A stretch of DNA of 64,000 nt from an uncultured Anaerolineaceae bacterium (GCA_964632355.1 CAZWBW010000001.1:21973-85972); one strand, 5' to 3'; shown: positions 1-64,000, counted from the first letter of the stretch. Notes: generated by a model from the sequence alone, not told the origin. Made by a program: numbers and translations.

Positions 1-1
1 G

Positions 2-496
2 GCCCACGCGCTGGCCGCGGCCATCCAGAAAATCGGCGAATACGACCTGATTCTCATGGGCCGCGCCTCCGCCGACTGGGACATGGGTGTCGTCCCGCTC
101 GGCGTTGGTTCCATCCTGGGCCTCCCTGTCGTCACCGTTGCGAAGGCCGTCGAGTCCGATGGCTCCAAGGTGACGGTGGAGCGCGTGCTCGACGACGGCT
201 TCCAGAAGGTCGAAGCCGACCTTCCCGCGATCGTCACCGTCTCGAACGAGTTCGGCGAGCCCCGCTACCCGCAGCTTCGCCAGATCATGATGGCCGCCAA
301 GAAGACCGTGCAGGTCTGGGGCGCCGCAGACCTTGGCCTTTCGCCCGACCAGTTCGGTCCCGCCAACAGCGTCATGCCGCTCGAGGCGCTCTACCAGCCC
401 AAGGTCGAAGTCAACGTCGAGATCATCGAAGGCGATTCGCCCGAAGAGAAGGCCCGTGCCCTCGCCCAGAAGCTCCGGGCCGCGAAGCTGATTTAA
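2..496 (+). CDS. etfB: Electron transfer flavoprotein beta subunit, C-terminal part (5' end outside window)
   Basis: The frame is open from the window edge (AHALAAAIQKIGEYDLILMGRASADWDMG...) to TAA at 494-496. The EtfB-like C-terminal arm is present (VSNEFGEPRYPQLRQIMMAAKK). etfA follows 13 nt later. Confidence 0.9.
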   Translation, partial: AHALAAAIQKIGEYDLILMGRASADWDMGVVPLGVGSILGLPVVTVAKAVESDGSKVTVERVLDDGFQKVEADLPAIVTVSNEFGEPRYPQLRQIMMAAKKTVQVWGAADLGLSPDQFGPANSVMPLEALYQPKVEVNVEIIEGDSPEEKARALAQKLRAAKLI

Positions 497-509
497 GGAG
501 CTGCCTCGA

Positions 510-1469
510 ATGCCTGGAATTCTTGTCATCGCGGAAGTAAACAACGGCAGCCTCACCCCGGCCTCGTTCGAGCTCCTCGGCGCCGCTCGCCAGCTCGCAG
601 ACCAGGGCGGCGGCTCCGTCTCGGCCTTCGTCACCGGTGGCGAAGCCGAAGCCAAGGACCTCATCGCGCACGGCGCCGAGACCGTCTACACCTCGTCGGC
701 CGACCCGGGCTCGCTCGCCGAAGTGCTGCTCCCGGCCGTCGATGCCGCGCTCGAGCAGTCGGGCGCCAATATCGTGCTCATGGCCCAGTCGAGCCTCGGC
801 CGCGACCTCGGCCCGCTCCTCGCCTTCAAGCACAACACCGGCGTCGCGATGGACTCCACCGAGGTCAAGCTCGAGAACGGCCGCCTCCGCGCCACTCGCT
901 CGGCCTACGGTGGTAACGCTCGCGCTGAGCACACCTGGAAGAGCGATCCGCAGATCGTCACCCTGAAGGCCAAGTCCTACGACCCGCTCGAGGCCGACGC
1001 CAGCCGCTCCGGCGACATCAAGTCCGTCGACGCCGCCGGCGAAGCCCGCATCCGTGTGCTTTCGACCGAGAAGGCCGAGACCACCGGCATCCGCCTCGAG
1101 GACGCACCGATCGTGGTCGCTGGTGGCCGCGGCCTGGGCGACCCCTCCGGCTTCAAGATGCTCGAGGAACTCGCCGCGACTCTGCCGTCGGCCGCAGTGG
1201 CCGCGTCCCGCGCCGCCTGCGACCTCGGCTGGTTCCCGCCGGCCTTCCAGGTCGGCCTCACCGGCAAGACGGTGTCGCCGAACCTCTACATCGCCGTCGC
1301 CATCAGCGGTGCCAGCCAGCACATGGCCGGCATGGCGGGCTCCAAGAACATCGTCTCGATCAACAAGGACCCCGACGCCAACATGGTCCGGGCCTCGAAG
1401 TTCGCCGTCATCGACGACTACAAGAAGATCGTCCCGGCGCTGATCGAGGAGATTAAGAAGCTCGGCTAA
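510..1469 (+). CDS. etfA: Electron transfer flavoprotein alpha subunit
   Basis: 319 aa with an AAGGAG RBS upstream of the ATG. The N-terminus is ILVIAE... and the C-terminal FAD-binding region ([17 protein letters not shown]) is typical of EtfA. Confidence 0.92.
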
Positions 1470-1490
1470 CGCCCCGCTTCGAACACAAAC

Positions 1491-1521
1491 AGACGGGGGC
1501 TGGTCTGACCAGCCCCCGTCT
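1491..1521. terminator. GC-rich hairpin between convergent etfA and the ABC exporter gene
   Basis: AGACGGGGGCTGG-TCTGA-CCAGCCCCCGTCT forms a perfect 13-bp stem. There is no clear U-tract. Confidence 0.5.
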
Positions 1522-1618
1522 CGTCGTTCCTGCTACACAGCCACACCGAACACGCCCCCCTGGTGAGCTGTCAGCGGTAGGCCGACGGCCTACAACCGAA
1601 CGCCGATAGCCGACAGCC

Positions 1619-3580
1619 CTACTGGCCGCCCGCAGCCTGCGCCGAGAGGTGGTCGCCCCGCGCGCGCCGAGCGACCGCTTCGTCCTCGCCGAGCATGGCC
1701 TCCTCGCGTGCCGCCTGCTCCTGCTGGTACGTCATGCGGTACAGGTTCGCGTACACGCCGTTCTTGGCCAGTAGCTCGTCGTGCGAGCCGATCTCCACAA
1801 TGCGCCCCTGCTCGAGCACGACGATGCGGTCCGCCTCGCGGATCGTCGAAAGGCGGTGCGCGATTACGAACGACGTCCGGTTCTTCAGGAGCTCACGCAG
1901 CGCCCGCTGAATAACCACCTCGGTCTGTGTATCGACGTACGCGGTGGCCTCGTCGAGCACCAGGATGCGCGGCTGCGCGAGGATGGCCCGGGCGAAGCTG
2001 ATCAGCTGCCGCTGGCCGATCGAGAGGTTCTGGCCCCGCTGCTGCAGCACCGTGTCGTACCCCTGTGGCAGGCGCATGATGAACTCGTGCGCCCCCACCG
2101 CCTTCGCGGCTTCCTCGATGGCCTCCTGCGTCGCGTCCGGCCGGCCATAGGCGATGTTCTCCCGGACCGTCCCGCTGAACAGGTACGGGTTCTGGAGCAC
2201 CACCCCCATGTGCCGCGTCAGCGACCGCCGCTTGATGTCCCGGATGTCGTGACCATCGATCCGGATCGCACCGGCCGTGACTTCGTACCCGCGGCTGATG
2301 AGCGACGTGATCGTCGTCTTCCCGGCGCCCGTGTGGCCAACGAACGCGATGGTTTCGCCGGGTTCGACGTGCAGGTCGATGTCCCGCAGCACCGGGACCC
2401 CCTCGACGTACTCGAACGACACGTTGTCGAAATCCACGCGCCCCTCGATGTCTTCGAGCTCGATGGCGTCGGGCCGGTCCTGGATGCGCGGCACAGTGTC
2501 GAGCACCTGGAAGATGCGCTCCCCGCCGGCCATCGCCCGCTGCAGCATCGTGTACTGCATCACCAGGTCGCGCACAGGGTCGAAGAATCGCGTCACGTAC
2601 AACGTGAACGACGTCAATACGAAGAACAGCTCGCCGGCGTTCACGTCGCCCGCGTGGAGCGCCCGCAGGCCACCGACGATGACGACCGCGGCCAGCGCAA
2701 TCGCCGTTGCCAGTTCGATGACCGGCATGATCGCCGCGCTGAGCATCGCTGCCCAGACGTTCGCCCGCCGGTTCTCCTGGTTCAGCTTGTCGAACCGCCG
2801 CGCGTTCTCGTCCTCGCGCGACATCGACTGGATGGCTCGCACGCCCGAGACGTTTTCGGCCAGCGTCCCGTACAACTCGCTCACCTTCACGCGTACGTTG
2901 ATGAACGCCTGGCGGGCGTGACGGGCCCACCACGCCATGAGCAGCACCAGCGGGGGCACGATGGCGAATGTCACGAGCGCGAGCTGCCAGTCGACCAGCA
3001 GCAGCGTCACCACGACCACAGAAAGGCCGATGATGTCGGCCGCGAACGTCAGGGAGCCGCTCGTCAGGAGTTCCTGCATCACCGTCACGTCCGACGTCAG
3101 GCGGCTTATCATCCGGCCGACTTCCATCTCGTCGTAGAAGCTCAACGAGAGGCCCTGCATGTGGTCGTACATCTGCGTGCGCAGCTTCATCAGCAGGCGG
3201 TTCCCGATCCACGCCGTCGTGACCTGCTGGAGGTACTGCGCGCCCCAGCTCACGAGCGTCAGCACCACCATCACGCCGAGCAGGAGCCACACCTGGTCGG
3301 TGTTGTGTTCGACGCCTGCCTTCACCGCGAACGCGGCGACCACCGGGAGCAGGAAGCTCGTGGTCGCGAAGGTAACCATGCATGCGAACGCCAGCAGCGC
3401 TCGCCACTTGTACTCCGCCAGGTAGGGAATCAGCCGGCGAACAACTTCGGCGTCGTAAACCTTTCCGAGTTCTTCGTCATCCCAGCCGTCGGCGTTGCGA
3501 ACGCGCACCGGGCCGTGGCCCTGCCCGCCAAGGCCGGAGCTCCATCCGCCTGCACCAGCGCCACCACCCCAGAAGCCCAT
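1619..3580 (-). CDS. ABC exporter, fused permease/ATPase (consensus-competent NBD, non-canonical signature LSIGQ)
   Basis: 653 aa. An N-terminal 6-TM exporter domain is followed by Walker A GHTGAGKT, signature LSIGQRQ, Walker B ILVLDEATA and H-loop IAHRL. Its ATG shares 1 nt with the stop of the upstream partner. Confidence 0.9.
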   Translation of the reverse strand: MGFWGGGAGAGGWSSGLGGQGHGPVRVRNADGWDDEELGKVYDAEVVRRLIPYLAEYKWRALLAFACMVTFATTSFLLPVVAAFAVKAGVEHNTDQVWLLLGVMVVLTLVSWGAQYLQQVTTAWIGNRLLMKLRTQMYDHMQGLSLSFYDEMEVGRMISRLTSDVTVMQELLTSGSLTFAADIIGLSVVVVTLLLVDWQLALVTFAIVPPLVLLMAWWARHARQAFINVRVKVSELYGTLAENVSGVRAIQSMSREDENARRFDKLNQENRRANVWAAMLSAAIMPVIELATAIALAAVVIVGGLRALHAGDVNAGELFFVLTSFTLYVTRFFDPVRDLVMQYTMLQRAMAGGERIFQVLDTVPRIQDRPDAIELEDIEGRVDFDNVSFEYVEGVPVLRDIDLHVEPGETIAFVGHTGAGKTTITSLISRGYEVTAGAIRIDGHDIRDIKRRSLTRHMGVVLQNPYLFSGTVRENIAYGRPDATQEAIEEAAKAVGAHEFIMRLPQGYDTVLQQRGQNLSIGQRQLISFARAILAQPRILVLDEATAYVDTQTEVVIQRALRELLKNRTSFVIAHRLSTIREADRIVVLEQGRIVEIGSHDELLAKNGVYANLYRMTYQQEQAAREEAMLGEDEAVARRARGDHLSAQAAGGQ

Positions 3581-5532
3581 CAGGCACCTCCTCCCGTCGC
3601 TCGCAGGTCGGGCCTCAGTGCGGCGCCATCACGCACTGGCTTCGAGCGAGGCGCGTCCCGTTGCTGTTGCGAGTCATGCGGAGCGGCGGGCGCCGGCGCC
3701 GCAGGCTCGAGCTCCGGCGTGTGCCGGCCCAGCGCCTCCTCCTGGTCCTTCAGTTCGAGGTCGTAAATCTGGCGGTAGAGCCCCTCCTGCCGCAGAAGCT
3801 CCTCGTGGGTGCCTCGCTGCACGATGCGGCCGCGGTCCAGCACGATGATCTCGTCCGCCCGCATCACCGTGCGCAGCCGCTGGGCAATCACGAACGTGGT
3901 TCGGCCCTCCATCAGCTCCTGCAGCGCCTGCTGGATGAGGAACTCGGTCTGGGCGTCCACGCTCGCCGTCGAGTCGTCGAAGATGAGGATGCGCGGGTTC
4001 AACAGCAGCGTCCGCGCGATCGCGATGCGCTGCTTCTGCCCGCCGGAAAGCGTCACGCCGCGCTCGCCGACCCATTCGTCGTAGCCGTACGGCAGGCTCA
4101 CGATGAAGTCGTGGATGCGCGCCGCCTTCGCCGCCCGTTCGATCTCCTCCTGCGTCGCGTCCGGCCGCCCGTACGCGATGTTGTCGCGGATGGTGCCGGC
4201 GAACAGGAACACGTCCTGCTGCACGATGCCGATGTTCTTTCGCAGCGAGTCGAGCTTCAGGTCCCGTACGTCGATACCGTCGACGGTGATCCGTCCTTGC
4301 GTCACGTCGTAGAAGCGGGGAATCAGGTTCACCACCGTCGATTTCCCGGACCCCGTTGGACCCAGGAGGGCCACGATCTTCCCGGGCGTGGCATCGATGT
4401 TGACGTCCTGGAGCACCGCGCTCACGTTGTCGTATCCGAACGACACGTTCTCGAATCGCACGTGGCCGCGCACATCGGTGAGCGCCACCGCGTCGGGCTT
4501 CTCCTGGACCTCCGACTGCGCGTCGATGAGTTCGAAGATGCGCTCGCCGGCGGTCATCGCCCGCGAGAAGAAGGTGATCGCGAAGCCGGTCATGCGCACC
4601 GGCATCTGCAGCAGGTTTAGCCACAGCACGAACGTCAGCAGGTCCGAACCGCGGACGTACCCCTCGGAGATGAACCAGGCGCCGACGCCCACCGTGATCG
4701 CGATCTGCAGCTGTCCGAGCCCCATCATCAGCGGCGCATGCTTCGCCATCGTGGTCGACGACAGGTAGCTCAGGTCAGCTTGCTTCTGTGCTGCTTCGCG
4801 GAACTTTTGTGACTCGTAGTCTTCGCGGCTGAACGCCTTCACCACGCGAATGCCCGAAAGGCCTTCTTCGGCCACCTGGGTGAGTTCGCCCTGGTTCTGC
4901 TGGATCGCCATCCAGATCGGCCGGATCTGCCGCGCCATTACGAACGAGCGGTAGATCATGAACGGGATCGTTACGATGCTCACGAGGGCGAGCTGCCAGC
5001 TGATGGCGAACATGCCGCCAATCGCGATCGCCAGCACCAGCGCGATGCTCACCGTGCGCAGCAGGCCCATCGAGAAGAACATCCGGATGCTTTCGACGTC
5101 CTGCGTCACGCGCGACATAATCTGGCCCGTCTGGACCTTGTCGTGGTACGCATAGCTCAGCCGCTGGAGGTTGTTGTAGACCTCGTTCCGGATGTCGTAC
5201 GCGATGCCCTGCCCGATTGCTTCGCCGAGGAACTGCTGGCCGAACTGTGCAAGCCCACGGCCCAGCGCCAGCAGCACAATCGCCGCTGCGCCAAGCACCA
5301 CAAGCCACTCGTCGCCGTCGAGACCGACGACACGGCCGTCGTCGTTGTAGACAGGGGAGAGCCCGAAGTCGATGGCGTAGCGAACCATCAGCGGGCTGAG
5401 CATCATGAAGACGCTCGAAAGCACAACGGAAACCGCGGCGAGGGCCAGCCTCCCACGATAAGGCCGGGCGTAACCGAAGAGCCGCAGGATATAGCGCACC
5501 TGCTCGTCCCTTTCCCCGGGGCAGGCTAGCAC
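3580..5532 (-). CDS. ABC exporter, fused permease/ATPase (degenerate NBD partner)
   Basis: 650 aa. Motifs are Walker A GPTGSGKS, canonical signature LSGGQKQ, Walker B ILIFDDSTA (catalytic E->D) and H-loop IAQRL (H->Q). The start is uncertain: GTG at 5532, or GTG at 5499 preceded by AAGGGA. Confidence 0.9.
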   Translation of the reverse strand: MLACPGERDEQVRYILRLFGYARPYRGRLALAAVSVVLSSVFMMLSPLMVRYAIDFGLSPVYNDDGRVVGLDGDEWLVVLGAAAIVLLALGRGLAQFGQQFLGEAIGQGIAYDIRNEVYNNLQRLSYAYHDKVQTGQIMSRVTQDVESIRMFFSMGLLRTVSIALVLAIAIGGMFAISWQLALVSIVTIPFMIYRSFVMARQIRPIWMAIQQNQGELTQVAEEGLSGIRVVKAFSREDYESQKFREAAQKQADLSYLSSTTMAKHAPLMMGLGQLQIAITVGVGAWFISEGYVRGSDLLTFVLWLNLLQMPVRMTGFAITFFSRAMTAGERIFELIDAQSEVQEKPDAVALTDVRGHVRFENVSFGYDNVSAVLQDVNIDATPGKIVALLGPTGSGKSTVVNLIPRFYDVTQGRITVDGIDVRDLKLDSLRKNIGIVQQDVFLFAGTIRDNIAYGRPDATQEEIERAAKAARIHDFIVSLPYGYDEWVGERGVTLSGGQKQRIAIARTLLLNPRILIFDDSTASVDAQTEFLIQQALQELMEGRTTFVIAQRLRTVMRADEIIVLDRGRIVQRGTHEELLRQEGLYRQIYDLELKDQEEALGRHTPELEPAAPAPAAPHDSQQQRDAPRSKPVRDGAALRPDLRATGGGA

Positions 5533-5660
5533 ACCTTAACGCGCACGTAAACGTCGAAGGCGATTCGGCTTCGGCGTGGCCGTCATCACCCGGGTCGCAT
5601 TCCTTCCCGTCTAACCTAACCCACCCGGGCCACGCTGAAACCTGTCTTTCCGGTCAGGTC

Positions 5661-6320
5661 TCAGCCCTCGCGCTCGCTGCGCTCGCCTGGCGGCGCCGGG
5701 ACGCCGTGCATCGCATCGATCACCTGGCGCTGCAGCATCGCCATCGTCAGGTCGCCGCGGGTCTTCTCGAGGATGCCCCGGGTGGCGTCGGTCGTGCGCC
5801 GTAGTCCGCCGGTCATCGCGTCCGGGAAGTCGATGGTGACGAGCACCGAGTAGATGTCGTCCATCGCCTCGAGGATCTCTTCGCAGCCGTCGTACTCCCC
5901 GCGGCGCAGGCGATCCAGCAGCATCCGCCGCATCTCGCCAACCGCCTCGGCGATGCCGTTCAGGTACGCCGGGTACTCCACCCCCAGGTCTTCCGGCTCC
6001 GGTAGCGGTTGGCCGGAGAGCAGCGCGAGCGTGGTTCGCGCCTCCGCGTACTCCTTCTGCGCATCGTGCAGGAACCCCGCGTGGTAGATGTCCGCGTGGT
6101 CCTTGAGCGCCTCGACCGCGGCGTCGCGGATCGCCCTGGCTTCGTCCAGCAGCTCCCTCGCGCGGTCGAACTCGCCGCGGTGTACCGCCCGGATCGCGTT
6201 CGCGCTGAGCCGGATCACGCTTCGGCTCGCCGAGAGGCCCTGTTCGCGCGCCGCGTTCTTGGCCGCGAAGTTCTCGATGATGCGCGGAATCACGCGGTCG
6301 AGCGGCGAAGTATCAGGCAC
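5661..6320 (-). CDS. Translin-family protein (bacterial/archaeal translin-like, predicted nucleic-acid binding)
   Basis: An all-helical protein with the translin-like motif YLNGIAEAVGEMRRMLLD (compare YLxGxxDxxGELxR). I chose the GTG at 6320 because ACGGAGGG lies 6 nt upstream. The ORF track start at 6389 is a TTG without an RBS. Confidence 0.65.
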   Translation of the reverse strand: MPDTSPLDRVIPRIIENFAAKNAAREQGLSASRSVIRLSANAIRAVHRGEFDRARELLDEARAIRDAAVEALKDHADIYHAGFLHDAQKEYAEARTTLALLSGQPLPEPEDLGVEYPAYLNGIAEAVGEMRRMLLDRLRRGEYDGCEEILEAMDDIYSVLVTIDFPDAMTGGLRRTTDATRGILEKTRGDLTMAMLQRQVIDAMHGVPAPPGERSEREG

Positions 6321-6407
6321 TGGCCGCCCTCCGTATCGCTCGACAGCCGGTACCCACGCCCGTTCGGTCGTGCCTCGTGCGGCAGCCAAGGACAGGCAAC
6401 CGCAACC

Positions 6408-6761
6408 CTAGAGGTCCTTCACCGGCTCCGGGAACTCGCCTTCGCGGGCAGCGTCGATCATGTCGCGCGCCTCCTGGGGGAGCTCCATGCCGTACTCTTC
6501 GAACTTCTTCTCGACCCAGCCACCGATCTGCCGCGGGTCCCGGTAGTCCTCTGGCCGGCCCCCGCTCTCCGAGGGGTCGCCATATTTCTCGAGGATGTCC
6601 GCACGGCTATAGGTCCGCCCGAAGCGCGACATCATCCGCGACGTGTTCGCGCTGCCGCAGTGCTCGCAGTTCACCTTGAGCTCGGTGTCGATTTTCCGCG
6701 TGAAGTGGTTCGTTACACGGGAACAGTCGGCGCACTTGAACTCGTAGATCGGCATGGCCAC
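6408..6761 (-). CDS. FmdB-family zinc-ribbon protein
   Basis: The N-terminus MPIYEFKCADC....CEHCGS has two CxxC pairs, the hallmark of the FmdB/CxxC_CxxC_SSSS family. Confidence 0.8.
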   Translation of the reverse strand: MAMPIYEFKCADCSRVTNHFTRKIDTELKVNCEHCGSANTSRMMSRFGRTYSRADILEKYGDPSESGGRPEDYRDPRQIGGWVEKKFEEYGMELPQEARDMIDAAREGEFPEPVKDL

Positions 6762-6809
6762 ATTTTCAGCCGCCGGTGCGCGATTGTCGATGAGGTGAGC
6801 CCCGATCGG

Positions 6810-7295
6810 CTATCCGCCGTACTCCCAGCCGAGCTCCTGCACCGTCCACGCCGGGTCGCCGAGCGGCGTATCCCCGCTGAGCACCTCGCCGATGTACTCC
6901 ACGTGGTCGCCCACCAGCCGCGCGTCCGTCACCCGGCATTCGAACCACGCCACCGAACCCGAGTACACCGGGCACCCGGTCACCGGCGCGTCGGTGTAGT
7001 CGTAGTCGCCGAGCTTGTCGCCGACCACCTCTGCCGCCCGCGTGTAGTGGCTCACCACGTCCTCGCTATCGGGCGGGACGAAACAGATGGTGAACGCGCC
7101 GCCCGCGTCGATCAGCTTCCGCGTGTGGGAGTCCTCTTCGATGAACACGGAATAGAGGCGCGGCTCGAACGAGCACTGTGTCCCCCACGTCGCGGTCATC
7201 AGGTTTCGCTCGTCGCCCGAACGCGAACCCACGAGAAAGAGACCGTATGGCTGCCGAAGCAGCGCTGCCGACACCGCATCCGGGTTCTCGGGCAC
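6810..7295 (-). CDS. Flavin reductase-like (FMN-binding split-barrel) protein
   Basis: 161 aa. The segment ...LFLVGSRSGDERNLMTATWGTQCSFEPRLYSVFI... shows the typical flavin reductase domain pattern. Confidence 0.8.
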   Translation of the reverse strand: MPENPDAVSAALLRQPYGLFLVGSRSGDERNLMTATWGTQCSFEPRLYSVFIEEDSHTRKLIDAGGAFTICFVPPDSEDVVSHYTRAAEVVGDKLGDYDYTDAPVTGCPVYSGSVAWFECRVTDARLVGDHVEYIGEVLSGDTPLGDPAWTVQELGWEYGG

Positions 7296-7401
7296 TGCAG
7301 ACCCTCCATGCAGGGATTACCACGGAACCTAGCACAGCCACACGACAATTCGTCCCTGTCCGTTAGATCAGTCCCGTATCATCCCCGCCGGGAGGTAGAC
7401 C

Positions 7402-8343
7402 ATGGCGACCGTACAAACTGTCCTCGGCCCGGTGCAGGACTCCGAACTCGGTGTCACGCTGAGCCACGAACACGTCCTCATCTCCATCGGCGAGGACGCC
7501 CGGCACTACCCCTGGCGATTCGACTGGGATGCCACGCGCGCGAATGCTGTGCGCGAACTCAAGGAAGCGAAGGCCGGCGGCGTCGACTGCCTCATCGATC
7601 TCACCACGCCCGACCTTGGCCGCGATGTCCGTTTCCTCCGCGACGTCGCCGCTGAAAGCGGGATGCACATCGTGGCCGCGACGGGAATCTGGCGCGACAT
7701 CCCGCGCTCGTTCTGGACCCGCGACCCGGACGAAATCGCCGACATCTTCGTCCACGAGATCGAGACCGGCATCGAAGACACCGGTATCCGCGCCGGCGTC
7801 ATCAAAGTCGCGAATGACATGGGTGGCGTGACACCGGAGGGCGAACTCATCCTGCGTGGCGCAGCACGGGCGCTGAAGCGGACGGGCTGCCCCATTAGCA
7901 CACACCACTGGGCGCCCGAAGAGGTGGGACGTCGCCAGGTCGAGATTTTCCGCGAGGAAGGCGCTCCCATGGACCGCATCGCCATTGGGCACAGTGCCGA
8001 TACCACCAACGTCGACTACCTCGAAGAGTTGCTCCAGCAGGGCGTCTATCTCTCGATGGACCGCTATCCCGGCGGCCCCGGCCGCCCCGACTGGCAGCAG
8101 CGCAATGCCACGGTGAAGGCGCTTATCGACCGCGGCTGGGCCCATCGCCTGATGCTCGGTCACGACTATGCCCCGGTGCCGGTGGTGAAAGGAGCGGAGC
8201 AACCGGCGCCTACGGGCAGCACCCGCTACCTCTTCGTGACCAACGTGGCGTTGCCCGCCCTGCGCGAACAGGGAGTCCCGGGCGAGACGCTCGATTTGAT
8301 GATGCGCGAAGTGCCGCGCCGGTTCCTCGCCGGCGTTTCGTAG
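7402..8343 (+). CDS. Phosphotriesterase-family metal hydrolase (PTE/PLL-like)
   Basis: 313 aa with a GGGAGG RBS. It has the N-terminal G.TL.HEH motif (LGVTLSHEHVLI) and a TIM-barrel amidohydrolase pattern. Confidence 0.85.
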   Translation: MATVQTVLGPVQDSELGVTLSHEHVLISIGEDARHYPWRFDWDATRANAVRELKEAKAGGVDCLIDLTTPDLGRDVRFLRDVAAESGMHIVAATGIWRDIPRSFWTRDPDEIADIFVHEIETGIEDTGIRAGVIKVANDMGGVTPEGELILRGAARALKRTGCPISTHHWAPEEVGRRQVEIFREEGAPMDRIAIGHSADTTNVDYLEELLQQGVYLSMDRYPGGPGRPDWQQRNATVKALIDRGWAHRLMLGHDYAPVPVVKGAEQPAPTGSTRYLFVTNVALPALREQGVPGETLDLMMREVPRRFLAGVS

Positions 8344-8350
8344 CGGCTCG

Positions 8351-9133
8351 CTACTCCCTGAAGGCCTCGTTCAGCCGTTCGCTCAGCAGGTCGAGCAGCC
8401 GGTGGTCTGTCAGGTTGGACTGCAACGGGCTGACGCTCACGTATCGGTTCGCCAGTGCCCAGATATCGGTCCCTGGCGGCGTGTCGGGATGCGTCACGAG
8501 GTCAACCTCGCGTTCGATAACGCCCACGTTCTCGAACGCCTCCTTGAGGCGCAGGTACCCGTGCTTCCCCATCCGCGTGACCAGCACCCCGGCGAGTTCC
8601 TCGTATGAGCACCGCGGGATGTTCACGTTCAGGAACACCCCTTCGGGCACTTTCTTGTGCGCGGCAGCCTTCGCGATGAGCGACGCGACCCGCTCGGCGC
8701 ACGTCCAGTCGGTCTCCTCGTCGTCCGCGGTGGTCTGCGAGAACGCCATCGACGTGAGCCCGAGGAAGTGGCCCTGCAGCGCCCCACCTACCGTGCCGCT
8801 GGCGAGGATGTCGTTCCCCACGTTCGCGCCCTGGTTTACGCCCGACACGATCCAGTGGATGTCGCCGCTGATGATCTTGTTCATGCCTACGAGCACACAG
8901 TCCGCAGGCGTGCCGTTCACGTGCCACGCCTCTACGCCCGGGATGTTCTCGCCGGGATAGCGCTCCCAGTGCAGTTCGCGGCGCAGCGTAATGCCGGCGC
9001 CCACCGCGCTCTGGTTCACCGTCGGCGCGATGACGTAGATGCGGTCTCCGAAAGGCGCCACCGCGCGAACAAGCGCCCATAGGCCGGGGGAATCGATGCC
9101 GTCGTCGTTGGTCACAAGGATGTTGCGGGTCAC
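8351..9133 (-). CDS. surE: 5'/3'-nucleotidase SurE
   Basis: The gene has a GTG start. The N-terminus ILVTNDDGIDSPG is the SurE signature. Length is 260 aa. Confidence 0.92.
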   Translation of the reverse strand: MTRNILVTNDDGIDSPGLWALVRAVAPFGDRIYVIAPTVNQSAVGAGITLRRELHWERYPGENIPGVEAWHVNGTPADCVLVGMNKIISGDIHWIVSGVNQGANVGNDILASGTVGGALQGHFLGLTSMAFSQTTADDEETDWTCAERVASLIAKAAAHKKVPEGVFLNVNIPRCSYEELAGVLVTRMGKHGYLRLKEAFENVGVIEREVDLVTHPDTPPGTDIWALANRYVSVSPLQSNLTDHRLLDLLSERLNEAFRE

Positions 9134-9210
9134 AGGTCGATTGTCGGCTGCCCCCGTGCCCCTGTCGATGTGCCGGGCGGGCTTCCACCCTCTGATACCA
9201 TCGCCTACTG

Positions 9211-10056
9211 GTGATCATCGACGCCCACACGCACGCGTTTCATCCCGCCCAGGTTCGCCGCCGCGAGCACCTGGTTTCTCGCGACCCCACCTTCCGGGAG
9301 ATGTACGCGGACCCAAAGGCGAAGATGGCGACAGTACCCGAAGTACTCGCCGCCATGGACCGTGCGGGCGTCGATTGTGCCGTCGTCGCCGGGTTCGCCT
9401 TCGCCCGCGACTGTGATCTTCGCGCACAGAACCTGCACATCCTCGATGCCGCTCGCCAACATCCCGGCCGCATCATCCCGATCCTGTCGTTGAATCTCGC
9501 TTCGCCCACCTGGAAGGACCACGCCTATGAAGCCATCGACGACGGTGCACGCGGCTTCGGCGAGCTCCGTCCGCACAACCAGGGCTGGGACCCGCTGGGC
9601 GATGCCGCGCACGAACTCTGCCGCATCGCCGCCGAGCACCATCTCGTGCTCATGTGGCACGTCAGCGAGCCGGTCGGCCACGCCTATCCGGGGAAGCACG
9701 GCGGCATCACCCCGGCCGAACTGTGTGAGCTTGCCACCGCCCACCAGCAGACGAAGATGATCGCTGCACACCTCGGTGGCGGCCTCCCGTTCTACGTTCA
9801 GATGCCGGAAGTACGGGCAGCGTTAGGAAACGTTTGGTACGACACAGCGGCCGCTTCCTTGCTGTATGATGAAGGCACAGTAGCGCGCCTCGTTGGTCTC
9901 GTCGGGGCCGACCGCGTGCTCTTTGGTTCGGATTTCCCGCTGCTTTCGCCCAAGCGCCAGTTAGAACGCCTTAGCGCCGAGCTCGAAAGCGACGTCGCGG
10001 CGTCGGTTTGTGGCGAATCTGCGCACAAATTGTTTTCGGATAGTAGACCGTCATGA
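9211..10056 (+). CDS. Amidohydrolase-family (TIM-barrel metal-dependent hydrolase) protein
   Basis: The gene has a GTG start. The N-terminus IIDAHTHAF carries the metal-binding HxH. The stop overlaps the next gene (ATGA). Confidence 0.8.
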   Translation: MIIDAHTHAFHPAQVRRREHLVSRDPTFREMYADPKAKMATVPEVLAAMDRAGVDCAVVAGFAFARDCDLRAQNLHILDAARQHPGRIIPILSLNLASPTWKDHAYEAIDDGARGFGELRPHNQGWDPLGDAAHELCRIAAEHHLVLMWHVSEPVGHAYPGKHGGITPAELCELATAHQQTKMIAAHLGGGLPFYVQMPEVRAALGNVWYDTAAASLLYDEGTVARLVGLVGADRVLFGSDFPLLSPKRQLERLSAELESDVAASVCGESAHKLFSDSRPS

Positions 10057-10661
10057 ATACCTCACCCGAACACGTCCGGCTGTTCGTCGCCTGCGAAGTC
10101 CCGGAGGATGTCAAAGAAGCCATCGGCAGCCTCATCAACGACATCCGCAGCCGTAGCGGCAATATGGTGCGATGGATTCGCCCCGAAAGCGTCCACGTCA
10201 CCCTCAAGTTCCTCGGTGAGGTACCGGTAAAGCAGCTCCCTGCCATCAAGCTCGCCATCCAGGAAGCCGTCGTCGGGCACGCCCCCTTCGAGCTCGAGTT
10301 CTCGAACATCGGCACCTTTGGCGGCCGCGAAGGCCTTCGCATCATGTGGGTGGGCGTCGCTGGCGACGTCCTGCGGCTCGAAGCCCTCGTCCGCGCGGTC
10401 AACGCCGCACTCGCTGTCGTTGGCTTCGAACCGGAACGGCGCCCGTTCCGCCCGCACCTGACCCTTGGCCGCGTTCGCGACGAAGTGGGTACCCGTCAGC
10501 GCGCCGAGATCGAGGTGGAGGTCGGCAAGACCGAGATCCCGCAGAGCTCCTGGCGCACCACGCACGTCTCGCTCATGCGCAGCCGGCTCACACCCCAGGG
10601 CGCCGTGTACGAGGTCCTCGCAACCTTCCCGCTGCGCGTCACGCAGCAGGTCCAGGCGTAA
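10053..10661 (+). CDS. thpR: RNA 2',3'-cyclic phosphodiesterase (2H phosphoesterase, ThpR/LigT)
   Basis: Two HxT/S motifs are present (HVTLKFLG and HLTLGRV). Length is 202 aa. Confidence 0.85.
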   Translation: MNTSPEHVRLFVACEVPEDVKEAIGSLINDIRSRSGNMVRWIRPESVHVTLKFLGEVPVKQLPAIKLAIQEAVVGHAPFELEFSNIGTFGGREGLRIMWVGVAGDVLRLEALVRAVNAALAVVGFEPERRPFRPHLTLGRVRDEVGTRQRAEIEVEVGKTEIPQSSWRTTHVSLMRSRLTPQGAVYEVLATFPLRVTQQVQA

Positions 10662-10686
10662 AGCCTCTTCGCGATTCGCATTCACC

Positions 10687-10718
10687 GGGGGCGTGCAACC
10701 GCGCGCCCTCGTTTTGCT
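10687..10718 (+). terminator. Imperfect hairpin plus T-tract after thpR
   Basis: GGGGGCGTGC-AACC-GCGCGCCCTC has 2 mismatches and is followed by GTTTTGCTT. It abuts the stop of the convergent S-component gene. Confidence 0.4.
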
Positions 10719-11542
10719 TACCGCAGTTCGAACGTAAAGCGGTCGCGGAAGCGCAGCAGTGCGCGGAGGAGTGGCGCGCCAAGGAACCCGATCACCAGCG
10801 CGTTACACAGGCTTCGCAGCAGGTCCCATCCGAAGCTGGTGAGCAGGTAGTAGTTCCAGTAGCGGCGCAACGTCTCGCCGAAGCCGAGCCCCGGTTCGTA
10901 CGTGATATCGGGGCCGCCCACCCAGAACGGCCAGCTCCACACGTTCGTGATCGCCCCGAAGAGCAGGCCCCACACGGCGCCGAACACCACCAGCAGCGCC
11001 ACTTCGCCCCGGATTCGCAGCCCCATGTGCACGGCCAGCGGGCGCAGGATGCCCGCGTTCATGCCCATCCAGCCGCTTGCGAACATCTGGAATGGGAGCC
11101 ACGGCCCCATCCCGCCGGTCACGACGGCGCTCAGGAAGAACGAGAGCGCGCCGAGCAGGAAGCCCATGCGTGCGCCGAACGCGTAGCTCCCGAGGATGAC
11201 GAGGAAGAAGTAGAGGTTCGCGCCCGCCGGCAGCGTGATCGTCCGCAGGACCGCCGCGAATGCGGAAAGCACGCCGAGCGCCGCCAGTGACTTGCTGTTC
11301 AGTCCGCCGTTCGTCATCTCCGCGACGAGCAGCACCATGCACAGCGTCGCCACCCCCGCGAACACGAGCGGCGCGTCGGTGTTGTGCTCGAACCACCGCG
11401 AATCCGGCCGCGTGACGTCAGACGCGACGAACGGGTGCAGGTACGCAATGAGCCCGAGCAGGTTCAGCGCGACCAGCGTTACGTCGTTGAGTGACATCCG
11501 GGGGAGCCGCAGTGCCGCCGGTACGGGCTGGCTAACCGCCAT
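10718..11542 (-). CDS. ECF-transporter S-component-like multi-pass membrane protein (last gene of the riboswitch operon)
   Basis: About 274 aa counting from the ATG at 11542 (MAVSQP...), which overlaps the upstream gene by 11 nt. The protein is highly hydrophobic with at least 6 TM segments and a GGMGPWLPFQMFASGW motif. The operon context includes EcfT and EcfA-A'. The substrate family cannot be identified by eye. Confidence 0.6.
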   Translation of the reverse strand: MAVSQPVPAALRLPRMSLNDVTLVALNLLGLIAYLHPFVASDVTRPDSRWFEHNTDAPLVFAGVATLCMVLLVAEMTNGGLNSKSLAALGVLSAFAAVLRTITLPAGANLYFFLVILGSYAFGARMGFLLGALSFFLSAVVTGGMGPWLPFQMFASGWMGMNAGILRPLAVHMGLRIRGEVALLVVFGAVWGLLFGAITNVWSWPFWVGGPDITYEPGLGFGETLRRYWNYYLLTSFGWDLLRSLCNALVIGFLGAPLLRALLRFRDRFTFELR

Positions 11543-12197
11543 GACGCCGCCTCCAGGCCACAGCTCCCGCTGTCGCCACCACGAGCACACCCGCGACTGC
11601 CCCGAACGCGATGAGCGGCCCCGTATCCGTCCCCGAGTCGCCACCGTTGACCGCCTCGTCGATGTCGACCACCGCTGTCGTCGGCGCTCCACCGGGAGCC
11701 GCGCTCCGCTGCCCGGGCGGGTGGCCGCACACTTCTTCGAACGTCATATCGACCGGTGCCGGTGCGCTGTTCGGCCCGCCTTCGCCCCACTTGTACGCGT
11801 GCATGTCGCCGTCGCGCAGTCTCGCGTCGTTGAATGCGATCGGGGAGTACGTCCAGCGGTCCTCGCCGTATGGCCGAACGAAGAACGCCCAGTACGTGCA
11901 GTTCGGGCCGCCGGGGCACTGGCAGAAACACTGGCTCATCGAACCGGCGTCGAAGCACCCGATGTCGTCGATCGCGCACAGCGCACGCGATGCCCCGCCG
12001 AACTGCTCGAACGTGTGTCCCGCCGCCCGCAGCGCCTCTTCCCCGGTAATGCTGTCGCCTTCGAACGCGACGCAGTGCGTCTCGATCTCGTCGCCGATCT
12101 GAATGACGATGCCCGCCTCGCCGTCGGCCAGCGCCGCCATTGGGACCAGCCCCGCCAGCATTGCAACGACGGCCGCAGCAATCCGCGCAGCCCTCAT
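11532..12197 (-). CDS. Secreted, C-terminally membrane-anchored Cys-rich protein, DUF4430-like (transcobalamin beta-domain-like)
   Basis: It has a signal peptide (MRAARIAAAVVAMLAGLVPMAALA). The core shows the pattern ITGEEALRAAG...YWAFFV...ARLRDGDMHAYKWG, which resembles DUF4430. There is a six-Cys insert. The C-terminus has a TM helix plus RRRHGG. The start overlaps the ATPase stop by 4 nt. Confidence 0.55.
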   Translation of the reverse strand: MRAARIAAAVVAMLAGLVPMAALADGEAGIVIQIGDEIETHCVAFEGDSITGEEALRAAGHTFEQFGGASRALCAIDDIGCFDAGSMSQCFCQCPGGPNCTYWAFFVRPYGEDRWTYSPIAFNDARLRDGDMHAYKWGEGGPNSAPAPVDMTFEEVCGHPPGQRSAAPGGAPTTAVVDIDEAVNGGDSGTDTGPLIAFGAVAGVLVVATAGAVAWRRRHGG

Positions 12198-13765
12198 ACC
12201 ACGTCCTCCACCAGCATCGCTCCCGGCACGGTGTGCGCGATCTGCGTCGGTCGCGGCCCGCTCGTTCCGAGCGCCTGCCGCACCGGCAGGTCGAACTCGA
12301 CCCGGCCTCCGTCCAGTCCGATGACCCGGGTTGCGAACCGGGCCGCCGCTTCGATGTCATGGGTCGCGACCAGCGCCGCGCCGCCGTCCTCCGCGTGCGC
12401 GCGAAGCCGTTCGCTGAGCGCGAGCTTCGCCGGCCCGTCCATGCCGCGCGTGGGTTCGTCCATCAGCCACACGCGCGGTTCGTGCGCCAGCATCGCGGCC
12501 ATCGCCACGCGCTGCTGCTGCCCGACGCTCAGGTCGCGGGGGTTCCGGTCGGCCAGTTCCGAAACTGCCCACGCGTCGAGCACGCTCGCGGCCTCCGGCG
12601 CCATCCGCCGATGCCGTAGCGTCTCCCGGATCTCGTCGCACACCGTGTCGCGGTACAGCGCGATGGCCGGGTCCTGCGGCACGAGCCCCGCGACCGCTGT
12701 TCGCGCCTGCACCGAGCCGTTCGCCGCCTGTCCGGCGAGGAACACGGTCCCCGCAGCCGGTTGCACGAGTCCCGCGATCGCCCGGAACAGCGTCGACTTC
12801 CCGCTCCCGTTCCGCCCGATGAGCGCCACGATCTCGCCTTCGCGCAGCGAAACTTCCACCTCCTTCAGCGCGATCTGCTCCCCGTAGGCCACCGTCAGCC
12901 CCTCGACCCGGAGCAGTTCGTCGCCCGGCGATGGTGGGTCGTCCGACGCCTTCGCACGAAGCCCGCGGGCCGCGGCCACCTGTTGGCCCTCTTCGACGGT
13001 GAGCGGGAGGGGGTCGAACTCGAACCGCCGCCCGAGTTCGCACACGGGCGGAACCGCCACGAGACGCGCTCCCGCTTCCCGCGGGGTCATCGGCGTGGCG
13101 CGCCCATCCGCTACCTGCAGCACCGCATCGACGCGCGAAAGCAGACGTTCGAGCCGGTGCTCCGCGACGATGACCGTGATCCCGAGCTGTTCCCGCAGTG
13201 CCTCGATGGTGTCGAGTACCGAATTCGCGCCATCCGGGTCCAGCTGCGAGGTTGGCTCGTCGAGCAGCAGCACCTCCGGTTCGAGCGCGAGCACCGCCGC
13301 GATCGCCACCCGCTGCCGCTCCCCGCCCGAGAGCGTCGACAGCCGCCGGTAGCGCAGGTGGTCCACTCCAACGGCAGGCAGCAGCACGTCCAGGCGCCGC
13401 CACATCTCGGCCCGCCGCACGCCGTGCTGCTCCATCCCGAACGCGACTTCGTCTTCGACCGTGTCGGCGACGGCCTGCGCCTCGGGCTCCTGGAACACCA
13501 TGCCCGCGATGGTCGCGACCCGCCGCGCCGGGGTTCGTGTGGGATCGATGCCCGCGACGCGAACGTTCCCGGCGAGCGTGCCCCCGTGGAACTGCGGCAC
13601 CAGGCCGTTGAACAGCCGCAGCAGCGTCGACTTCCCCCCGGCGGATGGCCCCGCGAGCAGCGTCATGGAGCCCCGCTCGGCTTCGAACGAGACGTCGTCA
13701 AGCGCCGGCTGCCCTCGGCCCGGGTACGAGTACGTCACCCGTTCGAGCGAGGCGACGATGCTCAC
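12194..13765 (-). CDS. Fused ECF-transporter ATPase (EcfA-EcfA', two NBDs)
   Basis: There are two Walker A motifs (GPSAGGKST and GRNGSGKST), two signatures (LSGGERQ and LSVGQQQ) and two Walker B motifs (LLLDEPTS and WLMDEPTR). The GTG at 13765 overlaps the EcfT stop (GTGA). The ORF track extension to 14095 lies inside ecfT. Confidence 0.88.
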   Translation of the reverse strand: MSIVASLERVTYSYPGRGQPALDDVSFEAERGSMTLLAGPSAGGKSTLLRLFNGLVPQFHGGTLAGNVRVAGIDPTRTPARRVATIAGMVFQEPEAQAVADTVEDEVAFGMEQHGVRRAEMWRRLDVLLPAVGVDHLRYRRLSTLSGGERQRVAIAAVLALEPEVLLLDEPTSQLDPDGANSVLDTIEALREQLGITVIVAEHRLERLLSRVDAVLQVADGRATPMTPREAGARLVAVPPVCELGRRFEFDPLPLTVEEGQQVAAARGLRAKASDDPPSPGDELLRVEGLTVAYGEQIALKEVEVSLREGEIVALIGRNGSGKSTLFRAIAGLVQPAAGTVFLAGQAANGSVQARTAVAGLVPQDPAIALYRDTVCDEIRETLRHRRMAPEAASVLDAWAVSELADRNPRDLSVGQQQRVAMAAMLAHEPRVWLMDEPTRGMDGPAKLALSERLRAHAEDGGAALVATHDIEAAARFATRVIGLDGGRVEFDLPVRQALGTSGPRPTQIAHTVPGAMLVEDVV

Positions 13766-14862
13766 GGCCGCACCTCCGGTCCGGGCCGAACGGTCGCGGC
13801 GACTGCCGGGGCTTCGGCGTCCACACGTGCCGGTGGACTGAACGCGAGCCGCAGCGCTGGCCACGCAGGCGTCAGCGCCACCAGCGCGCCGGTGATTTCG
13901 AATGACGGCATCGGCAAGCCGGCGAACGGGTTGTATCCCATGTCGAGCCACGCCCCGACGGGCCCGCCAACAGCGGCCACAGCCAGCACTACCGACCCGG
14001 CAATGAGCACACGGTCGACCAGCGGCATCGGTTCGTCGCGGAGGCGGGTGGTCTGGCGTGCGCGCCCGGCGCTCCACGACCAGTAGGCGAGGCACCCCAC
14101 CGCCACCGCGGCCGCGATCACCGCCGGGACGCGAAGCGGCGCGTAGTAGAACCAGCCCACAGCGGCGAAAAGGAGCAGCGGCACCGCCGCCGAGCCGATC
14201 AGCCGCGACGCCCGCGACGCCGGGGGAGACGCTGCGTAGCCCCGTGCTTCCATCGCTTCCGCCAGCCGCATCGATCGTTCGAGTCCGCCGATGACCGACG
14301 GCACAACGAGTGCGGGAATCTGCCGGAACCCGCCCGGCGCGCCGCGCAGCGCGCGCATCTCACGGATGCGCCGCAGGTCCTCGATGCTCGAAGGGAGCAG
14401 CGTCAGCCCGATCGAGACGACGAGGCTGGCGTGGAAGAGCGCCGCCGGCGCGCTTCGAAGCAACTGGTGCGGAGTGACCGCACCGTTGAACACACCGAAC
14501 GCGAGCAGCACGCACAGGATCGCCAGCCCGCGGATCGAGGCGGCCACCAGCCCCTCGGCACTCACCGGCCCGCCCAGCCGGAGGCCGCCCAGCCACTCCG
14601 GCACCTCCGGCCCCGGGATCGTGAACAGGATGTGGTCGCCGTAGTTCCCGTTGATCGTCGCAATGACCAGCGACACCGCGAACATAATCACGCCGAAGAT
14701 CAGCAGCGTCCGGAACCCGGCCACCGCCGTCGAGGTGCGCGGCGCCATTGCCGCCACCAGGAACACGCAGAGCAGGATGATCGCGAGGTAGAACGGGTTG
14801 GAGGTGGACAGCGCCAGCACTCCAACCATCAACACCCACGCGCACCACGCTCCGGTTGTCAT
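13762..14862 (-). CDS. ECF-transporter transmembrane (T) component, CbiQ/EcfT family
   Basis: A 366-aa polytopic membrane protein. It carries the Arg-containing coupling-helix region (RRIREMRALRGA...ERSMRLAEAMEARG) typical of CbiQ/EcfT. Confidence 0.8.
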   Translation of the reverse strand: MTTGAWCAWVLMVGVLALSTSNPFYLAIILLCVFLVAAMAPRTSTAVAGFRTLLIFGVIMFAVSLVIATINGNYGDHILFTIPGPEVPEWLGGLRLGGPVSAEGLVAASIRGLAILCVLLAFGVFNGAVTPHQLLRSAPAALFHASLVVSIGLTLLPSSIEDLRRIREMRALRGAPGGFRQIPALVVPSVIGGLERSMRLAEAMEARGYAASPPASRASRLIGSAAVPLLLFAAVGWFYYAPLRVPAVIAAAVAVGCLAYWSWSAGRARQTTRLRDEPMPLVDRVLIAGSVVLAVAAVGGPVGAWLDMGYNPFAGLPMPSFEITGALVALTPAWPALRLAFSPPARVDAEAPAVAATVRPGPEVRP

Positions 14863-14874
14863 CGCTGTGCTCGC

Positions 14875-15975
14875 TTACCGCCGCATCCGCAGGATGCCGA
14901 ACCCGCCGCCCACAACCACGACGACAACGGCCACGCCGCCCAGGATCCACGGCAACGCGCTGTCCGAATCGTCCGTGGAGTCCGTGTCAGCGCCCCCGGT
15001 GCTCTCGGGTGCGTCGTCGCCCGGTGCTCCCTCGCTCGACCTCGCGTCGGGAGTGTCATCGGCCGGCGCGGCAATCGCGGTCTCCGCCGAGTCGCAAAGC
15101 GTGCGGCCGGCCAGAGCCGGTACCACCTGCATCGCCGCATAGGCCGGGTCGAATCCCGCGAACGACCCGTCCGGTTGCTGCTGCGACAGCAGGAAATCGA
15201 CCGGCGTCTGATCGCCCTTCGTGTACGGGTCGGCCTCCGGGTTCTCGCCGGCCGCAATCAGCGCCTGCACCACGTATGAAGTCGAGGACGCGTTCGACGT
15301 GTCGTCGCCGGGGAATCCCCAGCCGCCATCCTCGCCCTGCGTGCCACGGAAGTACTCGACGGTCTCGGCCACATCCGGGTCGTTCGCCGGCACGCCGGCC
15401 GCGAGCATCGCCTGCACGACCACGGCCGTGGTGTCCGGGTCGCTCGCCCCTTCGTACCCCCAGCCGCCGTCGTCGAGCTGGGCCTCGCGAAGGACCGTCA
15501 CGGCCGTTTCTGGCACGTCGTTCCCCGTGCACGCGAGCCCAATGACGACGACTGCGTGGCTGAAGTCGTCCGGCGCGTATCGTCCCGTCGCGTCGTCGAA
15601 TGCGTCGGTCATCGCCGCGACGAAGTCCGTTCCGCCAGTCGACCTGGGGTCGAGATCGAGCGCCTTCGCAGCCAGGGCTGCCTTCGCTGCCAGCGCCGGG
15701 CTCTCGGCTGCGACCGCCGCGGCCTGGGCTTCGAGATAGTCAGCCGGGTTCGTCCCGGCGTTCGCAACCTCCGACGGGTCACGGCCCGCCGCTCGGATAG
15801 CAAGAATCGCGTCAAACGTCTGCCCGGGACCGAACCCACCGAACCCGCCGTCGGGTTCCTGCGTCGAGATGATGAACTCGACCGCGCTGTCGATGGACTC
15901 ATCGGGACCCTGGGCAATCGCAACCACTGACCACAGGGCAGAAAGCCCCGCGGCGAGGAGAAGTAGCGCGCGCAT
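14875..15975 (-). CDS. Cell-surface protein of prenyltransferase/squalene-cyclase repeats (alpha/alpha toroid), C-terminally anchored
   Basis: The ATG at 15975 has AGGAG 5 nt upstream. There is a signal peptide (MRALLLLAAGLSALWSVVAIAQG). The repeats are QEPDGGFGG, QLDDGGWGY, QGEDGGWGF and QQPDGSFAG. An acidic linker is followed by a TM helix and LRMRR. Confidence 0.75.
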   Translation of the reverse strand: MRALLLLAAGLSALWSVVAIAQGPDESIDSAVEFIISTQEPDGGFGGFGPGQTFDAILAIRAAGRDPSEVANAGTNPADYLEAQAAAVAAESPALAAKAALAAKALDLDPRSTGGTDFVAAMTDAFDDATGRYAPDDFSHAVVVIGLACTGNDVPETAVTVLREAQLDDGGWGYEGASDPDTTAVVVQAMLAAGVPANDPDVAETVEYFRGTQGEDGGWGFPGDDTSNASSTSYVVQALIAAGENPEADPYTKGDQTPVDFLLSQQQPDGSFAGFDPAYAAMQVVPALAGRTLCDSAETAIAAPADDTPDARSSEGAPGDDAPESTGGADTDSTDDSDSALPWILGGVAVVVVVVGGGFGILRMRR

Positions 15976-16038
15976 GGAAACTCCTGGGGAAATGAGCAGG
16001 CCTGCATGTCGGCCTGCGGGCGGATGGGGGATCAAGAA

Positions 16039-16060
16039 AGCCCGCCTTGGAGGGCGGGCT
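16039..16060 (-). terminator. Riboswitch expression-platform terminator hairpin
   Basis: On the minus strand, AGCCCGCC-CTCCAA-GGCGGGCT is followed by TTCTTGAT. It lies between the aptamer and the operon start codon. Confidence 0.5.
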
Positions 16061-16121
16061 GGTTACGTGGATCGGGTGATCATCGTTTCCGGCCCCTTTC
16101 TCTCGAAGGTTTACGGAACTC

Positions 16122-16216
16122 TGAGCAGATGGACGGGTAACCTGGCTCCGCCCCGGAGGGCGATACAGTTGCGGGACAGCGCCGGCCTCTCACCGGCTTC
16201 CCCCGTCAGCTCCCGC
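16122..16216 (-). promoter_or_regulatory. Cobalamin (B12) riboswitch aptamer
   Basis: The minus strand reads GGGAGCUGACGGGGGAAGCCGGUGAGAGGCCGGCGCUGUCCCGCAACUGUAUCGCCCUCCGGGGCGGAGCCAGGUUACCCGUCCAUCUGCUC. It contains the conserved core GGGAA..CGGUGA....CCG.CGCUG.CCCGCAACUGUA. It also has a B12-box-like GAGCCAGGUUACCCGUC that can pair with the 5' GACGGGG. Confidence 0.8.
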
Positions 16217-16301
16217 GCGCGTGGCGCGGGACATCTGCGTATTCAGTTGTCCAAGCGAACAATGCCGCCTGCACGCGCTTCCGGTCAAGCCTCGGCAAGG
16301 T

Positions 16302-16859
16302 TTACCGTTCGGCCCACCGGAGAACGAAGCTCCCTTCACGGTCGATCGCGGTGATTCCCACGGTGGCAGGCCCGCCGTCGTGTTCGAACACCACGCGAAG
16401 AAAGTTCCGAACGTCGACGTCCGGCTCCCGCCGGATCTCGGCTCCGTTGACGAACACCACCACTTCGCAGTCCCGCTCGAGTGTGAACCCATACCGGCCC
16501 GGCGGCAGGTCAAACTGGGCCTCCGCATACAGGTGCCAGGCGTCGTCGGTGAGCGTCGGGAGCGGGGCACCGTCCGTCTCGATGTCGAGCGCGGCGAGTT
16601 GGTCGGCGCCGTACTCGGTCCCGGCTCCTGGTTCGCCGGACAGGTACCGGATCGTCCAGCCGCGCGGTGGCGGGAGTTCGGTGGTGCGAATGGGAGTCGG
16701 GCTCTCGGGTTCCTCCCGCGGTGGTACCGGTTGGCCGTGCGAAATCGGGCGCTGCACATTCGGCCGCCCGGCAGCAGGGTTGAAAAACGACAACGCGACC
16801 AGGAGGGCTACAAAAAGCGCACCAAGCCCCACCCATTCCCTGCGGCCCAACTCGTCCAT
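16302..16859 (-). CDS. Membrane-anchored protein with beta-sandwich (PA14-like?) ectodomain
   Basis: The N-terminal TM helix is WVGLGALFVALLVALSFF, followed by a Pro-rich linker and a roughly 120-aa beta-rich domain. I preferred the ATG at 16859 on third-position GC. The alternative GTG at 16970 lies 6 nt after the upstream stop. Confidence 0.45.
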   Translation of the reverse strand: MDELGRREWVGLGALFVALLVALSFFNPAAGRPNVQRPISHGQPVPPREEPESPTPIRTTELPPPRGWTIRYLSGEPGAGTEYGADQLAALDIETDGAPLPTLTDDAWHLYAEAQFDLPPGRYGFTLERDCEVVVFVNGAEIRREPDVDVRNFLRVVFEHDGGPATVGITAIDREGSFVLRWAER

Positions 16860-16976
16860 CTCGGGAAATGGTGGCTCGTATCTGGATGGTGAGGCAACTG
16901 GTGGGTTCAGACGGAGTGACGGGCGAGGGAACGGTCCCTCGCCCGTCCGATCCGGGCACCCACCACACACGACGGC

Positions 16977-17303
16977 CTAAGAAACCGCCTCCCGGATCTC
17001 CTTCAGCAACAGCGGACCATCCGCTGTCATGGGAATGTACGCACTCGCGCCTGCCTGCTCGTACTTCGCGCGTTCGTCGGAACTTGGGAGCGCTGCCAGT
17101 ACCACCACCCGTGCACCGCTTGCCGCCAGCTCCTGGCAGCGCTCGATGGTCAGATCCGTTGTCGTCGAAAGCACAATGTCCGACCCGTCCCGTTGGTCCC
17201 CCGCTTCGAGCAGCAGGAAGTGCGGCTCGTGGCGCAGTTGCGCTACGAGCGCCCGCCGCAGCAACCGATCGTTCGTCTCCACCCGGACGGTTCGATGGGG
17301 CAT
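16977..17303 (-). CDS. Stand-alone receiver (REC)-like domain protein, degenerate
   Basis: 109 aa with a (beta-alpha)5-like pattern. VRVETND replaces the acidic pocket, IVLSTTTD replaces the phospho-acceptor Asp region, and YIPM replaces the conserved K-P. There is no SD. CATAAT lies 6 nt upstream of the ATG, so the mRNA may be leaderless. Confidence 0.45.
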   Translation of the reverse strand: MPHRTVRVETNDRLLRRALVAQLRHEPHFLLLEAGDQRDGSDIVLSTTTDLTIERCQELAASGARVVVLAALPSSDERAKYEQAGASAYIPMTADGPLLLKEIREAVS

Positions 17304-17470
17304 ATGGGCATTATGAATCTGCCTATGGGTGCCGGTGATGGGCCGTTTGGGGAGGCTTGAGGGGCCGTTCGTCGCAAAAAGAGGTGACAAATGTCACTTC
17401 CTGTACGCGGAGAACCGACTCTCTCCCCGCCGCCTATATCCTATGCGCGTTCACCCCTACCCTATCGGCC

Positions 17471-18613
17471 ATGGGCGAACTCGGTTCGTTGCTCGTCCAG
17501 GCGCGCGAGGCCAAAGGCCTCACGCTGGAAGATGCCGAGCGCGATACGCGTATCTCGCGCCGCTATCTCCAGGCGCTCGAGACGGAACAGTTCGACATCA
17601 TCCCCGCGCCCGTCTATGCGCGCGGGTTCCTTCGCTCCTACTCCCAGTACCTCGGCCTCGATCCGCAGGAAGTGCTGGCGCTCTTCCCACGCGAGGACCA
17701 GTACCCCGGGTCCCGCCGCAGCGAAGCCCGCGCATCGCCCGAAAACCCGCTCCCCGCGCACAGCCCCTCCCGGCCGTCCTGGCGCCGCGAACCCGAGCGT
17801 GCCGACGTCCGGCGCCCTGTGCCACCACCCACTCGCGCCCCGCGGCAGCCGTTCGGTGCACCGCCGCCGCGGCAGCCTACTCCCCCGCGCGAGGAGTACT
17901 ACAACGAACCGCACGACCCGTACTTCGAACAGCGGCATCGGCAGCAGCGCCAGTACGAAGAACAGGAACACCTGGAACAGCGGTACCAGCAGGAACAGCG
18001 CCGGTTCGAAGAAGAACGCGCATACCAGCAGGAACGCCGCCAGCAACCCATCCGTCACGACACGCTCCCGCTCGTCGAAGAGCGCTACGACCACCCGCGC
18101 CCACAGGTGCGCCGCCCCGCCGACCCCTACGAAGAGGAACCCTACGACCCGTCGGAGCCGGTGATCGGCGTTGACATCGGAGTGCCCGCGCCCACCCGGC
18201 GTATCCGCACCGACCCCGCGGCTCAGACGCGCACCGCGGTCGTTGCGATCGTCGCGGTTGCTGCGGTGGTCGCGGTGATCCTGCTTGCGCTCCTGATTTC
18301 GAACCTCGGCGGCGATGACACTCCCGCCCCGGAAGACACTGGCGGAGATGACGCGGCGGCGGCCGTGGTTACTCCAACGCCCGAGTCCGCCGAGACGTCC
18401 GAGGGTGGCGTCGTGCGTGGAATCGTCCCCGATGTCGTAGGGCTCGATATCGCCGTTGCCCGTGCACAGGTGGAAGCGGCCGGGTATGTTGTGAATGAGG
18501 TTCGTGGCCCGAACGCAGCTCCTGTGAACGAAGTGTTCGGGCAGGTGCCGGTTGGCAACACGCACCACCCGGAAGGCGAAACGGTCACGCTCGCCGTTAG
18601 CGAGGGCCCCTGA
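17471..18613 (+). CDS. RodZ-like HTH (XRE-type) membrane protein with C-terminal PASTA domain
   Basis: The N-terminus LGSLLVQAREAKGLTLEDAERDTRISRRYLQALE...YARGFLRSY is RodZ-like. It is followed by an R/Q/E/P-rich low-complexity region and a TM helix (AVVAIVAVAAVVAVILLALLI). The C-terminus GIVPDVVGLDIAVARAQVEAAGYVV...GETVTLAVSEG is a PASTA pattern. Confidence 0.75.
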   Translation: MGELGSLLVQAREAKGLTLEDAERDTRISRRYLQALETEQFDIIPAPVYARGFLRSYSQYLGLDPQEVLALFPREDQYPGSRRSEARASPENPLPAHSPSRPSWRREPERADVRRPVPPPTRAPRQPFGAPPPRQPTPPREEYYNEPHDPYFEQRHRQQRQYEEQEHLEQRYQQEQRRFEEERAYQQERRQQPIRHDTLPLVEERYDHPRPQVRRPADPYEEEPYDPSEPVIGVDIGVPAPTRRIRTDPAAQTRTAVVAIVAVAAVVAVILLALLISNLGGDDTPAPEDTGGDDAAAAVVTPTPESAETSEGGVVRGIVPDVVGLDIAVARAQVEAAGYVVNEVRGPNAAPVNEVFGQVPVGNTHHPEGETVTLAVSEGP

Positions 18614-19920
18614 TGGCAGTTCCCCGGACGTACCACCTGGTCACGCTGGGCTGTCCAAAGAACGACGTCGATAGCGAACACCTCGAGCGCATCCTCACCG
18701 GCGGCGAACTCCTGCCGGTCGTCGAACCCGCCGAGGCCGACGCCATCATCGTCAACACCTGCGGATTCATCGAGCAGAGCCAGGCGCAATCCATGGAAAC
18801 GGTGCGCCAGCTCGCCGCGGCCAAGCGCGAAGGCCAGACCCTCATCGTCGCGGGCTGTATGACGCAGCTCTACGGACGACAGGTTCGCGAAGAAGTCTCC
18901 GGCGTCGACCACATCTTCGGTGTGGGCCAGTGGCAGGACGTTGCGAAGCTGCTCAGCGTCGACGTCGACGCGATCTACGACATCCCGGAAAGTGCCGCCC
19001 GCGTAACCGGCCCGTCGGCCTACCTCAAGATCTCCGACGGCTGCGACGCGCCCTGCACCTTCTGTGTCATCCCGAAGATCAAGGGCCAGCTCCGTTCGGC
19101 GCCCGCGGGTCTGCTCGTGCGCGAAGCACAGCGGCTGGTCGAAGCCGGCGCAAGGGAGCTCGTCCTTGTTGGCCAGGACACTACGGCCTGGGGCGAAGAC
19201 ATGGGCATGGCCGTGGGCGAAGGCCTGCCCGGCCTCCTCCGGATGCTGTCCGAAGCGGTCGGGCCCGACGTGTGGCTGCGGCTCATGTACGCCTACCCGA
19301 GCCGCGTCACTCCGCAACTCATCGAGACGATGGCCGAACTGCCCAACGTCATCCCGTACCTCGATGTTCCGTTGCAGCATGGCTCCGAGGCCGTTCTCCG
19401 CCGGATGAAGCGCCCGCACAACCTCGAAAAGGTGTATCGGTTCATCGAACAACTCCGCGCTGCGATGCCGGATGTCGTACTGCGAACCTCGTTCATCGCG
19501 GGCTTCCCCGGCGAAACCGAGGCCGAATTCAAGGAACTGCTTTCCTTCGCGAAGGCAATCGAGTTTGACCACGCCGGCTGCTTCACCTACTCCCGCCAGC
19601 GCTGGACCGGCGCCTTCGACATGCCCGACCAGGTCCCCGACGAGGTGAAGCACGAGCGCCGCGAGCGTTTCATGCGGCAACAGCGGAAGATCGCCGCGAG
19701 ACGTGCGCGCCGGTTTCGTGGCCGCGAACTCGACCTGCTGGTCGAAGGTGTCGGCGAAGACGAAGACGGCGATCCCGTCATCGCCGGCCGCACCTACCGC
19801 GAAGCCCCGGAAGTCGATGGCCTTGTGTTCGTCAGCGGCCACGCCGAACCCGGCTCCCGCGTGCGCGTCCGCATCGAAGACACGGCCGACTACGACCTGT
19901 TTGGAACGCTGATCGGCTAG
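18613..19920 (+). CDS. rimO: Ribosomal protein S12 methylthiotransferase (radical SAM MTTase)
   Basis: It has the UPF0004 N-domain (LGCPKNDVDSE), the radical SAM motif CDAPCTFC and a C-terminal TRAM domain. The ATG shares 1 nt with the upstream stop. I cannot exclude MiaB by eye, but the length (435 aa) and the N-terminus favour RimO. Confidence 0.8.
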   Translation: MAVPRTYHLVTLGCPKNDVDSEHLERILTGGELLPVVEPAEADAIIVNTCGFIEQSQAQSMETVRQLAAAKREGQTLIVAGCMTQLYGRQVREEVSGVDHIFGVGQWQDVAKLLSVDVDAIYDIPESAARVTGPSAYLKISDGCDAPCTFCVIPKIKGQLRSAPAGLLVREAQRLVEAGARELVLVGQDTTAWGEDMGMAVGEGLPGLLRMLSEAVGPDVWLRLMYAYPSRVTPQLIETMAELPNVIPYLDVPLQHGSEAVLRRMKRPHNLEKVYRFIEQLRAAMPDVVLRTSFIAGFPGETEAEFKELLSFAKAIEFDHAGCFTYSRQRWTGAFDMPDQVPDEVKHERRERFMRQQRKIAARRARRFRGRELDLLVEGVGEDEDGDPVIAGRTYREAPEVDGLVFVSGHAEPGSRVRVRIEDTADYDLFGTLIG

Positions 19921-20040
19921 TCGGGGACCGCTCGCGCTGTGTTGCCGCGGCGGTTTCAGGTCTGATCTGGCACCCTCGGATAAGATGTCTCCGCCAAAGG
20001 TATTCGCCGGCGGCAATTCACAGGGAGACATGTTTGTTCC

Positions 20041-21477
20041 ATGGGTCTTCGAACACCTCAGCAGTACATCGACTCCGTCCGCGACGGCCGCACCGTCTAT
20101 TACCGCGGAGAAAAGGTCGATGACGTTACCACCCACCCCGTCATCAAGAAGGCGGTAGACCACGCCGCAGTCGACTTCCGCATGGCGGAAGACCCCCGGT
20201 ACCGCGACCTCGCCGTGGTCACCGAAGATGGGGATGAGTACAGCCGGTACTACAAGATCCCTGCCTCGACAGACGATCTGCTGAAGCGCTCGAAGCTCAT
20301 CGAGACTGCTACCGCCATCGGGAAGACGCTGGTCCCGCTCGTAAAGGAAATCGGCACCGACGCGCTCTTCGGGCTGCACAAGATCGCCCCACAGATCGAC
20401 CGGAAGTACGAAACCCAATACTTCGAACGCGTGAAGGCGTTCTATCGCCACTGCCGCGATAACGACCTCACCATCTCCGTCGCGCAGACCGACGTGAAGG
20501 GCGACCGCTCGGCCGGCCCGTCGAATCAGCCGCATCCCGACTACTACACGCACATCGTCGAGCGGCGCGATGACGGCATCGTGGTACGCGGCGCCAAGAT
20601 CCACACGAGCTGCACCACCAACACGAACGAACTCATCGTTCTGCCCACCCGGGCGATGTCCGAAGCCGACCGCGACTATGCCGTCGCGTTCGCGATCCCG
20701 GTCGATACCCCGGGCCTGAAGCTCATCGCCAGCCCCTACGGCGGCTCGCCGAAGAACGAGTTCGATGCTCCCCTGAGCGCGGACCGCAAGATGATGGAAA
20801 CCATCACCATCTTCGACGACGTGTTCGTGCCGTGGGAGCGCGTGTTCATGGCCGGCGAGTACGACTTCGCCGGGCCGCTGGCGCTCGGGTTCGTCGAGTA
20901 CCACCGGTTCACCGCCGTCTCGTACAAGCTCCCGCTGGTCGACGCGCTGGTCGGTAGCGCTGCCCTCATGGCCGATATGAACGGCATTGCCCGCGCCGCT
21001 CACGTCCGGGAAAAGCTCGTCTGGCTCATCAGCTACGCCGAGACGCTCCGTGCCCTGACCGAGATGGCGGCGCTCCGCGGCCAGCCCGACGAGCAGGGCA
21101 TCTTCGCGCCCGATCCGCTCACCACGAACATGGCCAAGTACCACTTCGCCCACAACTACCACGAGGCGCTGCAGCACGTGCAGGACATCGCCGGCGGCAT
21201 GCTCGTCACCGGTCCGGGCGCCGAGGACTTCCAGAACCCCGAAACCGGCGACCTGCTGCGCAAGTACCTCGGTGGCCGCGCCGGGTACGACGGCGAGGTT
21301 CGCACCCGCGCCATGAACATGGTGAGCGACCTGACCACCGGCGACTTCGGCGGGTACCATGCCGTCCTCGCGATTCACGCCGAGGGTTCGCTCGAGGCCG
21401 AAAAGCTCATGATCTATCGCGCCTACGACGCCGAGCGCACCATTGCCTACGCGAAGGAACTCGCGGGCATTCAGTAG
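20041..21477 (+). CDS. 4-hydroxybutyryl-CoA dehydratase / 4-hydroxyphenylacetate 3-hydroxylase (AbfD/HpaB) family protein
   Basis: 478 aa. The motifs QTDVKGDRS and the C-terminal HAEGSLEAEK are family-typical. Only two Cys occur in the whole protein. Confidence 0.75.
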   Translation: MGLRTPQQYIDSVRDGRTVYYRGEKVDDVTTHPVIKKAVDHAAVDFRMAEDPRYRDLAVVTEDGDEYSRYYKIPASTDDLLKRSKLIETATAIGKTLVPLVKEIGTDALFGLHKIAPQIDRKYETQYFERVKAFYRHCRDNDLTISVAQTDVKGDRSAGPSNQPHPDYYTHIVERRDDGIVVRGAKIHTSCTTNTNELIVLPTRAMSEADRDYAVAFAIPVDTPGLKLIASPYGGSPKNEFDAPLSADRKMMETITIFDDVFVPWERVFMAGEYDFAGPLALGFVEYHRFTAVSYKLPLVDALVGSAALMADMNGIARAAHVREKLVWLISYAETLRALTEMAALRGQPDEQGIFAPDPLTTNMAKYHFAHNYHEALQHVQDIAGGMLVTGPGAEDFQNPETGDLLRKYLGGRAGYDGEVRTRAMNMVSDLTTGDFGGYHAVLAIHAEGSLEAEKLMIYRAYDAERTIAYAKELAGIQ

Positions 21478-21511
21478 CACACCGCTGGCGAGACGGCTCA
21501 CGACATCCTAC

Positions 21512-21542
21512 TGGCAGCCCGGCACTCCTCGCCGGGCTGCCA
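21512..21542 (+). terminator. Strong hairpin after the AbfD/HpaB-like gene
   Basis: TGGCAGCCCGGC-ACTCCTC-GCCGGGCTGCCA forms a 12-bp perfect stem. There is no U-tract. Confidence 0.45.
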
Positions 21543-21665
21543 CCCTCTGTGCCACGGCCCGGCGTGTCAGCACGCGCCCCGAGCCGTCCGTGGGGCGCCG
21601 GGAAGCAACCCCTGTCCGCCCACGATTGATGGATGTCCGGGAGAGACCGACGAAAGGAGCTGGAG

Positions 21666-22877
21666 ATGGTTGCCCCGTTGGAGGGTATTCGTGTGGTCGA
21701 AGTTGCCAACTGGCTGGCAGCCCCCGCTGCTGCCGCGCTGCTCGCTGATATGGGTGCCGAAGTCATCAAGATAGAGCCACCCGGCGGAGACCCTTATCGA
21801 CACCTCTTACTGCAGAGCAAAGGGTTCACGAAGGAGTTCGAGAGGAACTTCGCGTTTGACCTCGATAATCGCGGAAAGCGATCGATAGCAATTGACCTGG
21901 AACGCGATGCAGGCGTCGAACTGGTCCAGCGGATCGCAGCGAACTGCGATATTTTCATCACGAACCTTCTGCCTGCACGGGCCCGCAAATACGGACTCGA
22001 TTTCGACTCGCTGAAGTCACTCTCTCCGAGCGTCGTCTACGCATGGCTCACAGGGTACGGAAGCACGGGACCCGAAGCGGATCGAGCCGGGTTCGACTTC
22101 GCGGCTTTCTGGGCCCGCACCGGCATCATGGGCCTTCTCGGCGAACCCGATGCCCCACCGCCGCTGTGCCGGGGAGGACAGGGAGACCACACGACCGCAC
22201 TCAATCTCCTTGCCGCCGTCCTCGCAGCCCTGCGCGTCCGTGACCGGACTGGCGAGCCTCAGCTCGTGGAAGTGACGCTCCAGGCTACCGGCATGTGGAC
22301 TATCGCCGGTGACGTCGCTGGTTCGCTGGTTGCCAGGGAGAATCCAACCCGGATCAGCCGGGCGGCACCTGTTAATCCCATCTGGAACTCCTACCGGTGC
22401 AAGGACGATCGCTGGATCCTGTTGGTCAATCCTTCGCCCTTCCCCAATGCCTGGCCGGCCTTCTGTCGAATGATTGACCGTCCCGATTGGGCCCAGGACA
22501 GTCGCTTTGCGTCCGTCGTCGGGCTTCGCGCTCACGCGAGCGAACTCGTCCGCGAACTCGACGAGCTCTTCGCAACGCGAACGCTTGCCGAATGGGGCAA
22601 CGAGCTGGATCGGTTCGGGATCATCTGGGCTCCCGTCGCCGAGCTCACCGAAGTCGTGTCCGACCCGCAGGCAAGGCACATGGGGTGGTTCACGACCATT
22701 GAGGATGAGGACGGCCCGTTCGAAACGCTGGCTGCGCCGTTCAAGCTGCACGGCGCCGACGTTCGCGTCCGTCGGCGCGCTCCCCGGATTGGCGAGCACG
22801 CGTTCGAGATCCTGCAGGAAATCGGTGTTACCGAGTCGGAAATCGAGAAGTACGCTACCGCAGGCGTGTTCGGCTAG
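21666..22877 (+). CDS. Family III CoA-transferase (CaiB/BaiF type)
   Basis: The ATG at 21666 has an AGGAG RBS. The N-terminus LEGIRVVEVANWLAAPAAAALLADMGAEVIKIEPPGGDPYR is the family signature. Confidence 0.88.
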   Translation: MVAPLEGIRVVEVANWLAAPAAAALLADMGAEVIKIEPPGGDPYRHLLLQSKGFTKEFERNFAFDLDNRGKRSIAIDLERDAGVELVQRIAANCDIFITNLLPARARKYGLDFDSLKSLSPSVVYAWLTGYGSTGPEADRAGFDFAAFWARTGIMGLLGEPDAPPPLCRGGQGDHTTALNLLAAVLAALRVRDRTGEPQLVEVTLQATGMWTIAGDVAGSLVARENPTRISRAAPVNPIWNSYRCKDDRWILLVNPSPFPNAWPAFCRMIDRPDWAQDSRFASVVGLRAHASELVRELDELFATRTLAEWGNELDRFGIIWAPVAELTEVVSDPQARHMGWFTTIEDEDGPFETLAAPFKLHGADVRVRRRAPRIGEHAFEILQEIGVTESEIEKYATAGVFG

Positions 22878-23022
22878 TGGTTGGCAAGCCAACGAGGCGA
22901 GGCCCCCCGGCGCGCCGCTCGGCCACGCACCATGGTCGAGGCGCTATCATTGGCCGGCAGTAGTAACCGGGGCGGGATCCCGCACCGCATCGCAGGCATC
23001 GCCTGGCACAAGGAGGCCGGTC

Positions 23023-23490
23023 ATGGACAAGTCCGCCGCCATCGCTGAACTCGAACAGAGCTACGTGGGCTTCCGCGAGCTCATCGCCGATCTGCCCCAC
23101 GAGGCCTACAACGAGGTCTTCCTGGGCGAATGGAACCTGAACAAGCTCCTCGCCCACATGGCCGGCTGGTTCCGTGAAATGACCGAGGCCATGGAGCGTG
23201 TCGCCCGCGGCGAGCGGCCAACCCCGCCCGGCGTCGACTACAGCGACGCCGACGCGTGGAACGCCAGGTTCGCCCAGCAAGCGAAGGACGGCCCGGCCGC
23301 CCTCGAAGACTGGGACGATGCGTTCCACCGCTACTACGCGGCGGTGAAGGCCCTCGACGAATCCCTCTTTGGCACCGACCCCGAGAAGGGACGGCCGAAG
23401 ATCGGGAACCGCCTGATCGGTGCGTCCGGCATCGAACACTTCGCCGAGCACCGGCCGCAGGTCGAGGAGTGGCTGCGTACGCGAAGCTAG
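23023..23490 (+). CDS. DinB/ClbS-like four-helix-bundle protein (family uncertain)
   Basis: AGGAGG lies 6 nt upstream of the ATG. The protein is 155 aa and helical, with the pattern NKLLAHMAGWFRE...DAWNARF. Confidence 0.5.
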   Translation: MDKSAAIAELEQSYVGFRELIADLPHEAYNEVFLGEWNLNKLLAHMAGWFREMTEAMERVARGERPTPPGVDYSDADAWNARFAQQAKDGPAALEDWDDAFHRYYAAVKALDESLFGTDPEKGRPKIGNRLIGASGIEHFAEHRPQVEEWLRTRS

Positions 23491-23495
23491 GCGTC

Positions 23496-23532
23496 CAGCG
23501 ATAGCCGGGGAAACGTCCTCCGGCCATCGCTG
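23496..23532 (+). terminator. Hairpin after the DinB-like gene
   Basis: CAGCGATAGCCGG-N11-CCGGCCATCGCTG forms a 13-bp stem with 1 mismatch. There is no U-tract. Confidence 0.4.
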
Positions 23533-23573
23533 AGGCGGGTGACGGGTACTCGATCCGTAGATACGCTTCCGCC

Positions 23574-23846
23574 ATGCACATTCTTCTCTACGAATACGTC
23601 GAAGACGTCGCCGAGCGGCGCGAGCCGTTCCGGGCGCAGCACCTCGCCCTCCTTCGCAAGCTCCACGAAGAGGGCATCGTTCGCATGGCAGGGGCCTTCA
23701 GCGATCCCCTCGATGGCGCCGCCATCGTGTTCAACACGAACGACCGCAAAGTCGTCGAATCGTTCGTCGAACAGGATCCCTACGTGCAGAACGGCCTCGT
23801 CCCGTCCTGGCGCATCCGCGCGTGGAACCTCGCCATTGGCGAGTAA
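23574..23846 (+). CDS. YciI-family protein
   Basis: 90 aa. The pattern MHILLYEYVEDV...R..H...L......G.....G....DPYV is typical of YciI-like proteins. Confidence 0.8.
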   Translation: MHILLYEYVEDVAERREPFRAQHLALLRKLHEEGIVRMAGAFSDPLDGAAIVFNTNDRKVVESFVEQDPYVQNGLVPSWRIRAWNLAIGE

Positions 23847-24127
23847 TCAGCCGCGTTCGACGAACGCCACCGCCCCCGGTGATGAGGCGCAGCACGAACC
23901 CCGGGATCCCCTAGAGCGAGATGGAGACGGGGTGCCACACAGCCGCGGCCTGGTAATGGCAGATCCCCGCGTCGCGAACGCAAGAGCCAGCACGGCCTGG
24001 CTTCTCTCCGTACCCTCAGCGCTGGCCTGGGCGAGAAATGGCCAGCCTCCGCGCCCGGGCCTCCCCAGCGCTGAGGTTGCGCCGGGCGCGAAGGTCCTCG
24101 ATCTCCGCCAGCTGGCGCGTCACACGG

Positions 24128-24829
24128 CTACTCGGCGTCGAAGTACAGGTCGTGCGCGAGAAACGGGTTCGGATCGGCTCGCACCCACTTCGGTTGCGCG
24201 TCGGCCGAGATTTCGAATACCACCCAGCCTCGCGTCTTGCCGCCCGGCGTGAGGTTGTAGAACAGCTCCAGGTCGGGGTCGATGCCGGCGACGATCGTGC
24301 GGTCGGTCTCGACGTCGTTCGAATCCCGGATCTTCCAGTCGAGCGACGACACTTCCTTCGTCCCTACGTTCTCGACTTCGACTTCGAGCGCCCAGTACTT
24401 CTTCCCCTCAGTCGGGCGGGAGAAGGGGTTGTCTGGCTGCACGTCGTCGGCGATTTGCAGGATGGTGACCTTCTGCTTCTTGCTGCCGTTCCCCTCCGGC
24501 GCAATCGTGCCCGAACTGCCGACCGCCAGCGGGACACGCACATCGCCCCCCATGTCATCCTCGTCGTCCGCGGCGCTGCTCAGCGCAGCAGCGATGATCA
24601 CGATGAGCCCGATGACAACCACACCAATCGCAGCGAACGCACCGATACAGCCAAATGCGCCGAACTTCAGGATGCCCTTCCCGCCACCACCACCTTTTGG
24701 CGTGGCAGTACCGGTCGAAGACAGAATCGCTGCGCGGCGTGTTTCATACTCTTCGTCGGTCACGATGCCCCGGGTTTTAAGCTTTTCCAGTTCCTCAAGC
24801 TGTCGTTCGAGTTCGGATTTCTTCGCCAC
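24128..24829 (-). CDS. SHOCT domain - TM - DUF4352-like (Ig-like) ectodomain protein
   Basis: The GTG at 24829 is preceded by AGAGGTG. The SHOCT-like motif is LEKLKTRGIVTDEEYETRRAAIL. It is followed by a Gly-rich segment plus a TM helix, then a beta-rich ectodomain (KYWALEVEVENVG...GWVVFEI). The alternative start is 24880. Confidence 0.6.
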   Translation of the reverse strand: MAKKSELERQLEELEKLKTRGIVTDEEYETRRAAILSSTGTATPKGGGGGKGILKFGAFGCIGAFAAIGVVVIGLIVIIAAALSSAADDEDDMGGDVRVPLAVGSSGTIAPEGNGSKKQKVTILQIADDVQPDNPFSRPTEGKKYWALEVEVENVGTKEVSSLDWKIRDSNDVETDRTIVAGIDPDLELFYNLTPGGKTRGWVVFEISADAQPKWVRADPNPFLAHDLYFDAE

Positions 24830-25144
24830 AAGACACCTCTTGACGTGTTGCGGGCGAATTGTGTCGCATATGCGCGACACCTGTAGTCGCGGGTGGTCGC
24901 AGTTTCAACGACAGCTGATGTCGCAGGGGCAGTAGTTTCCGCAGACGAACCGATTCGCAGCGAAAATGGTGCACTAACCCGATCAAAAGCGTCGCCAGGT
25001 GTCGCGTAGATGTGGTATAGGCCGTGCGGGTAGTTGCCACCGAAACGGTTGTCTGTCTAGTCACACCGGGGCAACCCCGCGTCAGCTGATCTTCGCGGGC
25101 AGCAATAAAACCGGCCTTACTGGGCGCGAAACACGAGGGGACGC

Positions 25145-25372
25145 CTAGCCCGCTGCTGCGCTGCCTTCTGGCAGCACCTCGCCGACCGCTTCGAGCAGCC
25201 GCCGCGAGGCCGCCGTGATCTCCTCGACCGCGGCGTCGAAGGCTTCCTGGTTCTTCTTCGAAGGTACGCGGTAGCCGCTGATCTTGCGCACGAACTGCAG
25301 CGCGGCAGCCTCGATCTCGTCCGGCGTTGCGGGCTGGTCCTTCCGGCGAAGGGTCTTGATGCTTCGGCACAT
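25145..25372 (-). CDS. DUF2277-family small protein
   Basis: The N-terminus MCRSIKTLRRKDQPATPDEIEAAALQFVRKISGY matches my recollection of the DUF2277 N-terminus. The ORF track start at 25417 is probably too long. Confidence 0.65.
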   Translation of the reverse strand: MCRSIKTLRRKDQPATPDEIEAAALQFVRKISGYRVPSKKNQEAFDAAVEEITAASRRLLEAVGEVLPEGSAAAG

Positions 25373-25451
25373 GCCAGCAGCGTACCACCCGTCGTAAGGC
25401 TGCGTACGTCCCGGCACTTCCGCCTCGCGCCTCCTCCCACGACACTATCCA

Positions 25452-26150
25452 GTGATGAGCGCGCTTCCCGCCCCCGAGGAAAAGGCCGTCGCGGTTCGCC
25501 GCATGTTCGACCGCATCGCGCCGCGGTACGACTGGATGAACCGCCTGATGACCGGCCGCATGGATCAGCGCTGGCGAAAGGAGCTCATTCGCCGCCTGGC
25601 CATCACCGATGACGACCACGTGCTGGACCTGGCATGCGGCACGGGCGACTTCGCGGAACTCGCCCGGCTCGAAACCCGCCACGTCGTCGGACTGGACTTC
25701 TCGCGCGAGATGCTTCGCGGCGCCCTTGCACGCCGGCTGGCGCCCGTCCAACTCGTACAGGCCGATGCCCTCCGCCTGCCACTTCGCGACGGCAGCATGA
25801 CGGTCGCGGTCTCCGGGTTCGCCCTGCGGAACTTCACCGCAATCCCGCCCGTGCTGGCTGAACTCGCGCGGGTGCTCGCTCCCGGCGGCCGCCTCGGGCT
25901 GCTCGAAGTCGATGAACCACGAAACCCGCTCATTCGAACCGGGCACCGCCTCTACTTCGAAAAGGTCGTGCCCTTCCTCGGTGGCCTGCTGTCTGACCGC
26001 TCCGCGTACGAGTACCTGCCGCAGTCAACGGTGTATTTGCCTCCCCAGGCGGAACTCGTGGCGATGCTGCGCGACGCCGGGTTTAAGCAGATCCGGAAGC
26101 GCCGCCACCTTTTCGGCGCTGCACAATCCATTACGGCGGTGCGCGCGTGA
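25452..26150 (+). CDS. menG: Demethylmenaquinone/ubiquinone methyltransferase
   Basis: It has the UbiE/MenG N-terminus (VRRMFDRIAPRYDWMNRLMT) and the SAM motif VLDLACGTGD. Confidence 0.88.
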   Translation: MMSALPAPEEKAVAVRRMFDRIAPRYDWMNRLMTGRMDQRWRKELIRRLAITDDDHVLDLACGTGDFAELARLETRHVVGLDFSREMLRGALARRLAPVQLVQADALRLPLRDGSMTVAVSGFALRNFTAIPPVLAELARVLAPGGRLGLLEVDEPRNPLIRTGHRLYFEKVVPFLGGLLSDRSAYEYLPQSTVYLPPQAELVAMLRDAGFKQIRKRRHLFGAAQSITAVRA

Positions 26151-27052
26151 CCACAGCAGCAGTCGGTAACCGCCCGAGCAAACTGCAGGCGTGGCGGCTT
26201 GCCGTCCGTCCGCCGACCCTGACCGCGGCCATCGCACCGGTGGCGGTCGGCACCGGCACCGCAATCGCCGCAGACGGCTTTTCGTTGCTGCCGATGCTGG
26301 CTGCGCTCTTCGGCGCGATCTGCCTTCAGATCGGTGCGAACTTCGCGAACGACCTCTTCGACTTCAAGCGCGGCGCCGACACCCACGAGCGGCTTGGTCC
26401 GCCGCGTGTCACACAGCTCGGGCTGCTCTCCCAGCGCGAGATCATCGCGGGGATGTGGGTCGTCTTCGGCCTCGCGTTCCTCGCCGGCATCTATCTCGTC
26501 GCGGTCGGCGGGTGGCCCATTGTCGCCGTCGGGCTCGCGAGCATCGTCGCCGCGCTCATCTACACGGGCGGCCCCTGGCCCATCGGCTACCACGCCCTCG
26601 GCGACCTGTTCACGTTCGTGTTCTTTGGCGTTGTGGCAGTGGCGGGCACGCACTACGTGCAGGCAGGCGATGTGTCGCGGCTCGCGTGGTTGGCGTCTCT
26701 GCCGATGGGCTGCACGGTCACGATGATCCTTGTCGTGAACAACCTTCGCGACATCGAAACCGACCGGGTCGCCGGGAAGACCACGCTCGCCGTTGTGCTG
26801 GGGCGAAACGGCACCCGCGCCTGGTACCTGTTCCTGCTCGGGGCAGCCTACGTTCTCGCGCTCGGGACGATGCTCGCCGGGGCGTCCCCCGCCGTGCTGC
26901 TCGTCCTGCTGTCCCTTCCCGCCGTGCTGCCGTCGATCCGCGCGATCATCGGCGATGTTCGAGGACCGGCGCTGAACCCGGTTCTCAAGAACACCGCACA
27001 GTTCGACCTGGTGTTCGGTCTGCTCGTTGCGGTCGGGCTGGCGCTGTCGTAG
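26147..27052 (+). CDS. menA: 1,4-dihydroxy-2-naphthoate polyprenyltransferase
   Basis: The GTG overlaps the menG stop (GTGA). It is a UbiA-family polytopic protein with NDLFDFKRGAD and NNLRDIETD aspartate-rich motifs. Confidence 0.88.
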   Translation: MTTAAVGNRPSKLQAWRLAVRPPTLTAAIAPVAVGTGTAIAADGFSLLPMLAALFGAICLQIGANFANDLFDFKRGADTHERLGPPRVTQLGLLSQREIIAGMWVVFGLAFLAGIYLVAVGGWPIVAVGLASIVAALIYTGGPWPIGYHALGDLFTFVFFGVVAVAGTHYVQAGDVSRLAWLASLPMGCTVTMILVVNNLRDIETDRVAGKTTLAVVLGRNGTRAWYLFLLGAAYVLALGTMLAGASPAVLLVLLSLPAVLPSIRAIIGDVRGPALNPVLKNTAQFDLVFGLLVAVGLALS

Positions 27053-27062
27053 CGGGGCGCTG

Positions 27063-28232
27063 CTACAGCACCGGCGTCTCGCGCTTCGTGTCTTGCGACT
27101 GGATCGGCTCGTCCGGCGCGAGCGACTCTGCAAGCTGCACCCGTTCGATGAGCTCCCGGCGCGTCACCAGTCCGATCATCCGGCCCTCTTCGAGCACCGG
27201 CACCTGGTTTAGGCCCTTCTCGGCCAACAGGTGGAGCACATCGATCGCCGGCGTCTCCGCGTCGACCGTCACGATCCGGTCACGCGGCGTCATCGCCCCC
27301 TGGACCGGGGTGTTCGCCCACTCACTCCGGGGCACCCGCCGGATGTCCGTCACGGTCACGATGCCGCCCACAATTCCGTCCTGTGCGACGATCACCGCCC
27401 GCTCGCCGTGACCGACCATGAAGTCGTCGGCGACTTCCGCCAGCGACACGCCCGGGGTCACCTGCGGGAAGTCCTCGCGCATGAGGTTTCGCGCCTTCAG
27501 CCCCGAGAGGATGGTGTCGAGCTGCATGCTCGCCGTCTCGGCGCGAGCCGCGCTTAGCAGGAACCAGCCTATGAACATCAGCCACAGGCCATCGAGCACG
27601 AGCCCGCCCAGCAGCAGAAACACCCCGATGCCCATGAGTCCGTAGCCGAACAGCTCCCCGACCCCGCTCGCGATCCGCGTCGCGCGGCGGAAGCTCTTCG
27701 TTCGCCCCCACACAATCGAGCGAAGTACCCGCCCGCCATCGAGCGGGAACCCGGGCAGGAAGTTGAACAGCGCGAGCAGCGTGTTCACGACGGCGAGGTA
27801 GCCGAAGATGGCCCCTGCCTGCTCCTGTGTCCCCCGGAAGATAAACCATGCGACCAGCGACACTGCCGCGATAACAAGGCTCGACGCAGGCCCGGCCGCA
27901 GCGATGGCGAACTCCTCTCCGGCCGTCTTCGGCTGGCTTCCCAGGCTGGAAACCCCGCCGAACACGAAGAGCGTGATCTTCGGTACCGGGATGCCACGCC
28001 GCTGCGCAGTGATGGCGTGTGCGAGTTCGTGGATGAGCACCGTCACGAACAGCAGCACCGCCGAGATGAGACCGATGGCCCAGTACGTGCCGCGGCTCCA
28101 CGTTTCGTACCGGTTGGGGAACACCCCCTCGGCCAGCGTGTACGAGAGCAGCGCGACGATGATCAGCCACGACGGGTGAATCTCGATAGCGATGCCCCGG
28201 ATGGTTGCAATTCGAAAAGACCCTCCGAGCAT
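27063..28232 (-). CDS. Site-2 protease (peptidase M50) with CBS-domain pair
   Basis: It has the HELAH zinc motif and the LPGFPLDGG motif. The C-terminal tandem CBS region includes VPVLEEGRMIGLVTRREL. Confidence 0.88.
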   Translation of the reverse strand: MLGGSFRIATIRGIAIEIHPSWLIIVALLSYTLAEGVFPNRYETWSRGTYWAIGLISAVLLFVTVLIHELAHAITAQRRGIPVPKITLFVFGGVSSLGSQPKTAGEEFAIAAAGPASSLVIAAVSLVAWFIFRGTQEQAGAIFGYLAVVNTLLALFNFLPGFPLDGGRVLRSIVWGRTKSFRRATRIASGVGELFGYGLMGIGVFLLLGGLVLDGLWLMFIGWFLLSAARAETASMQLDTILSGLKARNLMREDFPQVTPGVSLAEVADDFMVGHGERAVIVAQDGIVGGIVTVTDIRRVPRSEWANTPVQGAMTPRDRIVTVDAETPAIDVLHLLAEKGLNQVPVLEEGRMIGLVTRRELIERVQLAESLAPDEPIQSQDTKRETPVL

Positions 28233-28357
28233 GGCCTGAGCCTACTGCACTCGCATACGTGCTTTCTAGATCCCCGGATCGTTCGATAGCAACTCGTGCA
28301 CCCGGCGTCAGCCTCTGTCGCACTCCCCGCATAGCGTCGCGTCAGGAGGTGTCTTCG

Positions 28358-28672
28358 TTGGCGCACCAGGACGACCGGGCGACGGGCTGGTTTTCGTGGA
28401 AGTGGTTCGGCTTGGGGATGCTGCTGGGCTTCCTCTGGGGGCTTTGGCGCCATCCAGGAAGCGCCTGCTGTTGCCTGGTGCTGCTTCTTCTCCTCGCAGC
28501 CCTGGCGGTGACGGTCTTGCTCACGATGGTGTGGATGCACCCGGGGTTCGCGCTGGTCGTCCTATTGATGTACCTGCTGGGGCCCGCCGCTCTCGTGAAC
28601 AGCGCACGTCCTAGCCGCCCATATTCACGAGCCGTCTCCCACTCGATACGTTCCGGTAATGACGGAACCTAA
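28358..28672 (+). CDS. Small hypothetical membrane protein
   Basis: AGGAGG lies 8 nt upstream of an in-frame TTG. There are two predicted TM helices and reasonable third-position GC. I recognise no family. Confidence 0.3.
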   Translation: MAHQDDRATGWFSWKWFGLGMLLGFLWGLWRHPGSACCCLVLLLLLAALAVTVLLTMVWMHPGFALVVLLMYLLGPAALVNSARPSRPYSRAVSHSIRSGNDGT

Positions 28673-28720
28673 TGGAAGTAAGCGGCCAGCTAAGCACTTC
28701 CGCTATACTTCATCCCCACG

Positions 28721-29890
28721 GTGTTCATTTTCGACCTGCAGCTCGCGAATTTTCGCAACTACGGCCAGGTGCAACTCTCCCTGGATCGCGGGCTGAATGT
28801 TTTCGTCGGAGACAACGCACAGGGCAAGAGCAACCTACTGGAAGCGATCTATCTGCTCTCGACTCTTCGCTCCAGTCGCGCCAGCTCCGACTCCGACCTC
28901 GTGCGCCGCGACGTGCTGGCGAGTGATTTCCCGGTCGCTCGTCTCGCCTGCCAGGTCGAACGTTCCGCGGGAAACCTTCAGCTCGAAGTCGCGATCGTTG
29001 GCCGCACTACCGATTCGTCCCACCGCGCCGGTAAACGTGTGCGCGTGAACGGCGTCTCCAGGCGCGCATCCGAAGCGGTCGGCCAACTCTGCGCGGTCTT
29101 GTTCACTACGCTTGACATCGAAATCGTCGCCGGCCCGCCACTGCTTCGCCGCCGTTACCTCGACATGATGATCTCGCAGGTGGACCGCGGGTACCTGCGA
29201 GCGATGCAGAAGTACGCCCGCGTCCTCCAGCAACGAAACAGCCTGCTCAAGCGCATCCAGGCGCGCGAAGCCTCCGCCGCCGAACTCGGGTTCTGGGACC
29301 AGGAACTCGCCCACGCCGGCGGCATCATCATGCTGGCCCGCGCGAACGCGCTCGGCCGCCTCGCGACCGAAGGCGGCCTCCAGATGCGGCGCCTCAGCGA
29401 CGAAACCGAGACGCTCACGCTTACCTACCGCCCGGCGCTGGCCGGCCTGGACGAGCGCGACTGCCCGATCGACGAGACGGAGTGGACGGCGCGGATGCTG
29501 CGGTCGCTTTCGAACCTGCGGCCTCGCGAAATCGCCGCGGGCGCGACCCTTGTGGGCCCTCACCGTGACGACGTGACGGTCGAAATCAACGAGCTCCCCG
29601 CCCACTCGTTCGCCTCGCGTGCGCAGCAGCGAACCGCTGCGCTCTCGCTGCGCCTCGCCGAAGCCAGCTACCTCCGCGACTGCCTCGGCGACGACCCGGT
29701 GGTCCTCCTCGACGACGTGCTCAGCGAGCTCGATGCCCGCCGCCGCAGGGGAGTACTCGAGTACTTCGACAGCTTCCAGCAGACCATCGTGACTACCGCA
29801 GACCCCGACCGGGTCAGCGACGTGCTGACCCGCGCCTCCGGCCGGTTCGTCGTGACGGCCGGAGCTATCCACCGCTTCGAAGGAGAGTAG
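28721..29890 (+). CDS. recF: DNA replication and repair protein RecF
   Basis: The gene has a GTG start. The N-terminus LANFRNY...GLNVFVGDNAQGKSNLLEAI carries the Walker A motif. The C-terminus has VVLLDDVLSELD (Walker B). Confidence 0.9.
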   Translation: MFIFDLQLANFRNYGQVQLSLDRGLNVFVGDNAQGKSNLLEAIYLLSTLRSSRASSDSDLVRRDVLASDFPVARLACQVERSAGNLQLEVAIVGRTTDSSHRAGKRVRVNGVSRRASEAVGQLCAVLFTTLDIEIVAGPPLLRRRYLDMMISQVDRGYLRAMQKYARVLQQRNSLLKRIQAREASAAELGFWDQELAHAGGIIMLARANALGRLATEGGLQMRRLSDETETLTLTYRPALAGLDERDCPIDETEWTARMLRSLSNLRPREIAAGATLVGPHRDDVTVEINELPAHSFASRAQQRTAALSLRLAEASYLRDCLGDDPVVLLDDVLSELDARRRRGVLEYFDSFQQTIVTTADPDRVSDVLTRASGRFVVTAGAIHRFEGE

Positions 29891-29933
29891 GTCCATCCGT
29901 CGCCGTGGGACCGTCGCCGGGCTGGCTGTTGTC

Positions 29934-31205
29934 GTGGGAGCGTTCGGCTTCCTCGCCGGCATCCTGATCCTGTTCGCAATCCCCGCCATCGAAGGCGACG
30001 ACCCGGAGTCACGCCTCTACGAGCTGAACCTCGTGATCGGGTCCGCGCTTGTGTACGGGGGCGGAGGAGCACTGTTGCTGGTGCAGGCGGCGTCCGCGCT
30101 CGGCGGGACCAGTTCGTCGCCCCTCCGTACACGCTGGATCTGGTACGCCATCCCGCTGTTCCCGCTGCTCGTCATCGTCGGCCAGCTCATCGCGAACAAC
30201 CCGGAGCGCCTGCCGTGGCTCTTCCCGTTCGTGAATGCGGCGATGGTTGCCATACCCTCGCTCACCATCGCGGGCCTGGTGACGAAGCGCTATCTACGCG
30301 CGAACCCGTGGGCCTGGCCGCTGAGCTGGCGCGAATGGACGAGCGCCATCATCTACGGCGCGGTGGGCGCCACCACCGCCGCGGGGCTCATCAACACCGG
30401 GTACCTCGCGTTCATCGGCGGCGTGCTGGTGGAACGGCATGGAAACCCTGATCTTCCCGACGCCGCCGACCAGCTCGCGTCGCTCCCACAGGGTTGGGGC
30501 ATCTTCCTCGACCTCTCGACGCTGTCCGTCATCGCCCCACTCAACGAGGAGCTCTTCAAGGCGCTCATCGTGGCGCTGTTCTTCTTCCGCCGCGGTGGTC
30601 CCGCTCGCTGTTTCACCTGGGGCGTACTCGCAGGGACAGGCTTCAACCTGCTCGAGACGTTCACCAATAGCATCGTCGTCGTCGACCCGTCGCTGCAGAA
30701 CAGCGAGGAGGTCCTTGGCGCCTGGTGGCTGTTCGCTGTCGCCCGTGCGGGTACGGCAGCGATGCACGGACTCGCTGCTGGCCTCGGCGCCCTCATGTTC
30801 TATGGGCTGCTCCGCGGCCGCCCGCGCTACCTCATCGGCTACCCGGCCGCGGTGCTCCTCCACGGCACATGGAACTTCCTCGTGTACATGGTCGAAGGCG
30901 ACACCATCTTCAGCCGCCAGGGGCCCGATTCCCCGCTCCTTGATGTTGCCGGGAGCCTCGGCCTGGTCGCCGTCGCCATTCTTACCGTACTCATGCTGTG
31001 GCTGCTGTCCGGGCAACTCCGTGATGGCGCCCCCGCCCCGATCTACCGCCTGCTCGGGATGGTCCCGGCGGAAAGTCTGCCCCCGTCCCGGGGCGAGCGG
31101 GACAGGGTAGCGATCGAAACGGCGAGTCTCTCAGGCCCGGCGACCCTCATCGGCCGCGTACACGATGTCCCCACGGCAGACCGTGGCCGCCACTTCGAGA
31201 CGTGA
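29934..31205 (+). CDS. PrsW-family intramembrane metalloprotease
   Basis: It is polytopic, with the EELFK motif (NEELFKALIV) and HGTWN (LLHGTWNFL). The last 75 nt overlap convergent nagA. Confidence 0.7.
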   Translation: MGAFGFLAGILILFAIPAIEGDDPESRLYELNLVIGSALVYGGGGALLLVQAASALGGTSSSPLRTRWIWYAIPLFPLLVIVGQLIANNPERLPWLFPFVNAAMVAIPSLTIAGLVTKRYLRANPWAWPLSWREWTSAIIYGAVGATTAAGLINTGYLAFIGGVLVERHGNPDLPDAADQLASLPQGWGIFLDLSTLSVIAPLNEELFKALIVALFFFRRGGPARCFTWGVLAGTGFNLLETFTNSIVVVDPSLQNSEEVLGAWWLFAVARAGTAAMHGLAAGLGALMFYGLLRGRPRYLIGYPAAVLLHGTWNFLVYMVEGDTIFSRQGPDSPLLDVAGSLGLVAVAILTVLMLWLLSGQLRDGAPAPIYRLLGMVPAESLPPSRGERDRVAIETASLSGPATLIGRVHDVPTADRGRHFET

Positions 31206-32303
31206 GTTCAGCATCACCAGGTCGGCGTCGTATCCGCGGTCGATGACGCCCTTGCGCTTCGCAGCTCCCGCGACGCGTGCAGGGTTCGTCGCAGTCAGCC
31301 GGAACCCCGTCCCCAGGTCCACCCCGAGGATCGCGACCGCGTTTCGGAACTGCTGATCCATGGTCGCGACGCTCCCCACGATCGTTCCGTCCGTGCGGCG
31401 CGCCACGCCGCTCTCGAGTTCGATGTCCATCCCCGCGAAATGGCCGGTGCCGCTCCGCGTTCCGGCGAGGTGCAGGTTGTCGGTGACGACGACGGTGCGG
31501 TTCGGCCCCAGCACGCGGTAGGCCAGCCGCAGCATCTCGGGAGAGACGTGCACGCCATCGCACACCAACTCACACGTCGCGTCCTCGCGGAGCAGTGCCG
31601 CCGCAATGGCGCCGCCCTCGCGCTGGTGAAGCGGCCGCATGGCGTTGAACAGGTGCGTCACGTGCCGCGCTCCCGCATCGAACGCCGCCTGCGCCTCCTC
31701 GAACGTCGCATCTGTGTGACCGATGGCCGCGACCGCGCCGCTCCCAACGATCGCCGCGACGAGCGAGTGGGCGCCCGGGAGTTCGGGCGCGAACGTCACC
31801 TGCCGGATGTGCCCCCGCGCCGCCTCCTGGTACCGCAGGAATTCTTCGCGCACGGGTTCGCGCAGCATGTCGGGGTGGAACGCGCCACAGCGCGTTGGAT
31901 TCAGGAACGGCCCCTCGAGGTGGAAGCCAAGCACCTCGGCCGCGGGCGAATGCACGCCGATGGCCGGTTCGAGGCTCGAAAGGATCGCCGCTGTTTCGTC
32001 CGCGTTCGGGCCCACCGTGCTCACGAGGAACGAAGTCACGCCGTTGCGGGGCGCCCACGCCGCGTACGCTGTGACCTCGCGCGGATCGGTAGAGAAGAAC
32101 GAGTGTCCGTTTCCGCCGTGGACGTGGACATCCACGAAGCCCGGCCCGACCGTAAGCCCGTTCGCGTTAAACTGCGTTGCTCCATCCGCTTCGAGCCCGC
32201 GGCCGATTGCCACGATCCGATGGCCGTCGCAAAGCAGGTCGCAGCGCGACGGACCGGATGGAAGCGCCAGGACTGCATCCTTTATCAGCAGTTTGTTTGG
32301 CAT
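31131..32303 (-). CDS. nagA: N-acetylglucosamine-6-phosphate deacetylase
   Basis: The motifs GFVDVHVHGGNGHSF, IGHTDATFEEA and THLFNAM are present. Length is 390 aa. Confidence 0.9.
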   Translation of the reverse strand: MPNKLLIKDAVLALPSGPSRCDLLCDGHRIVAIGRGLEADGATQFNANGLTVGPGFVDVHVHGGNGHSFFSTDPREVTAYAAWAPRNGVTSFLVSTVGPNADETAAILSSLEPAIGVHSPAAEVLGFHLEGPFLNPTRCGAFHPDMLREPVREEFLRYQEAARGHIRQVTFAPELPGAHSLVAAIVGSGAVAAIGHTDATFEEAQAAFDAGARHVTHLFNAMRPLHQREGGAIAAALLREDATCELVCDGVHVSPEMLRLAYRVLGPNRTVVVTDNLHLAGTRSGTGHFAGMDIELESGVARRTDGTIVGSVATMDQQFRNAVAILGVDLGTGFRLTATNPARVAGAAKRKGVIDRGYDADLVMLNSRLEVAATVCRGDIVYAADEGRRA

Positions 32304-32354
32304 ACCCTATCTTCCCTGACGGGGATCACCCCGTCACCTGCCCCGAGGAGCTGC

Positions 32355-33692
32355 ATGCAGGTTCCCCTGGCGCGATCGAGAATGGTGCAGGCAGGCTGGA
32401 TCGCCGGCATTGTCTGGCTCACTATCGCCAGCGTCTACGTTTGCCTCCTCACCTATCAGCGGATCGACGAGTACCTCTTCCCCGGCAACGAACTCTCGAT
32501 CCCCTCGGTCCCTGCGTTCGTTCCCGGCACGAACATCGGTGTCGATGTCTCGCTTCCCGGTATCACCCAGGATGAAGCGCCTCCGTGGACGCCGCGGGAA
32601 CAGCTGAACATCCTCGTGCTGGGGCTAGATCGCCGCCCCGAGGCGAGCCCGGACGAGCCAGCGCGCAGCGACACCATGTTCATCGCCTCGATCGACAAGG
32701 CAAGTGGCCGCGTGCAGATGCTCGCCATCCCGCGCGACCTCTGGGCCAACGTCCCGGCGAGCGACGAGCCCGATGTCTGGGGCGCCGCGAAGATCAACGC
32801 CGCCTACGCCTATGGCCAGCTCTACGGCTACCCGGGCGGTGGCCCCGCCGCAGCGGTCGCTGCTGTCGAGTACAACTACCACATCGATATCCACCACTAC
32901 GTGGTCATCGACTGGGTGGGCTTCGTGCGCCTCATCGATGCCCTCGGCGGCATCGATATCGTCGTTCCCGAAGCGGTCAGCGACTTCACCACCGACACCC
33001 TGAAGCCGTTCGAAAACGACACGGTCCAGGCCGGCGAGCAGCACATGAACGGCGAACAGGCCCTCGCCTACTCCCGGGTTCGCGTCGATGGCGACCTGAA
33101 GCGGATCGAGCGCCAGCAACTCGTCATCAAGGCCGCCGCACGCCGGGCGCTCTCGCTCGGGCTAATCACCCGGCTGCCCGAACTCTGGAGCTCCTACCGC
33201 GACGCCGTCGTCACCGATATCGATAGCGGCCTCATTCCCGGGTTCGCGTTGCTGGCTCGCAACCTCGACCTCGAGAACATCGAGAGCTTCTCCCTCGGCC
33301 CGGCGCTCTATTCCGGCATCGCCGAAGACGGCGCGCTTGTCTTGCTTCCGAACTTCGACGAGGTCTACGCCATCATCGACACGTTCCTGGCCGACCCGCG
33401 AGTCCGCGACGAGGCCCCGCAGATCCTCGTGCAGTATGCGCCCGGCGCCGCCGAGAGCGCCGAACAGGTGCGCGCACATCTCGCCGGCTACGGCATCCCT
33501 CCGCAGTGGATCACCCTCGCCGAATCCGACTCCCTCGAGCCGGGCATCTACAGCGTCACCGGCAAGGAATACACCACCGACAAGCTGCACGACCTGCTCG
33601 ATCTCCCTGGGGGTGAGTTGAATGGCGGTCCCCCGCCAACCGCCGACCTGGTCATCCAGGTCGCCGGCCCGGTCACGTTGAAGTCCCCTTAG
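32355..33692 (+). CDS. LCP (LytR-CpsA-Psr) family cell-envelope phosphotransferase with LytR_C-like C-terminal domain
   Basis: The ATG at 32355 follows GAGGAG. An N-terminal TM helix is followed by LNILVLGLDRR...RSDTMFIASID...LAIPRDLW, the LCP core. The upstream part of the 750-aa track ORF is antisense to nagA. Confidence 0.85.
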   Translation: MQVPLARSRMVQAGWIAGIVWLTIASVYVCLLTYQRIDEYLFPGNELSIPSVPAFVPGTNIGVDVSLPGITQDEAPPWTPREQLNILVLGLDRRPEASPDEPARSDTMFIASIDKASGRVQMLAIPRDLWANVPASDEPDVWGAAKINAAYAYGQLYGYPGGGPAAAVAAVEYNYHIDIHHYVVIDWVGFVRLIDALGGIDIVVPEAVSDFTTDTLKPFENDTVQAGEQHMNGEQALAYSRVRVDGDLKRIERQQLVIKAAARRALSLGLITRLPELWSSYRDAVVTDIDSGLIPGFALLARNLDLENIESFSLGPALYSGIAEDGALVLLPNFDEVYAIIDTFLADPRVRDEAPQILVQYAPGAAESAEQVRAHLAGYGIPPQWITLAESDSLEPGIYSVTGKEYTTDKLHDLLDLPGGELNGGPPPTADLVIQVAGPVTLKSP

Positions 33693-33734
33693 GTTCGCCC
33701 CAACGGCGCGGTGCGGGACATAATCGAGTAGTAG

Positions 33735-34406
33735 GTGACGTTCTCCGGAGCTGCCGTGGAGATTCCCCTGTTCCCGCTGCGCACGGTTCTCTTTCCCGGC
33801 ATGCCTCTCCCGCTCCAGGTGTTCGAAGAGCGGTATCTCGTGATGACCCGGGAACTCCTCGAGAGCGGAGGCACGTTCGGCGTGCTCCTTATCCGTGAGG
33901 GCGAAGAGGTTGGAGGTGGTGCGATTCCCTTTGACGTCGGCACCACGGCAACCATCGAACAGTGCCAGCAGGCCGCACCGAACCGCTTCCTGCTCACTGC
34001 ACGTGGGCAGCGCCGCTTTCGTCTCCTCCGCATGCTTCCGCCCCGCCCCTACCCGGCCGGCGAAGTCGAGTTCATGGACGACACCGAATCCGACGATCCC
34101 TTCGCCTTCGAGCTCGCCGAACAGGTGCGCTCCGTGTTCCCGGCGTACTTCGGACTCGCGCTTTCGCTTACCGACCAGTGGGCCCGCGGAATGTCGCTGC
34201 CCTCCGAGCCCCACGCACTCGTGAACTTCCTCGGCCCATGGCTCCAGGTCGACGAGCTCGAAAAACAGAAGCTGCTTGAAGTCCCCGACGCCGCCGGGCG
34301 TGTCACACTCCTCGCCGACCTGCTTGAGCGACTGCTCGAAGCGACCCGCCGCGAAGCCCATCGCCACCGGCTGCGGAAGTACCACGGGTTCGGCGCTCAG
34401 AACTGA
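33735..34406 (+). CDS. Lon N-terminal (LON substrate-binding) domain protein
   Basis: IPLFPLRTVLFPGMPLPLQVFEERY is the typical Lon N-domain start. There is no AAA or protease domain. Confidence 0.8.
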   Translation: MTFSGAAVEIPLFPLRTVLFPGMPLPLQVFEERYLVMTRELLESGGTFGVLLIREGEEVGGGAIPFDVGTTATIEQCQQAAPNRFLLTARGQRRFRLLRMLPPRPYPAGEVEFMDDTESDDPFAFELAEQVRSVFPAYFGLALSLTDQWARGMSLPSEPHALVNFLGPWLQVDELEKQKLLEVPDAAGRVTLLADLLERLLEATRREAHRHRLRKYHGFGAQN

Positions 34407-34446
34407 GCCGGTGGGGTGTAAGACCCCCGAACCCTATACTGCCCTC

Positions 34447-34920
34447 ATGGCGGATCAGCATGCGTTCGAACTCGCGACCGCAGACGAAGAGGAGACCCGC
34501 CGCGTCGGCGAGCGGCTTGGCCGCCTCCTTCGCAAAGGCGACGTTGTCCTCTTGAGCGGCGATCTCGGCACCGGGAAGACGTGCCTGACCCAGGGAATTG
34601 GCCGTGGCCTCGACTGTCCCCAGCAGGTGAACAGCCCTTCGTTCGTCCTGATGAACGAATACGCCGGCCGCGAACAGCTCTACCACGTCGACCTCTACCG
34701 CATCGAAGGCGTCGAAGAGCTCGACGACCTCGGCCTCTGGGATTACGCCGAGAAGGGCGTGCTGGTCATCGAATGGCCGGAACGCGGGGCAGACCTCCTC
34801 CCCGGCGACGGCCTGGTTATCGAACTGCGCTATGGGGATGTCGACCGCCAGCGGCGGTTGCGTTTCCTGCCACGCGGACCCCGCGGCGAAGAGCTCGTGG
34901 AGTCCCTTCGCGCCGCGTGA
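34447..34920 (+). CDS. tsaE: tRNA t6A37 biosynthesis ATPase TsaE
   Basis: The sequence GDLGTGKTCLTQGIGRGL...SPSFVLMNEY...YHVDLYR matches TsaE. Confidence 0.88.
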   Translation: MADQHAFELATADEEETRRVGERLGRLLRKGDVVLLSGDLGTGKTCLTQGIGRGLDCPQQVNSPSFVLMNEYAGREQLYHVDLYRIEGVEELDDLGLWDYAEKGVLVIEWPERGADLLPGDGLVIELRYGDVDRQRRLRFLPRGPRGEELVESLRAA

Positions 34921-35522
34921 GCACCGTTCTCGCCATCGATACTGCTTCGCCTGCCTTCGCGTTGGCGGTCGCCATCGACGGTGTGGTCACCGCTTCCTTG
35001 CAGCACGACAACGAACAGGAACATTCACAGCAACTGCTCGCCCGGGTAGACGAACTCCTCGGTGAGCGCCGCCGCGATCTCTCGGGCGTTGTCGTCGTAC
35101 GCGGCCCCGGGAGCTACGCCGGCCTCCGCGTCGGCATCGCCACCGCCGAAGGCCTCGCCCTCTCCCTGGACATTCCCATCGTGGGTGTCGGCACCCTCGA
35201 TGCTGTTGCTGCCGTGGCCGGCGGCGATGCCCTCGCGATCCATCCCGCGGGCCGCGGCGAGTTCGCTGCCCAGCGGTTCGAGGGCGGTGCACCCACGGGC
35301 GACATGTACGCCGCGAAACCCGAGGAGCTTCGCGGTGAACAGACGGCCGGCGAAGGCGCCGGGGCGCTCGGGGGCCGCGAAGTCACCCCCGAGGAGCGCG
35401 TTCGCGCCGCGCTCCAGCTCGGGCTCCCACGGCTCAGCGAGGCCGCGGGCCGCATCGAAGCGATCTACCTGCGCGAACCAAACATTAGCCGCCCGCGCCC
35501 GCGTCCCGCGAACGGGCGCTGA
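34917..35522 (+). CDS. tsaB: tRNA t6A37 biosynthesis protein TsaB
   Basis: The GTG overlaps the tsaE stop (GTGA). The sequence [14 protein letters not shown]...[19 protein letters not shown] matches TsaB. Confidence 0.85.
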
Positions 35523-35536
35523 CCGGAGGAACACAC

Positions 35537-35992
35537 ATGGCAACCGAACGAACACTCATCCTCGTGAAGCCCGATGCGATGCAGCGCGGGCTGGCCGGCG
35601 AAGTCCTGCGGCGGTTCGAACAGCGTGGACTCCGCATCGTGGGTCTCAAGCTCGTACAGGTCTCCCGCGAACTCGCCGGGCAGCACTACGCTGAGCACGA
35701 AGGCAAGCCCTTCTACCCCGGCCTCGTCGACTACATCACCAGCTCGCCTGTGATCGCCGCCGTGCTCGAAGGCACCGGCGCCATCGCCATGGTTCGCAAG
35801 ATGATCGGCAAGACCGACCCCGCCGAGGCCGAGCCGGGCACTATCCGCGGCGACCTGGGCATGGAAAAGGGCCGCAACCTGGTCCATGCCAGCGACGGCC
35901 CCGAGAGCGCCAGCCGCGAAATCGGTCTCTGGTTCCGCGACGACGAACTGATCAGCTGGCCGCGCGACGTCGACCGCTGGATTTTCGAGTAA
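35537..35992 (+). CDS. ndk: Nucleoside diphosphate kinase
   Basis: The sequence [16 protein letters not shown]...NLVHASD matches Ndk. Length is 151 aa. Confidence 0.95.
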
Positions 35993-36016
35993 TCACGCCA
36001 GTCCCGGACGTTCGAA

Positions 36017-36046
36017 GGGGGTACGCCGTCCTTATTGCGTACCCCC
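36017..36046. terminator. Hairpin between convergent ndk and the csbD-like gene
   Basis: GGGGGTACGC-N10-GCGTACCCCC forms a perfect 10-bp stem. Confidence 0.5.
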
Positions 36047-36112
36047 TCCCGCATCGGTGGAAGCGTGCCCCCTCGGGCATCGCGACCACGCTTGCGTGCC
36101 CCTCGCTGGCGG

Positions 36113-36301
36113 CTACTCGAACTTTTCCTTGATTTCCTCCGCCTTTTCCTTCAGCTCGCCCATCATTCCGCGAGCCTTCCCCTTCTTCTCCTGGGCTTCG
36201 CCTTCGGAGCGCTGTTCCGGGTCGTCGGCCATATCGCCGTACGCCTGCCGGGCCTTCCCGGCCATCTCTTCGGCCTTACCCTTGGCTTTGTCTTGTGTCA
36301 T
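36113..36301 (-). CDS. CsbD-family stress-response protein
   Basis: A 62-aa protein, MTQDKAKGKAEEMAGKARQAYGDM...GELKEKAEEIKEKF. A GGAAGGAA RBS is present. This is only the tail of a long track ORF. Confidence 0.8.
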   Translation of the reverse strand: MTQDKAKGKAEEMAGKARQAYGDMADDPEQRSEGEAQEKKGKARGMMGELKEKAEEIKEKFE

Positions 36302-36441
36302 GTGGATTCCTTCCTGCCGGGCGTCCCGGCTGTCGGTCCACGGTACGTCCTGCTGCCTTGCCGTAATCTCAGGCTTCGGGGGCGAACTGTTTCGGGGGCG
36401 TGGCATATCGCACCCCCAGCTGCACGGCGCGTAGGGACGGT

Positions 36442-37254
36442 CTAGGCGGCTTCGCCGATTTCGAACTGCTCCAGCTGGCGCACCGCGAGCCAGAACGCGA
36501 GCGCCGTGACTACCACGGTCATCAGCACCGCAGTCGTCACCCCGAGCCGCGCGCTGAACACCTCCGGCGTCACGTCGCTCAGCCATTCCGCCACCGAAAA
36601 GGTGTACTGTCGCACGCTGAACACCCGGGTCCCCGAGAACAACCGCGTCACGACGCCTTCCCAGATGAACACGTAGATCAGCCCGGCCACGAATGCCCGG
36701 CTCGTCACGACGCTTACGCAGATGAACACCGCCGAATACACAAGCGCGCCGGCGATACCCGCGACCGCAAAGCCCACCGGGATCGCGTATCCGTTCCCGA
36801 CCGAGAAGCTGGCGCCTCCGAGGGTTGTCTCCGTTGGCTGCCCGACCAGGGGGATGTACCCCGCCGCCACGATCACGACCGCGATGAACGCCGCCGTGAC
36901 GGCCCACGCCACCGCCAGCTTCGAGAGCACGACTTTCCACCGCGGGATGGGCTTCGAAAGCAGGTACACGGCCGTGCCGTCTTCGATTTCCGAGCCAAGT
37001 ACCGCCGTGCCCACAATGAGCGCCGCCAGCGGCAGCAGCGTCGCGAGCACGATGTCGGAAAGCAGCGCCTCGGCGACGAATCGCTGGTGCCGGGAGAACG
37101 GCACACCGCTCTCGCTCAGCTCGAACGCCTCCGGCGGCGTAAGGCGGTACGCCGTCGCTATCGCGACCGGGACGAGCGCCGCGAGCACCAGCGCGATGGT
37201 GCGGCGCTGGCTCAGCAATTGCCGGAATGTTAGCTCGACGATCGTGCCGTTCAT
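36442..37254 (-). CDS. ABC-2 type transporter permease
   Basis: About 270 aa with 6 predicted TM helices. The ATG at 37254 overlaps the ATPase stop (ATGA). Confidence 0.7.
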   Translation of the reverse strand: MNGTIVELTFRQLLSQRRTIALVLAALVPVAIATAYRLTPPEAFELSESGVPFSRHQRFVAEALLSDIVLATLLPLAALIVGTAVLGSEIEDGTAVYLLSKPIPRWKVVLSKLAVAWAVTAAFIAVVIVAAGYIPLVGQPTETTLGGASFSVGNGYAIPVGFAVAGIAGALVYSAVFICVSVVTSRAFVAGLIYVFIWEGVVTRLFSGTRVFSVRQYTFSVAEWLSDVTPEVFSARLGVTTAVLMTVVVTALAFWLAVRQLEQFEIGEAA

Positions 37255-38213
37255 CGCTTCACCAGGTACGAGAACACGCTCTCGAGCGACTCGTCCGTCG
37301 GCAGCACTTCGTACAACGAAACATTCGCTCCGCGCGCCACCTTCGCCAGCGCTACCGTAAACGCCGCGAAATCGCTCGCCTTCACGGTCAGGTGCCCGTC
37401 TTCCAGTTCGACGCCGAACACCGAGGTGTCGCCGACCAGCGCCATCGCCAGCCGCCGGTCGTCGCTCGACCGCACTGTGAAGGTGTGTGGCCGGTCGGTC
37501 ATGAGCCGGCGAATTTCGTGGAAGTCGCCCGACGCAGCCAGCCGCCCCGCGACGATGACGAGCACGTTTTCCGCGAGCCGCTCGACCTCCTCGAGGATGT
37601 GCGACGAGAACACGATGGTGTGTCCCTCGGCCGCCATCCGGCGAAGCATCTCCATGAGATAGAGCCGCTGGCGGGGGTCGGCGCCGTTGAACGGCTCGTC
37701 GAGCAGCAAGACCTGCGGCCGGTGTACCAGCGCAGCCGCGATCTTCACTCGCTGCTTCATGCCTTTCGAATAGCCGCCCGTTGGCCGGTGCTGCGCATCC
37801 TCGAGGTCGACCATCCGGATGGCCCGCCGCGCAGCCGCCTCGGGGTCCGGCAGTCCATGCAGCTTCGCGCTCTGCAGCACGAACTGCCACCCGGTCAGGA
37901 ACGGGTATACGGCCTCGCGCTCGGGCACGAGTCCCACCTGCCGGTACATCTCCGGGTTCCGCCATGCCGACTGCCCGAGCACTCGGACCTCACCTGCCGA
38001 TGGCTCCAGGAATCCCGAAAGCATGTGCAGGATGGTTGACTTCCCGGCCCCGTTCGGACCCAGCAGGCCGGTAATCCCCGGCCCGAGTTCGAACGAGATG
38101 TCGTTCACCGCCACCACGTTCCCGTACCACTTCGAGACGTGCTCGAACGTGACGGTCGCTTCCGAAGGCGCCGCCGATGGGAATGCTGCCGCGGTCGTGG
38201 TCTCCGTCGTCAT
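37251..38213 (-). CDS. ABC transporter ATP-binding protein (ABC-2 subfamily)
   Basis: It has Walker A GPNGAGKST, signature YSKGMKQR and Walker B LLLDEPFNG. The ATG at 38213 overlaps the upstream stop (ATGA). Confidence 0.88.
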   Translation of the reverse strand: MTTETTTAAAFPSAAPSEATVTFEHVSKWYGNVVAVNDISFELGPGITGLLGPNGAGKSTILHMLSGFLEPSAGEVRVLGQSAWRNPEMYRQVGLVPEREAVYPFLTGWQFVLQSAKLHGLPDPEAAARRAIRMVDLEDAQHRPTGGYSKGMKQRVKIAAALVHRPQVLLLDEPFNGADPRQRLYLMEMLRRMAAEGHTIVFSSHILEEVERLAENVLVIVAGRLAASGDFHEIRRLMTDRPHTFTVRSSDDRRLAMALVGDTSVFGVELEDGHLTVKASDFAAFTVALAKVARGANVSLYEVLPTDESLESVFSYLVKR

Positions 38214-39106
38214 AGCGACATCCGCTCGTACCGGCGCAGCAGGATCCACGTGGCGAGCGCTGTTATCGCGGCTACCACGAGGAAGTACACCACGCCCGGG
38301 ATATCAGCCTTGGCGAGTTCGTTGGTGGGATCCGCTTCCGCGCCGAAGAACCAGTACGTGGTCCCGCGCATCAGGAAGTACAGCCCGAGCAGGTACGTGA
38401 ATCGGCCGGGCCCGTCCCACCCCAGCGTCTCGAACAAGATGAGCGCGATGGTCGACGACAGTGCGAACAACGCGATGATGCCGCCCGTCGCATAGGCCCG
38501 CCGCGAGGTGTGCGAGGCGATCGCCAGCGCGATGGCCGCAGCGAACATCGAAATGACGACCGCCGTCGCCGTCAGCCGCGGAAGCTGGTCGAAGTTCTCG
38601 CGCAGGTACTCAAGCGTGTCGCTGCTCGCGAGCGCATTGCCGAAGAACATCACGGCCTGCGGCAGGAACGTCAGGAACAGCATCGCCGTGGAGAGCGCCG
38701 CAAGCTTCGCGAGTGCATAGTCACGACGCATGATTGGCCGCGAGAAGTACAGCGGCAGTGTGCGGTTCCGCATATCCCGCCCGAGCAATTCCGGCCCGAC
38801 CGCGGCCACGAACAGCGCCAGGATTACCTGGATGTACTCGTTGTACTCCTCGAGGCGAACCACTTCGACGTCGTTCAGTAGCGAAGCCACACCGAGTTGT
38901 ACGACGGCCGGGAACATCGCGAGCACGACCAGCGTGACCGGGATGATCTTCGCCGCAGTTCGGCGCCCCAGCCCGAACGCGGCCCGCAGGCTCTGCAGGT
39001 AGATCGCCCGGCTCGCGTGCAGCCGGCCGAGGCGCACACCGTCGTAGGTTCGATACCCGAGGTCGTAGATGTTGCCTGCGGCTCGCTCAGGCGATGGCTG
39101 CGACAT
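38210..39106 (-). CDS. ABC-2 type transporter permease
   Basis: A 298-aa polytopic protein with N-terminus IYDLGYRTYDGVRLGR. It overlaps the upstream ATPase gene by 20 nt. Confidence 0.7.
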   Translation of the reverse strand: MSQPSPERAAGNIYDLGYRTYDGVRLGRLHASRAIYLQSLRAAFGLGRRTAAKIIPVTLVVLAMFPAVVQLGVASLLNDVEVVRLEEYNEYIQVILALFVAAVGPELLGRDMRNRTLPLYFSRPIMRRDYALAKLAALSTAMLFLTFLPQAVMFFGNALASSDTLEYLRENFDQLPRLTATAVVISMFAAAIALAIASHTSRRAYATGGIIALFALSSTIALILFETLGWDGPGRFTYLLGLYFLMRGTTYWFFGAEADPTNELAKADIPGVVYFLVVAAITALATWILLRRYERMSL

Positions 39107-40019
39107 CGCTATCCTCCGCCTCCACCACCGGCCTGAACAGGTCTTCGAGGGTCTGGCGCCGCTGTTCGATGCGAACCAGCCCGAGCCCCATGTCCGCCAC
39201 TGTGTCGCGAATCAGGTCGTACAGCCCGTCGTCGGTGAGCCCGAGGAGGATCGAGCGCCCCTCCACGCGCACCGGGATCCCCTTCGACTCCAGTACCGCC
39301 ACGAACTCCTTGCTCGGCGGTTCGACCTCGACGGCGAGCACCTGCGTCCGCGCCGTGAATTCGGCGATCGGTGCCGACCGCACCAGCCGCCCGGCTTCGA
39401 TCACGACGAGGTGGTCGCACACCCGCTCGATCTCGCCGAGTAGATGAGACGACATAAGGATCGAAATCCCGAACTCCCGCCCGGTCCTGCGTACCAGGTC
39501 CAGCATCTCGTCACGCCCCGCCGGGTCGAGCCCGTTCGTCGGCTCGTCGAGCAGCATCAGCCGTGGGTCGTGGACCAGCGCCTGCGCGAGCTTGACCCGC
39601 TGCTTCATGCCCGTCGAATAGCCGCGCATCTCGCGGTACCGCTCTTCGAACAGCCCAACGTGCCGCAGCGTCTCCGCGGTTCGCTCCCGGGCGGCGGTCG
39701 GCGGCAGGCCACTCACCTGCGCCATGTGCGAAACGAAATCCGTGGCCGTCATGTCGAGCGGCAGGCAGTCGTGTTCGGGCATGTAGCCGACAAACTGCCG
39801 CAACTCCGGTCCCTGCCGGGTGATGTCGAACCCGAGGATCTCCCCGGACCCGCTCGTCGGCTCGAGCAACCCGAGCAGGATCTTGATCAGCGTGCTCTTC
39901 CCGGCGCCGTTCGCGCCCACCAGCCCGATGATGCCCGGCTCGAGTTCGAGGTCCAGGCTGTCGAGTGCCGTGACCGACGGGTATCGCTTTGTCAGCGACT
40001 GTGTGGTGAGCAGCGCCAT
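39087..40019 (-). CDS. ABC transporter ATP-binding protein (ABC-2 subfamily)
   Basis: It has Walker A GANGAGKST, signature YSTGMKQR and Walker B MLLDEPTNGLD. Confidence 0.9.
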   Translation of the reverse strand: MALLTTQSLTKRYPSVTALDSLDLELEPGIIGLVGANGAGKSTLIKILLGLLEPTSGSGEILGFDITRQGPELRQFVGYMPEHDCLPLDMTATDFVSHMAQVSGLPPTAARERTAETLRHVGLFEERYREMRGYSTGMKQRVKLAQALVHDPRLMLLDEPTNGLDPAGRDEMLDLVRRTGREFGISILMSSHLLGEIERVCDHLVVIEAGRLVRSAPIAEFTARTQVLAVEVEPPSKEFVAVLESKGIPVRVEGRSILLGLTDDGLYDLIRDTVADMGLGLVRIEQRRQTLEDLFRPVVEAEDSDVAAIA

Positions 40020-40076
40020 CGCGGCTAGCCTACCATCCGCGTGCTTGCGCGACTCAGCCTTTGGTTGGAGCCGGGT

Positions 40077-41129
40077 TCAGGACTCCGGCGCAGCGTCCCA
40101 GAGTTGGCCCTGCGGCGGTTGCCCCTGCTCAGCGAACGGAATGCCGAGGTGGCGGTACGCAGCGGGGGTCGCGACCCGTCCGCGCGGCGTTCGCTGCAGA
40201 AACCCGAGCTGCAGAAGGAACGGCTCGTACACGTCCATGATCGTGTCGGACTCTTCGCTGATCGAAGCTGCGATCGTCTCCAGCCCGACCGGCCCGCCGC
40301 CAAACTTCTCGATGACGCACCGCAGCACCGCCCGGTCGGTTTCATCGAGCCCAAGCTCGTCGACTTCGAGCAGTTCCATCGCCTTCCGGGTCGCGTCGAG
40401 CGTCACTTCGCCGTTCGCGCGCACCTGCGCGTAGTCGCGAACCCGCCGGAGGATCCGGTTCGCGATGCGCGGCGTCCCCCGCGACCGCCTCGCGATCTCC
40501 ATCGCCGCGTCGTCGGGCAGATCGACCCCGAGAATCGCCGCCGAGCGCTTCACAATGGTCGCGAGCGTCGGTGCGTCGTAAAACTCGAGCCGGTACACCG
40601 ACCCGAACCGGTCCCGCAACGGCGCGCTGACCATCGCGTAGCGCGTCGTCGCGCCGATGAGCGTGAACTTCGGCATCGCCAGCCGTACCGACCGCGCGCC
40701 CGGCCCCTTCCCGATGATCAGGTCGAGCGCGAAGTCCTCCATCGCCGGGTAGAGGATCTCCTCGACCGACCGCGCCAGCCGGTGGATCTCGTCGATGAAC
40801 AGGATGTCGTGCTGCTTCAGGTTCGTGAGGATGGCCGCGAGGTCGCCGGGCCGTTCGATGGCCGGCCCGCTGGTGGTGCGAATCGCCACCCCCATCTCGT
40901 TCGCGACGATGTTCGCCAGCGTCGTCTTGCCCAGCCCCGGCGGCCCGTACAGCAGCAGGTGGTCCAGCGCATCCTCGCGTTGTTTCGCCGCTTCAATGGC
41001 GATCGCGAGGTTCTCCTTCACCCGGTCCTGCCCCGGGAACTCGTCGAGCGCGCGCGGCCGCAGCGAACGTTCGACCTCAGCGTCGTCGACGCTCGCCGCG
41101 GGCGAGACAAACCGTTCCTCGGGTGGCAT
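40077..41129 (-). CDS. ruvB: Holliday junction branch-migration helicase RuvB
   Basis: The ATG at 41129 begins MPPEERF.... The sequences [19 protein letters not shown] and [14 protein letters not shown] are present. The track ORF extension upstream is spurious. Confidence 0.93.
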
Positions 41130-41184
41130 CGCGGCTAAGGGTAACAGAGGCAGCCGCTCGGTCGTTCGCCGGGCGCCGCGCGCC

Positions 41185-41745
41185 TCAGATGTCGCGAACA
41201 CCTTCGACAATGAGGCCTGCCGCGACCACCACCAGCAACGCCGCGAGTAGCCGCGCCACGGCATCCGCGGCGACTTCGCCGCGGCGCAAGGGCGCCACGG
41301 TGAGCGCGGCCGCAACCGCCAGCGGCACCACCGCCGCACCGAACGCCATCCCGGCGCCTTCGTCTGCGCCGTAGCTCAGCGCGGCGATGAGCCCGGCCGG
41401 GCTCGCCAGCAGCGGGATGGCCAGCGGGAATACGGCATCCTGCAGCCCATCTTCCGACGGTGCCGCCGCAACGCGCGCCCGCCAGAGCGCGAACACGCCC
41501 GTCGTCCCCATCACGATGCCGGCGGCGATCCGGAACGTTTCGGGTGCGACATCGAGGAAGTCGAGCAGGCTGTCGGCGACTGCCGCCGCGAAGAGGTACA
41601 GCACCCCGGCGATCGCGAAGCCCACGGCGGCGACCACCAGCCGCTGTCTCGAACGCGAATCGGCAAGGTCCCGCGCGGCGAGCGCCACCGCGGGCGGATT
41701 GATCGTGGCGAAGAAGATGACCAGCAGCTGAAGGTAGTCGCTCAC
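41185..41745 (-). CDS. MarC-family (UPF0056) integral membrane protein
   Basis: The GTG at 41745 overlaps the upstream stop (GTGA). The protein is about 186 aa with N-terminus [11 protein letters not shown], and is polytopic. Confidence 0.7.
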
Positions 41746-42920
41746 TCGCCCTCCCGCCGGGCGATAATGTCCACGCTGCGGATGAGCCCCGAAAGGGCGT
41801 GCTGCTGGTCGTCCATTCGTGTCACTCCTTCGGTAAACCAGGCGCCCTCGAGGAGTTCCGGCCGCGCACCCTCGTGCGCCTCCTCTGCGGTCACCTGGCG
41901 CTCGTACAACATCCCCGCGCCACAGGCCGCACGTTCGGCGATCTTGTCGCGCATGTCCGCCATCCTCGGGTCCGTCTCCGCGAGCAGCCACAGAGAGGTG
42001 AGCCCCTCGACCCACGTCCCCATACCCGCCGCGCGGGCCTGGCGGCCGTGCCACAGCTCCGACCACCAGCTCTCCGTGCGCTGCGACTCGGCGCGAATCA
42101 GCAGCCCGAACCGCTCGGCGAGCCGGCGCGCATACGCCAGTTGCTCGTCCGAAAGCGGCCAATCGGCCATCTCCGAAAGGCCGTACGCGGCCCACTGGTC
42201 GGCCCACGGCGGGAACTTCAGGTTCTCGACGTCGTCGCGGTGCAGCGCCAGGTAGTCGGCCACCTTGCGCGCCGGTTCGTCCCACCCTTCGCCCGGGAAA
42301 ATCTCGTGCATCAGTGTCAGCGCCCAAAAGGCCTCGCCCGTGGCGTACTTCGAACGCTGGTTCGGATTCGGCTGTCCCGTGGCCGGGTCCCACAGTTCGA
42401 GGAACGCGCCATCGTCGAGCTGCAGGACGAGCATGAATCGCGCGAGGTCGCGCATGAGATCGTCGTACTGCGGGTCGCCGGTGGCGATGCGGCGCTGCTC
42501 GAGCCCCGCCAGCATGAGCGCCGACGCGCCGAGCTTCACGTTCCCCGTGTACGGGTCGCGCAGCGCCGCCCAATCGTCGTGCCGGATCAGGTTCTCGATC
42601 ATCCAGCCGAGGCCGCGGTCGGCCGTCTCCATCCCCGACAGGTCGCCTTCGGCCGCCAGCTGGTACAGCGACATCGTGACGCCCGCGTGGCGCACGACGT
42701 TGTAGCCGCCCGGCTCGACGTTCGCTTCCCGGTCGTATTCGTAGACGTACCGGCCGTCGGGGAGTTGCGCGCGTTCGATCCACCGCGCCGCGGCGACGGC
42801 CGATTGGTGCGCCATGTCGGGCGTGATTGGCGGGCAGTGCTCAGGCGGGATGACAATGGCGCGCAGCGCAACGGCGCCGACTGCCCACAATCCGAGGGTT
42901 CCCGCCAGTCCCTTCAACAT
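41742..42920 (-). CDS. Hypothetical exported/anchored protein, probable (alpha/alpha)-toroid fold
   Basis: 392 aa with an N-terminal hydrophobic segment. It shows repeated helical-hairpin motifs (QLPDGRYVYEY, QLDDGAFLELWD, ATGEAFWAL). I recognise no family with confidence. Confidence 0.45.
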   Translation of the reverse strand: MLKGLAGTLGLWAVGAVALRAIVIPPEHCPPITPDMAHQSAVAAARWIERAQLPDGRYVYEYDREANVEPGGYNVVRHAGVTMSLYQLAAEGDLSGMETADRGLGWMIENLIRHDDWAALRDPYTGNVKLGASALMLAGLEQRRIATGDPQYDDLMRDLARFMLVLQLDDGAFLELWDPATGQPNPNQRSKYATGEAFWALTLMHEIFPGEGWDEPARKVADYLALHRDDVENLKFPPWADQWAAYGLSEMADWPLSDEQLAYARRLAERFGLLIRAESQRTESWWSELWHGRQARAAGMGTWVEGLTSLWLLAETDPRMADMRDKIAERAACGAGMLYERQVTAEEAHEGARPELLEGAWFTEGVTRMDDQQHALSGLIRSVDIIARREGE

Positions 42921-43208
42921 CGGCGCGAAGCATACGCGAAGCTGAATAGCGGACCAGTCGGAGCGGGCGAACAGCGACCGTCATGTGCGCAGGGTAGGAG
43001 CGCACCAAGGCCAGCAGGTACCGGAGAGGAATGAAAATCCCGCTCTAGGCGACGAAGCGCATCAGCAGCACAGCCGCGTAGAGGGTGGCGAGGACGGCGG
43101 TTGTGTGGATGAGCGTTGTCACCGTAGTTCCCTTCGACGTGTTGTCTACAAGTAGAACGCATGTAAACCGGAAAAGGTTCCGCCAAAGGGCTGATCTTCA
43201 CAGTCAAA

Positions 43209-43231
43209 CAGGCCCTCGGTATGAGGGCCTG
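43209..43231 (-). terminator. lipB terminator hairpin
   Basis: On the minus strand, CAGGCCCTC-ATACC-GAGGGCCTG is followed by TTTGACTG. Confidence 0.5.
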
Positions 43232-43258
43232 CTGTCCGTTCGCCTGTCCCGCCGCTGA

Positions 43259-43945
43259 TTAGCCGTTCGCCGCCTTGGCGCTCAGGTCGACCCATTCGGT
43301 CGCGCAGTCGAACACGCGGCCGAAGTGGAACACGAAGGACTCGATGACGTCGTTCATCGGCACCTGCTTACCCACCTCGTGGCTCATGCTCGTCATCTCG
43401 ACGTCGGCCATGCCGCACGGGTTGATGAGGTCGAAGTGGCTCATGTCCGGCTCCACGTTCAGCGCGATGCCGTGCATCGTCACCCCGCGCCGCACGTTGA
43501 TCCCCAGCGAAGCAATCTTCCGGTTCTCGACCCACACGCCGCGGGCGCGTTCTTTCCGCTCGCCGCGGATACCCCAGTCGGCCAGCACGCCGATGACGGT
43601 CTCTTCGAGCCCCGCTACATAGTCGAGCACGCTGCACGACCAGCCCTTCAGGTCGACGATGCCGTACGCCACCAGCTGTCCGGGCCCGTGGTACGTGATG
43701 TCGCCGCCGCGCTCGGTCTGCACTACCCGGATGCCGTAGTTCGAAACCACCTCCGGCGCGACGCGCAGGTCCGGCTCGGGGTGGCCCCGGCCCAACGTGA
43801 ATACCGGCCGGTGCTCCGTCAGCAGCAGCGAATCGACGCCCTGCCCGTTTCGGCGCTGCGCCTGTAGCCGCTGCTGCAGCGTGTGGACCTCGTCGTAGTT
43901 CGTCGTACCCAGGTCATAGACCTTAATCGAGCGCTGGTCGCTCAT
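43259..43945 (-). CDS. lipB: Octanoyltransferase (lipoyl(octanoyl) transferase)
   Basis: The sequence LLLTEHRPVFTLGRG...RGGDITYHGPGQLVAY...NRKIASLGI...HG.ALNV matches LipB. Length is 228 aa. Confidence 0.9.
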   Translation of the reverse strand: MSDQRSIKVYDLGTTNYDEVHTLQQRLQAQRRNGQGVDSLLLTEHRPVFTLGRGHPEPDLRVAPEVVSNYGIRVVQTERGGDITYHGPGQLVAYGIVDLKGWSCSVLDYVAGLEETVIGVLADWGIRGERKERARGVWVENRKIASLGINVRRGVTMHGIALNVEPDMSHFDLINPCGMADVEMTSMSHEVGKQVPMNDVIESFVFHFGRVFDCATEWVDLSAKAANG

Positions 43946-43996
43946 CTCAATCCTCCCCTGTTGCTCCCGGCGGAGCGTCGGGCCCGTATCGCCAGT

Positions 43997-45340
43997 TTAG
44001 GCGGCGAGCAGTGCGTATGGCGCTTCGAGCAAATCTCGTACGCGTGCGAGGAACCACGCGGCCTGCCCCGGTGCGACCATCGCCGGGTCGTACGCGAGCG
44101 TCAGCACGGTCATCGGCGCCGGGACGAGTTCGTTCCCTTCGACCACCGCCAGCTCCCGCACGGCTCCCACCGACAGCGCCAGCGGCCGCCCCTCCGTGAG
44201 CTCCGGCGATCCCTCGTCGATGCCCCACTCCGCGAACGACACGAGTTCGAACCCGTGCTCGTCTTCGGCCGGTGCGCTCCAGCCCGCCGACAGCGCTTCG
44301 ACCGCCTCCCGGAAGGGCGTCGAACTTGCACCGCCAAGCACGGTGCTCCGCGTGCCTTCGCGTTCCGGCACTACCAGCGCCACGCTGTCGGACATCCCGG
44401 TTTCGACCAGCGCTCGCCCGGCCGCCCGTACGAGCACATCCTCATCGCGGGGCTCGATGGGCTGCCATTCCCGCGCCAGTTGTGCGCACATCTTGCGCAC
44501 TTCGCGGAGGTCGACGCGTGTGCGCAGGTACTGCACGTTGGCGGCGGCCGTCGCCAGGTTCACCGCGAACGCGTCCATCGCCTCGTCCCCGGCCGGTTCG
44601 TCGCTGACAGGGCTCTCGTTGCTTGGTTCGAGGTCCTCCGCCCGGGTGACGCCCGGCGCGAACGGCGCAACGTCGAAGTACCGCCGCGGGTCATCGCCCG
44701 GTTCTTTCACCGGCGGCTCGCCGTCGCCTGCCACCGGCGCGGTCTCGAAAGCCTCCTCGATCTCCGTGCCAGCCTTCCACTCTCCTCCGACACGAAGGTC
44801 GTCGCCGATGACCGGCGCCCAGGAGCTGTCCTCGTCCGGTATCGGGGGCGGCTCGGGCAGGGTGTTTCGGCGAAGCGGAAGAATCGGTCGAGGCTCCTCC
44901 TCCCGGGCCTCCTCCGGCGCATCTTCGGCCGCCGGCAGGGTGTCCGCGACGCTGAACTCCTCACGCGGGACACCCTCATTGGATTCCCATGTGTGGCCGG
45001 CCTCGACCTGGGACGCCGCCTCCGTTTCGAACAATGGCTCGCCGGCTTCGGCCTCCGTTTCGTTCGTTCTGGCCGGCTCGTCGAATCCCTCCGGGACTCG
45101 TTCGCCCGGCGCGAGCACCAGCGCGACTACCTCGCCTGCTGTGACGTGGTCGCTGCTCAGCGCCCGATGCCGGACGATGCCGTCCGTTTCCGCTTCGACG
45201 TCGACCGTGACGTACTCGCTTTCGAGGCAGAAGACCAGTTCGCCCGCGCTCACGGTCGCCCCGTCCGGGCAATACCAGCGCGCGATGCGGCCCGACTTCC
45301 ACCCCATCCCAAGGTTCGGGACGGCGACTTCACCAGCCAT
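43997..45340 (-). CDS. Degenerate lipoyl-domain / 2-oxoacid dehydrogenase E2-like protein (predicted catalytically inactive)
   Basis: The N-terminal biotinyl/lipoyl-like barrel has LESEYVTVDVEA where E[ST]DKA is expected. A long acidic/Pro-rich linker follows. The C-terminal E2 catalytic-domain-like region ends LTLAYDPAMVAPGQAAWFL where DHRxxDG is expected. Confidence 0.65.
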   Translation of the reverse strand: MAGEVAVPNLGMGWKSGRIARWYCPDGATVSAGELVFCLESEYVTVDVEAETDGIVRHRALSSDHVTAGEVVALVLAPGERVPEGFDEPARTNETEAEAGEPLFETEAASQVEAGHTWESNEGVPREEFSVADTLPAAEDAPEEAREEEPRPILPLRRNTLPEPPPIPDEDSSWAPVIGDDLRVGGEWKAGTEIEEAFETAPVAGDGEPPVKEPGDDPRRYFDVAPFAPGVTRAEDLEPSNESPVSDEPAGDEAMDAFAVNLATAAANVQYLRTRVDLREVRKMCAQLAREWQPIEPRDEDVLVRAAGRALVETGMSDSVALVVPEREGTRSTVLGGASSTPFREAVEALSAGWSAPAEDEHGFELVSFAEWGIDEGSPELTEGRPLALSVGAVRELAVVEGNELVPAPMTVLTLAYDPAMVAPGQAAWFLARVRDLLEAPYALLAA

Positions 45341-45573
45341 GACGCGTCTCCCCGTCCGGGCTCACCGCCCGGGTTCTATTTCTAGTGACGGCAGCGAGAC
45401 CGGTTTCGGCAGGGTCTTCTTCCTTCGAACCGGAATTTCGCACTGGCCGGTTACGGACCGGTGACCCCGGCGCGGGCTCGGCGGTCCTGTGAGCGTTAGA
45501 ACTTCGACAGAAGGGTGAAAGGAAGGTCGAAACCCGGTTTCCGGAAAGTGGATATCGAGTATCCTGCTCGTTG

Positions 45574-46665
45574 ATGAAGCGCTGGATCTTCACGGCGATA
45601 TTGGGGGTAACCCTGTTGGGGGCCGTCGTCGCGGCCGGAGCACGCCCATCTCCTGGACCCGCCACTGCCCACGAGGTCCATGCACTCGAATTCGCCGTGC
45701 ACACCCCGGACGGCCGCCCCATCGCCCTACACTTCACGGTCCGCGCAGATTCAGTTGCGGACGCGCATAGCGCGGCACGCGCCGCGGCGCAGCAACTGCT
45801 CCCCGAAGTTGACCTGGACGTCGCCGAGGGACGCGCAGAAGCCGCCTACGCGTTCTGGTCCCATACCTGGCGCCTCGACCAGCTCCCCGTGCCGGTGGCG
45901 TACAACCCGGCTGGTGCGCCCGTCACCGTTACCGAGGACCACATCACCGCGGGCATCCAGCCCTGGAACGCGGTCGAAACCAGCGCCTTCCGCATCACCT
46001 ACACCGGCCTCACCGACAGGACTCCTGGCGCGTACTCCGGCGATCTGGACGGCCAGAACACCATCGGCTGGGCGAACCTCGACTGCTCAGAGGGCTGTGT
46101 CCTCGGCGTTGCCGCCGCGGGTGAGGGCGAAGTCGACATCGTTTTGAACAGCAACCCGGTCGCCGGCCTCGGCGATGGCGCTGGTTTCAGCGTCGACACC
46201 GGATGGGTCGTCCTCCACGAAGTCGGGCACCTCGCGGGCCTCGAACACTCCTGCGACCCTCGAATCGAAGGCGACTGCGAAGGCGAGGAACTCGACGCCG
46301 TTATGTACCCGCTCTACCGCGGCGGCGTGCGCTCGCTCGGCGCCTACGACATCGGTGCCATCTCGGCGCTCTACCCCCGCGCGGAAGAGCCAATCGCACC
46401 TCCCGCCGGCAGCACCGACCCCGACTCTCTGGTCGAACTCAACCGCGGGTGGAATCTTGTCGTGCTCCCGCCGGGTCCCTTGGAATCGACCGCCCGCGCG
46501 CTGCGCTGCGTCGACGCCATCTACGCGTTCATTGATGGCGAATGGCGGGTCTGGCTCCGCGATGCCGCACCGAGTCTCAACACCCTCACCGTCGCAGAAG
46601 AGGGCATGGGCTTCTGGCTCCACTCGACGGGTACCTGCGGACTTTCGTTCACCGCTGTTTCGTGA
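45574..46665 (+). CDS. Secreted zinc metalloprotease, matrixin/metzincin (M10-like) with C-terminal beta domain
   Basis: It has a signal peptide (MKRWIFTAILGVTLLGAVVAAGA), the motif HEVGHLAGLEH and a Met-turn (AVMYP). The C-terminal roughly 90 aa carry GWNLVVLP...W.VW...G.GFWL. Confidence 0.75.
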   Translation: MKRWIFTAILGVTLLGAVVAAGARPSPGPATAHEVHALEFAVHTPDGRPIALHFTVRADSVADAHSAARAAAQQLLPEVDLDVAEGRAEAAYAFWSHTWRLDQLPVPVAYNPAGAPVTVTEDHITAGIQPWNAVETSAFRITYTGLTDRTPGAYSGDLDGQNTIGWANLDCSEGCVLGVAAAGEGEVDIVLNSNPVAGLGDGAGFSVDTGWVVLHEVGHLAGLEHSCDPRIEGDCEGEELDAVMYPLYRGGVRSLGAYDIGAISALYPRAEEPIAPPAGSTDPDSLVELNRGWNLVVLPPGPLESTARALRCVDAIYAFIDGEWRVWLRDAAPSLNTLTVAEEGMGFWLHSTGTCGLSFTAVS

Positions 46666-46725
46666 AACCTGCTATCGATTTGCTCGGCCGGTGCTAGACT
46701 CATCCGAAGCGATTGGAGGACGCGC

Positions 46726-47466
46726 GTGGCGGGCGACACACCATTCGACTACGGCATTTGCGTTGGCGATGCCGGCGCCTGGACTTCGGCACTGTCGGTA
46801 CTCGGGTTCGAACCCGAACCGGTGACTCAATCGGCCACGCCGGCCGGGGACCCACTAGGAGCGCTTCACAACCCCAAGAGCGGTCAGCGGATTCGCCTCT
46901 ACCGTCGCGAGGGTCCGCCTCCGGCCGGCCCGGCTGAGGGCGATGTCAGCATCGGCATCCCCGTGGAGGGCGATCCCCACGAGGTGCTCGAATCACTCCG
47001 AACAGCTGCATCCTCCCTGCCCTTCGGCGCGGTTGAGGACCTCCCGAAGGAGAAGGGACTCGCCGTTACCGTGGACGGCCAGCGGCTCATCCTGACGTCA
47101 CGCCGCGAACCCTTCACAGTCGTCCACTACTCCGACGGCGCCTGGCACGAGGTCCTCGAGTTCTACGAGAGCGTGCTTGGCTTCTGCTTCTTTCCGCTGC
47201 CCGACCGGGGCAACGCCGTTCGCACCCGGCTCGAGAATGCGCTCGGCAGGGTCGACCTCGAAGCGAGCCCCGACACGCCGGCACGGGACAGCGCTTCCAC
47301 CCGGCATTTCCGCCTCGCGAACGCAAAGCTCGACCAGGCCGAGGAGAATCTGCCCGGTTCGCGACACGGGCGCTGGGTCGAACCCCCGCGCGACGGGCGC
47401 GCCTGGATCGAAGGACCGGCGGGCGAAGTTATGGAGGTTGTCGGCCGACCGGCGTCGGACAAATAA
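46726..47466 (+). CDS. VOC (glyoxalase/bleomycin-resistance-like) family protein, putative
   Basis: GGAGGA lies 5 nt upstream of the GTG. The C-terminal half shows a VOC-like pattern (WHEVLEFYESVLGF...HFRLA...GEVMEVV). The N-terminal half is unassigned. Confidence 0.5.
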   Translation: MAGDTPFDYGICVGDAGAWTSALSVLGFEPEPVTQSATPAGDPLGALHNPKSGQRIRLYRREGPPPAGPAEGDVSIGIPVEGDPHEVLESLRTAASSLPFGAVEDLPKEKGLAVTVDGQRLILTSRREPFTVVHYSDGAWHEVLEFYESVLGFCFFPLPDRGNAVRTRLENALGRVDLEASPDTPARDSASTRHFRLANAKLDQAEENLPGSRHGRWVEPPRDGRAWIEGPAGEVMEVVGRPASDK

Positions 47467-47472
47467 CACCGG

Positions 47473-48054
47473 ATGATGACCGAAGGGACCAGCCCGGCCA
47501 CCGTCGAATCCGAGACCCCGGAGAACTCGCCGTCCGCGGACTCGTCCACCGAAGCCGGTCCGGCGGTCCCCCAACTCGACGATCCGCCCGGGTCTGCTGG
47601 CCCCGTTCGGAAGGTTGTCATGGTCGCCCTGGTGCTTACCGGGTCCATCCTCTCGGGGCTGGCGGCTGCGCGATTCATCGCCCAAGACAACGGCGACGCT
47701 GTCGCAGTCGTCGAAACGCCAACGCCCACCCCGACGCCAACCGCCACCCCGACGGCCACCCCGACCGCCACCCCGACGCCGCTCGTTACGCCGACGCCTA
47801 CGCGCCCGGCGGGCGCTGCGCCGTCTACCGGCAATCCGCCGCCACAACCGCGAGTCCCCGAACCAGCGGTGCCCACTCCGACGCCACCGCCCGCGACCGC
47901 GTCGCCTACAGCCACGGCCCCATCGCCCGTCACTCCTACGGAGCCGCCCACCCTGGAGCCGACGGCGTCACCAACCGAAACGGAGACCGCTGCCCCGGGC
48001 ACGCCCGGCGCGGGCACGCCCACCGGCACAGCTACGGCGACAACGGATAGCTAG
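47473..48054 (+). CDS. N-terminally anchored Pro/Thr-rich low-complexity protein
   Basis: It has a TM helix (VVMVALVLTGSILSGLAAARFI) followed by about 130 aa of TPTPTATPTATP-type sequence. Coding status rests on the frame and the ATG context only. Confidence 0.5.
   Translation: MMTEGTSPATVESETPENSPSADSSTEAGPAVPQLDDPPGSAGPVRKVVMVALVLTGSILSGLAAARFIAQDNGDAVAVVETPTPTPTPTATPTATPTATPTPLVTPTPTRPAGAAPSTGNPPPQPRVPEPAVPTPTPPPATASPTATAPSPVTPTEPPTLEPTASPTETETAAPGTPGAGTPTGTATATTDS
47716..47805 (+). repeat. Imperfect tandem repeats encoding (T-P-T-A)n
   Basis: The sequence acgcccaccccgacgccaaccgccaccccgacggccaccccgaccgccaccccgacgcc shows a periodicity of about 12 nt. Confidence 0.6.
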
Positions 48055-48650
48055 GACGCCCGCGCGAGCGACGCCTGGTTCGCCAGGTATTCGACGGCGT
48101 TGCGTACGAACGCCTGCTGCAGGTGCGTCAGCGGTTCGAACTTTAGGTGGAGCACCACTCTCGTGCCGCGCTCGCCCACATCGACGACCCCGCACGGGAG
48201 CGTGGCGCTGTACCCGAACAACTGCAGCCGTGCCTCGACTCGCCTCCCGGCCGGACGCTCGCCTACCTCGATGGCCGCCCCGCCCAGCGAGATGTCGAGG
48301 ATGCGCCCGGAAACCCATGCCTGTGCGAGCCGGGAGCGCACCTCTGCCGGGGCGACGACCGGGTATCGCGTTTGTCCGCGCAGGTCGAACGGGTGGAAGC
48401 GCGTTACCAGCCCGAACAAGCCCAGTCCGCTGTGGCAGCCGAAGTAACGGGCCTTCGCGACCAGCCGGTTCCCGATTTCGCCCGCCACGAGCATCACCTC
48501 CGTCTGGGGTTCGATCGGGAGTGCGGGCTGTGCAATCTGCACGGAAACGCCACCCCCATGAATCGCATGGAGCCTGCCCCGCACGTTCTCGGGGCTGCTT
48601 CCTCGCCAGATCACGCTGACGGGCTCGCCGGGCGCTGGTACTTCACGCAT
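48051..48650 (-). CDS. PilZ-domain (c-di-GMP binding type) protein
   Basis: An RxxxR-like motif (RGQTR) and DISLGGAAI (D.S.GG) lie in the C-terminal barrel. The N-terminal half is a second barrel-like domain. Confidence 0.65.
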   Translation of the reverse strand: MREVPAPGEPVSVIWRGSSPENVRGRLHAIHGGGVSVQIAQPALPIEPQTEVMLVAGEIGNRLVAKARYFGCHSGLGLFGLVTRFHPFDLRGQTRYPVVAPAEVRSRLAQAWVSGRILDISLGGAAIEVGERPAGRRVEARLQLFGYSATLPCGVVDVGERGTRVVLHLKFEPLTHLQQAFVRNAVEYLANQASLARAS

Positions 48651-48767
48651 GTATCAGTACTGTCGGCAAACCCGGCGCGAGAGACAGGGTTCCGCCCCCT
48701 GCTTCCGTGGCGATACGATGCATTCGTGGGGGAACGACCGCCGGATTCTCGCCTCACCGTCCGCAGG

Positions 48768-49286
48768 ATGGACGAACGTGATATCGATGCGGTCACGGCC
48801 GTCGAACGCGTTTCCTTTGCCCACGGCTGGCCCCCGACGGCTTTCCAGCGCGAACTCACCGCGAACAAACTCGCTCGCTACGTGGTACTCGAATCCGGCG
48901 CCGAGCAGCCGCGCATCATCGCCTTCGGCGGCCTCTGGCTCCAGCTCGACGAAGCCCACGTGGTCACCGTAGCGGTCCACCCCGATTTCCGGCGCTCGGG
49001 GTACGGGCTGGTAGTCGTTCGAGCACTACTCGACCTTGCCCGCAACGAAGGGATTGACGTCGCCACGCTCGAAGTGCGGGTTTCGAACCACGCCGCGCGC
49101 CAGCTCTACCGCAAGTGCGGCTTCTACGAAGTCGGCGAACGCAAGCGCTACTACACCGACAATGGCGAAGACGCGGTCATCATGACCACCGAGTCATTCG
49201 ACTCAGCGGGCTTTCAGCGCCACTACCAGCGCCTCGCTGCTGAAGTCGCTAACCGCTTCCCAGCCCTTTGCTCGCTCGTCCCCTGA
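48768..49286 (+). CDS. rimI: Ribosomal-protein-alanine N-acetyltransferase (GNAT)
   Basis: The sequence DIDAVTAVERVSFAHGWPPTAFQREL...VHPDFRRSGYG...ATLEVRVSN.AA..LY.K.GF matches RimI. The start could be the GTG at 48726. Confidence 0.8.
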   Translation: MDERDIDAVTAVERVSFAHGWPPTAFQRELTANKLARYVVLESGAEQPRIIAFGGLWLQLDEAHVVTVAVHPDFRRSGYGLVVVRALLDLARNEGIDVATLEVRVSNHAARQLYRKCGFYEVGERKRYYTDNGEDAVIMTTESFDSAGFQRHYQRLAAEVANRFPALCSLVP

Positions 49287-49354
49287 CTCGCAGTTCGCTA
49301 TCGAACACCGGCGTTCGCTGCCGAACCCTCGCCCGCCTTCGCTACGGTGGGGTC

Positions 49355-50290
49355 ATGGCCGAACAGCTGGTGTACGACAGCATCGTGGTTGGCGGCGGCC
49401 CGGCCGGCCTTTCGGCAGCGCTCCAGCTGGCGCGTTTCAATCGGCACGTGGTCGTGTTCGATAGCGGCATGGGGCGCTCGACCTATCACCAGGTGAACCA
49501 CAACTACCTTGGCTTCCCCGGCGGCATCAGCGTCCGGGACCTTCGCGACCGGGCCCGCAAACACGTCGAAACCTATCCCGTGGCGTTCATCGACGAAGCA
49601 GTCGTCGATGCGTCTCGCGGCGAGGGGGTGTTTCACGTCCGAACCGAGAGCGGCGGCGAGTTCTTTGGCCGCACGATCGTGCTCGCAACAGGCGTCCGCG
49701 ACCACTTTCCGCTCTTCCGCGACTGGGAGGAGTATGTTGGCCGTTCGCTCTTCTGGTGCATCACCTGCGACGGCTACGCGACGCGCGGCAAGCGCATCGT
49801 CATGGTGGGGAACGACGCCGACGCCGGCGTCACCGCACTGCAGTTCCTCCAGTTCACGAAGGACATCGTGATGCTGACGAACGCACCCCACTGCGAAATC
49901 GGCGATGACGTCGTCGCGGCCCTGAACCGGCATGGCATCCCGGTCATCGTGGAGCAGATCAGCGAGGTCCGCGGCCACGCGGGCATCCTCGGGCAGCTCG
50001 TCCTCGGCGGCGGCGACACCCTCGACCTCGATTTCCTTTTCTCGCTCCAGGGCAGCACCCCGAACAGCGAACTCGCCGTCGGGCTGGGCCTCGACCTGAG
50101 CCCCCAGCAGTACATCCTCGCGAACCAGGACCAGCAGACGAACGTCCCCGGTGCGTTCGCTGCCGGCGATGTGACCCGCGACCTGGCACACCAGGTAGCG
50201 ACCGCGGTGCACGAGGCCCTGACGGCAGCCACGGCAGCGAACTACTATCTGTACCTGCCCGATCAGCAGCACGAGACCTACCGGCGCTAG
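49355..50290 (+). CDS. Thioredoxin-reductase-like FAD/NAD(P)-dependent oxidoreductase
   Basis: It has the FAD motif VVGGGPAGLSAA, a redox CxxC (WCITCDG), a second dinucleotide fold (IVMVGNDADAG) and the C-terminal GAFAAGDV. Confidence 0.8.
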   Translation: MAEQLVYDSIVVGGGPAGLSAALQLARFNRHVVVFDSGMGRSTYHQVNHNYLGFPGGISVRDLRDRARKHVETYPVAFIDEAVVDASRGEGVFHVRTESGGEFFGRTIVLATGVRDHFPLFRDWEEYVGRSLFWCITCDGYATRGKRIVMVGNDADAGVTALQFLQFTKDIVMLTNAPHCEIGDDVVAALNRHGIPVIVEQISEVRGHAGILGQLVLGGGDTLDLDFLFSLQGSTPNSELAVGLGLDLSPQQYILANQDQQTNVPGAFAAGDVTRDLAHQVATAVHEALTAATAANYYLYLPDQQHETYRR

Positions 50291-50333
50291 CCTCGCCCGC
50301 CGCGGGGTCCGCTTATCGGGCCATCACGTAGGC

Positions 50334-51062
50334 GTGGTGGTGACAGTGGCGCATGTCCCGCGGCTCTACATCCCCCAGCGGCTCGCACCCGGGCCGTTCA
50401 TGCTCGACGCCGAGCGCTCACGGCGCCTCTATTCGGTCATGCGCCTTCGCGACGGCGACGAATTCCGGCTCTTCAGCGGTGACGGCCGCGAATGGCGCGC
50501 CACGGTGCTGAGCGAAGGGAAGACCGGCCTCCGCTGCGAAGTGCACGAAGTCGTACGCCAGGAGCCCCGGCCGGCCCGCACGATCGAACTCTGGTGCGGC
50601 CTCGTTCGCCCCAGCCGGTTCGACTGGGCCATCGAAAAGGCGGTCGAAGCCGGCGCCGATGTCATCCGGCCGCTCCTTTCCGACTACAGCGCGCGGGGCG
50701 ATGGCGGTTCACGCCAGAAGCACGACCGCTGGCACCGCATCGCGATCGAGGCCGCGGAGCAGTCCGGCCGCCTCTGGGTGCCCGTCATCGCCGAACCCGC
50801 GCGGTTCGGCGATCTCCTGGCCCGTCTTCGCGGGCCGCTCGTCCTCGCCGACCCGGGCGGTATGCCGATTCACGAGGTCGTCCGCCTCCTGCCGCCGTCG
50901 GGCGGCGTCACTGTCGCGGTCGGCCCGGAAGGCGGCTTCTCGCCCGATGAACTGGCCCGTGCACGCGCTGCCGGGGCGCTCCCCTTGCGGCTCGGGCCCA
51001 ACACGCTGCGAACCGAGACCGCGGCGGTCGTCGCGACTGCAGTGCTGCGCGCGTTCGAATAG
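50334..51062 (+). CDS. rsmE: 16S rRNA (uracil1498-N3)-methyltransferase
   Basis: The N-terminus is PRLYIPQ.... The C-terminus has GPEGGFSPDE...LGPNTLRTETAA (SPOUT knot). Confidence 0.85.
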   Translation: MVVTVAHVPRLYIPQRLAPGPFMLDAERSRRLYSVMRLRDGDEFRLFSGDGREWRATVLSEGKTGLRCEVHEVVRQEPRPARTIELWCGLVRPSRFDWAIEKAVEAGADVIRPLLSDYSARGDGGSRQKHDRWHRIAIEAAEQSGRLWVPVIAEPARFGDLLARLRGPLVLADPGGMPIHEVVRLLPPSGGVTVAVGPEGGFSPDELARARAAGALPLRLGPNTLRTETAAVVATAVLRAFE

Positions 51063-51088
51063 CCACCTGCCTACAATCTTTCGCAGCA

Positions 51089-51661
51089 GTGCCAATGGAA
51101 CTGAATAACCACGTACCCCCGGCGATCCTTCGCGAGATGCAAGAGGTGGGGCGCGACCTCTATCGCCTCGCCCTCGTCACCAGTCACGGCGGCAATCTCT
51201 CCGTGCGCGACGGGAACTCGATGTGGATTACCGGGACCGGCACGATGCTTGGTCACCTGCAGGAGCGCCACATCGCCCGCGTCCACGCCGACGGCTCGCA
51301 CGAAGGCCCGCCACCCTCGAGCGATACGCTCCTCCACACGACCATCTACGCGCTCAATGGCGCCACGGCGCTGGTCCATGCTCACCCGCGCCATGCCATC
51401 GCCCTCTCGTTCGATACCGACTGCTTCGTTCCCGGCGACCTCGAAGGCCAGCTCCACCTGAAGCAGGTCCCGGTCGTCGAACCCGGTGACCGGCAGGTCG
51501 AGCAGATCGCGCACCTCCTGCAGGCGAACCTCGTGGTGCTGCTTCGGGGCCACGGCGCCTACGCCCGCGGCCAGTCGCTCTGGGAAGCGCTGCACTGGAT
51601 CACCGCGCTCGAGGAGAGCGCGCACATCGAAGTCATTCGGCGAAGCATCGGGTCACGCTGA
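51089..51661 (+). CDS. Class II aldolase/adducin-family protein
   Basis: The sequence TSHGGNLSVRDGNSMWITGTG...LVHAHP is present. Length is 190 aa. The substrate is unknown. Confidence 0.8.
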   Translation: MPMELNNHVPPAILREMQEVGRDLYRLALVTSHGGNLSVRDGNSMWITGTGTMLGHLQERHIARVHADGSHEGPPPSSDTLLHTTIYALNGATALVHAHPRHAIALSFDTDCFVPGDLEGQLHLKQVPVVEPGDRQVEQIAHLLQANLVVLLRGHGAYARGQSLWEALHWITALEESAHIEVIRRSIGSR

Positions 51662-51704
51662 CACGGTGCGAACCGGCCGCTCGGGCGGTACCATCCGCCG
51701 GGCC

Positions 51705-52292
51705 ATGCTGTTTCCGCGCGAAACCGTCGATGCGATCGCGGCAGGCAGAGTAACGGTCGCGTTCCGTAAGTGGCGGCGGCCCACCGTTCGTGCTGGCGGA
51801 ACGCTCCAAACCCCCGCCGGCCTGCTCGGCATCGAAGCGGTCGAACGGATCGAGGAGTCCGATATTACCGACTCCGACGCGCACGACGCGGGCTATCAGT
51901 CGCGCGACGAGTTGCTCCGCTGGCTGCGCCGGCGCGACGAAGGGGAGCTCTACCGGGTTCGCTTCCGGGTCGCTGGCCCCGATCCGCGCATCGCCCTCCG
52001 CAACGACACGTCGCTCGACGCCGATACGTACGCCGGGCTCGTCGCCCGCCTCGACCGCCTCGATCGGTCCAGTACGCATGGCCCGTGGACGCTCGACACC
52101 CTTCGGCTCATCCGTGAACGCCCGGCGGTGCGTGCGGCCGACCTCGCCACGCACTTCGGCCGCGAAACGCTCCCGTTCAAGGCGGACGTCCGCAAGCTGA
52201 AAGCCCTTGGCCTCACCGAAAGCCTCGAGGTGGGGTATCGGCTCTCGCCGCGTGGCGAAGCACTCCTGGCGCGCCTCGAAGGCGACGGCTAG
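51705..52292 (+). CDS. ASCH-like domain fused to a winged-helix-like C-terminal domain (hypothetical)
   Basis: The N-terminus has AIAAGRVTVAFRKWRRP...G (ASCH/PUA-like pattern). The C-terminus has IRERPAVRAADLATHFGRE...VRKLKALGLTESL (wHTH-like). Confidence 0.45.
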   Translation: MLFPRETVDAIAAGRVTVAFRKWRRPTVRAGGTLQTPAGLLGIEAVERIEESDITDSDAHDAGYQSRDELLRWLRRRDEGELYRVRFRVAGPDPRIALRNDTSLDADTYAGLVARLDRLDRSSTHGPWTLDTLRLIRERPAVRAADLATHFGRETLPFKADVRKLKALGLTESLEVGYRLSPRGEALLARLEGDG

Positions 52293-53413
52293 TCCGCGTC
52301 GCCGTTCGTAAACACCGGCAGCTGCAACGGCTCCGAAGACTCAATCTGTGCCCGCGACTGGACCGCGCCCAGGCTCGTCATCGCCCGCGAGGCCTGGTTC
52401 CGCAGCTCATCGCGCGAATTGCCGAGCATCGTGATCGCCCGCGAGAACCGTCCTTCGATCTCCTCCTGTAGCGCGCGTAGTGACTCCTCCGCAGCCGCGA
52501 TGTGCGCTGCGAGCTTCTCGACGTCGATATCGCGCGAGGTTCGCAGCACCGTCTGGAACACCAGCAGCAGGTACGGCACGAACATGCTGTACCCGACCAC
52601 GACGACCGAGTCCCGCATGCAGTCGGCCTGCACGGCCGCGCAGAGCTCGAACACCGCGTCCGGCACCACCGCGATCCCGAAGTTCACCGTGAGCTCCGGG
52701 TGAAGGTATTTGCGAACCTCTCTCGCTTTTTCGCGCACCGCGGCTTCGATCTGCGCCTTGATGCGCGCCTGCTCTGCCGGGTCCTCTGTGCCGAGGAACT
52801 GTTCGAGCAGCCCCGTTGCCGGCCACTTGCTATCGATGGGCAGCACAAGGTCGTTCGGCAGCCGCATCGCGAATTCGCACGTCCGGTTGCCCACCCGGAA
52901 GTTTCGCTCCTGCCACTCGGGCGGGAGCTTCGAAAACACCACATCCACCAGGTTCTCGCCCGCACTGCCCTTCGCCGCCGTCCCCGCGATGACCTGTTCG
53001 AGCCGCCGAATGGCCTGCGCCGTCTCGTGTTCCAGCGCCTGCCGTGCTCGCGCCGCCGCCTGCAGGTCCGTCAGCCCGTCGCGCGCCTTCGAGAGTTCGC
53101 CGCGGATGCTCTCCGTCGCTTCCCGCAACCCCGTCGCGAGGGTGTTCGCCTGCGCCAGGTCCCGCTGAATGTTCCCGACTGCAGTGCGCGTCTCGGACTG
53201 GTTCTTTTCGACCAGCGCGACCCGGTCGCTCAGGCCCCCGACCTTCTCCGCGATGGCCGCTGACTGGACTTCGAGGTTCTGCAGCGCCCGAGTCAGTTCC
53301 CCGAGCGGCAGCGGGGTGTCGCCAGGTGGCGCGGCGCGGCGTTGATTCTGAACGAGCGCGACGGCCACAAGGGCGGCGACACAGACAAGTACGACGACGA
53401 GCAACACTTCCAC
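52289..53413 (-). CDS. rmuC: DNA recombination protein RmuC
   Basis: An N-terminal TM helix is followed by a long coiled coil. The C-terminal RmuC nuclease-like core includes CEFAMRLPNDLVLPIDSKWP and FGIAVVPDAV. Confidence 0.85.
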   Translation of the reverse strand: MEVLLVVVLVCVAALVAVALVQNQRRAAPPGDTPLPLGELTRALQNLEVQSAAIAEKVGGLSDRVALVEKNQSETRTAVGNIQRDLAQANTLATGLREATESIRGELSKARDGLTDLQAAARARQALEHETAQAIRRLEQVIAGTAAKGSAGENLVDVVFSKLPPEWQERNFRVGNRTCEFAMRLPNDLVLPIDSKWPATGLLEQFLGTEDPAEQARIKAQIEAAVREKAREVRKYLHPELTVNFGIAVVPDAVFELCAAVQADCMRDSVVVVGYSMFVPYLLLVFQTVLRTSRDIDVEKLAAHIAAAEESLRALQEEIEGRFSRAITMLGNSRDELRNQASRAMTSLGAVQSRAQIESSEPLQLPVFTNGDAD

Positions 53414-53484
53414 GAGCCGATTCTACGTATCGGCCGCGACAAGTCCCGCCGCGTTTGGCACAGCGCTCGTCGAATTGGCAGCTC

Positions 53485-53811
53485 TCAGGGGAAGTCGCTG
53501 CCGGGAACCGCGTCCGGGTCACGCACCAGCTCTTCCCATCGGCGCGCGATTGCCTCCATCGGCGCTGGCGGCGGGGTCCACGGCATCCCGCGCACCACCA
53601 CCCCGCGGTTCGGTTCGTGCTCGACCAGCCCCTCGGATTCGAGCCGCCGGAACGCCTCCCGCACGGGCGTCTGCGACACGCCCCACCGCGCGGCCACCTC
53701 CTCCTGTCGCAGCCGCTCCCCCGCCGGGATATTCCCCGAAAGGATCGCGCTCTGCAGCGCCTCGTACACGATGTCGGCCTTCGTGCGTCCGCGGCTCGGC
53801 TGGGCTGTCAT
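53485..53811 (-). CDS. GntR-family (short, YtrA-like) transcriptional regulator
   Basis: The wHTH is IVYEALQSAILSGNIPAGERLRQEEVAARWGVSQTPVREAFRRLESEGLV. The protein is only 108 aa. Confidence 0.8.
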   Translation of the reverse strand: MTAQPSRGRTKADIVYEALQSAILSGNIPAGERLRQEEVAARWGVSQTPVREAFRRLESEGLVEHEPNRGVVVRGMPWTPPPAPMEAIARRWEELVRDPDAVPGSDFP

Positions 53812-53916
53812 ACGGGAAAGGATAACCCGTGTGAAAACGGAATGGACGACCTTTCGACCTACAGGAAAAGGGCCTCCTCACCTACCGCCCGGTCGTGCGC
53901 ACGATATCCTGAAGTC

Positions 53917-54318
53917 ATGCGCGCACTCCGTGGTCTTCTCCTTGCGTTCGGGCTCTTCGCCGCCGCATTCGCACTGCACGTCGTCGCCGGTGCCACCGAC
54001 CAGGGGTGGCTGTTCTCGATCGCCGTCGGGATCATCTACTTCCTGGTCACGGGCTTTCCGTTCGTCGCCACCGTCCTCGCCGGCGCACCACTTGCCGAAA
54101 CGGAACGGCGTGTGCTCCTTGGGGCGGGCGCCGTGGTGGGCGTCGTGTTGACTACGGGCGCCTACTGGGCCGCCGCTGGCCGCGAGTTCGACTGGTGGGT
54201 CATCCCCGCAGCATTCCCGTCGGTGGCGATCGTTAGCACGGCGCTGTTCCTGTTGGCACGGCTCTGGCCGCCCCTCGCGCCACGAACCGGGATGCCCGCC
54301 GGCACCTCCAGCCGGTAG
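53917..54318 (+). CDS. Hypothetical 4-TM membrane protein (divergent from the GntR gene)
   Basis: An ATG at 53917 opens a hydrophobic 133-aa protein. I recognise no family. Confidence 0.45.
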   Translation: MRALRGLLLAFGLFAAAFALHVVAGATDQGWLFSIAVGIIYFLVTGFPFVATVLAGAPLAETERRVLLGAGAVVGVVLTTGAYWAAAGREFDWWVIPAAFPSVAIVSTALFLLARLWPPLAPRTGMPAGTSSR

Positions 54319-54409
54319 CTCGTTTGCCGCGCTCCCGGGACGCCTGCTAGATTCCCTGCGGCTGTTATCTATCGTTCGCCAACGAATCTACTAACGCAGG
54401 AGTCTCGCC

Positions 54410-55432
54410 ATGGCCCGTCGCCTTGCGCTCTCCATCGGGTTTACCCCCGATCCCGAGACCGCCAAAGAAGTCATCCAGCGCGTCAAGATCGCCGAAGAGG
54501 TTGGCGTCGAAGCCGTGTTCACGGCCGAGACCTGGGGCCGCGACCAGTTCTCGCTGCTCACCCGCCTCGCGCTCGAAACCAGCAAGATTAAGATCGGCAC
54601 CGGCATCGCCCCGGTGTTCGGCCGCTCGCCCGCCGTCCTGGCCATGACCGCCGCCACGCTCGACGAACTCTCCGGTGGCCGCGTCATCCTCGGCCTCGGC
54701 ACGTCTGGTTCGCGCGTCATCGAACACTGGCACGGCGAACGGTTCGAAAAGCCGCTCACGCGCCTCAGGGAATACGTCGAGATCATCAACCTCATCGTGA
54801 GCGGCGAGAAGGTCTTCTATAACGGCGAGATCTTCAAGCTCGAGCGCGGGTTCAAGCTCCTGTTCGAACCGGTCCGCAAGCACATTCCCATCAGCATCGC
54901 CTCCATCTCGCCGAAGTCGATGCGCGAGGTCGTGGGCCCCGTGGCCGACGCCTGGGAGCCGCTCTATTGGCCGAAGTCCAAGTTCCAGGAAGGCAAGCAG
55001 CTCATCGCCGAGGCCGCCAAGGCGGCCGGCCGCCCGGAGGACGCCGTCGAGTGCTGGGCGAACATCACCACCGTGATCGAGCCCGATCTCGAGAAGGCCA
55101 AGCGCATGGCTGCCGGTCCCATCTCCTGGTACGTCACGAACATGGGCGACTTCTACCACCAGATGCTGACTCGCAACGGCTTCGGCGAAGAGGTCGCTGC
55201 CATGCGCAAGGCGGCCGAGAAGCATAAGCCGCTGCCGTTCCAGACCAACGACGAGATCATGGCCGCGATGGGCGACCGCATGCTCGACGAGACGGCCATC
55301 TATGGCGATCTCGATCGCGTGGCCGCCGGTCTTGAAGAGTTCCGCCAGCTCGGCGTCGACATGCCCGTCATCTCGATGCCGCAGGCGAGCGGCAAGGAAC
55401 TCGAGAAGATCCTCGGCACGCTCGTCGCCTGA
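54410..55432 (+). CDS. LLM-class (luciferase-like) F420-dependent oxidoreductase
   Basis: The sequence VEAVFTAETWGRDQFSLLT...IGTGIAPVFGRSPAVLAMTAATLDELSGGRVILGLGTS matches the family. Length is 340 aa. Confidence 0.85.
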   Translation: MARRLALSIGFTPDPETAKEVIQRVKIAEEVGVEAVFTAETWGRDQFSLLTRLALETSKIKIGTGIAPVFGRSPAVLAMTAATLDELSGGRVILGLGTSGSRVIEHWHGERFEKPLTRLREYVEIINLIVSGEKVFYNGEIFKLERGFKLLFEPVRKHIPISIASISPKSMREVVGPVADAWEPLYWPKSKFQEGKQLIAEAAKAAGRPEDAVECWANITTVIEPDLEKAKRMAAGPISWYVTNMGDFYHQMLTRNGFGEEVAAMRKAAEKHKPLPFQTNDEIMAAMGDRMLDETAIYGDLDRVAAGLEEFRQLGVDMPVISMPQASGKELEKILGTLVA

Positions 55433-55484
55433 TCCCGCTCCTTCCCCGCTGCCCGCGAGGCGCGGCGGTGGCAACGAACCAACG

Positions 55485-55519
55485 CTGACGCGGCCCCGGC
55501 ATCGCCGGGGCCGTGTCAG
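55485..55519 (+). terminator. Intrinsic terminator after the LLM gene
   Basis: CTGACGCGGCCCCGGC-ATC-GCCGGGGCCGTGTCAG forms a 16-bp stem with one G-U pair. It is followed by TTTCG. Confidence 0.6.
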
Positions 55520-55734
55520 TTTCGAATCCGAATCCGCCGCCGCGTGGTTCCAACCTGCGACCTTCGACGAACCTGCCCAGGGACGCGGACGACGCGGCCA
55601 ATTCCGACTGAAGCCGCCAAACCTACCATCCGTCCGCCTGCCGCCGCCGCGGTCGACTGACAACCCTGCCCGATTCCGTTACCGTAGCCCCACACGGCCC
55701 CATCACAGCACATGGGCTGGTTCGGAGGCGTCCG

Positions 55735-57897
55735 ATGACAATGCGCTATCGCTACTCGATGTGGGACGGCACCCAGGAAGTGCCAGAGATTGGCGCGGAT
55801 GACATCCTCGACAACCTCACCGACGACCTGATGAACTTCGGCGACCTGCAGCACGCGCTGCGCAACCTCATGCAGCGCGGAATCCGCAACCCGCAGGGCC
55901 AGCGCATGCAGGGCCTCCGCGACCTGCTTCAGCAGCTCCGCCAGCAGCGCCGGCAGCAACTCGACCGCTTCAACCTCAACTCCATCTTCGACGACATCAA
56001 GCAGAAGCTCGACGAAATCGTCGAAATGGAGCGCAACACGATCGATCGCCGCCTCGAAGAAGCACTCGGCCAGCAGGGCGACCAGGACCAGCAACAGCCC
56101 GGTCAGCAGGGCCAGCAGCAGCCTTCGAACCAGCAACCCGGCCAGCAGGGGCAGCAGCAGCCCGGACGGGAGGGCGGCGAACAGCAGCCCGGTCAGATGG
56201 GCCAGCAGGGCCAGCAGCAGGGCGGGCAGCCCAACGAGTTCGCCGAGATGCTCCGCAACATCGCGAACAAGAAGAAGGACTTCCTCGAGCAGCTGCCCCA
56301 GGATGTCGCCGGCCAGATGCGGGAGCTCCAGAACTACGAGTTCATGGACCCCGAGGCCCAGGCGCGCTTCAACGAACTCCTCGAGTCCCTGAAGAAGGCC
56401 ATGCTCGAAACCTTCTTCAAGGACATCTACGACCAGATCAAAAACATGTCGCCGGAAGACCTGCAGCGCATGAAGGAAATGGTTCGCGACCTGAACCAGA
56501 TGATGCAGGACCGCATGGCTGGCAACGAACCCGACTTCGACCAGTTCATGCAGAAGTACGGCGACCTCTTCGGTGACAACCCGCCGCAGTCACTCGACGA
56601 GCTCATCGCCCAGATGCAGCACCAGATGGGCCAGATGCAGAGCCTGCTCGATTCGCTGCCCGGCGATATGCGCCAGCAGCTGCAGGACCTGCTCGCCGAC
56701 AAGGTCGGAGACCCCGAGCTCCAGCAGGCCCTGAACGAACTCGCGCAGAACCTCGAGTACCTCTACCCGATGCGCGAGCTCCGCAACCAATACGCCTTCC
56801 GCGGCGAGGAGCAACTCGACCTGCAGGCCGCCATGAACCTCATGGAGCAGATGCAGTCGATCGACGAGATCGAACGCCAGCTCGAGCGCACCCAGTACGG
56901 CGGCGACATCGAAGACGTCGACGCCGACAAGCTCGAGGACCTCCTCGGACCGGAAGCCCGCGAGACACTCGAGCAGCTCAAGAAGTTCCTCGAGGTGCTC
57001 GAAGAGGCCGGGTACATCCGCAAGAAGGGCAACGGCTACGAGCTCACGCCGCGCGGCACGCGCAAGATCGGTCAGCGCGCCCTCGGCGAGATCTACCGCC
57101 AGCTCAAGAAGGACAGCTTCGGCAAGCACGAAATCCGCGAGGGTGGGCGTGGCGGCGATCGCACCGATACCACCAAGAAGTACGAGTTCGGCGACCCGTT
57201 CTACCTGGACATCCAGAAGACCATCATGAACTCGATGTACCGCGAGGGCCCCGGTCTCCCGATTCGCCTCCAGCAGGACGACTTCGAGGTCGCTCGCACC
57301 GAACTCCTCACGCAGACCGCGACTGTCATCATGCTCGACTTGAGCTGGTCGATGGCGCTACGCGGCAGCTTCCAGGCGGCGAAAAAGGTCGCCCTCGCGC
57401 TGAACAACCTCATCACATCCCAGTTCCAGCGCGACAGCCTCTACATCATCGGCTTCAGCGCCTACGCGCGGGAACTGAAGGCCGACCAGCTCCCATACGT
57501 CCGCTGGGACGAGTCGGTCCTGGGCACGAACATGCACCACGCGCTGATGATCGCCCAGTCGCTGCTCTCCAAGCACAAGCAAGGCACACGGCAGATCATC
57601 ATGATTAGCGACGGTGAACCCACCGCGCATCTCGAGCGCGGCCGCAGCTACTTTGCCTACCCACCGAGCCCCATCACCATCCGCGAGACGCTCAAAGAGG
57701 TGAAGCGCTGCACCCAGAAGGGCATCACCATCAACACCTTCATGCTCGACCGGAACTACTACCTCAAGGAGTTCGTCAACCAGGTCGCGCGTATCAACAA
57801 AGGCCGCGTGTTCTACACAACCCCCGATAAGCTCGGCGAGTACATTCTCGTTGACTATGTCGCCAGCAAGCGAAAGAGGCTCGCGGGTACGGGGTAG
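55735..57897 (+). CDS. vWA-domain protein with Q-rich insert
   Basis: GGAGG lies 6 nt upstream of the ATG. The N-terminus is RYRYSMWDGTQE. The C-terminal vWA domain has VIMLDLSWSM (MIDAS D.S.S) and IIMISDGEPTA. Length is 720 aa. Confidence 0.8.
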   Translation: MTMRYRYSMWDGTQEVPEIGADDILDNLTDDLMNFGDLQHALRNLMQRGIRNPQGQRMQGLRDLLQQLRQQRRQQLDRFNLNSIFDDIKQKLDEIVEMERNTIDRRLEEALGQQGDQDQQQPGQQGQQQPSNQQPGQQGQQQPGREGGEQQPGQMGQQGQQQGGQPNEFAEMLRNIANKKKDFLEQLPQDVAGQMRELQNYEFMDPEAQARFNELLESLKKAMLETFFKDIYDQIKNMSPEDLQRMKEMVRDLNQMMQDRMAGNEPDFDQFMQKYGDLFGDNPPQSLDELIAQMQHQMGQMQSLLDSLPGDMRQQLQDLLADKVGDPELQQALNELAQNLEYLYPMRELRNQYAFRGEEQLDLQAAMNLMEQMQSIDEIERQLERTQYGGDIEDVDADKLEDLLGPEARETLEQLKKFLEVLEEAGYIRKKGNGYELTPRGTRKIGQRALGEIYRQLKKDSFGKHEIREGGRGGDRTDTTKKYEFGDPFYLDIQKTIMNSMYREGPGLPIRLQQDDFEVARTELLTQTATVIMLDLSWSMALRGSFQAAKKVALALNNLITSQFQRDSLYIIGFSAYARELKADQLPYVRWDESVLGTNMHHALMIAQSLLSKHKQGTRQIIMISDGEPTAHLERGRSYFAYPPSPITIRETLKEVKRCTQKGITINTFMLDRNYYLKEFVNQVARINKGRVFYTTPDKLGEYILVDYVASKRKRLAGTG
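56071..56233 (+). repeat. Imperfect tandem repeats encoding (P-G-Q-Q-G-Q-Q-Q)n
   Basis: Three units of about 33 nt are present: cagcccggtcagcagggccagcagcagcc, caacccggccagcaggggcagcagcagcc and cagcccggtcagatgggccagcagggccagcagcag. Confidence 0.6.
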
Positions 57898-57920
57898 AAT
57901 CGCCGGGATTCCCAAAACAC

Positions 57921-57954
57921 ATTCGGCCCGCCACGAATCCGTAGCGGGCCGAAT
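57921..57954 (+). terminator. Hairpin after the vWA gene
   Basis: ATTCGGCCCGC-N12-GCGGGCCGAAT is followed by TCTTTCC. Confidence 0.55.
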
Positions 57955-58062
57955 TCTTTCCGATTTAGCGGCCGAAATGATCATGAAATGTAGCGTGCGA
58001 GCGTGATATGCCATCACGTACTGCGCACCCGCACGCTTCTTGTAGTACGCAAGGAGACACTC

Positions 58063-58344
58063 ATGGGCATCCTGACCTGGATCATTTTCGGCCTGATCGC
58101 CGGTGCCATTGCGCAAGTCCTCCTCCCGGGTGACGACCCCGGAGGCGGAGGCTTCATGGGCATCGTGATCACCATCATCATCGGGATCGTTGGCGCATTC
58201 GTCGGCGGCCTCATCGGGAGCGCACTCGGCTTCGGCGGTGTCGACGACTTCGACATCGGCAGCCTGCTTATCGCCATCCTTGGAGCCATTGTGCTCCTGG
58301 TGATCTGGCGCCTGATCGCGAGGCGTACCATCGAGCACGCGTAA
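58063..58344 (+). CDS. GlsB/YeaQ/YmgE-family (transglycosylase-associated) stress membrane protein
   Basis: AAGGAG lies 6 nt upstream of the ATG. The sequence is MGILTWIIFGLIAGAIAQVLLPG...GIVGAFVGGLIG. Confidence 0.85.
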   Translation: MGILTWIIFGLIAGAIAQVLLPGDDPGGGGFMGIVITIIIGIVGAFVGGLIGSALGFGGVDDFDIGSLLIAILGAIVLLVIWRLIARRTIEHA

Positions 58345-58372
58345 GGGAGGCGCCTCGCTGTAGGCGCCTCCC
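58345..58372 (+). terminator. Hairpin directly after the glsB-like gene
   Basis: GGGAGGCGCC-TCGCTGTA-GGCGCCTCCC forms a perfect 10-bp stem. There is no U-tract. Confidence 0.45.
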
Positions 58373-58519
58373 GGATCGTAGGCCCCGCCAGGGCGAAGCG
58401 AGGACCGTCCAACCACCAGGGCGGTCCTCGCAGTTGTCTGCCCCGCTGACTGCATCGTGTTGCCTGCTATCCTATGGCCCGCACGGGGACCCTCCAGGGC
58501 CCCACGCAGGCGGTTTTCA

Positions 58520-59287
58520 ATGCTCCTCGCCCTCGATATCGGCAACACCTCCATCCATATCGGCCTCTTCTCGGGCCAGGACCTCAAGGCCGACTGGCGC
58601 CTCGGCGTCGAGCGCGAAAAGTCAGCCGACGAATACGGCGTCCTGCTCTGGACCCTCATCGGGACACAGGGACTCGGCCCCGACGACATCGACGCGTGCA
58701 TCATCGGATGCGACGTGCCACCGCTGATCCCCACGTTCGAAACGGTGTGCCGCCGCTACTTCGGCGTCGAAGCTCTCGTCGTTGGGCACGGACTCCGGAC
58801 CGGCGTCCGCATCCTGTACGACAACCCGAAGCAGCTCGGCGCAGACCGCATCGTCGACGCTGTCGCTGCTACGAAGCTGTACGGCCCGCCGTTCATCGTC
58901 GTCGACTTCGGAACAGCCACCGTGTTCGATGCCGTGAACGAAAACGGCGACTACCTCGGCGGCGCCATCGCCCCGGGTATTGGCATCGCCTCCGAAGCGC
59001 TCTTCAGCCGCGCCGCGATGCTCTACCGAGTGCAGCTCGAACACCCGCCCGCCGCAATCGGCAAGAACACCATCCACGCCATGCAGTCCGGCATCATCTT
59101 CGGCTACGTTGGGCTGGTCGAAGGGCTCGTGCAGCGGTTCAAGAAAGAGCTCGGCGGCAACCCCACCGTGATCGCCACCGGCGGCTGGGCGAAGCAAATC
59201 GCCGCTGAGACCGACTGCATCGACATTGTCGACGACGACCTCACCCTCACCGGCCTCCGCCTGATTTACGAGATGAACCGCCCATGA
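58520..59287 (+). CDS. coaX: Type III pantothenate kinase
   Basis: The sequence MLLALDIGNTSIHIGLF...GADRIVDAVAA...VVDFGTATVFD matches CoaX. Confidence 0.9.
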   Translation: MLLALDIGNTSIHIGLFSGQDLKADWRLGVEREKSADEYGVLLWTLIGTQGLGPDDIDACIIGCDVPPLIPTFETVCRRYFGVEALVVGHGLRTGVRILYDNPKQLGADRIVDAVAATKLYGPPFIVVDFGTATVFDAVNENGDYLGGAIAPGIGIASEALFSRAAMLYRVQLEHPPAAIGKNTIHAMQSGIIFGYVGLVEGLVQRFKKELGGNPTVIATGGWAKQIAAETDCIDIVDDDLTLTGLRLIYEMNRP

Positions 59288-60507
59288 GCGACGCAGCCTC
59301 CGCCCGCTTGCCGCTGGACGGCCGTCACATCGTGCTCGGCGTCACCGGCTCCATCTCTGCGTACAAGGCCGCCGACCTCGCCAGCAAGCTGCGACAGGCC
59401 GGCGCCGCGGTCGAAGTCGTGATGACGCCCGCGGGAACGAAGTTCATCTCCCCACTCACCTTCCAGTCGCTCACCGGCCGCGATGTGGTGGTCGACATGT
59501 TCACCGCGAGCGAACCCGAGGCACACGTCGAGGTGGCCCGTCGCGCCGATGCGCTCGTCATCGCGCCCGCTTCGGCCGACTGCATCGCCAACCTTGCATC
59601 CGGCCGAACTCCCGACATGGTCACCCTCACCGCCCTCGCCACAAGAGCACCAGTGCTCGTCGCGCCCGCCATGGACAACCAGATGTGGGAGCACCCGGCC
59701 ACGCAGGCCAACGTTGCGCTGCTGAAAGAGCGCGGCGTCGTGTTCGTCGGTCCGAACGAAGGACGGCTCGCCACCGGCCGGGTTGGTCTCGGCCGGCTCG
59801 CCGAACCGCTCGAGATCCTCAGCGCCCTCCGCCAGCTCCTGGGCAGGGTTGACGGTGACCTTCGCGGTCGAAACGTCGTCGTGTCCGCCGGGCCGACGTA
59901 CGAACCCCTCGATCCCGTTCGCTTCGTCGGCAACCGGTCCAGCGGCAAGATGGGCTTCGCTATTGCCGAAGCCGCCCGCGACCGTGGCGCCGAGGTGACC
60001 CTCGTCCTTGGGCCCGTCGCACTGCAACCGCCCCACGGCATCCGCGTGGTTCGCGTGGAGACTGCCATGGACATGCTCTGCGCGCTCGAAGAGGTGACCG
60101 CGAATTCCGACGCGCTCGTCATGGCCGCTGCGCCCGCCGATTTCCGGCCCGAGCACCCCGCCGATCAGAAGCTGAAGAAGCAGCCCGGCCAGGACACGAT
60201 GACGGTCTCGCTCGCCAAGAACCCCGACATCCTCGCGTCACTGCCCGCCGGTGGCGTTCGTGTTGGGTTCGCGGCCGAGACCCACGACCTCGCGAAGAAC
60301 GCGGCAGCAAAGCTCGCCGCCAAACGCCTGGACTTCATCGTGGCGAACGACGTGACGGCGGCAGGGAGCGGCTTCGGCACCGACACGAACCAGGTCACTA
60401 TCTTCTATCCCGACGGCCGCGCCGAAGAACTGCCGCTCCTCACGAAGTACGAGGTCGGCCACGCGATCTGGGATCGCGTCGCCGAGCGCCTGGCCCAAAC
60501 GGCCTGA
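59284..60507 (+). CDS. coaBC: Bifunctional phosphopantothenoylcysteine decarboxylase / phosphopantothenate-cysteine ligase
   Basis: The ATGA overlaps coaX. The N-terminal flavoprotein domain has [13 protein letters not shown]. The C-terminal CoaB domain has NRSSGKMG. Length is 407 aa. Confidence 0.93.
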
Positions 60508-60546
60508 GCGCCCGGCGACTTTCGAGTACTCGACTGAACCGAGCCG

Positions 60547-61011
60547 CTAGTAGCGGCCCCCGAGCTTCTTGTGGTCCCAGCTGTACACGTTGACCGGCTT
60601 CACCCGGATCGTCACACGCTTCTGCGCCATCGGCGAAACCGATTCCGGCGTGTCCGTCGGGATGGGCATGCCCTGGTACTTGTTGCCGACCAGCGACATG
60701 ATGCGCGCCGTGGTCTGAAGGTCGTCCACGATCTCCGCTTCGCCCTCGATGACCAGGCCCTTGAGCTCGTTGTACGTCTTCCCCGACTCGAGCATCACGG
60801 TGATCTTCGGGTCGCGCTTCAGGTTCAGCACCTTTTGGCTCTTCCGGAACGTGGTGAAGTGAACCATCCCGTCGACGACCACGTACCACATGGCCACCAG
60901 GTGCGGATACCCCTTGGGGCCGATGGACGCGACCTGGAGCGTCCACCCTTCATCGAGAAACTGGCGCTGTTCTTCTTCGGTCAGAGCAATCTCAGCACGA
61001 CGGCTGGGCAT
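60547..61011 (-). CDS. PPOX-class (pyridoxamine 5'-phosphate oxidase-like) probable F420-dependent enzyme
   Basis: The ATG at 61011 follows GGAGG. The split-barrel pattern is L..GWTLQVASIGPKGYPHLVAMWYVVVDG.VHFTTF.KSQKV.NLKRDPKITV. Confidence 0.75.
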   Translation of the reverse strand: MPSRRAEIALTEEEQRQFLDEGWTLQVASIGPKGYPHLVAMWYVVVDGMVHFTTFRKSQKVLNLKRDPKITVMLESGKTYNELKGLVIEGEAEIVDDLQTTARIMSLVGNKYQGMPIPTDTPESVSPMAQKRVTIRVKPVNVYSWDHKKLGGRY

Positions 61012-61084
61012 GTGGCCTCCTGGAGCAGGTGTAAGATTCCCTAAGCCTACACGTCCCTGCCGGGACAGGCGCGGGAGGGAAGCC

Positions 61085-61714
61085 ATGGCCGCATTCGAAC
61101 GCGACGAGCGCGGGTACCACCGCGGCGAACGCGAAATGCAGCGCCGTTTCGACACCGTGCGCCTGGCCGACCGCCTCGCCGATGTCACCAGGCACGCCGT
61201 CATCACCGCATCCGATCGCGCCTTCATCGAAGCGCGCGACCACTTCTTCCTCGCCACCGCCGACGAAGGTGGTAACGTCGACTGCTCCTACAAGGGCGGC
61301 GACCCCGGGTTCGTTCGCGTCATCGACGACCGCCACATCGCCTTCCCGAGCTACGACGGCAACGGCATCTTCATGAGCGCCGGCAACCTCCTTTCGCATC
61401 CGAAGGTCGGCCTGCTCTTTATCGATTGGGAGCGCGGCTGGCGCATGCGTCTCAACGGCGTCGCCAGCCTGCATTTCGACGACCCGCTCCTCGCCGAGTT
61501 CCCCGGCGCGCAGTTCATCGTTCGCGTCCGCGCCGAGGAGGTCTTCCCGAACTGTCCCCGGTACATCCACAAGATGCAGCTCGTGGAGCGATCGAAGTTC
61601 GTCCCCCGCGCGGAATGCGAAACGCCCGAGCCCGAATGGAAGGACCACTTCGAGGATGTACTCCCGGCCGACCAGCAAAAACGCCGCGCGGCGAAGCGAG
61701 ACGCATCAGGGTGA
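61085..61714 (+). CDS. Pyridoxamine 5'-phosphate oxidase-related FMN-binding protein
   Basis: GGGAGGGA lies upstream of the ATG. The sequence FFLATADEGGNVDCSYKGGDPGFVRV...NLLSHPKVGLLFIDWE matches the family. Length is 209 aa. Confidence 0.7.
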   Translation: MAAFERDERGYHRGEREMQRRFDTVRLADRLADVTRHAVITASDRAFIEARDHFFLATADEGGNVDCSYKGGDPGFVRVIDDRHIAFPSYDGNGIFMSAGNLLSHPKVGLLFIDWERGWRMRLNGVASLHFDDPLLAEFPGAQFIVRVRAEEVFPNCPRYIHKMQLVERSKFVPRAECETPEPEWKDHFEDVLPADQQKRRAAKRDASG

Positions 61715-62508
61715 CCCAGCCGCTCGTCCCGCCCATCGACCGGCCCGTGAACCTGGCGGAGTACGACCCGGACTACACAGCTGGCCTCGATAAGCGCGAG
61801 GCGAAGGACGAGTTGCAGGACCTGCGCAAGCGGATCGACGAACTCCAGAGACTGCTCTACGCCGACGGGCGCTTCGCGGTGCTGGTGCTCTTCCAGGGCA
61901 TCGACACCTCCGGGAAAGACAGCACCATCAACAGCGTGTTCCAGGTCGCGGGGCCCATTGGCTGCTCCGTGGTGAGCTTTGGCCCACCCACCGATGAGGA
62001 ACTCGCTCACGACTACCTCTGGCGCTACCACCGGCATACGCCTCGCCGCGGCCACATCACCGTCTTCAACCGTTCGCACTACGAAGCGGTGCTCGCCGAG
62101 CGCGTCCAGGGCATTGTCCCGCCCGAGGCCTGGCGCCGCCGCTACGACGAGCTCAACGCGTTCGAGCGCTACCTGTCGCAGGGAACCGTGATTCTGAAGT
62201 TCTTCCTGCACATCTCGAACGACGAGCAGCGCGAACGCCTCCAGGCACGCATCGATACCCCTCGGAAGCGGTGGAAGTTCAATCGCGCCGATCTTGAAGA
62301 GCGCCGCCACTGGGACGACTACATGGCCGCCAGTGCCGACATGCTGACCTTCTGTAACACCCGGGAGGCGCCGTGGTGCATCGTCCCGGCGAACAGGAAG
62401 TGGGTGCGGGACCTCTTCGTTGCCCGGACCGTGGTCGAGCGCCTCGAACGGCTCCAGCTTCGGTACCCGGAGCCCGAGGCGGGCATCGAAGGCATCGTCG
62501 TCGAGTAG
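61711..62508 (+). CDS. ppk2: Polyphosphate kinase 2 family (polyphosphate:nucleotide phosphotransferase)
   Basis: The GTG overlaps the upstream stop (GTGA). It has the P-loop FQGIDTSGKDSTI, and also YLWRYHRHTP.RG.I.VFNRSHYE and RWKFN..D. Confidence 0.85.
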   Translation: MTQPLVPPIDRPVNLAEYDPDYTAGLDKREAKDELQDLRKRIDELQRLLYADGRFAVLVLFQGIDTSGKDSTINSVFQVAGPIGCSVVSFGPPTDEELAHDYLWRYHRHTPRRGHITVFNRSHYEAVLAERVQGIVPPEAWRRRYDELNAFERYLSQGTVILKFFLHISNDEQRERLQARIDTPRKRWKFNRADLEERRHWDDYMAASADMLTFCNTREAPWCIVPANRKWVRDLFVARTVVERLERLQLRYPEPEAGIEGIVVE

Positions 62509-62543
62509 CGTTGGAGTTGCCCGCGCCGTCGTACACTTCGCCC

Positions 62544-63416
62544 ATGACCAGCACCCGGGGCGCGGACGAACGAGCGGAACGGCATCGGGTCGAAGAACTG
62601 CTGCTCGACGAGATTACCGACCAGCTCGACCGAACGCGCCGCCTGCTCATGGGGAACCCCGAAGCTGCCGCGGAGGCCGCCCTCGCTCGCGCAGGCCGCG
62701 AGCAAGAGGCCGAACTCCGCATCGCCGCGGAGCTCGCGGTTACGGAGCCGCTCGCAGATCCCGGCCGGTTCCCGGAAGCGCACCGCCTCGTCGTACGCGC
62801 GCTCGAAGTGCTCGACCGCGAAGGTTCGCGGCATCCGCCGGCGCCCAGATTCGGTCCGCTGACGCCGCTCTTCACGTTCGCCATCGAATTCGTCGTCGAC
62901 TACATCGTGAAGTCCTACGCGCGGGACATCGTCGGGAAGCTCCAGACCCTGTATGCGCGCCGAGAGGCGCAGTGTCCCCCTGGGCGTCCGGAGCGGCGGC
63001 AACTTGCCCGCGCGCGAATGGAGGTCGACCGCATCGCGCCGGGGTTCCAGGGTGGCGGTCTCGCCGCGCCGCTGCTCGTTGGCGCAGGCGCCGCGCTGCC
63101 CCTCCTCGCCTCGGTCACTGACTACCTTGGCGCGGTCAACCTCCGCAACCCCTATGTCGTCTGGGCCGGGCTCGCCGCGGTGTTCGTGGTATTCCTGTTC
63201 CTCTCGACCGTGTTGCTGCGTGGGGCCGCGGTAGCCCACCGCCGTTCGCGGCTCATCATGGAGCAGCCGCTCGCCGCTCTGTGGCAGACCATCGGCGCGG
63301 CCGGCAACCCGCCGGAGGACAAGAGCGTCATCATCGCCACCATCTCTGTCCTGCTGACCGCGCTCGTTTGGGTGGTCCTGCCCGTCGCCGCCGTGGTGGT
63401 GTTCGTGCTGGACTAA
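62544..63416 (+). CDS. Hypothetical membrane protein
   Basis: 290 aa. A helical, charged N-terminal half is followed by 3-4 TM helices. I recognise no family. Confidence 0.45.
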   Translation: MTSTRGADERAERHRVEELLLDEITDQLDRTRRLLMGNPEAAAEAALARAGREQEAELRIAAELAVTEPLADPGRFPEAHRLVVRALEVLDREGSRHPPAPRFGPLTPLFTFAIEFVVDYIVKSYARDIVGKLQTLYARREAQCPPGRPERRQLARARMEVDRIAPGFQGGGLAAPLLVGAGAALPLLASVTDYLGAVNLRNPYVVWAGLAAVFVVFLFLSTVLLRGAAVAHRRSRLIMEQPLAALWQTIGAAGNPPEDKSVIIATISVLLTALVWVVLPVAAVVVFVLD

Positions 63417-63670
63417 CCGCGAAGCAGCTCGGTCAACCGGTCCTCGAGAACATTCCCGCGGATCGGCGCCTTCGCGACCTCTGCGCCATCGAGCGTGACC
63501 ACGGGAATCTCGTACAGGTACCGGCGGTGTAACTCGTCGTCGGCCTCGATGTTGACCAGTTCCAGTTCGAACCCGAGCTCCGGAGCGAGCCGCCGCAACT
63601 CACCTTCGGCGTCGTCGCACAGGTGACAGCCTGGCCGTCCGTACAGGGTTACAACGGGACGCGCGCCCAT
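63413..63670 (-). CDS. Glutaredoxin-like (DUF836-type) small thioredoxin-fold protein
   Basis: The sequence is VTLYGRPGCHLCDDA...EIPVV. Length is 85 aa. Confidence 0.75.
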   Translation of the reverse strand: MGARPVVTLYGRPGCHLCDDAEGELRRLAPELGFELELVNIEADDELHRRYLYEIPVVTLDGAEVAKAPIRGNVLEDRLTELLRG

Positions 63671-63673
63671 CGC

Positions 63674-64000
63674 TCAGGCGGAAGCCGCTTGCTCGGCTTC
63701 CTGCTGGTCGCCCTCGCTATCGCCCCAGACACGCTCCGCGTACTCACGGGTGATCGGGCCCGGCCAGCGAAGGAAGATGCCCGCGAGGATGATCGCCGCG
63801 CCGACGATGAGGCCGCTCACGAGCTGCGGAATCGGGATATCCCAAAGCGTCTGCTCGTCGTTCCGGAAGAACGAGAGGAAGAACCGCATCACGCCGTAGA
63901 GCAGCATGTAGCAGGCGAACACCCAGCCCGGGGCCTTCAGCCAGCGCCGCGCAACGAACAGCAGGATCGCGAGGATGATGAAGTCGCCGATGAGCTCGTA
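63674..64000 (-). CDS. lgt: Prolipoprotein diacylglyceryl transferase, C-terminal part (5' end outside window)
   Basis: The frame is open to the window edge. The sequence YELIGDFIILAILLF...GWVFACYMLLYGVMRFFLSFFRND resembles the Lgt C-terminal region (LYE...Y..YG..RF..EFFR). Confidence 0.7.
   Translation of the reverse strand, partial: YELIGDFIILAILLFVARRWLKAPGWVFACYMLLYGVMRFFLSFFRNDEQTLWDIPIPQLVSGLIVGAAIILAGIFLRWPGPITREYAERVWGDSEGDQQEAEQAASA

Follow-up and report, generated by a model that had tools for sequence, protein, structure and literature searches.

A probable ECF-type corrinoid importer with two surface-tethered capture proteins behind a cobalamin riboswitch in an uncultured Anaerolineaceae bacterium

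Introduction

Bacterial surface proteins that scavenge vitamin B12 were predicted in CbiO/CbiQ operons by Burroughs et al. 2007. The beta-grasp domains in question, from the transcobalamin C-terminal clade, are secreted or anchored at the surface, and in many cases a toroid is fused to them or encoded by a neighbouring gene; SLBB/DUF4430 surface proteins were called a Gram-positive bacterial innovation (PMC1796856). Verplaetse et al. 2019 described the lsa1836-1840 operon of Lactobacillus (Latilactobacillus) sakei, which codes for separate secreted beta-like and alpha-like proteins together with the ECF components S, AA' and T, and deletion of which led to reduced uptake of haem (bioRxiv 10.1101/864751). 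A vitamin B12 transporter of the ECF type, ECF-CbrT of Lactobacillus delbrueckii, was reported by Santos et al. 2018 (PDB 6FNP); in proteoliposomes it needs no accessory protein to move cobalamin and cobinamide (PMC5997447).

In this contribution we analyse an operon within a stretch of 64,000 nucleotides (the window) from an uncultured Anaerolineaceae bacterium (GCA_964632355.1). It is likely that this operon encodes a dedicated (group I) ECF-type corrinoid importer that is repressed through a cobalamin riboswitch and is equipped with two surface-tethered capture proteins. A preliminary description of this DNA had read it as a transcobalamin-like two-part trap coupled to an ECF importer under B12 control, and every element of that reading that is accessible to computation found support. 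Its claim of novelty, namely that a two-polypeptide capture module with an ECF importer is not characterised, was anticipated by both PMC1796856 and 10.1101/864751: the architecture exists and is conserved, yet its prediction dates from 2007 and its description in Lactobacillus from 2019.

Results

The operon and its leader

Five tightly coupled genes on the minus strand, preceded by a cobalamin riboswitch and a leader terminator, follow each other in the order toroid protein, EcfT, fused EcfA-A' ATPase, Cys-rich protein and S component:

16115..16253, minus strand: cobalamin riboswitch aptamer (RF00174, 52.9 bits, E 2.5e-10, full model 1-189)
16029..16060, minus strand: terminator-like hairpin that ends in a T-rich tail and probably serves as expression platform (consensus scan, leader folds)
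14875..15975, minus strand: secreted, C-terminally anchored alpha6/alpha6 toroid, 366 aa, SCO2321-like and transcobalamin alpha-domain-like (Pfam, AF2, Foldseek)
13762..14862, minus strand: EcfT (PF02361, solved EcfT chains)
12194..13765, minus strand: fused EcfA-A' ATPase, 523 aa, two ABC domains (PF00005, NCBIfam)
11532..12197, minus strand: secreted, C-terminally anchored Cys-rich protein, 221 aa, SCO2322-like (PF28005; NCBIfam, AF2, hhalign)
10718..11542, minus strand: ECF S component, CbrT-like, 274 aa (PF12822, 53 bits; profile match to 6fnp_A)

The riboswitch had been proposed from the sequence, and its score lies well above the RF00174 gathering score of 31.5. The aptamer extends 28 nt past 16225, the end coordinate given in the preliminary description. 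Between aptamer and first gene a hairpin (AGCCCGCC..GGCGGGCT followed by TTCTTG, 16060-16039 on the minus strand) of eight pairs, seven of them G-C, precedes TTCTTGATCC in the consensus scan and is present in both the minimum-free-energy and the centroid fold of the leader. This hairpin is the probable expression platform, and control may be exerted by transcription termination. The T-tract that follows it (TTCTTG) is weak, and we count this against our preferred explanation.

The ATG of the toroid gene at 15975 is preceded by an AGGAG ribosome-binding site. Direct reading gave 12 nt from its stop codon TAA (14877-14875) to the ATG of EcfT at 14862. It also bore out the three junctions listed in the preliminary description: GTGA at 13765-13762, in which the stop of EcfT overlaps the GTG start of the ATPase, ATGA at 12197-12194 as start/stop overlap of the ATPase and Cys-rich genes, and an 11-nt overlap of the S-component gene (ATG at 11542) with the end of the Cys-rich gene (TAG, 11534-11532).

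The ECF core

S, T and two ABC ATPase domains are encoded in one operon, as defines a dedicated (group I) ECF transporter, and all three proposed core proteins were recovered. EcfT scored just below the cut-off of the CbiQ model PF02361 (23.2 bits versus 25) and matched the solved EcfT chains 5d3m_D, 4hzu_T and 4huq_T (E 0.0015-0.002) as well as the annotated EcfT of Latilactobacillus curvatus (E 1e-10). The ATPase carries two ABC_tran domains in one protein (PF00005, 196 bits in two stretches) and matched the NCBIfam models ECF_ATPase_1 (309 bits) and ECF_ATPase_2 (291 bits), each likewise in two stretches.

The predicted polytopic protein at the end of the operon belongs to PF12822. Used as a single sequence it gave no hit, and its link to CbrT needs the family profile. 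Because the best solved match of this profile is CbrT of ECF-CbrT (6fnp_A, E 6.1e-7, 32 bits) while other solved S components remained at E>2, we designate the protein as CbrT-like. No match to CbiM or CbiN was found for it. By its sequence it is related to CbrT, a B12-specific S component, and transport of cobalamin or cobinamide is predicted.

The toroid protein

The prenyltransferase/squalene-cyclase repeats and the alpha/alpha toroid of the preliminary description are both apparent. The motifs QEPDGGFG, QLDDGGWG, QGEDGGWG and QQPDGSFA are located at residues 39, 166, 213 and 266, Pfam matches were obtained with SQHop_cyclase_C (50.8 bits), SQHop_cyclase_N and Prenyltrans, and the AF2 model (pLDDT 88) shows 12 helices in a single alpha6/alpha6 barrel. 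The protein has only two hydrophobic segments, a signal-like one at residues 1-23 and one at 337-365 that is followed by a basic tail. With 101 bits against SCO2321_fam (NF053823, cut-off 300) it is, judged by sequence, a relative of this family and not a member.

The similarity to transcobalamin and intrinsic factor that had been expected of the model was detected with Foldseek (E 1e-5 to 1e-3, TM about 0.5; best transcobalamin match E 1.2e-5, TM 0.51), and squalene-hopene cyclases (SHC, E 1e-7) were resembled at least as well. Sequence identity to the alpha domains of mammalian transcobalamin-type proteins amounts to 12-16%. The window protein had no match to PF01122, the family of transcobalamin, intrinsic factor and haptocorrin, at E<=0.1; 25 of 36 members of the toroid family matched at this limit, all of them sub-threshold (best 8.5e-7). 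The single-chain alpha plus beta architecture of PF01122 is not present in the operon, which has a gene each for the alpha and the beta part.

Squalene-hopene and related cyclases head the matches in Pfam, PDB and Foldseek alike, which could mean that the toroid is an enzyme, a class II terpene cyclase or a prenyltransferase-like protein acting on an envelope lipid, and that its position in the operon is incidental. Identity with a squalene-hopene or class II terpene cyclase was considered and rejected: a single 12-helix barrel of ~300 aa stands against the two-domain cyclase, the DxDD motif was absent in a sequence scan, and the scores against NCBIfam cyclases are far under the cut-offs (TIGR01507, 56 bits versus 431; TIGR01787, 61 bits versus 323). 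The toroid is moreover secreted and anchored outside the cell, and it is always linked to a B12 riboswitch and ECF genes. We regard an enzymatic role as extremely improbable.

The Cys-rich protein

The Cys-rich protein has exactly two hydrophobic segments, a signal-like N-terminal one and a C-terminal one before a basic tail, and contains eight cysteines, six of which are conserved. It gave no match in the copy of Pfam that we searched. PF14478 (DUF4430) in particular was matched neither by the protein, even at E 10, nor by its core domain, 30 close and 40 distant relatives (E limits from 0.01 to 10); the beta domain of human TCN2, used as positive control, reached 29 bits. Since hhalign aligned the Cys-rich family with bona fide DUF4430 domains (a template of 16 sequences, all matching PF14478) at 94.1% (E 1.3e-7; second run 93.1%, E 3.2e-7) and reversed, 30 column-shuffled and unrelated profiles gave at most 0.4%, we take the protein to be a divergent DUF4430 or transcobalamin beta-like domain with a Cys-rich insert. 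The relationship appears in profile-profile comparison only. The DUF4430 assignment of the preliminary description is thus upheld as remote homology and fails as a match to the Pfam model.

The AF2 model (pLDDT 85) has the secondary structure b-b-a-b-b-[insert]-b-b. This order of elements agrees with a beta-grasp fold with an extra hairpin after the helix as described in PMC1796856, but the Foldseek search of the PDB, from which the earlier reading had hoped for similarity to transcobalamin beta domains, returned nothing significant, neither among these domains nor elsewhere (best E 0.37). Against SCO2322_fam (NF040672) the protein scored 19 bits (cut-off 85), and all 40 of the sampled relatives matched this model under the cut-off; by these scores we class it as a relative of the SCO2322 family, not a member. 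The explanation that we consider likely as a whole describes the domain as disulfide-rich and of SLBB/beta-grasp type. Clustered at 50% identity, the subfamily comprises at least 2,730 clusters, and a riboswitch nearly always accompanies it.

Conservation and natural fusions

The co-occurrence of toroid, DUF4430-like and ECF genes behind B12 riboswitches, which the preliminary description had left to comparative genomics, is conserved. All five genes are found together in 43 Chloroflexota loci, two loci from Caldilineales hold them in a different order, and a B12 riboswitch heads the operon in 29 of the 30 loci that were scanned; these 29 include two (L036 and L068) with a lone Cys-rich gene and no ECF genes.

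Several natural fusions connect the parts. Two proteins (P0204, P0227) are single-chain fusions of the type Cys-rich - Cys-rich - toroid. A 911-aa protein of Streptomyces, whose gene follows a B12 riboswitch and has EcfT and ABC genes as neighbours, combines an SCO2322-like domain with two toroids, and a Tepidiformaceae chromosome encodes an in-frame fusion of Cys-rich domain, TM segment and S component. The fusions of the Cys-rich domain with the S component and with toroids argue for direct cooperation. They bear on another reading, in which the ECF core imports corrinoids alone and the surface proteins, instead of trapping the ligand, fulfil some other B12-related task in the envelope: they might store corrinoids or withhold them from competitors, act in remodelling, or stabilise the transporter. 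Such a role would be in line with the lone Cys-rich genes behind B12 riboswitches in L036 and L068 and with the activity of ECF-CbrT in proteoliposomes without accessory protein (PMC5997447). Against it stand these fusions and the strict five-gene linkage in the 43 loci, and we consider it unlikely.

Cobalt transporters, for example the CbiMNQO systems for cobalt/nickel, are commonly under the control of B12 riboswitches. This is one argument for assuming that the same transporter serves another substrate, be it haem, another tetrapyrrole or a metal (cobalt/nickel), which is captured by the surface proteins. The eight cysteines of the Cys-rich protein, the L. curvatus homologue that lacks a riboswitch, and the diminished haem uptake after deletion of lsa1836-1840 in L. 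sakei, a system of the same five-part design and the only homologous one studied genetically (10.1101/864751), point in the same direction. However, the riboswitch is present at 29/30 loci, the S component is nearest to CbrT and has no CbiM/CbiN match, six conserved cysteines in a secreted domain are more likely to form three disulfides than metal thiolates, and each of the accessory domains has corrinoid-binding homologues. A substrate other than a corrinoid is, in our estimation, quite unlikely.

Discussion

For the preferred reading, a corrinoid importer with two capture proteins, we propose the following model. At low intracellular coenzyme B12 the leader terminator would be read through and the operon expressed. 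The toroid and the Cys-rich protein would be tethered by their C-terminal helices to the outside of the cytoplasmic membrane, where the two ectodomains could jointly clamp an external corrinoid, just as transcobalamin does with its alpha and beta domains. They may then hand it over to the adjacent S component, and the EcfT-EcfAA' module would import it at the expense of ATP. Binding of corrinoids by the pair and their hand-over to the S component are presumed, and the exact substrate might be cobalamin, cobinamide or another cobamide. We lean, by a modest degree, towards the view that the two proteins constitute a true two-chain bacterial 'transcobalamin' that passes corrinoids to a CbrT-like S component.

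Extracytoplasmic binding proteins do not feature in the usual description of ECF transporters. If the two-chain view is correct, the present ECF transporter would require such proteins, and the Cys-rich subfamily would mark a widespread, so far unrecognised route of corrinoid scavenging in monoderm Chloroflexota and Actinomycetota.

The proteins discussed by Burroughs et al. 2007 resemble the window operon in that transcobalamin beta-type and toroid proteins accompany a CbiO-like ATPase and a CbiQ-like membrane protein. The Cys-rich subfamily of Chloroflexota and Actinomycetota, the linkage to a riboswitch and the S component, all present in the window operon, are not part of that description. 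The closest counterpart is Lsa1836-1840 of L. sakei, which has the same five parts. In comparison with an L. curvatus operon of this type (locus L071), the S components share 30% identity (E 2e-16), the toroids match at E 1e-8 and the beta parts are related at the profile level. The gene order differs, toroid-beta-T-AA'-S in the L. sakei type versus toroid-T-AA'-beta-S in the window. The L. sakei type has a canonical DUF4430 protein and an LPXTG-anchored toroid; in the window the beta protein belongs to a Cys-rich, divergent subfamily that the Pfam DUF4430 model misses, and the toroid is anchored by a C-terminal TM helix. The L. curvatus operon has no B12 riboswitch, and the phenotype of the L. 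sakei system is haem uptake, whereas the window operon is headed by a B12 riboswitch.

ECF-CbrT is an ECF-type importer of cobalamin and cobinamide, and among solved structures CbrT comes closest to the S-component family of the window. CbrT works with a shared (group II) ECF module, in contrast to the dedicated operon with fused ATPase and two surface proteins found here, and the window S component, extended at its N-terminus and carrying an insert within the chain, is ~90 aa longer. Mammalian transcobalamin, intrinsic factor and haptocorrin combine an alpha6/alpha6 toroid with a small beta-grasp domain, as the window pair probably does. Their beta domain is a member of DUF4430; the beta-like domain of the window is related to this family at the profile level only. 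The mammalian carriers unite both domains in one polypeptide and deliver to endocytic receptors, whereas the window system consists of two membrane-tethered polypeptides that are predicted to deliver to an ECF transporter.

Operon structure and riboswitch

The preliminary description had read the locus as a B12-controlled ECF importer operon with a split transcobalamin-like capture module, and its observations on the operon were confirmed: the cobalamin aptamer scores above the Rfam gathering score and is the sole Rfam match within the 64-kb window, the gene junctions are as described and the four repeat motifs of the toroid protein are found. The only correction concerns the extent of the operon, in that the aptamer is present but reaches 28 nt past the end originally assigned. 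The toroid gene starts with an ATG at 15975 preceded by an AGGAG ribosome-binding site; the four junctions were read directly from the sequence.

Features of the leader and the gene junctions
16115-16253, minus strand: cobalamin riboswitch aptamer RF00174 (Rfam, 52.9 bits; gathering score 31.5)
16060-16039, minus strand: G+C-rich hairpin with T-rich tail, downstream of the aptamer
14877-14860, minus strand: toroid/EcfT junction (TAA, 12 nt, ATG)
13765-13762, minus strand: EcfT/EcfA-A' junction (GTGA)
12197-12194, minus strand: EcfA-A'/Cys-rich junction (ATGA)
11542-11532, minus strand: Cys-rich/S-component junction (11-nt overlap)

In several related loci from other genomes a ZMP/ZTP riboswitch (RF01750, 50-60 bits) lies immediately 3' of the S-component gene and heads the next gene; Rfam detected no RF01750 in the window.

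ZMP/ZTP riboswitches RF01750 in related loci (Rfam)
L035 8713-8802, plus strand
L040 8638-8720, plus strand
L061 8647-8736, plus strand
L051 10741-10821
L056 2773-2855

Transporter core

The fused ATPase (523 aa) consists of two ABC domains, each of which is matched by ECF ATPase models. The polytopic protein of 366 aa remains slightly below the cut-off of Pfam CbiQ (23.2 bits), matches solved EcfT chains with E-values of 0.0015-0.002 and an annotated EcfT with E 1e-10, and is on these sequence comparisons assigned as EcfT. The last gene of the operon codes for an S component (PF12822, 53 bits). When a profile built from 15 orthologues was searched against solved structures, a single significant relative was obtained, 6FNP chain A (E 6e-7), and all remaining S components had E-values above 2. 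6FNP is ECF-CbrT, the importer of vitamin B12 and cobinamide of Lactobacillus delbrueckii (PMC5997447). A cobalt transporter was considered and rejected, as the S component has no match to CbiM or CbiN and is closest to CbrT.

Toroid protein

The toroid protein comprises 366 aa with hydrophobic segments confined to both ends, and its AF2 model (pLDDT 88) shows 12 helices forming a single alpha6/alpha6 barrel. Foldseek ranked squalene-hopene and related cyclases first (1e-7), followed by transcobalamin (1.2e-5, TM 0.51) and intrinsic factor (3e-4). Despite this ranking a terpene cyclase was rejected, because the DxDD motif is absent from the window toroid and the protein scores far below the cyclase NCBIfam cut-offs. 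Pfam Cobalamin_bind (PF01122) is weakly matched by 25 of 36 members of the toroid family; no PF01122 match was found in the window toroid itself. The protein is a secreted toroid of the binding type, which agrees with the role of a transcobalamin alpha domain without being specific for that role.

In most toroid homologues (alignment A2) the C-terminal hydrophobic helix and basic tail are preceded, at a distance of about 10-20 residues, by a conserved PPxTG[ST]G motif, which in its sequence resembles an LPXTG sortase signal. At the C-terminus of the window toroid (14875-15030) the motif is degenerate (PESTGG) and is followed by an acidic spacer; the homologue of Latilactobacillus curvatus is annotated as LPXTG-anchored.

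The Cys-rich protein and DUF4430

The weakest link of the proposed module was the Cys-rich protein, whose relationship to DUF4430 the preliminary description had proposed. Pfam DUF4430 matched neither the protein nor its core nor 30 close and 40 distant relatives at E-value limits of 0.01-10, although the beta domain of human TCN2, used as positive control, was recognised. A PDB profile search with the protein gave no match, and Foldseek of its AF2 model (pLDDT 85) against the PDB gave a best E-value of 0.37. The family HMM reached only about 0-5 bits on TCN2 and TC1 sequences, and a homologue search starting from the TCN2 beta domain returned mammalian fragments alone. A search of representative sequences with the Cys-rich protein listed close family members throughout its best 150 matches, so that no bridging sequences were visible among them. 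Run against a narrow alignment of mammalian TCN2 beta domains, hhalign gave 0.1%, a value that is uninformative because the template is too shallow (Neff 1.5).

A broader comparison set was assembled from 14 bacterial domains, taken from annotated plasmid records, and three eukaryotic ones. A hand-written DUF4430-like consensus, which was checked first and matches TCN2 and haptocorrin in the PDB, served only as tblastn probe for the annotated DUF4430 genes in these records and was itself excluded from the compared alignments; all 16 of the 16 template sequences match PF14478. Against this set the Cys-rich family (154 sequences) aligned over 101 columns with an hhalign probability of 93.1% (E 3.2e-7), against the bacterial sequences only with 91.4%, and in independent MAFFT alignments with 94.1% (E 1.3e-7). 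The controls, which comprised reversed sequences, 30 shuffles of the columns and a pair of unrelated profiles, never exceeded 0.4%. In the alignment the segment CFDAG..CFCQCPGGPNC forms an insertion flanked by the post-helix hairpin and the conserved W-strand, and the element order b-b-a-b-b-insert-b-b agrees with the transcobalamin-type beta-grasp (Burroughs et al. 2007, PMC1796856). Six cysteines are conserved through the family and would fit three disulfides in a secreted domain.

Judged by profile-profile comparison (93-94%, controls at most 0.4%), the Cys-rich protein is a divergent DUF4430/SLBB homologue that falls outside Pfam PF14478 as modelled at present; the proposed link stands by this method and fails with the Pfam model. 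That the protein has a catalogue entry of its own is seen from the precomputed label PF28005 and the weak matches to NCBIfam SCO2322_fam. Its C-terminal helix (window 11532-11650) ends in a WRRRHG tail strongly conserved family-wide, with a weak, sub-threshold match to the sorting domain GVDTG_CTERM of NCBIfam (17.6 bits versus 29), and may represent a dedicated sorting signal instead of a plain anchor.

Distribution and natural fusions

The Cys-rich family comprises at least 2,730 clusters at 50% identity (E<=1e-3). From one genome per species 68 loci were recovered, mostly labelled Chloroflexota (Dehalococcoidia/Tepidiformales, with the cultured Tepidiforma flava among them, as well as Thermoflexaceae and Caldilineales), with a few labelled 'bacterium' alone. 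The complete five-gene set is present in 43 loci, 41 of them in the order of the window; two five-gene loci of Caldilineales are ordered toroid, Cys-rich, S component, EcfT, EcfA-A'. Another 23 loci are interrupted by contig ends yet consistent with the window's order, and two consist of a solitary Cys-rich gene. A cobalamin riboswitch (RF00174 or RF01689) heads 29 of the 30 loci scanned with Rfam, both solitary genes included.

Lone Cys-rich genes behind a cobalamin riboswitch, with neither toroid nor ECF genes, are found at L036 3788-4927, followed by CofD- and CofC-like genes, and at L068 6194-7414, where a protein of 302 aa has the domain as its C-terminal half and a pilin-like N_methyl/DUF1559 gene adjoins. 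In Embleya sp. NBC_00888 (L069 6514-7849) an SCO2321-like toroid gene lies behind a cobalamin riboswitch (truncated-model match, 36.8 bits); an ORF of about 1,900 aa follows, and the 7 kb beyond the toroid gene hold no ECF genes.

The components of the operon are also linked by natural fusions. Single proteins with the domain order Cys-rich, Cys-rich, toroid occur, one of them in a Caldilineaceae MAG, and the Tepidiformaceae chromosome OY282446.1 (L060 6929-8497, plus strand) carries an uninterrupted ORF of 522 aa with Cys-rich domain, TM helix and S component; the family protein P0206 is likewise a Cys-rich/S-component fusion. Since the corresponding genes of the window share 11 nt but are read in different frames, a frame-restoring indel could make or undo such a fusion. 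A further fusion, from Streptomyces sp. SAT1, is a 911-aa protein with an SCO2322-like domain and two toroids; its gene comes after a B12 riboswitch and is followed by genes for another SCO2322-like protein, for EcfT and for an ABC ATPase.

Comparison with known systems

Corrinoid exchange shapes microbial communities, and to our knowledge corrinoid uptake routes in monoderm phyla beyond Firmicutes are poorly known. SEED appears to carry the annotation 'additional lipoprotein component of predicted cobalamin ECF transporter'. Operons of this type provide a candidate importer under predicted B12 control for Chloroflexota (cultured Tepidiforma included) and some Streptomycetaceae, connect a large family of 'hypothetical' or 'SCO2322-like' proteins to the transcobalamin beta domain and offer a concrete, testable case in which an ECF transporter would be supplied by ligand capture outside the cytoplasm.

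The preliminary reconstruction was right in substance, the DUF4430 link included, for which profile-profile methods were required. Its view that a two-polypeptide capture module coupled to an ECF importer is not characterised is not supported. The transcobalamin C-terminal domain was described as a beta-grasp (SLBB) domain with many bacterial members, secreted or surface-anchored and often fused at either side to an alpha/alpha toroid, whose operons hold CbiO-like ATPases and CbiQ-like membrane proteins; B12 scavenging was predicted (PMC1796856). In L. sakei, lsa1836-1840 code for an S component, fused EcfA-A', EcfT and secreted transcobalamin beta-like and alpha-like proteins, the latter two proposed to form an extracellular heterodimer supplying the ECF transporter, and deletion of these genes reduced haem uptake (Verplaetse et al. 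2019, 10.1101/864751). The design was predicted in 2007 and described for L. sakei in 2019, and the window operon opens no new category of system; it does advance annotation on solid ground and would be well suited to experiments.

The L. sakei-type operon was recovered in L. curvatus and is homologous to that of the window (S component E 2e-16, EcfT E 1e-10, toroid E 1e-8); Rfam found no riboswitch there. A plasmid of Lentilactobacillus kefiri has a riboswitch upstream of DUF4430 genes. In two lactobacillus plasmids a 'fucose-binding lectin II' gene lies immediately 5' of the DUF4430 gene (L073 3391-4437, L075 3383-4435). In L075 the lectin gene is in turn directly preceded by those for EcfT, the ABC ATPase and the S component, and in L073 the genes are located after a B12 riboswitch. 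The alpha partner of the capture module may be replaceable.

In the literature on this class we found no biochemical demonstration of corrinoid binding for any member. For the window system, the near-obligate linkage to B12 riboswitches argues for a corrinoid substrate and not haem; that corrinoids are bound and passed on to the S component is inferred, as is the substrate range. The window system is a Chloroflexota member of the already proposed class of dedicated ECF importers with split transcobalamin-like surface proteins, distinguished by a beta domain that is divergent and rich in Cys, by anchoring through C-terminal helices, by its gene order and by the near-obligate riboswitch linkage.
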